A DNA stretch of 47,021 nt from Octopus sinensis (Eukaryota): contig NW_021834875.1 of the NCBI RefSeq assembly GCF_006345805.1, positions 1 to 47,021 of the forward strand, given 5' to 3'. Position numbers and translations under genes: made by a program. This document shows, piece after piece, positions 1 to 47,021 of this stretch. Each line of letters starts with the position of its first letter. Positions within the stretch are counted from its first letter, which is position 1. Below the pieces are notes generated by a model. It was not told the origin of the DNA and searched no databases. It saw nothing but the letters and a program-made list of their open reading frames with translations.

Positions 1-27
1 AAGAACGACCCCCAGCACCAAAAAATG

Positions 28-270
28 GCTTCCAAAAGTATCAGCCATCATTAGGAAAAGCAGTGTTCGCTTTGCTGGACATTGCTGTAAACGTATAAGG
101 AGGAGCTGGTTTATGGACAGCTTACATTGGACACATCGAAATGGGCAAATTCGAATCGTTCGACCAATACAGCTTGCATTGATAAGTTAACAACAGGAAT
201 TATTATAAACCATCCAAGATAGGGATGGATGAAAGATCGAAGTCGTGCGAATTCCAGCAGACTCAGCTCC
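28..270 (+). mobile_element. 3' end of a decayed RTE-like LINE (C-terminal ORF remnant)
   Basis: Translates LPKVSAIIRKSSVRFAGHC...WT...RP...MDERSK, resembling the RTE-clade C-terminal 'IRKRRLRFAGH' region. It runs directly into (GAA)n/(GAT)n tails at 285-443. Confidence 0.6.
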
Positions 271-356
271 ATGATGACGATGTAGAAGAAGAAGAAGAAG
301 AAGAAGAAGAAGAAGAAGAAGAAGAAGAAGAAGAAGAAGAAGAAGATATGAATGAT

Positions 357-428
<72 letters not shown>

Positions 429-454
429 TTGTTGATGATGACGATGCAAAGGTA

Positions 455-1113
455 ACAGTGTGTTACAGTCATTTAAATTCTGAACTTCACAAGCGATAAT
501 TGAGTGAGGGGCATCACGAGATGAAATAGACTTTACTTTAATGTTTGAAACTATTATCCTTGCATTTACCTCTGCAGCAGTTGAAGCGGGATTACGGATC
601 CCAATCTTCTTAAGCTCTTTATAACTTTCATATGTATGAAGTCTCGCCTTGCACACTCGATTTTTGCACCTCCAGTAAATCTTCAATCCATCTGCATACT
701 GCTTATTTTTTGTGTATATATAATTTTCTAGATCGACCACTTTGATTTTTCCTTTCTCTGAAGTTATGATCTATCAGGTAGTCATGTTGATGGGTAGGCG
801 TATTGAATAAGTTTAATTGGATTTGTTTGAAAATCTTTGTTCGTAAACTGTTCAGCGCAGAAACTTAAAAGAGGTGGAGAGAGAGAGAGGGGGGTGTTTA
901 AAGAAAGGAAAAGAATATATCTAAAACTGTCCAACAACAATTTTAGTTCTAAAGTGATTGTTCTAAACTTCCCCTCGAAAATCATATTTAAATGTATTTT
1001 GGGACGAATTGGCCAGCGAAGAATTAACCTGGGGCTGAACTGATCAACGACGAATTGATCGGGGACAAATTAACCGATGACGAAATAACCGGGGATGGAT
1101 TGTCCTAGCACCC
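455..1113 (-). mobile_element. 5' part of a Mutator-like (Phantom-type) DNA transposon with FLYWCH domain remnant and subterminal 15-bp repeats
   Basis: The minus ORF from 740 reads NYIYTKNKQYADGLKIYWRCKNRVCKARLHT (FLYWCH zinc-finger pattern Y..YWRC....C.AR). About 7 tandem 15-mers (ggggacgaattgacc-like) lie at 1001-1105, and the element ends at ...tgtcctagcaccc 1113. Confidence 0.7.
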
Positions 1114-1525
1114 TTGCAACACAGGGGACCTCTCAAAGTACCCAAGATTCATGGTTAGAGTTTTCAACTGCACCACTACTATGTACGCGTTTGCTAAGAT
1201 AGTAGTCTTATTTATAAAAGGGCTTAAAAGATTCATGATCGACTAAGAAATGAAATCTGAACCGAGACAGATCTTCAGCCATGCTGGTTAGTTTAATAAT
1301 GTTGTAAGGCGGGTTGAACCATATTAATTTTTTTCAGCGACTAATAATTTTTCTCTAAAACAAATAATTGTGAAAAATAAACGTTTGGCGTTGCAAAAGT
1401 AGTTATTTTCAGAACTTCCGTTATTTTTCAAAATCTGATCTATAGGGAATAACAGTGCTTCTCCCACACGATATTCCCTGGCAAATATTACCAAATCACG
1501 GGCAGGGAAACACAGACATGCAAAT

Positions 1526-1602
<77 letters not shown>

Positions 1603-2548
1603 TTTTTTAAATAACATAAAATAAATGAAAGTAAAGACACACGCACACACAGACATAAGCAAACAATATAAGAAAGAATAAGAAAATATGGCTGCCACAC
1701 AGATAATAAAATATACGTTTTTTGATAAAACAACAAATGCACTTCTGAAAAGTGAATATATAATCTAAACGTTATCTAGTTTACAACCATTGCAAACACT
1801 TAAAAACCCCACTATTGAGGCCCCTTTATCTCCCAGAGGGTAAATAATGTAACTGCGAATAGCTATAAGGGTTGGAAAATACATATTTTTTGTTTTGTTA
1901 TATTTTATTAGTTTTGTTTTTTGGTTGTCTTTTAGGTTGTTATTTTGATGAGTTTTCTAGGTGTTTTCATTTGCTGCTGTTGTTTTTTTTTTATAATTTA
2001 TATATATATTTATAATTTTTTTTTTTTTATGTTAATGTTATTATTATTTTTTTTTTTTGCGGTGTTTATTTTGTATTTTGTTTCTGTTGTGTAAAGCTGT
2101 AAAACAAGATGATCTATAAGAATGGTTAATAGACGAAGATTCTTTAGGGAGAAGAGATGAATAGCTGAAGAAATAGATGAATGGAATTATATCAGTTATG
2201 AAGATAATGGCTTAAGAAAACAAGACACGCTCGTTTTGGGGGAGGTGTTTTTTTTTCCCCCCCACTTCATTTTTTTTTCTCTCTCTCTTCATTTCTGCTT
2301 TTCATTGCCATTGATGTTGTTGTTGTTATTGTTATTGTTGTTTTTTGGTTGTTGTTACTGCTACAGTTATTGATATTGTTTTTGTTCCTCTAGCTGACGT
2401 TGCTGTTGTTGTTGTTGTTGATAGTAGTGATGCTAACTTCGTTTGAACCGAACACGAGGCTAGCAAACTGCAAAGCATATGTAATGGCGGCCTGAATATA
2501 ACAGTGATGTTTTATTCGAGAAATATGTTGTGTAAGACATACATGAAA

Positions 2549-2579
<31 letters not shown>

Positions 2580-2798
2580 GACGCACAAAGATAAAGAGAA
2601 GAGAAGAGAGAGAGAGAGAGACAAGGAAAGGAGGAGGAACATAAATATATACGCTATAATATAAATACTTATGTATATTTAAATAAAAAAAAAACTTGTA
2701 GTGTGACTAACCAGACTTGTAAAGTAATTAACTTGTACATAGAAAATGCTAATGTTATAAGCAGAGTTATTATAAAACCCTCGTGCAATCTATTTATC

Positions 2799-2864
<66 letters not shown>

Positions 2865-2884
2865 TGTGTGTGTGTGTGTTTGTG

Positions 2885-3002
2885 CAGAGTGGGCCAAAAG
2901 TCACGAACGTGTTTCAATATTTAACAAGTTCTAAATCTTTTGCTTAAAATTTGCAGTATCCCAGTACCATAAACACACACACAGACACAGACACAGACAC
3001 AG

Positions 3003-3051
<49 letters not shown>

Positions 3052-3206
3052 CGAACACACACACACACATATACACACACGTGTGTGTGTGTGTTTATAG
3101 GAAATAGATGCAATCTACGTGGGGAAAATCACATCTAAATAGAAAAATAATGTTTTTAAAAGTTTATTAAAATTTCATATCTTTTCCTGAGTTTTGGCCC
3201 ACTCAT
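2885..3206. mobile_element. Tc1/mariner-like MITE
   Basis: Terminal inverted repeats gagtgggccaaaagtca (2887) and tgagttttggcccactc (3188-3204) match at 16/17. There is an internal (CA)n. Confidence 0.55.
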
Positions 3207-3350
3207 TATGTATGTGTGTGTGTGCGTGGGGAAAGGGTGTTGTTTATGAATATATATATAGATTTCAAATTTTGGCACGAGGCCAGCAAATTCGAGTGGG
3301 GTGTTTAGTCGGTTACATCGACCTCAGTACTCAACTGGTACTTATTCTTG

Positions 3351-3578
3351 CGAGCTGGCAGTAACGTTAGCACGCCGGGCGAAATGCTTAGCAGTATTTC
3401 GTCTGCTGCTACGTTCTGAGTTCAAATTCCGCCGAGGTCGACTTTGCCTTTCATCCTTTCGGGGTCGATTAAATGAGTACCAGTTCGGCACTGGAGTCGA
3501 TATAATCGACTTAATCCGTTTGTCTGTCCTTGTTTGTCCTCTCTGTGTTTAGCCCCTTGTGGGTAGTAAAGAAATAGA
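3351..3578 (+). mobile_element. tRNA-derived SINE, family A, nested in an antisense copy of the same family
   Basis: Head cgagctggcag, B box gagttcaaattc, core gcctttcatcctttcggggtcgat and tail aaagaaatag. Flanked by a 15-bp duplication tacttattcttgcga (3339-3353 and 3579-3593). Confidence 0.85.
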
Positions 3579-3889
3579 TACTTATTCTTGCGAACCCGAA
3601 AATGGACCTCGATGGGATTTGAACTCAGAATGTAAACACGGACGAAATACTGCTAAGCATTTCCCCCGGCGTGCTAACGATTCTGTTAGGTCCCCGCCTT
3701 TGTGTAAATATATAATCGTTTCAAATTTAGGGGTGGGTGTAAAGTCGATTACATCGACACCAGTGCTTAACTGGTACTTATTTATTGAAAGGCCATGTCG
3801 ACCGGAATTTGAACTCAGAACATAAATTCGAACCAAAAAACTGCTAACGATTCTGCCAGCACACAGCCTTTGTGTAAATATATATTTCT

Positions 3890-4523
3890 TTCTACTATAA
3901 GCACAATGCCTGAAATTTTGGAGGAGGGGTTAAGTCGATTACATTCTTTTTTTTTTTCTACTCTAGGCACAAGGCCCAAAATTTTGGGGAAGGGTGCCAG
4001 TCGATTAGATCGACCCCAGTACGCCACTGGTACTTTATCGACCCCGAAAGGATAAAAGGTAAAGTCGACCTCGGCGAAATTTGAACTCAGAACATAATGA
4101 CAGACGAAATACCTATTTCTTTGCTACCCACAAGGGGCTAAACACTGAGAGGACAAACAAGGGCAGACAAACGGATTAAGTCGATTATATCGACCCCAGT
4201 GCGTAACTGGTACTTGTTTAATCGACCCCGAAAGGATGAAAGGCAAAGTCGAGCTCGGCGAAATTTGAACTCAGAACGTAGCGGCAGGCGAAATACCTAT
4301 TTCTTTACTACCCACAAGGGGCTAAACATAGAGAGGACAAATAAGGACAGCTAAACGGATCAAGTCGATTATATCGATCCCAGTGCGCAACTGGTACTTA
4401 TTTAATCGATCCCGAAAGGATGAAAGGCAAAGTCGACCTCAGCGGAATTTGAACTCAGGACATAACGGCAGACGAAATACCGCTAAGCATTTCGTCCGGC
4501 GTGCTAACGTTTCTGCCAGCTCG
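3890..4523 (-). mobile_element. Family A SINE tandem array (about 3 units)
   Basis: Repeated antisense core atcgaccccgaaaggatgaaaggc, with gaaatacctatttctt junctions at ~4106 and ~4290. The head lies at ~4480-4523. Confidence 0.8.
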
Positions 4524-4524
4524 A

Positions 4525-5230
4525 TTGTTTCTGTGTTTGTTCCCCACCTACCGCTTAACAACCGGTGTTGGTGTGTTTAGGTCCTCGTAACTTAGCGGTT
4601 CGGCACAAGAGAAAGAAACAGTAAGTATCAAGTTTAACAAAAAATAATTACTGGGGTTTATTCATTCGACTAAAAATTCTTCAGAGTGGTGCCCCAGCAT
4701 GGTCGCAGTCAAATGACTGAAACAAGTAAAAGATAAAAGATAAATCGTCTGTGGGCGTTAACATGGTTGTGTGGTTAAGAAGCTCGCTTTGCAACTACTT
4801 GGTTCTGGGTTCAATTCCACTATGTGGAACTTTGGGCAAGCGCCTTTCTTCAGACCGACTAATTCCTTGTGAGGATATTTGCTAGGCAAAAAACCCGTCC
4901 TCTGTCAGGCAACCGGTATTGTTTTCTTTTTACATCATTGTAACTTAACAAATCGGCAAATGAACTCGATAGAATAACTACCAAACCTAGCCCCAGATGG
5001 ACCAATATCTTGTGAATGAATTTGGCCGAAGGAACCCCTTCCCACTGCTTAGTTAGTACCCGGTATGCGTTTTACATCCCCGTAACTTAGCAGTCCATCA
5101 AATGAGTACGATAGAATAAATACCAGACGTAATAAGATAAGTACTGCCTGTCAATTTCTGCGACTAAACCCTTGAAGGCTGTGCTGCAGCATGGCCGCAG
5201 TAAAAGATAAATAAGTAAAAGATAAAACAT
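4525..5230 (+). mobile_element. Decayed family B SINE pieces
   Basis: Contains gtaacttagcggttcggca and cagcatggccgcagt motifs shared with the intact copies at 21847 and 29360. Confidence 0.65.
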
Positions 5231-5523
5231 AAAAAGATAAGACCCCAGCCTTATTTTCTTGGAGACACTTGAAGATTGTTGTATTGTTGTTTATTCTGCT
5301 ACACTTCTAAAGGCGAGATTCAAGCATGGATGAGTAATACGATTCAGGATATAACTAAAAATAAAATGCAGAACATATTTGATAAACAAAGTGATTTGAT
5401 TAGATATCCAATACAATTCAGGATATAACTGCTGAAAAACGAATTTCTAGAGCTGAGGATATCGTCATAATTTGTATACGTAATGACGACAGCGGACATG
5501 TTAAAAATTTAACAAAATGAATT

Positions 5524-6088
5524 TATTTGGTTGTCCGGAGTTCGTGCCGATTTTTAAAACAAAAAGGTCAATAAATACTTGCCATTACGTCTTTAATCAA
5601 CCAAATATGAACCATTTTGTAGCACAATGCGTCTCCATCTTTCCTTTAACTTGAAAATACTCTCTTCCCAGAACTGAGCTGGTTTCATGGCAAAGAATTC
5701 ATCAAGGTATCTTTTTACGTCAACCAAGGAATTGAAATTCTTACTATTAAGACTATTCTGCAGAGACCTGAATAAATGGAAATCCGAAGGAACAATATCT
5801 GGCGAATATTGATGGTGGGGTAACACATCCCAGCCGAGCTGCAGCAATTTTTGTCTGGTTCCCAAATCATCAAGTGCCGAAAATGAACTTTCTTATCTTC
5901 CATTTTAAAGGGTTACAGAATTAACACAGGCTATAGGAACATAAATCTTCATCCACGAAAAGATAGCTTGAACTGTGCTCTAAATGGAGATGTAGTCAAA
6001 TCCTATTTTATGGATTCAACCATGTTCTAAAACAAGTCGAAAGGTAAGCTACTATAAATTGGCAAGAACTTTCCGGACAGCCCAATAT
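5524..6088 (-). mobile_element. Internally deleted mariner (DD34D) element with both TIRs
   Basis: TIRs tatttggttgtccgga..gttcgtgccgattt and aaattggcaagaactttccggacagcccaata. The N-terminus MEDKKVHFRHLMIWE is joined to the C-terminus TRQKLLQLGWDVLPH..YSPDIVPSDFHLFRSLQNSL. Confidence 0.9.
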
Positions 6089-6139
6089 TTTAACATGTAA
6101 TAAATTTTATAACTTAGTCTTGTTAGAGATTAATTAACT

Positions 6140-6467
6140 GGTACTTCGTCGCTTACAACGTCAAGGCTTCCAGTTGATTCGATCAGCGGAACAGTCTCCT
6201 CGTGAAGTTAACGTACAAGTGGCCGAGCGTTCCACAAGCACGATTACCCTTAACGTAGTTCTCGGGGAGATTCATTGTGACACAGAATGTGACAAGGCTG
6301 GCCCTTTGAAATACAGGTACTACTCATTTTTGCCAGCTGAGTGGATTAGAGCAACATAAGATAAAGAGTCTTACCTGATGACACAACGCGCTGCAAGGAT
6401 CGAACTCCCAACTTTACGATCCTGGGCCAAGTATCGTGAGCCTAACCACTAGGCCACGCGCCTTCAC
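6140..6467 (-). mobile_element. tRNA-derived SINE, family C
   Basis: Antisense tRNA-like head (ctaaccactaggccacgcgcc; gatcgaactc). The body is shared with 24950-25570. Confidence 0.75.
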
Positions 6468-6530
6468 TGTTACAGATTAACCCTGCCGTAGATAGAACTG
6501 CAATTATTTTAATATATATTTACAAAAAAA

Positions 6531-6762
6531 GGCGGCGAGCTGGCAGAATCGTTAACATGTCGGGCAAAATGCTTAGCGGTATTTCGTCTGTCGCTACGTT
6601 GTGAGTTCAAATTCCGCCGAGGTCGACTTTGCCTTTCATCCTTTCGAGGTCGATTAAATAAGAACCAGTGACGCACTAGGTCGATATAATCGACTTGATC
6701 CGTTTGTCTGTCCTTGTTTGTCCCCTCTGTCTTTAGCCCCTTGTGGGTAGTAAAGAAATAGG
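6531..6762 (+). mobile_element. Family A SINE, full length
   Basis: ggcggcgagctggcagaatcgtta head through aaagaaatagg tail. Confidence 0.9.
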
Positions 6763-6938
6763 TACCTCGTCATATGTATGCATATATATGTGTACACACA
6801 CACACACACACAATTTGTGAATGTATGTGTGTGTCACTTTTTGTCTGTGCTTGTCGCTCGCCTCATAATCCCTTAACAACCGGTATTGGTTTGTTTACGT
6901 TCCCGTAACTTAACGGTTTGGCAAAAAAGATTTAACAA

Positions 6939-7000
<62 letters not shown>

Positions 7001-7966
7001 TATATAAACTTAGATAAACTTAGATAAACTTAAGATTGGTCCAGGCCATGTCTAACTTAATAGCACCACCTGATAGGATTATTCGAATCCTGTTTAAGTC
7101 AAGTTTTGTTCAAGTAGTGAGTTCTTCTTGGGTGAGTTGTCAAGTTGTTTTGTTCAAGTAGTGAGTTCTTGTTGGGTATATATATATATATATATAATAG
7201 GTGTGGATTTGTTTGACCAAAACCCTCTCAAGGTTGTTTTCTAACAACAGAAACAAATAAAAGATATACAAACTCCAAAAGTTATTTTTTAAAAATACAT
7301 CTTAATTTTGTTAGATTGGTTACCTTTGAACAACTTTCCTTCAAATATAACATGTAATTCGTTTGTTCAATAGAGGAATAAATAACCGTCAAATTTGGAA
7401 GAAGCAGACGAGATTTTTTTTCTTCCCAAAACAAAAACGACAGAAGAAAGGATAATTCATGACGGTGTATGATGGGAAGGGGGGAGAAATCAGGTCTTTG
7501 AGTACACCAGGACGAAATGAGAGGCGCCTGAGTAAAATATGCGACAATTTGGGAAATACTGTAAGATGAAGTGTGTAAACAGTAACCATTTTCGCCCCTT
7601 CCGTCCCCATCGTCACTTCGGTTTCAAGGATATCCCGAAAAATAAACACTTTACTTTTACTTACGTACATACCTACACATATGCATGCACATATTCACAA
7701 ACGCACACACACAAATATATACATATATATATATGTGGATATATGTATATAGACATATATATATGCGTATACATAAACATACAACACACACACATATATA
7801 TATATATATGTATGTAGGTAGGTATGTAGGTATGTATGCATTCATGTATGTATTACACAAGCACAAACAGAAACTCACACACTTATATATCACTCTGACA
7901 GGCCGACTAAGGCAAACTGCGAAGTCACTGTCACTCGTTACCTTGCAAGAATAATTATTTATGTAC

Positions 7967-8026
<60 letters not shown>

Positions 8027-9067
8027 GTAAGTATACGTTTAGGTACATATATATGTGTATAAGGTTTTATATATACATACATACATGCATACGTACATAC
8101 ATACATACATGCAAATATATATATATATGTATATATATTTATATATATGTATATTATATAATATGTATGTTTGAGTATATATATATATATGAGTATATAT
8201 ATATGTATGTATATACATACATAGATATATAAATGTATATGTATGTATATACATATATATATGTATATATTTATATATTTATATATACACATATATATGC
8301 ATGCATATGTATGTATATATATACATATATATATACATATATGTATATATATATGTATGTATATACATACATATACATATATATATATGTATGTATATAC
8401 AAACATACATGTATATATATACTCATATATATATATATATATACTTATATATATATACTCATACATATATATATATAAATATATACGTATATGTTTGTAT
8501 GTACGCATGCATGTATGTATGTATGTATATATAAAGATATATGTATGTATATATATGTATATATACGAGTATATATATATATATATGTGTGTGTGCAAGC
8601 TTGTGTGTGTTCCTACTAAATTCTTTGTCTCTTTTCCACATTTCCAGCATCTATTTATTTATTTATTTATTCATTTATTTATACATATATATATATATCC
8701 TTTTTTTACTTTGTTTCTAAATCCCACGGCACTATATCCTCTTAATATCAACGAAAACAAAAAAAAAAAAAACATTTTGCAGAATATCACTCATCCACTT
8801 CATGTCTCTATCGCGTTATCTCAATTATCTACCAACCCCCTTTCTAGCTCTCCACACCTATCTATCTGTCCGTGTGTCTATCTGTCTATCTGCTCCATCT
8901 ATTGTTTAATTGTTTCCTTTGCATACTACTTCCACACCATTCCCGTTACACCAAACACTCCACACACTGTATTTACACGTTCACATCTCTTCTCTTTTGT
9001 TGTCTACGTTACACACACTCCTTTCGTAGTCCTTTTCACGAAATAATACTGACTATATTATATACGA

Positions 9068-9131
<64 letters not shown>

Positions 9132-9215
9132 ATATATACATACATATATATATACATACATATACATATATATATATATGTGTGTTTGTATATATATATA
9201 TATATATGTATATGT

Positions 9216-9257
<42 letters not shown>

Positions 9258-9270
9258 TGTATGTATATAT

Positions 9271-9333
9271 ATCATCATCATCATCATCATCGTTTAGCGT
9301 CGTCGTTTTTCCATGCTAGCATGGGTTGGACGG

Positions 9334-9334
<1 letters not shown>
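9271..9334 (-). mobile_element. Short retroposon 3'-tail fragment with (GAT)n tail
   Basis: (CAT)n followed by cgtttagcgtc...tttccatgctagcatgggttggacggt, sitting inside (TA)n. Resembles a common LINE tail. Confidence 0.4.
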
Positions 9335-9364
<30 letters not shown>

Positions 9365-9544
9365 GCATGTGTGTATGTATGTATGTATATATATATATTA
9401 TATATATATATATTATAACATACACAACATGCATATATATATATTATATAATATAATATATAATATATATATATATATATATACGGTTATGCTGCCACAT
9501 TTTTTGATGGAATTTTTTTCTGTAAAAAAATTCATCCTATATTA

Positions 9545-9604
<60 letters not shown>

Positions 9605-10064
9605 TATATATATATTGTTTCTCTCTGAGTAATAAAGAGACTTGTGGTTGCTCTTCTTTTTGTTGAAATAATAGCAATAATAAATAATAATAAAATAATA
9701 ATAATAATAAAATCTTTAAAAAAAAACATAGCAGAACTGCTGGAAGATAGGAAATAGTCGAGTAATACGACACCAGTAAATTGGTGGTACTTATGTTATC
9801 GTCCCACCATCAAAAGCATCTAGTTCTGCTTTTTGACACCCGCCTATATGAGTGTATGTGCGTGCGTGTATGTGTTTGTGCGTGTGCGTGTATGTGTATG
9901 TGAGTGTGTGTATGTATGTGTGAGTGAATGTGTGTGTGCATATATGTATGTATGTATGTATGTACGTATGCATGTATGTATGTATTTATGTATGTACGTA
10001 TGCATGCATGTATGTATGAATAAATGTTCAAGATTCCAGTGAATAGACAGACAGACAGACAGAC

Positions 10065-10096
<32 letters not shown>

Positions 10097-10100
10097 TGAC

Positions 10101-10241
<141 letters not shown>

Positions 10242-10265
10242 TTCACATACATACACATATACATA

Positions 10266-10833
10266 TAGGCTGTCCCAAAAGTCATTGATGGGTTTCAATT
10301 TTTAATAACTTCCTTGTCTTTACAAATAAATGCATAAAATGTTGATACAATATAAAGGACAAAATGAAAATTAATATACACAACTCAAATTTTTCAACAC
10401 TACGAAATCATATTGGGAAAATGACATCGCTTGAATGGCAGCCATTTTCGGCTTCGCACGCCCGTGTCCTTTCCAAAACCAGCACCAGAAAGATTTGATG
10501 ACCATGACTGGAATGCTTTTGATCATACTCAAGAGTTTCAGACCCCACTTCTCTAATTTCTCTATTGATATTCTCTTTCAGTTGCACCAGGATCTCCGAT
10601 TTGTTGACATAAACCCTCTCATTGAAGTATCCCCACAAGAAAAAAATCTGGGCTATTCAAGTCTGGGGCAATTGAAGGCCAGTTGACATTGCCGTGTCGG
10701 GAGATTATTCTCTCTCCAAAGCACTGCCGTAGCAGCTGCATTATTTCTCTTGCGGTATGAGCAGTTGCCCCATCTTTCTGGAAACATGTGCGAGGCCTGC
10801 TTTGAATGACTGGGAGCAAAAAGGTCTCAATCA
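10266..10833 (-). mobile_element. 3' half of a Tc1/mariner DD41D (rosa/Visitor-like) transposon, pseudogenised
   Basis: FQKDGATAHT...WPSIAPDLNSPDFFL(W)GY: 41 residues separate the last two aspartates. It continues after a frameshift as WGYFNERVY...LKENI...RACEAENG, with a TIR-like end taggctgtcccaaaa at ~10266. Confidence 0.8.
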
Positions 10834-10880
10834 TTAAAAACACACAAAACCGTTAGATTCACTTCAACATTTAAATATAA

Positions 10881-10931
10881 TTTGTCAAAATATTTTCGTC
10901 GCTTTGAAACTGCGACCTGTTCACTGACAAA
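10881..10931 (-). ncRNA. Type I hammerhead ribozyme, G3-C8 core variant
   Basis: Minus strand reads UUUGUCA-GUGAACA-G-GUCGC agUUUcaaa GCGAC-GAAA-AUAU-U-U-UGACAAA: 7-bp stem I, 5-bp stem II and palindromic stem III AAUAUU. Confidence 0.7.
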
Positions 10932-10953
10932 ATTCCGAGATGCAGCACAGAAT

Positions 10954-11004
10954 TTTGTCAGTGAACAGGTCACAATTTCAAAGCGACGAAAACATTTTGA
11001 CAAA
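10954..11004 (+). ncRNA. Hammerhead ribozyme, G3-C8 variant, partly decayed copy
   Basis: Same fold, but stem II has a mismatch (GUCAC/GCGAC) and the stem III palindrome is broken (AACAUU). Confidence 0.5.
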
Positions 11005-11289
11005 TTATATTTAAATGTTGAAGTGAATCTAACGGTTTTTGTGTGATTTTAAGTGCTTTATAAACATCATCCAAGCTGCAATTGTTTTTGTTTCAGCACA
11101 CGATCTCAGATCAGGTCACTTGCTATGCAAGTACATCTCGGTAATAAATATTTAACGATTACGTAATATGTAGAGTGGGCAAAATTCTAACATTAGAACG
11201 GCACCAACATTCTTCAACGATTTTTTTAGTTAAACTGCTACGGAGATAAGATTAACTGATACAGTTGTTAAATGATCAATCAAGAGGAA

Positions 11290-11519
11290 AGCGGCGAGCT
11301 GGCAGAACCGTTAGCACGCCAGGCAAAATGTGTAGCCGTATTTCGTCTGCCGTTACGTTCTGAGTTCAAATTCCGCCGAGGTCGACTTTGCCTTTCATCT
11401 TTTCGGGGTCGATAAATTAAGTACCAGTTACGCACTGGGGTCGATGTAATCGACTTAATCTCTATGACTGTCCGTGTTTGTCCCCTCTACGTTTAGCCCC
11501 TTGTGGGTAATAAAGAAAC
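11290..11519 (+). mobile_element. Family A SINE, full length
   Basis: gcggcgagctggcagaaccgttag head through taaagaaa tail. Confidence 0.9.
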
Positions 11520-12061
11520 AGATTGCATGTGGTCGTTTGACTTGTTAGAAATGTCAACCAAAGCTACCTTACATCATAACTTAAACCACCTGAGGAGAAT
11601 GAAAGACGCTTTATGTAATATAGACCGCGATGCACTATGTTTGATTGAAAGATTTGATGACCATGACTGGAAAGCTTTTGATCATACGAATACTTGATAA
11701 GAATTGATCACTGGTTAAAGAGTAACAAAATCAATAATCCAGCTTTTAGAAAAATGGCTGTTCATACGAACATGAAACGAAGAGTAGCTTCCCACATCAA
11801 TGGCAATGTTAACTGCCACAACCGCCATAGTGCTGAGATGGACGCTACAAGACGTCTTGCATCGCTGAAATGACTCAACGTGAGATGTCTGTCTGTTGGT
11901 GGTTCCAGAGAATCGTAACATTCTTCTTAAGGAAGCACTACAAACTGAAGAATGTTCCCATGCAGTGTTACTAGATTTCCTCATCATTTACCAACTGCGA
12001 TGGTTAAATATTTCAGCTGTTAATGATTAAGGTGTCTCGTGGCCATTTTCAAGTCAAACTT

Positions 12062-12107
<46 letters not shown>

Positions 12108-13101
12108 GTGCATGTGCGTGTATGTGACTGTGTGTGTGTGTGTGTTTATGCATATACACATACATGTATACATAAATACATACATAATTATATATGAAAA
12201 CACACATACCTATGTATGATGATGGTGATGATGATGACGATGATGATAGCTGTCCACTTCTCTCCAAGAAGAGCCAACACTCACTGCTAAAAGACTTGCA
12301 TTATATATGTACACACACATATATAATATATATATATGTATATGATATATATATACATATATATATAATATTGTATGTATATGTATATGTATATGTATAT
12401 GTGTATTATATATATATATATATATATATATATTAATATATAGTATATATATATATATATATATAATATATATATATCATTCACACTACGTAGTACTTGA
12501 ATGATATTCTTAAGGCCGCAATTTACTTATACGCAGCCTCTTTCAGAGCTTGTCACTAATTCCAAATGGAAAACAGTTAACATTTTTGAAGAGGACTGGT
12601 CCCTATCTATATTTTGGCGTAAAAAATTGAGATTTGGTCCAGTAGAAAAACGTTTACATCAAAATTTGTAGCTTCATTATAGGACAATAAGTAACGCCTC
12701 CAATCAAGTTTAGATCTAAATAATTTTTCATTTTAATAGCAAATATATATTTATTTTAGCTTTTATGATAGAAGAAAGCATGAAAAATTTCATAGTTTTG
12801 GTCCCATGCAATAAGACTTCGTATCCAAAAGTTGTGGGGTAAAATATCATGAAAAAATATATATATATAAGAAAGGCAAAAAATTGGATTTAAGTATAAT
12901 TAACTTTTTTGTTTTAAAAACAAACTCTAAGTTAATTAAGCTTAAATTAAGCTTAAATTCGAGGAATTTCATGGTATCAATCTCATACAATGAAGTTTTA
13001 AGAGAAAAAAGTTATGAGTGTTTGTTTCTCAAATTTGGGGGTGATAATATATATTCACATATATAAATACACACACACACACACACACACACACAACACA
13101 C

Positions 13102-13151
<50 letters not shown>

Positions 13152-13206
13152 ATATATAACACATATACACACACACACACACATACATTATATATAAACA
13201 TATATG

Positions 13207-13370
13207 CGACGGGTCCCTTTCAGTTTCCGTCTACCAAATCCACTCACAAGATTTGGTCGGTCCCGATACTATAATAGAGTACACTCGTCCAAAGTGCAAG
13301 GCAGTGGGACTGAACCCAGAACCATGCGGTTGGGAAGCAAGCTCCTTACCACAGAGCGATGTCTGCGCCT
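13207..13370 (-). mobile_element. Family B SINE head
   Basis: Antisense of ggcgcag...tggtaag...gggttcagtcccact...ggtagacggaaactgaaa. Confidence 0.75.
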
Positions 13371-13724
13371 ATAGTATATTAGATTTTAGTGATGAATTCT
13401 CTGGAGTGTTGGTCGGAAATAAACAAGAGCAACGTTGAATCTCTTTTAATCTTTGTTGTTTATCGCGTCGAGGAGACATCATGGTGCAAATGTGAGAGTG
13501 TTCAGGTCTTTTTTTTTTTCTGCTTTCTGGTTGTTTAATGTGCGGTATACACCACCCTCACCATGCACACACACACACCACACACACACACACACACATA
13601 TTATATAGAGAGAGAGACTTATATATATATATGTTTATGTGTGGTATATATATATATATAATATATATATACACACACATAAACATATATATATATAAGT
13701 GTATAATATAATATATATAATATA

Positions 13725-13780
<56 letters not shown>

Positions 13781-13909
13781 ATATTATATATATTTAGCAA
13801 TTAAGGACAACTACTTAATAAGGAAACTTATAAGAAATTGTCAGTAGATAGCGTGAAAACCTCATAAGAGAAAAAATTTCGAAAATAATTATTTCTTATT
13901 GAACATATT

Positions 13910-14086
13910 AATTTATATATAGAGGGCATTATACATACATGCCAGAAGGCATTATACATACAAGCCACACGCTAAGAGGGACAATTAGTAGACAATTGGT
14001 AGAAATGACTAATTGTCCCTCTTAGCGTGTGGCTTGTATGTATATGCCTTCTGGCATGTATGTATAATGCCCTCTATATATAAATT
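13910..14086. repeat. Near-perfect 80-bp inverted repeat with 18-bp spacer
   Basis: Arms 13910-13989 and 14008-14086 differ by one indel. The repeat is embedded in (TA)n. Confidence 0.9.
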
Positions 14087-14589
14087 TATATATAATATAT
14101 ATATATATAATATATATATATATATATACACACATATATATAATATAACCGTTATACAGTATATAATATGCATGTAAATATGCATGAATGTTGCATATGT
14201 GTGTGTTGTGCAAGTATATATATATATATATATAATAATATATATATATACACGGATGTATGCGTATGTATTTATGTATGTGTGTATGCATGTAATTGTC
14301 GCTTACAGTTTAAGCAAGCAAACAAATAAATAAATAAATAAATAAATAATAAATAAATAAATAAATAAATATGGTGGTTGTCTCTTGTTGCAGTTGTAAA
14401 TATATTGATGCTGCACGGCATACAGCGGCGGTGACGGCGGCGACGACGGCGCCAGGGGTGGTGATGATGGTGGCGGCTGTGGAGAATGTGGTGGTGGTGG
14501 TGGTGGTGGTGGTAGTGGCGATGGTTGTCGTCGTCGTGGCTGGAGGTGAGTTGGAGAGTGGGAAACTGTGGAAGGATTTAAAAGGGAAA

Positions 14590-15030
<441 letters not shown>

Positions 15031-15423
15031 AGTAAGGTTTGAATGATACTTTTATTGCAGTTGTTTCTGTGTTTCCCTATTTTCTCGTTTTTAATCCCTT
15101 TTCTACCATTAGTTAACGCCCCCCCCCAAAAAAAAAGAAACGAAACCTTAATATTTAATGCTGGGTGGTGGCGGTAACCATGTCTCGGATGAAGGGGTCG
15201 TCGTGGTGGATGAGAGTGGTCGTATGTCGGGTGGGGGTAAAGGTGAGTGGTGGTGGTATGCTGGGTTCAAAGGAGAGAGGTATGATGGTATGTTGTGAGC
15301 GAGAGGAGGGAGGGTATTTGTCTTACCTTCTTTTTTGCCCTTTTTTGCACTACCAAATCTTGAAGCTATTTATCTTACTCTGGCCCACAGCACGCTATCA
15401 CCTCTCTCTGCCTGTGCAACTGC

Positions 15424-15826
15424 TACTATAACGGCCTCTGCTCCTCGGAACTGACTGATCCCCTGCCTCCTCCATTCCGGCACGCTTTTCTCTCCTCTTC
15501 CTCCTCTTCTTCTTCATCCTCTTTTGACAACCGCTAATGGTTTGTTTACGTCTACATTACATAATCAATTCGGCAAATGAAACAGATAAAATAAGCATCA
15601 GACTTTAAAAAAGGAATCATAAGTACTATAATGGCCTCTGCTCCTCGGAACTGACTGATCCCGTGCCTCCTCCATTCCGACACGCTTTTCTCTCCTCCTC
15701 TTCTTCTTCTTCATCTTCTTTCGACAACCGCTGATGGTTTGTTCACGTCTACATTACATAATCAATTCGGCAAATGAAACAGATAAAATAAGCATCAGAC
15801 TTTAAAAAAGAAATCATAAGTACTAA
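15424..15826 (+). repeat. 200-bp tandem duplication (2 units) including a SINE tail fragment
   Basis: tactataa.ggcctctgctcctcggaactgactgatcc occurs at 15424 and 15624. Confidence 0.9.
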
Positions 15827-16029
15827 GGTTGATTTGTTCGAATATAACCTTCTAAGGCGGTGCTCCAGCATGGCTGCAATCCAATGACTAGCATGTGTAA
15901 ACGATGCAAGAGCTAGACAGTGATGTTGCATTTAATTCATGATGCAAGATCGAACACGAGTAATTCGTGCCGAAAGTGAAAGTAGAACTGTCAAATGATA
16001 ATATTTCCTCCCGTAAATAAAATAAAATT

Positions 16030-16036
16030 AAAAAAA
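16030..16036 (-). terminator. Pol III oligo-T terminator of the tRNA-Gly gene
   Basis: T7 run on the minus strand, 8 nt past the tRNA 3' end. Confidence 0.75.
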
Positions 16037-16044
16037 TTATCTAA

Positions 16045-16116
16045 TGCGTCAGCCGGGGATCGAACCCGGACCGGCTGCTTGGGAGGCAACCATGCTAACC
16101 ATTACACCACTGACAC
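16045..16116 (-). tRNA. tRNA-Gly (anticodon CCC)
   Basis: GTGTCAGTGGTGTAATGGTTAGCATGGTTGCCTCCCAAGCAGCCGGTCCGGGTTCGATCCCCGGCTGACGCA, 72 nt. Acceptor GTGTCAG/CTGACGC, anticodon stem GTTGC/GCAGC, T stem CCGGG/CCCGG, and intact A and B boxes. Confidence 0.92.
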
Positions 16117-17128
16117 CTTACGAAATTTGGGGAATGTAATGCCAAGTTTATTTCTTTGGACGGTTCGATTTTTGTTATTGTTATTGTTACCGTTATTATT
16201 ACCGATCAATTTTTACCGAACACCGAACTGTTACTTCAAAACATCATTAACGCTGCCGTCGCCGTAGCCATCACCACACCAACACCACCACCAATACCAC
16301 CACAACAAACACTACTATCGCCATCATCATCATCATCATCATCATCACAACAAACACCATCATCCTAAACCAAGTTGTTATAACCATTCTCATCACCACC
16401 ACCACTGCCATCATTTCTCTAATATTATATCACAATATCAAAATCATCGGTAGCAGCAGAAGCAGCCGTAGCAGCAGTAATACAGCTGCCGTCACTAACA
16501 ACAATATTTACAACACCACCACCGCCGCCACTACCACCATCAGCATCAACAACTCAATACCCTCCATCACCACCACGAGCCTGAGAAGGAGCTTCTGGCT
16601 AGCAGCCCGAACAGCTAGAAATGGCAGCCAAGTTTTACTTTATAAATACGCTATCCTCTTTAAAACGTCCGGACGGTCACAGCTGAGAATACTTTTGGTC
16701 TGTAGGCTGGCTCAAGCAGGTCTGCTGACCTAGGGTTAAATGACTCCAAGACTACGATCAACAAAACAAACATCATCAGACACCAAACACCGTCAGTGCC
16801 ACCGCTTCGATCTTCATCGATATCAACAATAATAACTCGATCGGTTCGATCATCAACGCCATGACCTTCTCTACTGATGTCAACAAAGCCTTTGACAACA
16901 ACAACATCAACACGAATACTACCGGCACCGACAACTGCAATAACAATAACAACAGCAATGTTGTTGTCATCACGGCGAATGCCATTCGCTCCTATATATT
17001 AACGGTGCTACCAATATCAACAACAGCAACTCTATACTAATAAAGGATACGAGCGCCTCTGTTATAATCAACAACAGCAACAATAGACGGATGGACAAAC
17101 ATAGAGAAAGACAGATAGACAGACAGTC

Positions 17129-17184
<56 letters not shown>

Positions 17185-17989
17185 GGATAGTCAGTCAGAT
17201 AGAGAGACAAATAGATAGAGAGACAAATAGATAGAAAGACAAATAGATAGAGAGACAGACAGAGAGAGAAACAGATAGACAGATAGACAGACAGTCAGAT
17301 AGAGAGACAAAAAGACAGATAGACAGAGATAGAGAGACAGACAGACAGAGACAGACAGATAGTCAGATAGAGAGACAGACAAATAGACAGCGAGACAGAC
17401 AGACAGATAGACAGACTGACAGACAGAGTCTGTTAGACCGACAGACAGACAGACAACAATAACACAACACCATGAGATTGTCCATCACCATCGGTAACCA
17501 CCACAAATAAAAAAAAAACCACCACACTAACACCACCACCTACACCAACGATAACGACAGCGCAAACAACTACAAGAACAGCCACAACACCGCAAACAAT
17601 GACAATAACAACAACACACACAACTACAATAGCAACAACACCAAGAACAACAACAACAATAACAACAATACCGCAACCGAATACAATAACAACAATCATC
17701 ATCATTGCCATCGATATCACCAACATCATCAATAGTTTCGCCGCCACCATCACCACCATCATCATTATCATCGTCATCATCATCGTCATCATCGTCATCG
17801 TCGTCATCGTCATCATCATCATCATCACCAGCAACACCAACCACTTTAACATCCAATTTGCAACGGGCTCGTCCAATTTGCAAGAAATAGCAGCTAAATT
17901 AACCCTTCCGCTAGTACTACAACTACAACATAACTACTTCTACTACTGCTACCCGACGTCAACTTTTAACGAACACCACACGAGTTCTT

Positions 17990-18942
17990 GTGGTGTTGCT
18001 GCTGCTGCTGCTACTACTACTACCACCGCAATCACCACCACAACCACAACCACAACCACCATCACCACAACTACCACCATCACAACCACCATCACAACCA
18101 CCATAACCACAACCACCACCATCACCACAACCACCATCACCACCACAACCACCACCACCGCAATCACCACCATCACAACAACCACCACCACAACCACCAC
18201 CGCAATCACCACCACAACCACCTCCACTGCAATCACCACCACCAACAACCACCTCCACCACCAACAACACTACCACCCCAACCACAACCACCACCGCCAC
18301 AACCACCTCCACCACCACAACCACCACCACCACCACAACCACCACCACCGCCTCCACCACCACCACCACAACCACCATCACTACTACATCCACCACCGCA
18401 ATCACAACCACCACAACCACCACCATCACCACAACCACCATCACCACTACAACCACCACCACAACCATCACCACCACAATCACCACCATCACAACAACCA
18501 CCACCACAACCACCACCGCAATCACCACCACAACCACCTCCACCACCACCACCACCACCACCACCACCACCACCACAACCACAATCACTACTACATCCAC
18601 CACCGCAATCACAACCACCACAACCACCACCATCACCACAACCACCATCACCACTACAACCACCACCACAACCACCACCACCACAATCACCACCATCACA
18701 ACAACCACCACCACAACCACCACAACCACCACCGCAATCACCACCACAACCACCTCCACCACCACCAACACTACCACCCCAACCACAACCACCACCGCCA
18801 CAACCACCTCCACCACCACCACCACCACCACCACATCCACCACCGCAATCACCACCACCACCACGTGAGCTGCCGTCTCCATCATCCCTACCACCACCAT
18901 CATCACCAAGACCATCACCGCTACCACCATCATCACCACCAT

Positions 18943-18973
<31 letters not shown>

Positions 18974-19115
18974 TTCATCAGCATCATCACCACCACCATC
19001 ATCATCATCATCATCATCTTCATCAGCATCATCATCACCACCATCATCATCAACACGATCAACCCCGTTACCATTATCACCACCATCACCACGACTACTA
19101 TTACTACTACCCTCA
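17990..19115. repeat. (CAC/CAA/CAT)n low-complexity tract with higher-order internal duplications
   Basis: Trinucleotide tract in which the block cactactacatccaccaccgcaatcacaacc recurs about 210 bp apart. Confidence 0.9.
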
Positions 19116-19452
19116 CTAATGCTAATACTAACACTAGCACCATTCTATTAGTCCAATCGATATTTCTCCATATTCATCTGATCGATTTTTTTTTTTCATA
19201 TCCTAGGCATTAGTCAATTTATTTATCTAGTCATATTTTATACATTGGTTCTGTCTGTCTTTCCTTTATATCGATTTCTCCCTGACTAACAACTTAAGCA
19301 CATGCAATCTTACACACATGGAGTACGCTCATGGAGCATACACACATGGAGCATACACATACACATGGAGCAAACACATGCAATTGTTCGTTCGTACACA
19401 CGTTCTCGCAGGCCGTTCTGTCTCATTTGCTTTTTCTCTTACTTTCTCATTT

Positions 19453-19483
<31 letters not shown>

Positions 19484-19490
19484 TTCTCTT

Positions 19491-19531
<41 letters not shown>

Positions 19532-19544
19532 CTGTTCTTATCTG

Positions 19545-19605
<61 letters not shown>

Positions 19606-19698
19606 TTATCTACTTATCTATCTATCTATCTATCTATCGCATTTGCTTTTTCTCTTCCTCTTTACCTACATATATATCTACATCGATATGTATGTAGG

Positions 19699-19808
<110 letters not shown>

Positions 19809-20271
19809 TACACGCATATACATACAAACATACATACATACACACATACATACATATATAAATACGCACATATACATATACCCATACATACTCACACGCA
19901 CACATCCATCCATACATACATATATACATCCATCCATCCATCCACCCATACATATATGCCATCGCGATTCCCCACATAAATGCAAGGCATGTAATGCGTT
20001 CCTTAGTTACATACATGAATGTCAATAATACATCAATTTTTTACACGAATCATTGCCTTTTATGAGAGCCAGCTGGAGAAAGAGGGTACACCCGTGCTAG
20101 ATGTACCCAGCTTCAATTGTACGACCTTGATTTTTAAAAGCTATATAATCTTAAAAGTCATATGCACCAGCTTAAGTACCAGGAGCTGCCCCCAGTAATA
20201 CATATATACATAATACATACATACATACATACATACATACATACATACATACATACATACACACATACATG

Positions 20272-20473
20272 TGACCGCGTGTGTACCGTTGGCGATTTTT
20301 TTCCTCTGTCTTCCATTCTCTGGATCTTTCCTTCTCCTATGTTTCCGACGAAGAGCTCCGCTCGAAACGTTAAGCCCTCCTTCCCTTCCTTCCTGAGCGT
20401 CCAATAATACTATATTTGTTCCACGTCATCGCGTTGTTGTGTTTTCTCTTTGTGTTTTCATGTTTGAATTAAC

Positions 20474-20474
<1 letters not shown>
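20272..20474 (+). mobile_element. ~205-bp HHR-bearing element (Penelope pLTR-like), copy 1
   Basis: Homologous end to end with 29128-29332. HHR at 20341-20375 has core CCGACGA (U4C). Flanked by (CATA)n. Confidence 0.75.
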
Positions 20475-20505
<31 letters not shown>

Positions 20506-20539
20506 CATACATACATACATACATACATACATACATACA

Positions 20540-20570
<31 letters not shown>

Positions 20571-20872
20571 CTCTCTCCAGACTATGAATTCATATTCATA
20601 CCAATAATAATTGGAGCACTAGGTTTTCTTAGTAAATACTTAAAGAAGTATCTGGATAAACTGGGATTTTCAGAAAGAGAAATCGACCAGCTAATTCGTA
20701 CATTACAATTGCAATCTGTGAGTGGAACAGTAAAAATATGCAAGACTTTTCTCAAGTTCCAAATGTGAATTTGTCTATGTTAACTACATCCCAAAGATGA
20801 AGCCTTGTATCTTTGTTGGAAACCGGCTCCCTCCTCAGTGGAAGATTTATAATAATTTTAAAGTAGAAGAGA
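20571..20872 (+). mobile_element. 5'-truncated R4/Dong-like (restriction-like endonuclease) non-LTR retrotransposon 3' end
   Basis: PDYEFIFIPIIIGALGFLSKYLKKYLDKLG...LQLQSVSGTVKICKTFLKFQM* (stop at 20768) matches the 'PI.IGALG...LQ..V..GT..I' C-terminus of REL-type LINEs. About 100 bp of 3' UTR follows, with (CATA)n on both sides. Confidence 0.7.
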
Positions 20873-20917
20873 CACACATACATACATACGCCGCCGCCAC
20901 CACCACTACCAGATAAG

Positions 20918-21075
20918 ATCGACCCTAGTACGCAACTGATGCTTAATTTATTGACCCCTAAAAGATGAAAGGCAAAGTCGACCTCAGCGGAATTTGAACT
21001 CAGAACGTAAAGACAGACGAAATATCACTAAGCATTTCGCCCGACGTGCTAAAGTTTCTGCCAGCTCGCCGCCTT
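20918..21075 (-). mobile_element. Family A SINE, partial
   Basis: Antisense head ...tttctgccagctcgccgcc ending at ~21074. Confidence 0.85.
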
Positions 21076-21179
21076 ACAAAGCTAACTATGTAATGTCACA
21101 AACAATCAGCAAATAATTTGTTAGTTAAAGTTATATGCAACAAGCAATATGAATCGGCGTTACCGGGTCATAGTGCTAG
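21076..21179 (+). mobile_element. Helitron 3' terminus fragment
   Basis: Small hairpin cggcgttaccg followed by CTAG|T at 21176-21180. The start coordinate is approximate. Confidence 0.45.
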
Positions 21180-21199
21180 TGCATGCATATACAGCTGCG

Positions 21200-21504
21200 T
21201 GCGTGCGCACATACACGTGAGTACTGTCCAAATCTCCGACCAATCACATACAGCTAGCTGGCATTCAATTGGCGTATCAAATTTCGGGCATTTTGATTGG
21301 GTTTTGGATAGAAAATTCACAAAAAGTCACTTCTATTCATTTTTTTAATGGCTTTGTGGGGTGACTGGGGAAATGTAAAGATGTGCACGACCACCATTGG
21401 ACGGTTTTGAATGACCATAGAAAGTGCGAGCCCTCTAACCGAAAAATTGTGGATTTGTATAAAGGACACGCACAGAGACATTTTGCCGTTTATATATAGA
21501 GAGA
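21200..21504 (-). mobile_element. Helitron 5' portion
   Basis: The end tgccgtttatatatagagagat matches the 5' terminus of the Helitron at 39994. The left boundary is approximate. Confidence 0.55.
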
Positions 21505-21846
21505 TATAAACAAAATTTTTTTTAAACTCTTGTTAGATTCATTAATCCGGGTTAGCTTTGGTCGAGGAGACAATAAGGTCGATACACCGGGTGTCCCAGG
21601 GGCCCTTGACCCGAACGAATGGAGTGTGTTATGAGTATACATTCGTCACGAAGGAGAAGTTATTCCCCAATCACAAAATACAACAGCGGTCAGCATATTC
21701 ACGTTCGAATATGTCGGAACGTATTAAAAATGGAAACGCATGTCATCATTTTGTCGGTTATTGATTATGCAGTTTCGATACAAAATGTGGGAATTATATC
21801 CAGGATGTTGAATGTACCTTTTTTTTTTAATACAGTATATATCTAT

Positions 21847-22016
21847 GCGCAGGAGTGGCTGTGTGGTAAGTAGCTTGCTTACCAACCACATGGTTCCAGG
21901 TTCAGTCCCACTGCGTGGCACCTTGGGTAAGTGTCTTCTACTATAGCCTCGGGCCGACCAAAGCCTTGTGAGTGGATTTGGTAGACGGAAACTGAAAGAA
22001 GCCCGTCGTATATATG

Positions 22017-22064
<48 letters not shown>

Positions 22065-22257
22065 TGTGTCTGTGTTTGTCCCCCTAGCATTGTTGACAAT
22101 CGATGCTGGTGTGTTTATGTCCCCGTCACTTAATGGTTCGGCAAAAGAGACCGATAGAATAAGTACTGGGCTTACAAAGAATAAGTCCCGGGGTCGAGTT
22201 GCTCGACTAAAGGCGGTGTTCCAGCATGGCCGCAGTCAAATGACTGAAATAAAAGAG
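21847..22257 (+). mobile_element. Family B SINE, full length with internal (TA)/(TG)n
   Basis: gcgcaggagtggctgtgtggtaag (A box), ggttcagtccc (B box), and 3' part ...gcatggccgcagtcaaatgactgaaa. Confidence 0.9.
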
Positions 22258-22317
22258 TATAAATTAGAAGGTATTTGAAAGAAAATGAAAAAAAATACTG
22301 AATTATATAATCTAGTT

Positions 22318-22526
22318 CAGTGGTTGGGGAACTTTTTTCCCCAGTTACCCCAAAATATATTTATTTACACCAACGTTACCCCTTTGATTCGAATGGAAGA
22401 AAACCATAGATGACAGAAAGCACGTTTTTTTGTATAATTTTACTAATGTCTCATGGAACCTCATTACCACCAAGAATTTCATACTTACTCCACTTGGAGT
22501 AATCTACCTGGGTTTGCCGACCCCTG
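22318..22526. mobile_element. hAT (Charlie-like) MITE, decayed
   Basis: Imperfect TIRs cagtggttggggaac / gtttgccgacccctg. The target duplication is only partial (atctagtt/atctcaaa). Confidence 0.5.
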
Positions 22527-23180
22527 ATCTCAAATAAACCATTTCCGAAGATACAGAAGAATACTCTTGATTCAGGCCGACCTGAAGCTGTTATGTTTCT
22601 TCAGTTTTAGGCTTTTGGAGACATAAAACTGGTCATCTGACTTCAGGGCACAAAAAATAAATCATTTCTGAAAATACGAAGCAACCATATCTGGAATACA
22701 TCTGATTATAAATCTCTTAGGTCAGGCTGAACTGCGGTTAAATTACAATAGACGTATCCATAACAATGAAATCACAGACATATTGTATCATTTAAATATT
22801 TGAAAAACCAATCACATCAGCAGGGAAATTCTATACGACTAAAATGATTTCAGAAAGGTTTTTCTTTTTTTTTTAATTGAAAATGTTGTTTCAAAGAGAA
22901 TAATCTTCCTTTGCCTGCCGAAAATTGCATTGCATACAATGAGTAGCAATCAATTCCGTCAATACTGAAAGAAGGTACTGAAGGTTACCCCTGTGACATA
23001 TAATAACTGATGGTGGTGGTGGTGGTGGTAGCAGCAGCGATGGCGGTTGTGCTGTTGTCGATGTCCTTGGCGTCATTGCTGTTGTCTTTGTTTATAACCC
23101 GAATTATATTGTCCAGATTCTGTTCGCCTTTTTAAAACGGCGTAGTTTCATTTGAGAGAGACGGAGGTAACATATATATA

Positions 23181-24628
23181 CTAGCAGTATCGCCCGGCGT
23201 TTGCTCGGGTTTGTTTCGACCCGCTGGAATTGTAATTTTGAAAAGTAAAAATTTTGTGAACATTTTTCTGGTCGAAATACACCGAAAGTGGCGACACAGC
23301 AGTGAAAAATCGTAAAAAATAGGGATTTTCATAGAAAAAAAGCATCTTTTTGATGTGTAAATAATTTTTGGTGTGTTAAACATGGTCCGATTTGATTTTA
23401 TGTTCTACGGAAGGAAGAGCAACCCTTCTTCTACCATACTCTCAATTTTGGTCAATTGCGCCGCAGGGTCTCGGAGGAGATAGTGTTAGTTGAAGGTTAC
23501 CATTGTAGGGGCCTGAGTAACAACCTCGCGGATTACAGATAAATGAATTAATTACTATTTTACAGAAAAATTAAATAATTCTTGAAATTAATTAATATAA
23601 TATTTTTTGAACAAAGTAAATAATTTTTAAAACTTAAATAATAATTTTTTTTACACAAACGCGAACGGGGAAAGGGGGTGGCGAATTCGATTTACATACC
23701 TAAATTTTTTCTTTTTCATGACATTGTAGCAAAATAGTAGTGAATTATATAAATACCAGCAGTACATTTTTTTTCTGGGGTATTTTTTTTCAACTCGTCA
23801 CATATTTGCCCCTTTCAATTTAAACAAAGTCTTAATTAAGCAATTACGGCAGCTAGCAATGGTTTCAATACAGGCGTGACATCTGTATCTCAATTGTTCA
23901 AAACCCTTCGAATATTTTCGCACGTGATGATATCATAGTGAAAACTTCAGTTATTCTGTCTTTCACTCTGTCTGTCTCTTTACACACACTAACAAAGCAC
24001 TTCACTTACACAACCACACTTTCTGTGTCGCACAACCCATCAAACACACACACACACACCACACACAACACACACACTCACGCACCGCACACATGTACAT
24101 CAATGCTTTCGGAGTGAAATGTAAAATATTGAGTTTTCTCGAATTTTGTCTTAATTGGGGGTGAAATTGAAAGAATATATATATGGCATGAGCGAATGGA
24201 GTACTTTGAAAAATCTTAGGTAAATTCTAATTGAAGAAATGTGTGTGAGGAGTAATCGTTATGTATTTATTTGTGTTCTGTTGCTGTGTTTTTTTTATTT
24301 TTTGAGTAGTGGTTTAAATACTTTCAGTTTAGTCTTCCTCAAATCACTCTGTCGCTATTACTTTCATTTTATTCGTTGCACAATGTGTGTGTGCGTTTGC
24401 GTGTGCTGTAAACCAGACTAAGAAAAGCATTTGACATACACACCAGAATGTGAGTTTTCTGTAAATTTTGCTTAATTGGAGTTTAAATTTTAAAAACTGG
24501 ACCTGGCATGACCCGATGCATTCTACTCTTAAAAATACTAGGTAAATTGTAATTGAAGAAATCCTATATTGTAGATTTGTATAACTGACAAAGGGAGGCA
24601 GATAAAATCTGCCTTTTATAATAAGAGA
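23181..24628 (-). mobile_element. Non-autonomous Helitron (1448 bp)
   Basis: On the minus strand: A|TCTCTTATTATAAAAGGCAG 5' end, 3' hairpin CCCGAGCAAACGCCGGG, then CTAG|T. AT target with no TSD. Confidence 0.85.
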
Positions 24629-24949
24629 TTCTAACGGGTCTGGCAAACGTGTAGAAGCTTCCATATTTTGCACGTAATATCAGCAGCTGTGTTACCCTGA
24701 ACTTTATGACGAGTTCTGCATATTTTATGTGCGCTGGGATTTTACGAGTGTGTTCAACGGTGGAATGCGTGTTGTTGGGGTATTTAACATCACACATTTC
24801 CTTAATCTGCTGCTTCAGGTATCTAAAAGAAATCTAATTTATGATATAACTCTCAATTAAGATACGATTACCAGATATATTTCATACTCCATAGAAAGCA
24901 GGACAGCTGTTAAAATACTCTGTATTATGTCTTATCCAGTATATTTAAC

Positions 24950-25570
24950 TGGCACTCCGTCGGTTTCGACGAAGCGTGTTCCAGTTGATCCGATCATTCG
25001 TGAAATTAACGTGCAAGCGGCTGAATACTCCATAAACGTAAGTCTCGGGGAGATTCGGAGTGATACAGAATGCGACAAGGCTGGCCCTTTTGAATTACAG
25101 GTTTGTTGTTTGTTCCTTCTCGAGCAATGCCTGGCTCATAGGGCTGGTTTCCCGGTTTCCTCGGCGTATAGGTTCCCCACCTGGACGGGACGCCGGTCCG
25201 TCGCAGGTGAGCTGCAAGATGCAGGAGGAAAGAGTGAGAGAAAGTTGTGGCAAAAGAGTCAGCAGAAGTTCACCATTACCTTCTGCCGGAACCGCTTGGA
25301 GCTTAGGTGTTTCGCTCATAAACACACACATCGCCCGGTCTGAGATTCGAACCCACGATCCCTCGACCGCGAATCCGCTGCTCTAACCACTAGGCCACGT
25401 GCCTCCACTTTTGAATTACAGGTATAATTCATTTTTTTTTTTGCTAGCTAAGTAGACCAGAGCAACGTAAAATGAAATACCTTGTTCAACGACACAACGC
25501 GATGCAAGGAATCGAACTCACAACCATACGATCGTGAGTCGACTTCCCCGACCACTAAGTCACGCGCCTA
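24950..25570 (-). mobile_element. Family C SINE interrupted by a nested SINE
   Basis: Homologous to 6140-6467 on both sides of the insert. Confidence 0.75.
25103..25407 (-). mobile_element. tRNA-derived SINE, family D, complete with 16-bp TSD
   Basis: Head GGCACGTGGCCTAGTGGTTAGAGC...GGTTCGAATC and an (AAC)-rich tail. TSD cttttgaattacaggt at 25087-25102 and 25408-25423. Confidence 0.9.
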
Positions 25571-26849
25571 CATATCCTGTATTTCTTTTCTTCTATTTCT
25601 TTTATTTGCTTCAGCCATTTCACTGCAGTCATGCTGGTGCACCGCCTTTAGTCGAAGAAATCGACCCCAGGACTTACTCTTCGTAAGCCTGGTATTTATT
25701 CTATCGGTCATTTTTGTCGAACCACTAAGTTACGGGGACGTAAGCAAACAAGCATCTGTTGTCAAGCGATGGTAGGGGGACAAACACACATACACACAAA
25801 TATATACGTATGTATATATACATATATTCTTTTATTCTTCTAAAAATACTCTAGTAAACACGGTTATAGAGCGAGCATACAGATGTAAGCATTGGCAAAA
25901 ACATACATTTAGTGCATATAAGTAGTCTCTATCATTATATATAATTTAAACTTTAATTTCCTTTATATTTAACATTCACTATTAATATCCCTACTCTTTC
26001 TGTTAGCTACTTATGACGTTATATCATATAACGTTTTTTTTAAACAATATTAATAGCGTTCTGTCTATCGCTATACAAATCCATCATTTTTTGCTAAAAT
26101 GTCTTATTGACGAGTTTCGTTTTTTTCACTTTCCTGAGGAGAAGATTGTATTGTTTATACCATTTATTCTTTTGAATAGTATCAGTGGAATTTTCGAAAT
26201 ATGTGTCGAAAGTAAAAATATCTGATTACACCTGCGTTAACTCCATTTTTTATTCATAATATTCAAAATATTCAACGTAAACACGAAGTTTCTACCTTAT
26301 AAACAAGGAGTTACAACACCTTTACTTGTGAGATTTTTGCTGCCCGGGTAACTATTTATTTATTTTTCCGTGTTAACTGTTAACAAGGTAAAAATACACT
26401 CATCTATTTATATATATATATATATACATATATATATACATACCTTCATATGTATGTATGTATGTGTGTGTGTGTATGAGTCTGTCTTTGTCCCCCACCC
26501 CCACCACTTTAGCGGTTCGGCAAAAGAGAACCGGTAGAATAAGTACCAAACTTTAAAAATAGTACTGGGTCGATTCTTTTGACTAAACATTCTTCTAGGC
26601 TGTGCTCCAGCATGGCTGCCATTTAATGACTGAAACAAGTAAGAGATAAAACCTAATATATATATATGTATATATATATATATGTGTGGTGTGTGTATGT
26701 GTGTGGTGTGTGTGTGTGTGTGTGTGTACACACACACCATCCTCATCTAAATATTTCTTGGTTACTATTATCGTTCTGTTATAAGACGTGTTTATCTGCT
26801 TGTTTAATCATTTTCTCTTCGCTGACACTTAATAGACAGACAGACAGAC

Positions 26850-26919
<70 letters not shown>

Positions 26920-27375
26920 AAGCAATTTTTTTTTAATGGCCTTCACTTCGATGTCTATCGTTAATTGTAGCGCCCTCTAGGGAGGAGAAGCGGTAATGGA
27001 ACTAATATTCAGCGCTAATACACATTGGTCTCGCATAAGTCAAGTTCATATTTGTTTTCCCTTAAGAACTGTCAAGAACAGTTAACGATTTTGATTGCTT
27101 TGGCTACTCCCAGGCTGAACGTTTAGCATGATCTAACCGTAATTGTAACACAATTTTTATTGGCTTTAATCATTTTAATCAGAAAGTTAACAGCAAAAAC
27201 GTTAGTCTGCGTCCATTGCCTGATTCGTTTCATTGTTTCCTTGTCGTTTCAATTATATCAATAAGAAGAGAAATGAAATTCGAACGAACGTTTGTGTATT
27301 TGATAATTGAAGTCATTATTGCAGAGTGTATAATAGTAAAGAGTGAAAATATAGCTTATTTGTTACTCTTTCAAA

Positions 27376-28490
27376 GGCGGCGAGCTGACAGAGAATCGTT
27401 AGCACGCCGGGTGAAATGCTTTGCGGTATTTCGTCTGCCGTTACGTTCTGAAATCAAATTATGCCAAGATCGATTTTGCCTTTCATCCTTTCGGGATCGA
27501 TAAACTAAGTACCAGTTACACACTGGTGTCGATCTAATCGACTTAATCCGTTTGTCTGTCCTTGTTTGTCCCCTCTGCGTTTAGCCTCTTGTGGGTAGTA
27601 AAGAAATAGAAATAGGTATTTCGTCTGCCGCTCCGTTCTGAGTTCAAATTCCGCCGAGGTCGACTTTGCCTTTCATCCTTTCGGGGTCGATAAATTAAGT
27701 ACCAGTTACGCACTGGTGTCGATCTAATCGACTTAATCCTTTGTCTGTCCTTGTTTGTCCCCTCTGCATTTTGCCCCTTGTGGGTAGTAAAGAAATAGAA
27801 ATAGGTATTTCGTCTGCCGCTCCGTTCTGAGTTCAAATTCCGCCGAGGTCGACTTTGCCTTTCATCCTTTCGGGGTCGATAAATTAAGTACCAGTTACGC
27901 ACTGGGGTCGATCTAATCGACTTAATCCTTTGTCTGTCCTTGTTTGTCCCCTCTGCGTTTAGCCCCTTGTGGGTAGTAAAGAAATAGAAATAGGTATTTC
28001 GTCTGCCGCTCCGTTCTGAGTTCAAACTCCGCCAAGGTCGACTTTTAATCCGTTCGGGGTCGATTAAATAAGTACCAATTACGCACTGGGGTCGATATAA
28101 TCGACTTAATTCGTTTGTCTGTCGTTGTTTGTCCTTTCTGTGTTTAGCTCCTTGTGGATAGTAAAGAAATAGGTATTTCGTCTGCCGTTACGTTGAGTTC
28201 AAATTCCGCCGTGGTCGACTTTGCCTTTCATCCTTTCGGGGTCGATAAATTAAGTTCCAGTTACACACTGGGGGTCGATATAATTGACTTAATCCGTTTG
28301 TCTGTCCTTGTTTGTCCTTTCTGTGTTTAGCCCCTTGTGGGTAGTAAAGAAATAGGTAGTAAAGAAATAAGTATTTCGTCTGTCCTTACGTTCCGAGTTC
28401 AAATTCCGCTGAGGTCGACTTTGTCTTTCATCCTTTTGGGTTTGATCAAATTAGTGCCAGTTGAGCACTGGGGTTGAAATAACCGACTTG
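27376..28490 (+). mobile_element. Family A SINE tandem array, 6 units of ~179-198 bp
   Basis: gtatttcgtctg recurs at 27426, 27616, 27805, 27994, 28173 and 28371. Only the first unit has the 5' head. Confidence 0.9.
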
Positions 28491-29127
28491 TCTATTCTTG
28501 AGTAAGAGTATAAAAACTGCACTTCTCTGCAAGCCATGTCGAGCTAGTTCGGCAGTTTAGGCTCATCACACCAATATGATTTCAAGCTCAAAGCCATGGC
28601 TTCTACATTGGGTTATGGTAGGTGAAGAGAACATACTGAGACCTTCGCCCTGCAGAAGACTGAACATACACAATGCAATCCAGTCCAAATGCTATTTTAC
28701 ACTTTTACTGGTTTTAGTCGCTAAACAACGGCCATGCTAGAGAGCACCTTCTAGGGCTTTGGTCTCTTATATCGACCCCACCTCAAGTGCTTATTTACGT
28801 CTGGTACTTATTTTATCGATTCCTATTTGTCGGAATACTTAGTTATAGGACATGGGAAGACGCTCCACTGGACACACTTACCATCGTTGTGATAATTATG
28901 TAATTGTATAATGTATATATAAATATATATGTAGGTATGTGCATATATGTATGTATGCATATATTTATATATTATTTATATTATTATTATATATACATAC
29001 ATAGATAAATATATGTTTATAAACGTATATATATACATATGCATATGCGTACATAACCTGCTTTACTTGTTTACTTTTGTTATGACAGCCCATCTAAGGT
29101 GACAACAGCGTGTATATATATAAAATA

Positions 29128-29327
29128 TGACCGCGTGTGTACCGTTGGCGATTCTTTTCCTCCGTCTTCCCTTCTCTGGATCTTTCCTTTTCCTATGTTT
29201 CTGACGAAGAGCTCCGCTCGAAACGTTAAATCCTCCTTCTTCCCTTCCTCCCTGAGCGTCCAATAATACTATATTTGTTCCACGTCCTCGCGTTGTTGTG
29301 TTTTCTCTTTGTGTTTTCTTGTTTAGA

Positions 29328-29332
<5 letters not shown>
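29128..29332 (+). mobile_element. ~205-bp HHR-bearing element, copy 2
   Basis: Homologous to 20272-20474. Flanked by (TA)n. Confidence 0.75.
29197..29230 (+). ncRNA. Minimal type I hammerhead ribozyme, canonical C3-G8 core
   Basis: UUU-CUGACGA-A-GAGC ucc GCUC-GAAA-CG-U-U-AAA, with palindromic stem III (AACGUU) and a very short stem I. Confidence 0.65.
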
Positions 29333-29359
<27 letters not shown>

Positions 29360-29763
29360 GGCGCAGGAGTGGCTGTGTAGTAAGTAGCTTGCTTACCAAC
29401 CACACGGTTCCGGGTTCAGTCCCACTACGTGGCACCTCGGGAAAGTGTCTTCTACTATAGCCTCGGGCCGACCAAAGCCTTGTGAGTGGATTTGGTAGAC
29501 GGAAACTGAAAGAAGCCTGACGTATATATATGTATGTGTGTGTGTGTGTGTGTTTGTGTGTCTGTGTTTGTCCCCCCAACATCGCTTGACAACCGATGCT
29601 TGTATGTTTACGTCCCGGTTACTTAGCGGTTCGGCAAAAGAGACCGATAAAATAAGTACTAGGCTTACAAAGAATAAGTCCTGGGGTCGATTTGCTCGAC
29701 TAAAAGGCGGTGCTCCAGCATGGCCGCGGTCAAATGACTGAAACAAGTAAAAGAGTAAAGAGT
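29360..29763 (+). mobile_element. Family B SINE, full length
   Basis: Same structure as 21847-22257, with tail aagtaaaagagtaaagag. Confidence 0.9.
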
Positions 29764-29934
29764 ATACATACATAAATATATGTTTATATACGTATATATA
29801 TACATATGCATATGCCTACAGAAACTGCTTTACTTGTTTACTTTTGTTATGACAGCCCATCTAAGGTGACAACAGCGTGTGTATATATATATATTTGTAT
29901 GTATATGTATGTATGTATACACACACAAATATAT

Positions 29935-29968
<34 letters not shown>

Positions 29969-30445
29969 GCATGTTTATATGAATGCATGCATGTATGTAT
30001 GCATGTATTTACATATGTGTAAACACATAAACATTTATCTTCATTTATTAATGTATGTTGATGCTTGCCTACAGTCATCCATCCTAATATACTGACATGT
30101 CAAACACACAAACATTAATATACATTAATCAAGTGAGCGAGTGTGTGTGTGTGTGTATGTGTGTGCATGTGTGTGTGTGTGTGCTTGACATATGAATACA
30201 TATCTGGATAAATGCACGTATGCATGAACGTATGTATGTATATATATATAGCAATATTTTCCTGTATTCGTATTAATATAAATGTTAAACGTGAACTCAT
30301 TCCGCGTCTTGTGCCGGGTAGGCAGTATCTTCGTAATGTTTATACAACTGATATGAATCCAAGATATATGGAAGGAGGAACGAATTAACACTGTAAACAA
30401 CAACTACACCAGCAGATATAACACCATCGACAAGAGCAACAACAA

Positions 30446-30476
<31 letters not shown>

Positions 30477-30699
30477 AACAGCAGCAGCAGCGACAACAAC
30501 AGCTACAACCAAAAATCGTCTGTAATGCGCCTACAGCCCGCCTATATGTCTCTGCTCGCAATACGATTCATTGACAGTCAAGCGTACACAACGCTACACA
30601 CACATACAAAACACACACACACAAACACGTAGATACTAGCCTGTATCAGTATACATTAATGTTGTCTAACTTAATTGGCCATTTGCAAAACCAATATCT

Positions 30700-30970
30700 T
30701 CAGTCATGTAACGAGACGCCAGCCTCTCATCATGGCTGCATCAGAGCGATCCCGCCCGTTGACTTCCGGTTGTTGAGTTCCTTTCAAAAACAGACGCGCG
30801 TGACAAAAACGAGTCGAAAACGCAGTCGGTAATTTCTTTCTCATTGCTTTCGAACTAGTTACAGCAGCGAGAGACGATCGTCTAAACAACAAACCTTGTT
30901 AAAGAAGCTGTGAGAACAGAGAGACAGTAAATATGATCGGTGGTTATATATATGCAACCGGAAGGTGTTG
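30700..30970. promoter_or_regulatory. CpG-rich unique segment, possible promoter or enhancer
   Basis: Locally CpG-dense, with GC box cccgccc (~30752) and ETS-type motifs acttccgg (~30762) and accggaag (~30957). Confidence 0.3.
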
Positions 30971-31028
30971 CCCGTTGAAGGTGTTATTACCAATAAGAGA
31001 TTGCAAAAATAGATGGAAACGTAGAATG

Positions 31029-31152
<124 letters not shown>

Positions 31153-31958
31153 TAGATAGATAGATAGATAGATAGATGATAGATAGATAGATAGATAGAT
31201 AGATAAAAAAAACCTCTATGAATATCATGAATATAACATAACAGGCGATACGTATTAAGTAAGGAAAGAAAGGAAGAAAGAAAGAAAGAAAGGAAGGAAA
31301 ACGAGAGAAGATATAGGAGAGAAGAAACAAAAATGGTGAAAAGCAATGGGAGAGGTAAAGAGGAAGGGAGACAACTAACGTATAGGTCATATTCTAGTTT
31401 TGCCTTCGCTTTTGTTGTTATTGAAAAGAAAAACACCCCATAAACACAGCGTACGTCCAAGATATCTTGTTAGCAAGAAGGCGTTGTTAGTTACAGTTGA
31501 TTTCCTTAATTATTCGTGTGGAGATGACAGGAATATAAATTTGTTTCTTTACATTCTCCAGTCACACCAAATTTGTTCCCCATTCGTTCGCTGGCAGTTA
31601 TTTTGTTATATTTTTGTTTAATTTTTTTTTTTGTTTTTCTTATTTCTTTATTAAGAGGTGGATGTAAGTGTTGTTATATTTTTTTTTCTTTTAATTTTTA
31701 ATTTATATTTTTATTTATTTATTTATTTATTTATTTTTATTTATATTATTTACATGCGGTGTGCGTGTTGCTGGTTTTGCTGAGCTAAACCCTTCTCTAA
31801 GCATGGATCGAATTAGGAAAGTAAACAAACTTGTCTCCTTGTTTGTTTATATTATGTATAGCCATAAGCTATATTCAACACACACACACACACACACACA
31901 TACACACTCACAAATGCACATACATATAATTACATATGTATATATATATAATATATTG

Positions 31959-31999
<41 letters not shown>

Positions 32000-32547
32000 C
32001 ATATTTATATATATGTGTGTGTATATATATATGTATATGTATATATATATATGTATATGTATATATATATATTATGTACATATGTATATATATATTATAT
32101 ATGTACATATGTATTATATGTACATATGTATATATATATATACATATGTACATATAATATATATATACATATACATATATATATATATATACACACATAT
32201 ATATTTATATATATATATGTATATATGTATATATATATATATAATTATATAATTATATGTAAAAGTATAAAGAAGTGTACATATATTTATACATGTACAC
32301 ACGCACGCACATACACGTGTGTGTATGTTGGTGTGTATATGCTTCTGTGTGTGTGTGTTTGTGTGTGTGTTTTTGTGTGTGTGTGTGTCAGTGTGCTGAG
32401 TGTATACAAAAAGAATAAGAGGAACGTACACATAGATACACGATCACAGTAGAATAATACCAGAATGCAAAAACATACGCTGTACACATATATATAAATT
32501 AATATAAAATATATATATTTATATATATATATGTGTGTGTGTGTGTG

Positions 32548-32599
<52 letters not shown>

Positions 32600-32600
32600 A

Positions 32601-33866
32601 TCAGGTCATTCCATAAGTAATGTCCGAATTTCTTTATTGTCAATTTCTAAACGCTTTAACAGTATTTTAGAATGTCTAATGACATCAAGTAACATTTATA
32701 TGTATTTGGACATGTTTAAACTAATTAAATTTCATTTTGCAGGATAATGTAATTGAAATTTCGCTAATTAGAGCTCTTCAAACATGAAAGAGTCTAAGGA
32801 ACATTTGAGGCATATAATACATTATGAGTTTACAAAAGGGAATTCTGCAACTGAAACGACTCGAAATATTCACCCAGCTTATGGACAACAGAGCATGAAT
32901 AAAAGAATTTGCAGAAGATGTTTTGTAAAATTCAGATTTGGAATTTTCAGGCTTGAAGATGAGGCCAGAACAGAACGTCCAACTGAGTTTGATGACTAGC
33001 TCATTTTGGGAGAACTTGAAAAAGATCATGCAGTTTCAGATGAATAATTGTGAAGCAAGCTTCATTCGTGTCATACAACTGCTCACTGCCATCTTCAAGA
33101 GCTTTGGAAGGCTCCCAAACTCGCAAATGGGTGCCTCATGAAGTGTCTGAAACCAACTGCAAATCCTGAGTGGACTTCGGCTCTTCTCTTCGTTCTCGTG
33201 GGATAGAGAGGTGACCGGTGATGAAACATGTGTTCACTACCAAAATGTTAAGAATCCTAGACATTAGTTTGGTAAGGGGGAAAAGGGCCTAACCACAACC
33301 AGAATGGGAGCTCCATGTGAAGAAGGCTCTTCTTCTCAGTTCGGTGGGATTCCAAAGGAGGCATCCACTTTGAGTTGCTTCCAACTAATGCAACAGTCAA
33401 TGCTCAAATCTACTGTCAGCAATTAGAGCGTTTGCATGCTGCTTTGAAGAAAAAAGTCCTGCTTTAGTGAACCGAGAGGGAGTGTTGTTTCATCAGGGCA
33501 AAGCAAGACCCCCACACTGCAAAGATCACGTCACTGAATATCAAGGAACTTGGCTGGGAGAAAATTGTTCAACCGCATTATTCCCCAGACCTTGCTCCTT
33601 CCGATTACCATTTGTTCCGTAGTTTACAGAATCTTTTGGATAGATTAACTCTCGAAACAACCGAGTAAGTCGAAACTAACCTTTTAGAGTTCTCTTCGAA
33701 ACCGAAATAGTATTTCACTAATAGCATTTAAAAGCTTACGAGTAGATGGAAAGACGTCATAGATAATCATGGAAACTACATTGATGATTGAGTTTCATTA
33801 AAATGTAAGATTCGATCGCGTGTTTTCCTTATTTAAAATCCGGACATTACTTATGGGATGATCTGA
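32601..33866 (+). mobile_element. Full-length decayed mariner (DD34D) transposon, 1266 bp
   Basis: TIRs tcaggtcattccataagtaatgtccgaattt / aaatccggacattacttatgggatgatctga, with TA duplication on both sides. Confidence 0.95.
32784..33790 (+). pseudogene. Mariner transposase pseudogene
   Basis: MKESKEHLRHIIHYEF..., WVPHE, TGDET and YSPDLAPSDYHLFRSL motifs, broken by stops and frameshifts. Confidence 0.92.
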
Positions 33867-34030
33867 TATGTATACATGTACTAATATTTCCACTTCTAGA
33901 AGCTACGCATCAACAACATCGACTAGAGCGAACACAACAACCGTGACGACAACGTAGCTACTACCACTTTGGAAGACACCTTCACCGTGTCGTAACACAT
34001 TCTACTACTACTACTACAACTACTACTACT

Positions 34031-34263
34031 ACCTATTTCTTTACTAGCCACAAGGGGCTAAACACAGAGGAGACAAACAAGGACAGACAAACGGATTAAG
34101 TCGATTACATCGACCCCAGTCCGTAACTGGTACTTAATTTATCGACCCCGAAAGGATGAAAGGCAAAGTCGACCTCGGCGGAATTTGAACTCAGAACGTA
34201 GCGCAGACGAAATACCGCTTAGAATTTCGCCCGGCGTGCTAACGTTTCTGCCAGCTCGCCGCC
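34031..34263 (-). mobile_element. Family A SINE, full length, inside (TAC)n
   Basis: Antisense tail cctatttcttt to head ...ccagctcgccgcc. Confidence 0.9.
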
Positions 34264-34347
34264 ATTCTACTACTACTACTACTACCACCACAGCTACCAC
34301 CATTACTACCACAATTTCGGGTATTTAATTCTTCCACTTCCACCAAC

Positions 34348-34511
34348 CGAACCCAGCCATGAGTCCTTGAGATAAATATGACATCGCCATCAAAACGAAA
34401 ATAGCCAGTGTTGACGAAAACAACGACCGAAACAACAACGGCAGCCAATAGACTACCGAGATTAGAGCGAAATAATAGGAGATAGCCGCCATGTTGGTTT
34501 TTTTGGGACAT
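34348..34511 (-). CDS. Candidate first coding exon of a secreted or membrane protein (unverified)
   Basis: CpG-rich unique sequence. caacATGGCG at 34492 gives MAAISYYFALISVVYWLPLLF...; the upstream ATG at 34511 gives MSQKNQH...LLAAVVVSVVVFV. Possible donor G|GTTGGT at 34347. Confidence 0.35.
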
Positions 34512-34642
34512 TCCGAAGCTCAGGAAATCTATCTAAAGAAAACACAATCGACGCAAAATCAAACACCAGACGTTCGCTCTGGTGTTTGAAACTGCCTACC
34601 ATTTATATGTATGTTCGTGTGTGTGAATATATAATATATATA

Positions 34643-34696
<54 letters not shown>

Positions 34697-35989
34697 ATAA
34701 CGCGATCGTTTCGTGTGGTTAGCAATACCTTTGAAATCAGTATTGAATCTCAAACGCGCTGTGGGGTCCCTGACTAGTTCCTTTTTCTGTTTTTTCTCGT
34801 ATTTCGGGGTCAGTAGGGACCTATTTTTTTACCCGTTGGCATCTCTTTACTTTCAACGTTGGGACCATCTTTTTAAAAGTAGATAAAGACCTTTTTAAGT
34901 AAATAGAGTTTAGAAACGCTAGCAGCTTAGCCGTGCATTTATAAACGCTGAACGTACACACACGAGCGTACGACATCAACATACACACAAGCGAAGTGTG
35001 TGTATACATACATACATACATACATACATACATACATACATACATACATACATACAACATACATACATACATACATATGTACATACCTACATACATACAT
35101 ACATACATACATACATACATACATACATACATACAAATATGTGTGTGTGTATACATGTATGCATATACATACGAATATATATGCATGGCCGCAGCTCTGA
35201 GTTGAAACTTAAAAAAACATATATATATATATGTATACATATGTATGTATATATGTATGTGTGTAGATATAAATATATATTCATATGTATATATATACAT
35301 ATAAGCATATACACACATATGTATGTATAAATATATGGTTCAAAGGTATATATATATATATATGTATATATATATACATATATATACATATATACATTTG
35401 AACCATATATACGTGTGTGTGTGTCTGTATATATATATATATATATATATATACATAAATATATGAAGTCATTGGTATGTTTCCATGTGTATGTATGTAT
35501 GTACGTATGTATATATATATGCATATATAAATATGAGGTCATTGGTGTGTTCTCATGTGTATGTGTGCGTACGTGTGTGTATGTGTGTATGTGTGTGCGT
35601 GTTTCTGTGAATGTGTGTGCATGTGCATTCATGTGTTAATGAGTTTTAAACCAAATAAAGAAATATTCCCAATGCTTATATACCCGTCTCTTCTCGGTAA
35701 TCAACGGTGAGAAGGTAAAATATTTCAAAACTGTACACACGGTTCGATACTGACATCATGCTGTTGAGAAACTGGGACATAATCCGTGTAACCCCTGCAT
35801 TTCGTTTCACACCAAAATATAAATACGTATATAAAAGGAGCAACTTCCTATTCTTTCTTTCTTTCTTTCTTTCTTCCTTTCTTTCATTCTTTCGGAGGTT
35901 TTTTCAAACATGCTCTGTTAAAAACACGACCACTTTCGACTTCATTCTGTTTTATTTTATTTATTAGTCATTTATGTTTAGTTTTTCTA

Positions 35990-36151
35990 GGCGCAGGCGT
36001 GGCTGCGTGGTAAGAAGCTTGCTTACCAACCACATGGTTCCGGGTTCAGTCCCACTGCGCGGCACCTTGGCCAAGTATCTACTACTATAGCCTCGGGCCG
36101 ACCAAAGCCTTGTAAGTCGATTTGGTAGACTGAAACTGAAAGAATCCTGTC

Positions 36152-36152
<1 letters not shown>
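35990..36152 (+). mobile_element. Family B SINE head
   Basis: ggcgcaggcgtggctgcgtggtaag through gaaactgaaagaa. Confidence 0.85.
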
Positions 36153-36200
<48 letters not shown>

Positions 36201-36207
36201 AATATAT

Positions 36208-36271
36208 TACATACATACATACGTACGTACATACATACATGCATACATGCATACATGCACACATACATACA

Positions 36272-36305
<34 letters not shown>

Positions 36306-36834
36306 CATACATACATACATACATACCTGCATGTATACATACACATACATACATGCATACATACATACATACATACCTGCATGTATACATACACATACAT
36401 ACATACATACATACATACATACACACATACATGCATACATACATACATACATGCATGTATACATACACACACATACATACACACATACACACATACATAC
36501 ATACATACATGCATACATACATACATATGTACATATATACATACATACGTACATACATACATACATACATACATACTTACATACATTCATGCATACATAC
36601 ATACATACGTACATACATACAACATACATACATACATACATACATACATACATACATACGTACATACATACATACATCATACATACATACATACATACGT
36701 ACATACATGCATGTATGCATACATATATACATACATACATACATCATACATACATACACACATACATACATACATGCATACATGCATACATTGATACATA
36801 CATACACACATACATACATATATACATATATACA

Positions 36835-36868
<34 letters not shown>

Positions 36869-37068
36869 CAAACATACATACATACATACATACATACATA
36901 CGTACGTACATACGTACATACATACATACATACATATATACATACATACATACGTACATACATACATACTTTCTTACATACATACATATATACATACATG
37001 CATGCATACATACATACATACATACATACTTTCATACATACATACATACATATATACATACATGCATG

Positions 37069-37100
<32 letters not shown>

Positions 37101-37560
37101 CATACATACATACGTACATACGTACATACATACATACATGCATACATACATACATACATACGTACATACATACATACATACATACGTACATACATACGTA
37201 CATACGTACAGACATACATACATACATGCATACATACATACATACATACATACATACATACATACGTACATACGTACATACATACATACATGCATACATA
37301 CATACATACATACGTACATACATACATACATACATACGTACATACATACGTACATACGTACATACATACATACATACATGCATACATACATACATACATA
37401 CATACATACATACATACATACATAAATACATACATGCATGCACACATACATACATACATACATACATACATACATACATACATACATGCATAATACATAC
37501 ATACATACATACATACATACATACATACATACATACATACTTACTACATACATACATACA
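36208..37560. repeat. ~1.35-kb degenerate (CATA)n microsatellite
   Basis: Direct inspection; it is the source of the long HTYI/MYVC ORFs. Confidence 0.95.
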
Positions 37561-37967
37561 AGTACAACATCGATTGTCGTCTCTCCCATCGAGGATGGGA
37601 AAGACGAGAAATAGAGCTGAAGATAAATCTGGTGAGACTAGCAAAACAGAAATTGAGAGAACACAAAATAGTGAGGCAGACAGACAGACAGACAGACAGA
37701 GAAAAGAAAATGAAGAGGTGGAGAAGGATGGAGAAGAGAAGGAAGAGAAAGAGGATGTGAGACAATCAGGAGTAGGTGAAGGTGGAGGCCTCTGGCATGG
37801 CGTGTCACGAATGTTACTCAGCGGGTTGTCCATAACAGAGAATGTTTGGCATCTGTAGACATAGTGGCATTGGTTAGACAACCAGTACAGATTTTTCAAG
37901 AACACAGTTGGTGTAACAATCGTGGACACACAGACACAAAACGCACACACACATACACACACGCACT

Positions 37968-38000
<33 letters not shown>

Positions 38001-38252
38001 CACACACATAAACACTCACAGAGACATAGTCACACGAATATACGTAATCACACACACACACACACAAGGATCCGGTGCCTTCACACAGAAACACATACGC
38101 ACACAAGACACACACATCACAAGCTCGGACATACACATACACAGTCAAACATACTCACACGCACAAAAATACAAGGGGATATACACACACATAAGATTTC
38201 AATAGTTCAAACGAATACGCACACTCACATTCAGACACAAACACACACACGC

Positions 38253-38328
<76 letters not shown>

Positions 38329-39107
38329 TCACTTATGTATCCATGCATACTGTTAGAGTTTCGCGTGTGGTAACAGTATTGTTGTTGTTGTTATTGTTGT
38401 TACAAAGGGTTTGATTTGACAGAATCGGATTAGCACAAGGATGGATGGAATGCGGATTTTTAAAAAATTCTTCCTATAATTTTCTCAATTTTTTTTTTTT
38501 TTTTGAAAATTTTCTACCCTAATGTTCTTTTGCATGTTGATGATGAAAATCAGCGTGGTTTTTTTTTTGGGGGGGGGTCTAAAAATTAATACCAAAAAAG
38601 TTACAAACATTTAAAATTATGCAGCTTTAGCCAATTGAAAAGCTCTGTTGCTGACGTATCGGAAGTCGTAACTAGTCTGTGAACCAGTCTGTTATTTTTT
38701 CATAAAATTGCAAACATTCAAACCTTATTAATCATTTTACAGTCAGTTTTTTTTAAACTACATTTAAATGTGAAATAATAGAAGAAAAAAATGTTATTTT
38801 CTGTTCTCCATTATATTTGAAACCGTGTGCCAGCGGTTCGGCAAAAGAGACCGATAGAATAAGTACTAGGCTGACAAAGAATAAGTCCTGGGATCGATTT
38901 GTTCGACTAAAGGTGGTGCTCCAGCATGGCCACAGTCACATGACTGAAACAAGTAAAAGAGTATATATGTACGACAGGCGTCTTTCATTTTCCGTCTACC
39001 AAATCCATTCATAAGGCTTTGGCCTGCCCGAGGCTATAGTAGAAAACACTTGCCCAAGGTGGAACTGAACCCGGAACCATGCGTTTAGGATGCAAGCTTC
39101 TTTCCAT

Positions 39108-39156
<49 letters not shown>

Positions 39157-39157
39157 A

Positions 39158-39994
39158 CTAGCAGCATAGCCCGGCGTTGCCCGGGTATGTAAGAGACCCT
39201 AGTAGGCAACGACTAATCCCAATCTAGTCCTTTCCCTCTAGGGAACGAAGGCGCATGTGTAGGTTGCAATGTCTTCTCTTCACTCGAATACTTCTGTGTA
39301 TACGATATTCCAAGCTGTTCCTTTGGGTGAAAACATGAAAACATCATTGCGCCTCCCAAGAGAGTTAAAAAGGTCGAGATGCGTCCCCTAGACAGTCTGT
39401 GGTTTGTGTTTAATACAAAATCGGTTGCTATGTGTGCACATATGATTTAATTAACCGATTTTTTCCAGTAATAAAGTATCCTATTGGAATAAAAAGGGCC
39501 ATATAGCTCCTTGGAGCAGACATGATGCTCGCTGTGAATTTAAAAACAAATTCCTGCCAATTTGTGAAAGATATTGTCGAAAATATGTCATCTTGAATTT
39601 GAACGCGATTTCCCAAAATGGCATGATTTTATATCGATTTTTCTGATATTAAGGTATTGCATGGAAAACTAACGTCAGAATTAAGTTTCTTAGGGTAACA
39701 TTAAGCTTCCCCATGAGTTTGGTGAAAATCGATTGCAAGATGCGAAAACTACAACAGAAAATGTGTTGCATATAAAAAGCTTAGATTCTCGACCCCATGT
39801 CGAATTTATCGATTTTTTTCTGAACTGGGGGAACTTTTCAAAATTTTCGCTGCGTTAGTTTTGAATTATGACATTGGGCTATGTGTGTGTCAAGTTTCAT
39901 CAGAATCGGTTGAAAGCCGTGGTCAGGATGAGGGTACAACTTGACAGATACACAGACACACAGACAGACAAACTGCCGTTTATATAGAGAGAGA
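39158..39994 (-). mobile_element. Non-autonomous Helitron (837 bp) retaining the RepHel C-terminus
   Basis: A|TC 5' end at 39994, 3' hairpin CCCGGGCAACGCCGGG, then CTAG|T. The minus frame 39361-39280 reads LGRRNDVFMFSPKGTAWNIVYTEVFE*. Confidence 0.88.
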
Positions 39995-40384
39995 TATGGA
40001 AATTATGTATATGTGAATGTGTGTGTGAATGTATTACGACAGATAGTATCCATGATGTCGATAGGGTCGGGGAAAACGTAAAGGCGGAAGGAAGTGTAGG
40101 AGGCGATTGAGAAAAAGAAAAGGGAAGAGGTGAGCAGAAGAGGGGAGGAGGGGACGAGGAAGAGGAAGAGGAGTTGTGCAAAGGATGAATAGGAGGAGAA
40201 CGTGTTGATTATTCCGGAATGCGTAGATTAGTACGGAAGAGAAGTGACATAGGAGTAAGAAATAGCGAGATAACTACAATGATTTCGTATCAATGACGGC
40301 GGGTGGTTTAGTCGGGTATTGTAAGACAGAAAGGACGACTTTTTGACATGCCAAATGCTGTTTGTTTTGGGGGGGAGATGATGA

Positions 40385-40930
40385 GGTGTTGGTGGAGCTG
40401 GTGGTGGTGGCGGTGGCGGCGGTGGTGGCGGTGGTGGTGGTAGTGGTGGCGGTGGTGGGGCAGAGGGAAGGCGGTGGAGTTAAGTAAGGGTGGGGGTGTA
40501 GTGTTTAAAAAAGATAAATTACGTGACAACATCATTATTGGTGGAGGTGGTGGTGGTGGTGGTGGTGTAGTGGTGGTGGTCGTGGTGGTGGTCGTGATGG
40601 TGGTCGTGGTCGTCGTGGTCGTCGTGGTCGTGGTGGTGGTGGTCGTGGTGGTGGTGGTAACGGTGGTGGTGGTCGTCGTGATGGTGGTGGTCGTGGTGAC
40701 GGTGGTGGTGGTCGTGGTGACGGTGGTGGTGGTCGTGGTCGTGGTGGTGGTGGTATGGTGGTCGTGGTGACGGTGGTGGTGGTCGTGGTCGTGGTCGTCG
40801 TGTGGTCGTCGTGGTCGTCGTGGTGGTAGTAGTGGTCGTGGTCGTGGTGATGGTGGTCGTGGTGGTCGTGGTGGTGGTAGTAGTGGTGGTGGTAGTGGTG
40901 GTGGTTGTGGTGGTGTGGTGGTGTGGTGGC
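40385..40930. repeat. (GGT/CGT)n low-complexity tract
   Basis: Direct inspection. Confidence 0.9.
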
Positions 40931-40986
40931 GCGCCTTTGTGCTGTTGTTGCTCTTTTATACTTATTGTTGTTGAAGATGATGATCT

Positions 40987-41035
<49 letters not shown>

Positions 41036-41097
41036 TGAGAGAGAGAGAGAATGAGAGAGAGAGAGAATGAGAGAGAAAGAGAATGAGAGAGAGAGAC

Positions 41098-41452
41098 AGC
41101 TTCCCAACCACATGGTTCCGGGTTCAGTCCCACTACGTGACGCCTTGGCCAAGTGTCTTCTTCTATAGCCTCGGCCAGGCCAAAGCCTTGTGAGAGGATT
41201 TGGTAGACGGAAACTGAAAGAAGCCTGTCGTATATATATGTGTGTGTATTTGTGTGTTTGTGTTTCTTCCCCACCACCATCGCATGACAACCGATGCTGG
41301 TGTGTTTATGTCTCCGTAGTATAGCGGTTCGGCAAAAGAGAGCGATAGAATAAATACTAGGCCTACAGAGAATAAGTCCTGGGGTCGATTTGTTTGACTA
41401 AAGGCGGTGCTCCAGCGTGGCCGCAGTGAAAATGACTGAAGCAAGTAAAAGA
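41098..41452 (+). mobile_element. Family B SINE, 5'-truncated
   Basis: gcttcccaaccacatggttccgggttcagtccc through atgactgaagcaagtaaaaga. Confidence 0.85.
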
Positions 41453-41966
41453 AACAAAGGTGATTGTAAAATAGGTCATTAGTAAATAACATTCTTTAAT
41501 CGTAGCACACACACATACATACATGTACATATACACATACATGCATACAAGCATATACATACATACAAGCATACATACATACACACGCACACATACATAC
41601 ATACATACATACATACATACATACATACATCTACCTACATGCATACATACATACATACACATACATACATACATACATACTATACATCATACATGCATAC
41701 ATACACACGTATATACATACATCACACATATATACGCACACAATACATACATCCATACATACATACTACATACATACATACATACATCCATGCATACATA
41801 ACATACACACGTTATACTACATACACACATATTACATACACACACATACATAACATACTACATACATACATACATACATACATACATACATACATGCTCC
41901 ACATATAAAATGCATACATACTTATATACGTACATACATACATACACATGTACGCAAACACACATA

Positions 41967-42075
41967 TCTTAATATATAAAATCCGTTCTGTCTGTTGTCT
42001 GTCTGTTTGTGCGCTTATAACTCGAGTATTGTTCATCCGATCGCGCTGAAATTTTAAACATGGATACATGATAAA
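41967..42075 (+). mobile_element. Helitron-like 5' terminus fragment
   Basis: A|TCTTAATATATAAAAT followed by (CTGT)n and ccgatcgcgctgaaatttt, typical of non-autonomous Helitron starts. Confidence 0.5.
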
Positions 42076-42326
42076 TATGTGTCTGTGTGGTAGGAAACTT
42101 GCTTCCTGACTGCATGGTTCCGGGTTCAGTCCCACTGGGTGGTGTGCCTTGGGCAGGCGTCTTCTTCTAAAGCCTCGGACAGACTAAAAGCCCCATGAGT
42201 GGATTTGGCAGACGGAAATTGAAAGAAGCTCAATCTAGAAATAAATTTCAAAATAGTTAGTTCCAAGGTGAGAATATATACATACGCATGTGTGTGTGTG
42301 TAAGTAAATATGTGTGTGTGGTATAT

Positions 42327-42387
<61 letters not shown>

Positions 42388-42562
42388 ATATGTATGTAAA
42401 ATAATAGTTATCGCCATACTAATATGGCATTCTTATAAAAATAAGAAAAAAGCTGTCCGCTTATTAGCTCCATGAGGCCATCGCCTTAAGTTAGCTATTT
42501 GATACACAAACTGTATCCATATAACCTTCGAACAAGGGAGGTCAGTCGCTCCACACTACTTG

Positions 42563-42624
42563 ACCGGCAGCTACAGACGCGTTTCGGGGTATTGCCCCTT
42601 TTCAATGCAGCGTAGCCAGCCAGT
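42563..42624 (-). ncRNA. Type I hammerhead ribozyme, U3-A8 variant (unit 1)
   Basis: Reverse complement of the motif at 43201-43262. Predicted cleavage is 3' of the C at 42576. Confidence 0.85.
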
Positions 42625-42920
42625 AGGTGTCGCTTCCGACAATCTCTGTTCTATGTTTTATTTACCTAGTTTCGGTGGAATACATCCACTTGTTTTCAAT
42701 AATAGAAATATTAAAATACTAAGTCTCTCTAAAAGAGAACAGCGGCAGCGTTCCCGGAAAATAATAGTTATCGCCATACTAATATGGCATTCTTATAAAA
42801 ATAAGAAAAAGCTGTCCGCTTATTAGCTCCATGAGGCCATCGCCTTAAGTTAGCTATTTGATACACAAACTGTATCCATATAACCTTCGAACAAGGAGGT
42901 CAGTCGCTCCACACTACTTG

Positions 42921-42982
42921 ACCGGCAGCTACAGACGCGTTTCGGGGTATTGCCCCTTTTCAATGCAGCGTAGCCAGCCAGT
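42921..42982 (-). ncRNA. Type I hammerhead ribozyme, U3-A8 variant (unit 2)
   Basis: Identical motif. Predicted cleavage is 3' of the C at 42934. Confidence 0.85.
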
Positions 42983-43200
42983 AGGTGTCGCTTCCGACAA
43001 TCTCTGTTCGATGGTTTTATTTACCTAGTTTCGGTGGAATACATCCACTTGTTTTCAATAATAGAAATATTAAAATAACTAAGTCTCTCTAAAAGAGAAC
43101 AGCGGCAGCGTTCCCGGAAAATAATAGTTATCGCCATACTAATAATATCGCCGAAACTAGGTAAATAAAACCATCGAACAGATTGTCGGAAGCGACACCT

Positions 43201-43262
43201 ACTGGCTGGCTACGCTGCATTGAAAAGGGGCAATACCCCGAAACGCGTCTGTAGCTGCCGGT
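43201..43262 (+). ncRNA. Type I hammerhead ribozyme, U3-A8 variant (inverted copy)
   Basis: ACUGGC uggcuac GCUGCA-UUGAAAA-GGGG caaua CCCC-GAAA-CGCG-U-C^-UGUAGC u GCCGGU, with the GUC site at 43247-43249. Confidence 0.85.
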
Positions 43263-43536
43263 CAAGTAGTGTGGAGCGACTGACCTCCCTTGTTCGAAGG
43301 TTATATGGATACAGTTTGTGTATCAAATAGCTAACTTAAGGCGATGGCCTCATGGAGCTAATAAGCGGACAGCTTTTTTCTTATTTTTATAAGAATGCCA
43401 TATTAGTATGGCGATAACTATTATTTTCCGGGAACGCTGCCGCTGTTCTCTTTTAGAGAGACTTAGTTATTTTAATATTTCTATTATGTATGTATGTATA
43501 TATGCAGGTATATCTATATAATATATATATATATAT

Positions 43537-43575
<39 letters not shown>

Positions 43576-44472
43576 TTATATATATATACACGTATATCTA
43601 TCTGTATGTATGTATGTGTGGGAAATATTACGTAATGGTGTAGAATAGAAGTAAGAGAGAGAGTCTGAAAGTTTATTTTGTTCATTTTCTTCGATGTAGG
43701 TGGGCAATGATGGCATCTCCGGCTCTGGATAAATATACAAGGCTGGCTTTATCTGGTACATTTTTTTTGACAAGGATTTTGTTTATGCAAAGTTAATTTG
43801 GCAACCCAGCAACGGACTCCTCTCTAATCTCAGAGTTAAAATTGAATTTTTGACGAAAGGAACTACCTTGGCTTGAACATTACTGGTAACAATATAAATA
43901 CATTTACTGTATGTCAGTTAAATCGTTTTCTAATTATCATGTGAGTGAATTCTGGTAGTTGAAAACCGTGTGAAAGCCCGTCGTATGTCTTGCCGTAAGG
44001 CCCTACTCATTCATTTATTCATTTCAGTTTGTTGCATGTTCACATTTTGTCTTTTTTGTTTCCGTCTTTATCCCTCGTCCATCCACTAATGCTCTCGTCT
44101 TGAATCACATTTATTTCACATCTGTATGTTCAATTTCTGTATTGCATATCTGTGTATTTATTGTTTGTTTGTTCATTTTCTGTTATGTTCGGACCCCTTG
44201 TTCGTTCGCTCGCTATTTCCCGGCGGCTTCTTTTTGTCGATACCACCAGATGGGATTAATATTATCGTTGAAACACGAAATTGCGTTTGACCCCACTGGC
44301 CGATGGCTGACGAGGATTTTGCGACCTTCTGTATTCGTTTTCTATTTGTTTGTGCATTTATTATACGTTTTTAACTTTTGTGTGTCTGTGTATGTGTGTG
44401 TGAGCTTGCGTGTTTCTGTGTGTGTATGTGCGTGTGTCTGTGTGTGTCTGTGTGTGTGTGTGTTTGTGAGCT

Positions 44473-44879
44473 AGTTTCATGGCAAAGAATTCATCAAGGT
44501 ATCTTTTTACGTCATCCAAGGAATTGAAATTTTTACTATTAAGACTATTCTGCAAAGACCTGAATAAGTGGAAATCCGAAGGAGCAATATCTGGTGAATA
44601 TGGAGGGTTGGGTAACATATCCCAGCCGAGCTGCAGTAATATTTGTCTGGTTCCCAAAGCATCAAGTGCCGAAAATGAACTTTCTTATCTTCCATTTTAA
44701 AAGGTTACAGAATTAACACAGGTTATAGGAACATAAACCTTCTTCCACGAAAAGATAGCTTAAACTGTGCTCTAAATGGAGGTGTAGTCAAATCCTATAT
44801 TATGGACTCAACCATGTTCTAAAATAAGTCGAAAGGTAAGCTGCTATAAATCGGCACGAACTTTCCGAACAACCCAATA
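44473..44879 (-). mobile_element. Second copy of the internally deleted mariner, truncated at (TG)n
   Basis: Homologous to ~5680-6088 with the same deletion junction. TIR aaatcggcacgaactttccgaacaacccaata. Confidence 0.9.
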
Positions 44880-45195
44880 CAACATATTTGTATGAATCGA
44901 GGTTTTCAACTATAATGAATTCATAAAGCTAAGCTAAGAAGCTGATTGCTGTTGGTATATGATTGAAAACGCGGCATTGAAGATGAAGCTGGTTGGTTGG
45001 ACTTCCTAAATCTGTGCCCAAAGTCGAAGTTATTAAATTGAATAAATATCTATATAGGTGGAGGTGAGGCTGAGTGATTAAGAAGCAGATTTCCAGCCAC
45101 GTTTTTTCGAGTTCAGTTCCACAGTGCAACTTCTTTGGCAATCGACTTCTACTATGGCTCCGCACCGCCCAATGCTTACTCTAGTGCATCCATCC

Positions 45196-45261
<66 letters not shown>

Positions 45262-46730
45262 TTTTCTTTCTTTCTTTCTTTCAAATTTTGTGTAAATTTT
45301 GACCCATCATCTACGAGGTAGCAAGGTTGTCATGGGAAGCGTCTTGCTTTGTTCATCCTTTAAATCTTAAGAAGGCCTGGCAGATATTTATTGTCCCTGA
45401 TATCGAGATCATCGCTTTGTATGCATGTATGCATGCATGTATGTATGTATGTATGTATGTATGTATGTATATATGTATGTATGCATACATGCATGCATGT
45501 GTGTATGCATATATGTACGTATGTATGTACGTATGTATGTACTTATGTATGTATGTATGCATGTATGTATGTATGTATGTATGTAGGTAGGTAGGTAGGT
45601 AGGTAGGTAGGTAGGTAGGTAGGTAGTAGGTAGGTATGGGTGGATGCATGTGTGCATGAGTTCATGCATGTATGTATATATGCCTGTGCGCGCATGTGTG
45701 TGTGTATTTGTCCTCCCTTCCTACTTGACAACCGATGTTGGTTTGTTTATGCCCCAGTAACTTAGCAGTTCTGCAAAAGTAACCGATAAAATAAGTACCG
45801 ATTTATTATTTTTTTTTAAAAAAGCGCAAGTACTTGATCGATTTCTTCTACAAAACCTTTCAAGGTAGGTGATGGCCAGGCTTGGCTGCAATCCAGTGAG
45901 TGAAACAAGGAACACATGAGAAGATAGCTTCCCGTAAGGTAAGTGGAGAGTTTCTGGAAAGTAGCCGAAAACGGAAAGAAAGTCGGACGTGTACTAACAA
46001 CAATGCCAACCCCACGTCGCCACCATCAGAGAGAAACCACATTTCTACCATCGTCAACAAACACATCTCCATTATCGCCTCTAATACTTTCAGCAATTGC
46101 CAACGCCACCATGCCACAACACTAGAAGAATCAGCCATTAAACAATCGTACCGCCATCGCTACAACCACACATCGTCTTCTGTTTCTTTCTTTCTTTCTC
46201 TCTCAGTCTCTCTCGCTCTCTCTCTCACTCTCTCTCTCTCTTTCTTTCTTTTTGTATGAATCAGCCACCATTACTAACCGCCACACTACTACCACTAATC
46301 ACCCAGTCAGAGATGCCATTACCTGCCACGGAGTGTCTGCAACAAAGTACGTCAAACATGAGGAATAACTTATAGAGCCAGCTGTTAGCCAAGTGGCAGA
46401 CGACACGTTTGACGGGCGCGGGAAAAAAAGAAATACAATAAAACAAATGAACGCGTTGTGTATATGTATGCTTTGAGACATAGGCGTAAGTGTGTGTATG
46501 TTTATGTGTGTGTGTATATTCTTGCGTGTATGTGTTCTTGCGTGTGTATACGTGTGTGTGAGTGTGTGCGTGCGTGTCCATATGTGGGTATTTGTTTTGG
46601 TATGCGGTATGTGTACGTGTACATCTGTACTTAGGTGTATTTATATGAGTGTATAGGTGTGTCCATTTATATTTATGTATGCTAGGGTGTGAGTATGTGT
46701 GCGTGCGCTTGTACATGTGTGTGTGTGAGT

Positions 46731-46766
<36 letters not shown>

Positions 46767-46898
46767 TTATGTGTGTACTTGTCCGTATGTGGTTATTTGT
46801 GTTGATATGTGTTGAAGTACTGTAAGTACGTGTACATCTGTATTAGGTGTGTTTATGTGAATGTGTTTGTGTGTGTCTATCTGTAGCTATGTGTATTG

Positions 46899-46931
<33 letters not shown>

Positions 46932-47021
46932 CGCACGCGGTGCGTATTTGTGTAATTAAAAACGAAAGTCGTTAATTATATTTGTGTTAGTGTTTGTATA
47001 TATGTGTATATGTGCGTCTTA

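Follow-up and report, generated by a model that had tools for sequence, protein, structure and literature searches.

The hammerheads described in the pseudo-LTRs (pLTRs) of Penelope-like elements (PLEs) are recognized by an extra base after A9, a G10.1-C11.1 pair and a palindromic stem III (15.2-16.2). They are mostly single dispersed copies, are found as opposite-strand pairs, and have low, dimer-dependent activity (Cervera and De la Pena 2014, PMC4209133). The pLTRs of Penelope are 193-218 bp long and include the first codons of the ORF, with an optional tail of about 31 bp. A shorter inverted pLTR is located head-to-head and is ascribed to self-priming, an 18-bp palindrome is present at the 5′ end of one pLTR, and the junctions are without target-site duplication (Arkhipova et al. 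2013, PMC3846280). The same plan is given for Penelope by Craig et al. 2021 (10.1101/2021.04.23.441226). Reverse transcription has two internal start sites, located 111-118 nt into the ORF, and these give rise to the tail (Frangieh et al. 2024, PMC11167929). In the anole element of the same study, cleavage is not needed for insertion in vitro, and no pile-up of RNA ends is seen at the cut.

The general acid of the hammerhead is the 2′-OH of residue 8 (PMC6155905), and the pair between residues 3 and 8 holds this residue in place (PMC3884650). Natural hammerheads with a U3-A8 pair have been reported (Perreault et al. 2011, PMC3088659), the Cercyon family of S. mansoni being one (PMC4209133). 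Cleavage by the PLE hammerhead is protein-assisted, and the C3G/G8C double mutant partly rescues it (PMC11167929). Retrozymes are defined by tandem hammerhead units and circular RNA (Cervera and De la Pena 2020, PMC7229834; Li et al. 2026, 10.64898/2026.07.22.740005).

The locus described here is located in a stretch of 47,021 nucleotides that was analysed as a whole (to be referred to as the window). With a probability of roughly 0.7, a dispersed repeat of high copy number is represented here by a short copy, likely the terminal repeat and tail of a Penelope-like element, which lies head-to-head with an inverted partial copy of itself and carries a G3-C8 hammerhead motif predicted to cut weakly, as a dimer.

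Overall organization of the locus

The window has the composition of animal-type DNA, is rich in microsatellites and contains a dispersed SINE-like repeat, which is reminiscent of octopus genomes. Self-comparison with BLAST finds an inverted repeat at 10834-11052, with 92.7% identity over 220 aligned columns. The two arms of this palindrome are 97 nt each and 94% alike, in agreement with the arms of about 100 bp in the original prediction. The palindrome abuts a broken DD41D transposon, also as predicted; the last two Asp residues are separated by 41 positions, and the fragment ends at 10833 (Table 1). From its DD41D motif, we take this fragment to be of the Tc1/mariner type. It has no continuation elsewhere in the window, and its short pieces have no Pfam match.

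Compared position by position, the arms differ at 4 of 91 places, and the minus arm carries the letter of the family at all four. The position of 11008 is T in both arms but A in 92-99% of the family, and the arms therefore come from one parent molecule. No other copies of the family are found in the window, and no target-site duplication is found at the locus.

Several other features were observed in the window. A 41-nt repeat with one mismatch is located at 10488-10528 and 11647-11687, its left copy interrupting the end of the DD41D transposase frame. There is a tRNA-like match at 16045-16116 (minus strand) and a piece of a Mos1-type HTH transposase at 32772-32996 (plus strand). Two minus-strand segments, at 44364-44684 and 114-770, are presumably a mariner DDE end and a FLYWCH-like frame, respectively; both were assigned by eye, and neither has a Pfam match.

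Table 1. Positions of the features of the locus, in window coordinates.
Feature	Position	Strand	Basis
Broken DD41D DNA transposon, 3′ fragment, flanking the insertion on the left	10266..10833 (left end approximate)	-	six-frame translation, D-41-D spacing
Inverted, 5′-truncated repeat copy, 104 nt; starts at the family position equal to plus-strand 10948	10834..10937	-	self-BLAST, position-wise comparison of the arms
Unpaired fold-back loop, 10 nt; first bases of the plus copy	10938..10947	+	matched by family reads, which extend upstream into a conserved loose end
Main repeat copy, likely pseudo-LTR and tail; 5′-truncated by at least 30 nt	10938..11151	+	depth in four runs, loose ends
Intact minimal type I hammerhead motif	10881..10931	-	sequence, folding, descriptor search
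Stem I, 7 bp	10931-10925/10887-10881	-	
Core G3-U4-G5-A6-A7-C8-A9 (GUGAACA)	10924-10918	-	
Extra G after A9	10917	-	
Stem II, 5 bp, closed by G10.1-C11.1	10916-10912/10902-10898	-	
G12-A13-A14	10897-10895	-	
Palindromic stem III AAUAUU (A15.1 to U16.1)	10894-10889	-	
U17; predicted cut between 10888 and 10887	10888	-	hammerhead numbering
Decayed second hammerhead copy, sharing the G3-C8 core (10961-10967)	10954..11004	+	fold, descriptor, family letters
Possible ORF start inside the tail	11053..11142	+	family A at 11053 gives ATG; translation

The hammerhead motif of the minus arm

The RNA of the minus arm reads UUUGUCA GUGAACA G GUCGC AGUUUCAAA GCGAC GAA AAUAUU U UGACAAA. Stems I and II enclose the core in a three-way junction. 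The cleavage triplet is UUU, which counts against the proposed reading. The consensus letters C3 and G8 (CUGANGA) are absent, and the Watson-Crick pair between these positions is kept as G3-C8. The other letters of the core (U4, G5, A6, A9, G12, A13, A14, A15.1, U16.1 and H17) conform. Stems I and II form in the minimum-energy fold of the minus arm (-13.7 kcal/mol, z score of -2.5), and one of 200 shuffles is as stable.

The window was searched with a descriptor of the minimal hammerhead that allows any Watson-Crick 3-8 pair, with 150 local dinucleotide shuffles as the control. There are five matches, namely the G3-C8 motif of the minus arm, three U3-A8 motifs (at 42605, 42963 and 43220) and a weak C3-G8 motif (at 29201), and the minus-arm motif has the longest stems among them (7 bp for stem I and 5 bp for stem II). 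The 150 shuffles give no G3-C8 match and no match of any core with 7- and 5-bp stems, while other cores with relaxed stems are found at 0.06 matches per window. As a further control, viral contigs contain 52 chance matches to these core letters, and both stems reach 4 bp in none of them. In Rfam, the window matches hairpin miRNA models alone, at the palindrome and in microsatellites, with no hammerhead. The hammerhead-shaped motif and the palindrome are real, and the fold, the descriptor search and the shuffles confirm the earlier description of the minus arm as hammerhead-shaped, with a GUGAACA core, a G3-C8 pair and one extra base after A9.

The three U3-A8 motifs belong to a second hammerhead family at 42398-43490, two of them on the minus strand (42963 and 42605) and one on the plus strand (43220). 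This family has a PLE-like layout, with a partial minus-strand tandem of about 359 nt and an inverted copy located head-to-head, 98.5% alike. The C3-G8 match (29197-29230) is canonical but weak, has 4-bp stems and a single copy, and is due to chance or decay.

A dispersed family in public runs

Evidence for the family was collected from two DNA runs (X1, from organism A, and X3) and two RNA runs (X23 and X24; these and X3 are from organism C), aligned to 10935-11285 at 80% likeness. About 6% of each RNA run was read, and runs X18-X20, with small word shares, were left out of the alignment. The stretch or a part of it is contained in 20 of the 24 listed runs, and half of its words or more in 12 of the 24, from several organisms. 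X1 and X3 have 10,339 and 7,074 DNA contig pieces, respectively (these are pieces, not copy numbers), and 1,899 of 12.9 million reads in X23 and 1,418 of 12.0 million in X24 match the family.

In all four runs, the depth extends from the start of the stretch to 11151, then falls to almost nothing at 11151-11162, with no coverage at all from 11163 onwards. The 3′ ends of the family cluster at 11139, 11145-11146 and 11151. The loose ends behind these positions are AT-rich and mixed (agreement of 0.47-0.63, with one RNA end at 0.78-0.79). The loose ends before 10938 show conserved sequence that is unlike the repeat (agreement of 0.52-0.76), and in the RNA runs their consensus begins with a perfect 18-nt palindrome. 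As the family runs at least 30 nt upstream of 10938 and ends at 11139-11151, its unit is at least about 240 nt, and the period of about 190 nt proposed originally is not supported. The right flank of the locus (11163-11285) has no contig or read coverage in the four runs, both DNA runs included, so either the species or allele of the window differs from those of the runs or records were filtered. Neither DNA run thus gives independent support to this exact locus.

Many copies end at 11151 and are followed by (AT)n, which suggests insertion into microsatellites. The upstream loose end resembles a branch point and a pyrimidine run, with an AG ending at 10939, which may be a 3′ splice site located 15 nt ahead of stem I. 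Introns occur in Penelope pLTRs. The 18-nt upstream palindrome was also considered as the centre of a long fold-back across the family, and was rejected as there is no matching RNA joint among those listed. A scan of metagenomes with an 18-nt motif finds 33 loci, all of them chance matches of 24 nt or less, and a 22-nt motif has no match in viral contigs or in prokaryote genome contigs.

Conservation of the core and the stems

Each of the four runs lists one G>C place, and this place is 11140. G3 is therefore not replaced by C at the 4% floor in any of the runs. For C>G, X3 lists 11056 alone, and C8 is therefore not replaced by G in that run, a count argument that covers X3 only. No place in 10961-10968 is among the best 40 of 131 variant rows. 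The G3-C8 pair is thus the majority state of a natural family of multi-thousand pieces.

The G3-C8 core is present in both arms of the palindrome. The plus-arm copy is damaged at two positions, with A at 10972 breaking stem II and C at 10993 breaking the palindrome of stem III. The family majority restores both losses, as 10972 is G in 58-86% and 10993 is T in 92-100%, so that the G-C pair of stem II and the AAUAUU palindrome are majority features of the family. Other changes keep wobble pairing (11000 A>G in 15-38%, 10971 and 10984 C>T in 2-27%), and G12 is A in 3-17% of the family reads. Such one-sided changes are no proof of selection, because those at 10971 and 10984 fall in CpG sites, where simple decay can account for them, and G12 shows decay as well. 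Conservation of G3/C8 together with covariation of the stems had been suggested as a check of the motif. G3 is not replaced by C at 4% in any of the four runs, and the per-column letter shares, which carry no linkage, show no two-sided compensatory change.

The core differs from the consensus exactly at positions 3 and 8 and is still complementary there, for which we estimate a chance of about 1 in 200 with two random changes. The stems and the palindrome are those of the family majority, and the second family in the window also keeps the 3-8 pair, as U3-A8. These observations make it unlikely that the G3-C8 hammerhead, with the same Penelope-type origin of the family, is a weak or inactive remnant that was multiplied passively because its master copy was successful. 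Such passive amplification would be in line with the anole element, where insertion in vitro proceeds without the need of cleavage and the double mutant gives a partial rescue (PMC11167929), with the 8 of 9 Xenopus dimers that show no cleavage (Li et al. 2026, bioRxiv 10.64898/2026.07.22.740005), and here with the column shares, which lack two-sided covariation, and the RNA reads, which have no ends at the predicted cut site.

The centre of the palindrome

The letters catctcgg are found at 11134-11141 on the plus strand and at 10942-10935 on the minus strand. In the original prediction, the minus-strand occurrence was taken as the end of one unit joined directly to the start of the next, on a tandem or circular template. 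The letters are indeed present on both strands, but the tandem or circular junction is not supported. The sequence catct is the reverse complement of 10938-10942, the first bases of the plus copy itself, which accounts for five of the eight letters. The remaining CGG, which opens the minus copy at 10937, corresponds to the usual upstream letters of the family (G at 10949 in 26-81%). At the start of the plus copy (10938), the family reads match 10938-10950 and then continue upstream, and the centre of the minus strand reads as a hairpin with a 10-nt loop. One junction explains the centre of the palindrome, whereas the circular model needs two.

A non-LTR retrozyme, in which a circular RNA of about 190 nt is reverse-transcribed across its ligation point to join catctcgg to aattttgtca, is largely refuted by these observations, and we consider it highly improbable. 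In its favour, the match at the end of the unit is exact over 8 letters, for which the chance is about 1 in 1,000 when all places in the unit are counted, the size is within the range of 170-400 nt (PMC7229834), retrozymes derive from the terminal repeats of PLEs (Li et al. 2026, 10.64898/2026.07.22.740005), and isolated back-joints of other kinds are present in single contigs. The family letter at 11140 is C in 77-87%, however, rather than the G of the octamer, and the loose ends lead into a different conserved sequence upstream and into mixed AT-rich flanks downstream. There are no tandem hammerhead units at the locus, and among the best 15 of 47 joints there is no unit-length back-joint and no joint from 11141 to 10951, so that the tandem junction expected in other copies is not seen among them. 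None of these 15 joints has RNA support.

Seven of the same 15 joints are head-to-head inversions that start at 10935-10956, supported by one or two contigs each, with the geometry of the locus. In the two RNA runs, no joint or end of a unit-length circular RNA is found, although circles may be under-sampled in these libraries, and RNA starts and ends do not pile up anywhere, the predicted cut site included, which is weak evidence either way. Between 86 and 90% of the family RNA reads run into unlike sequence, and the read directions are balanced (0.53 and 0.51, the strandedness of the libraries not being given). The family RNA looks like read-through of dispersed copies. The idea of a second, unrelated retrozyme-like family is thus retained in part: the G3-C8 family has no cross-match to the U3-A8 family at 42398-43490, but it is not a retrozyme. 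It shares with the animal non-LTR retrozymes a short non-coding repeat with a type I hammerhead, a similar size and a probable PLE ancestry (PMC7229834; 10.64898/2026.07.22.740005), and differs from them in that no tandem units, circular junction or discrete RNA are seen.

Finally, a chance look-alike in an unrelated dispersed repeat, or a palindrome produced by an assembly fold-back, would agree with the lack of a hammerhead match in Rfam and of the locus flank in the two DNA runs, but it has very little probability given that no shuffle (0/150) or viral core match (0/52) reaches such stems, that all the PLE-specific extras co-occur, that the arms differ at 4 of 91 places, and that other copies show the same type of inversion.

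Comparison with Penelope insertions

The Penelope-like reading is based on the size of the repeat, the head-to-head inversions, the staggered 3′ ends and the 18-nt 5′ palindrome. The span of the family (at least about 240 nt, including the minimal hammerhead motif) is that of a terminal repeat, and the inverted, 5′-truncated copy located head-to-head is seen at the locus as well as in the seven joints described above. Insertions of Penelope pLTRs with tails and inverted pLTRs have the same features, namely a repeat of about 200-240 nt, a shorter inverted copy head-to-head, staggered 3′ ends, a 5′ palindrome and no target-site duplication (PMC3846280, 10.1101/2021.04.23.441226, PMC11167929). 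In comparison, the locus here has the terminal piece alone. Membership in the Penelope group is therefore likely on the basis of anatomy.

The family has A at 11053 in 89-96%, which gives an ATG located 87-99 nt before the 3′ ends, and in this copy the frame stays open as far as the end of the element. This ATG may be the start of the ORF of the element, as judged from the sequence. The tail peptide, a short and decayed query that makes its negative results weak, has no match in 1.84 billion representatives, no usable match in the Atlas, none by word search and none in Pfam, and neither an RT nor a GIY-YIG domain is found among 67 of the 215 candidate peptides of the window.

Proposed origin and ribozyme action

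The following steps could have produced the locus. Reverse transcription would start inside the beginning of the ORF, giving the staggered 3′ ends at 11139-11151, and would stop early, at 10938. The strand would then fold back, copy about 104 nt of itself and join the broken DD41D transposon, after which the two arms would have drifted apart by 4 of 91 letters.

For the hammerhead, G3-C8 would keep the Watson-Crick pair that positions the 2′-OH of residue 8, the general acid, and an inverted 3-8 pair could retain activity because the pair has this role. Two copies of the motif, in one transcript or in two, would pair through AAUAUU to form a stem III of 6 bp, and the cut after U17 would leave an RNA end located about 55 nt upstream of the putative ATG. 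The locus itself lacks the ability to form such a dimer in cis, because its two motifs are on opposite strands. Stem III is too short in the monomer, where its one pair costs 5.4 kcal/mol. The hammerhead fold of the dimer has an energy of -23.8 kcal/mol, compared to -28.6 kcal/mol for the best fold of the dimer; that it is not the most stable fold is in line with the weak or assisted activity that is predicted.

Comparison with known hammerheads and implications

The motif resembles the PLE pLTR hammerheads in its type I layout, the extra base, the G10.1-C11.1 pair, the tiny palindromic stem III that needs a dimer, the occurrence mostly as single dispersed copies, and the opposite-strand pairs (PMC4209133). 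Neither the palindromic stem III nor the additional base after A9 is unusual, both being normal marks of minimal hammerheads of the Penelope type. The motif differs from that group in its G3-C8 core, in a stem I that is long for the group (7 bp), and in having no linked ORF. By our own count of the 56 representative motifs in Fig. S3 of the same paper, 53 have C3-G8, two have U3-A8, one has U3-G8 and none has G3-C8.

Exchange of positions 3 and 8 with Watson-Crick pairing kept is common to this motif, the natural U3-A8 hammerheads (PMC3088659, PMC4209133) and the engineered C3G/G8C variants (PMC11167929, PMC3884650). In the accessible parts of these four papers, however, G3-C8 is a laboratory mutant only, whereas it predominates in the natural family described here. 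No natural G3-C8 core was found in the literature searched, although the figure-only supplements of Perreault 2011, or Lunse et al. 2017, may contain some; the available portions of PMC6765202, PMC10085705, PMC13725137 and PMC6962438 hold nothing on it.

If the motif is a ribozyme, G3-C8 would be a natural variant of the minimal hammerhead, as read from its sequence. We propose only tentatively, at somewhat less than even odds, that a working natural G3-C8 hammerhead is fixed in a Penelope-derived family of multi-thousand copies across several related animal species, beside a U3-A8 family in the same genome. The mechanism and the genomic setting otherwise follow what has been described for Penelope-type elements, and the finding is less surprising for that reason. 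In the active core, C3-G8 is a key pair, with its inversion known as a laboratory rescue mutant and its natural exchange as U3-A8. If the proposal is correct, natural hammerheads use a fully inverted core pair, and searches fixed on CUGANGA or UUGANAA have missed a class of retroelement ribozymes, possibly in PLE clades reported to be free of hammerheads. A high-copy animal family fixed for G3-C8 would be natural evidence that selection keeps the pair and not the letters. It would argue for ribozyme searches that are less strict at positions 3 and 8 and would offer a ready substrate for assays.
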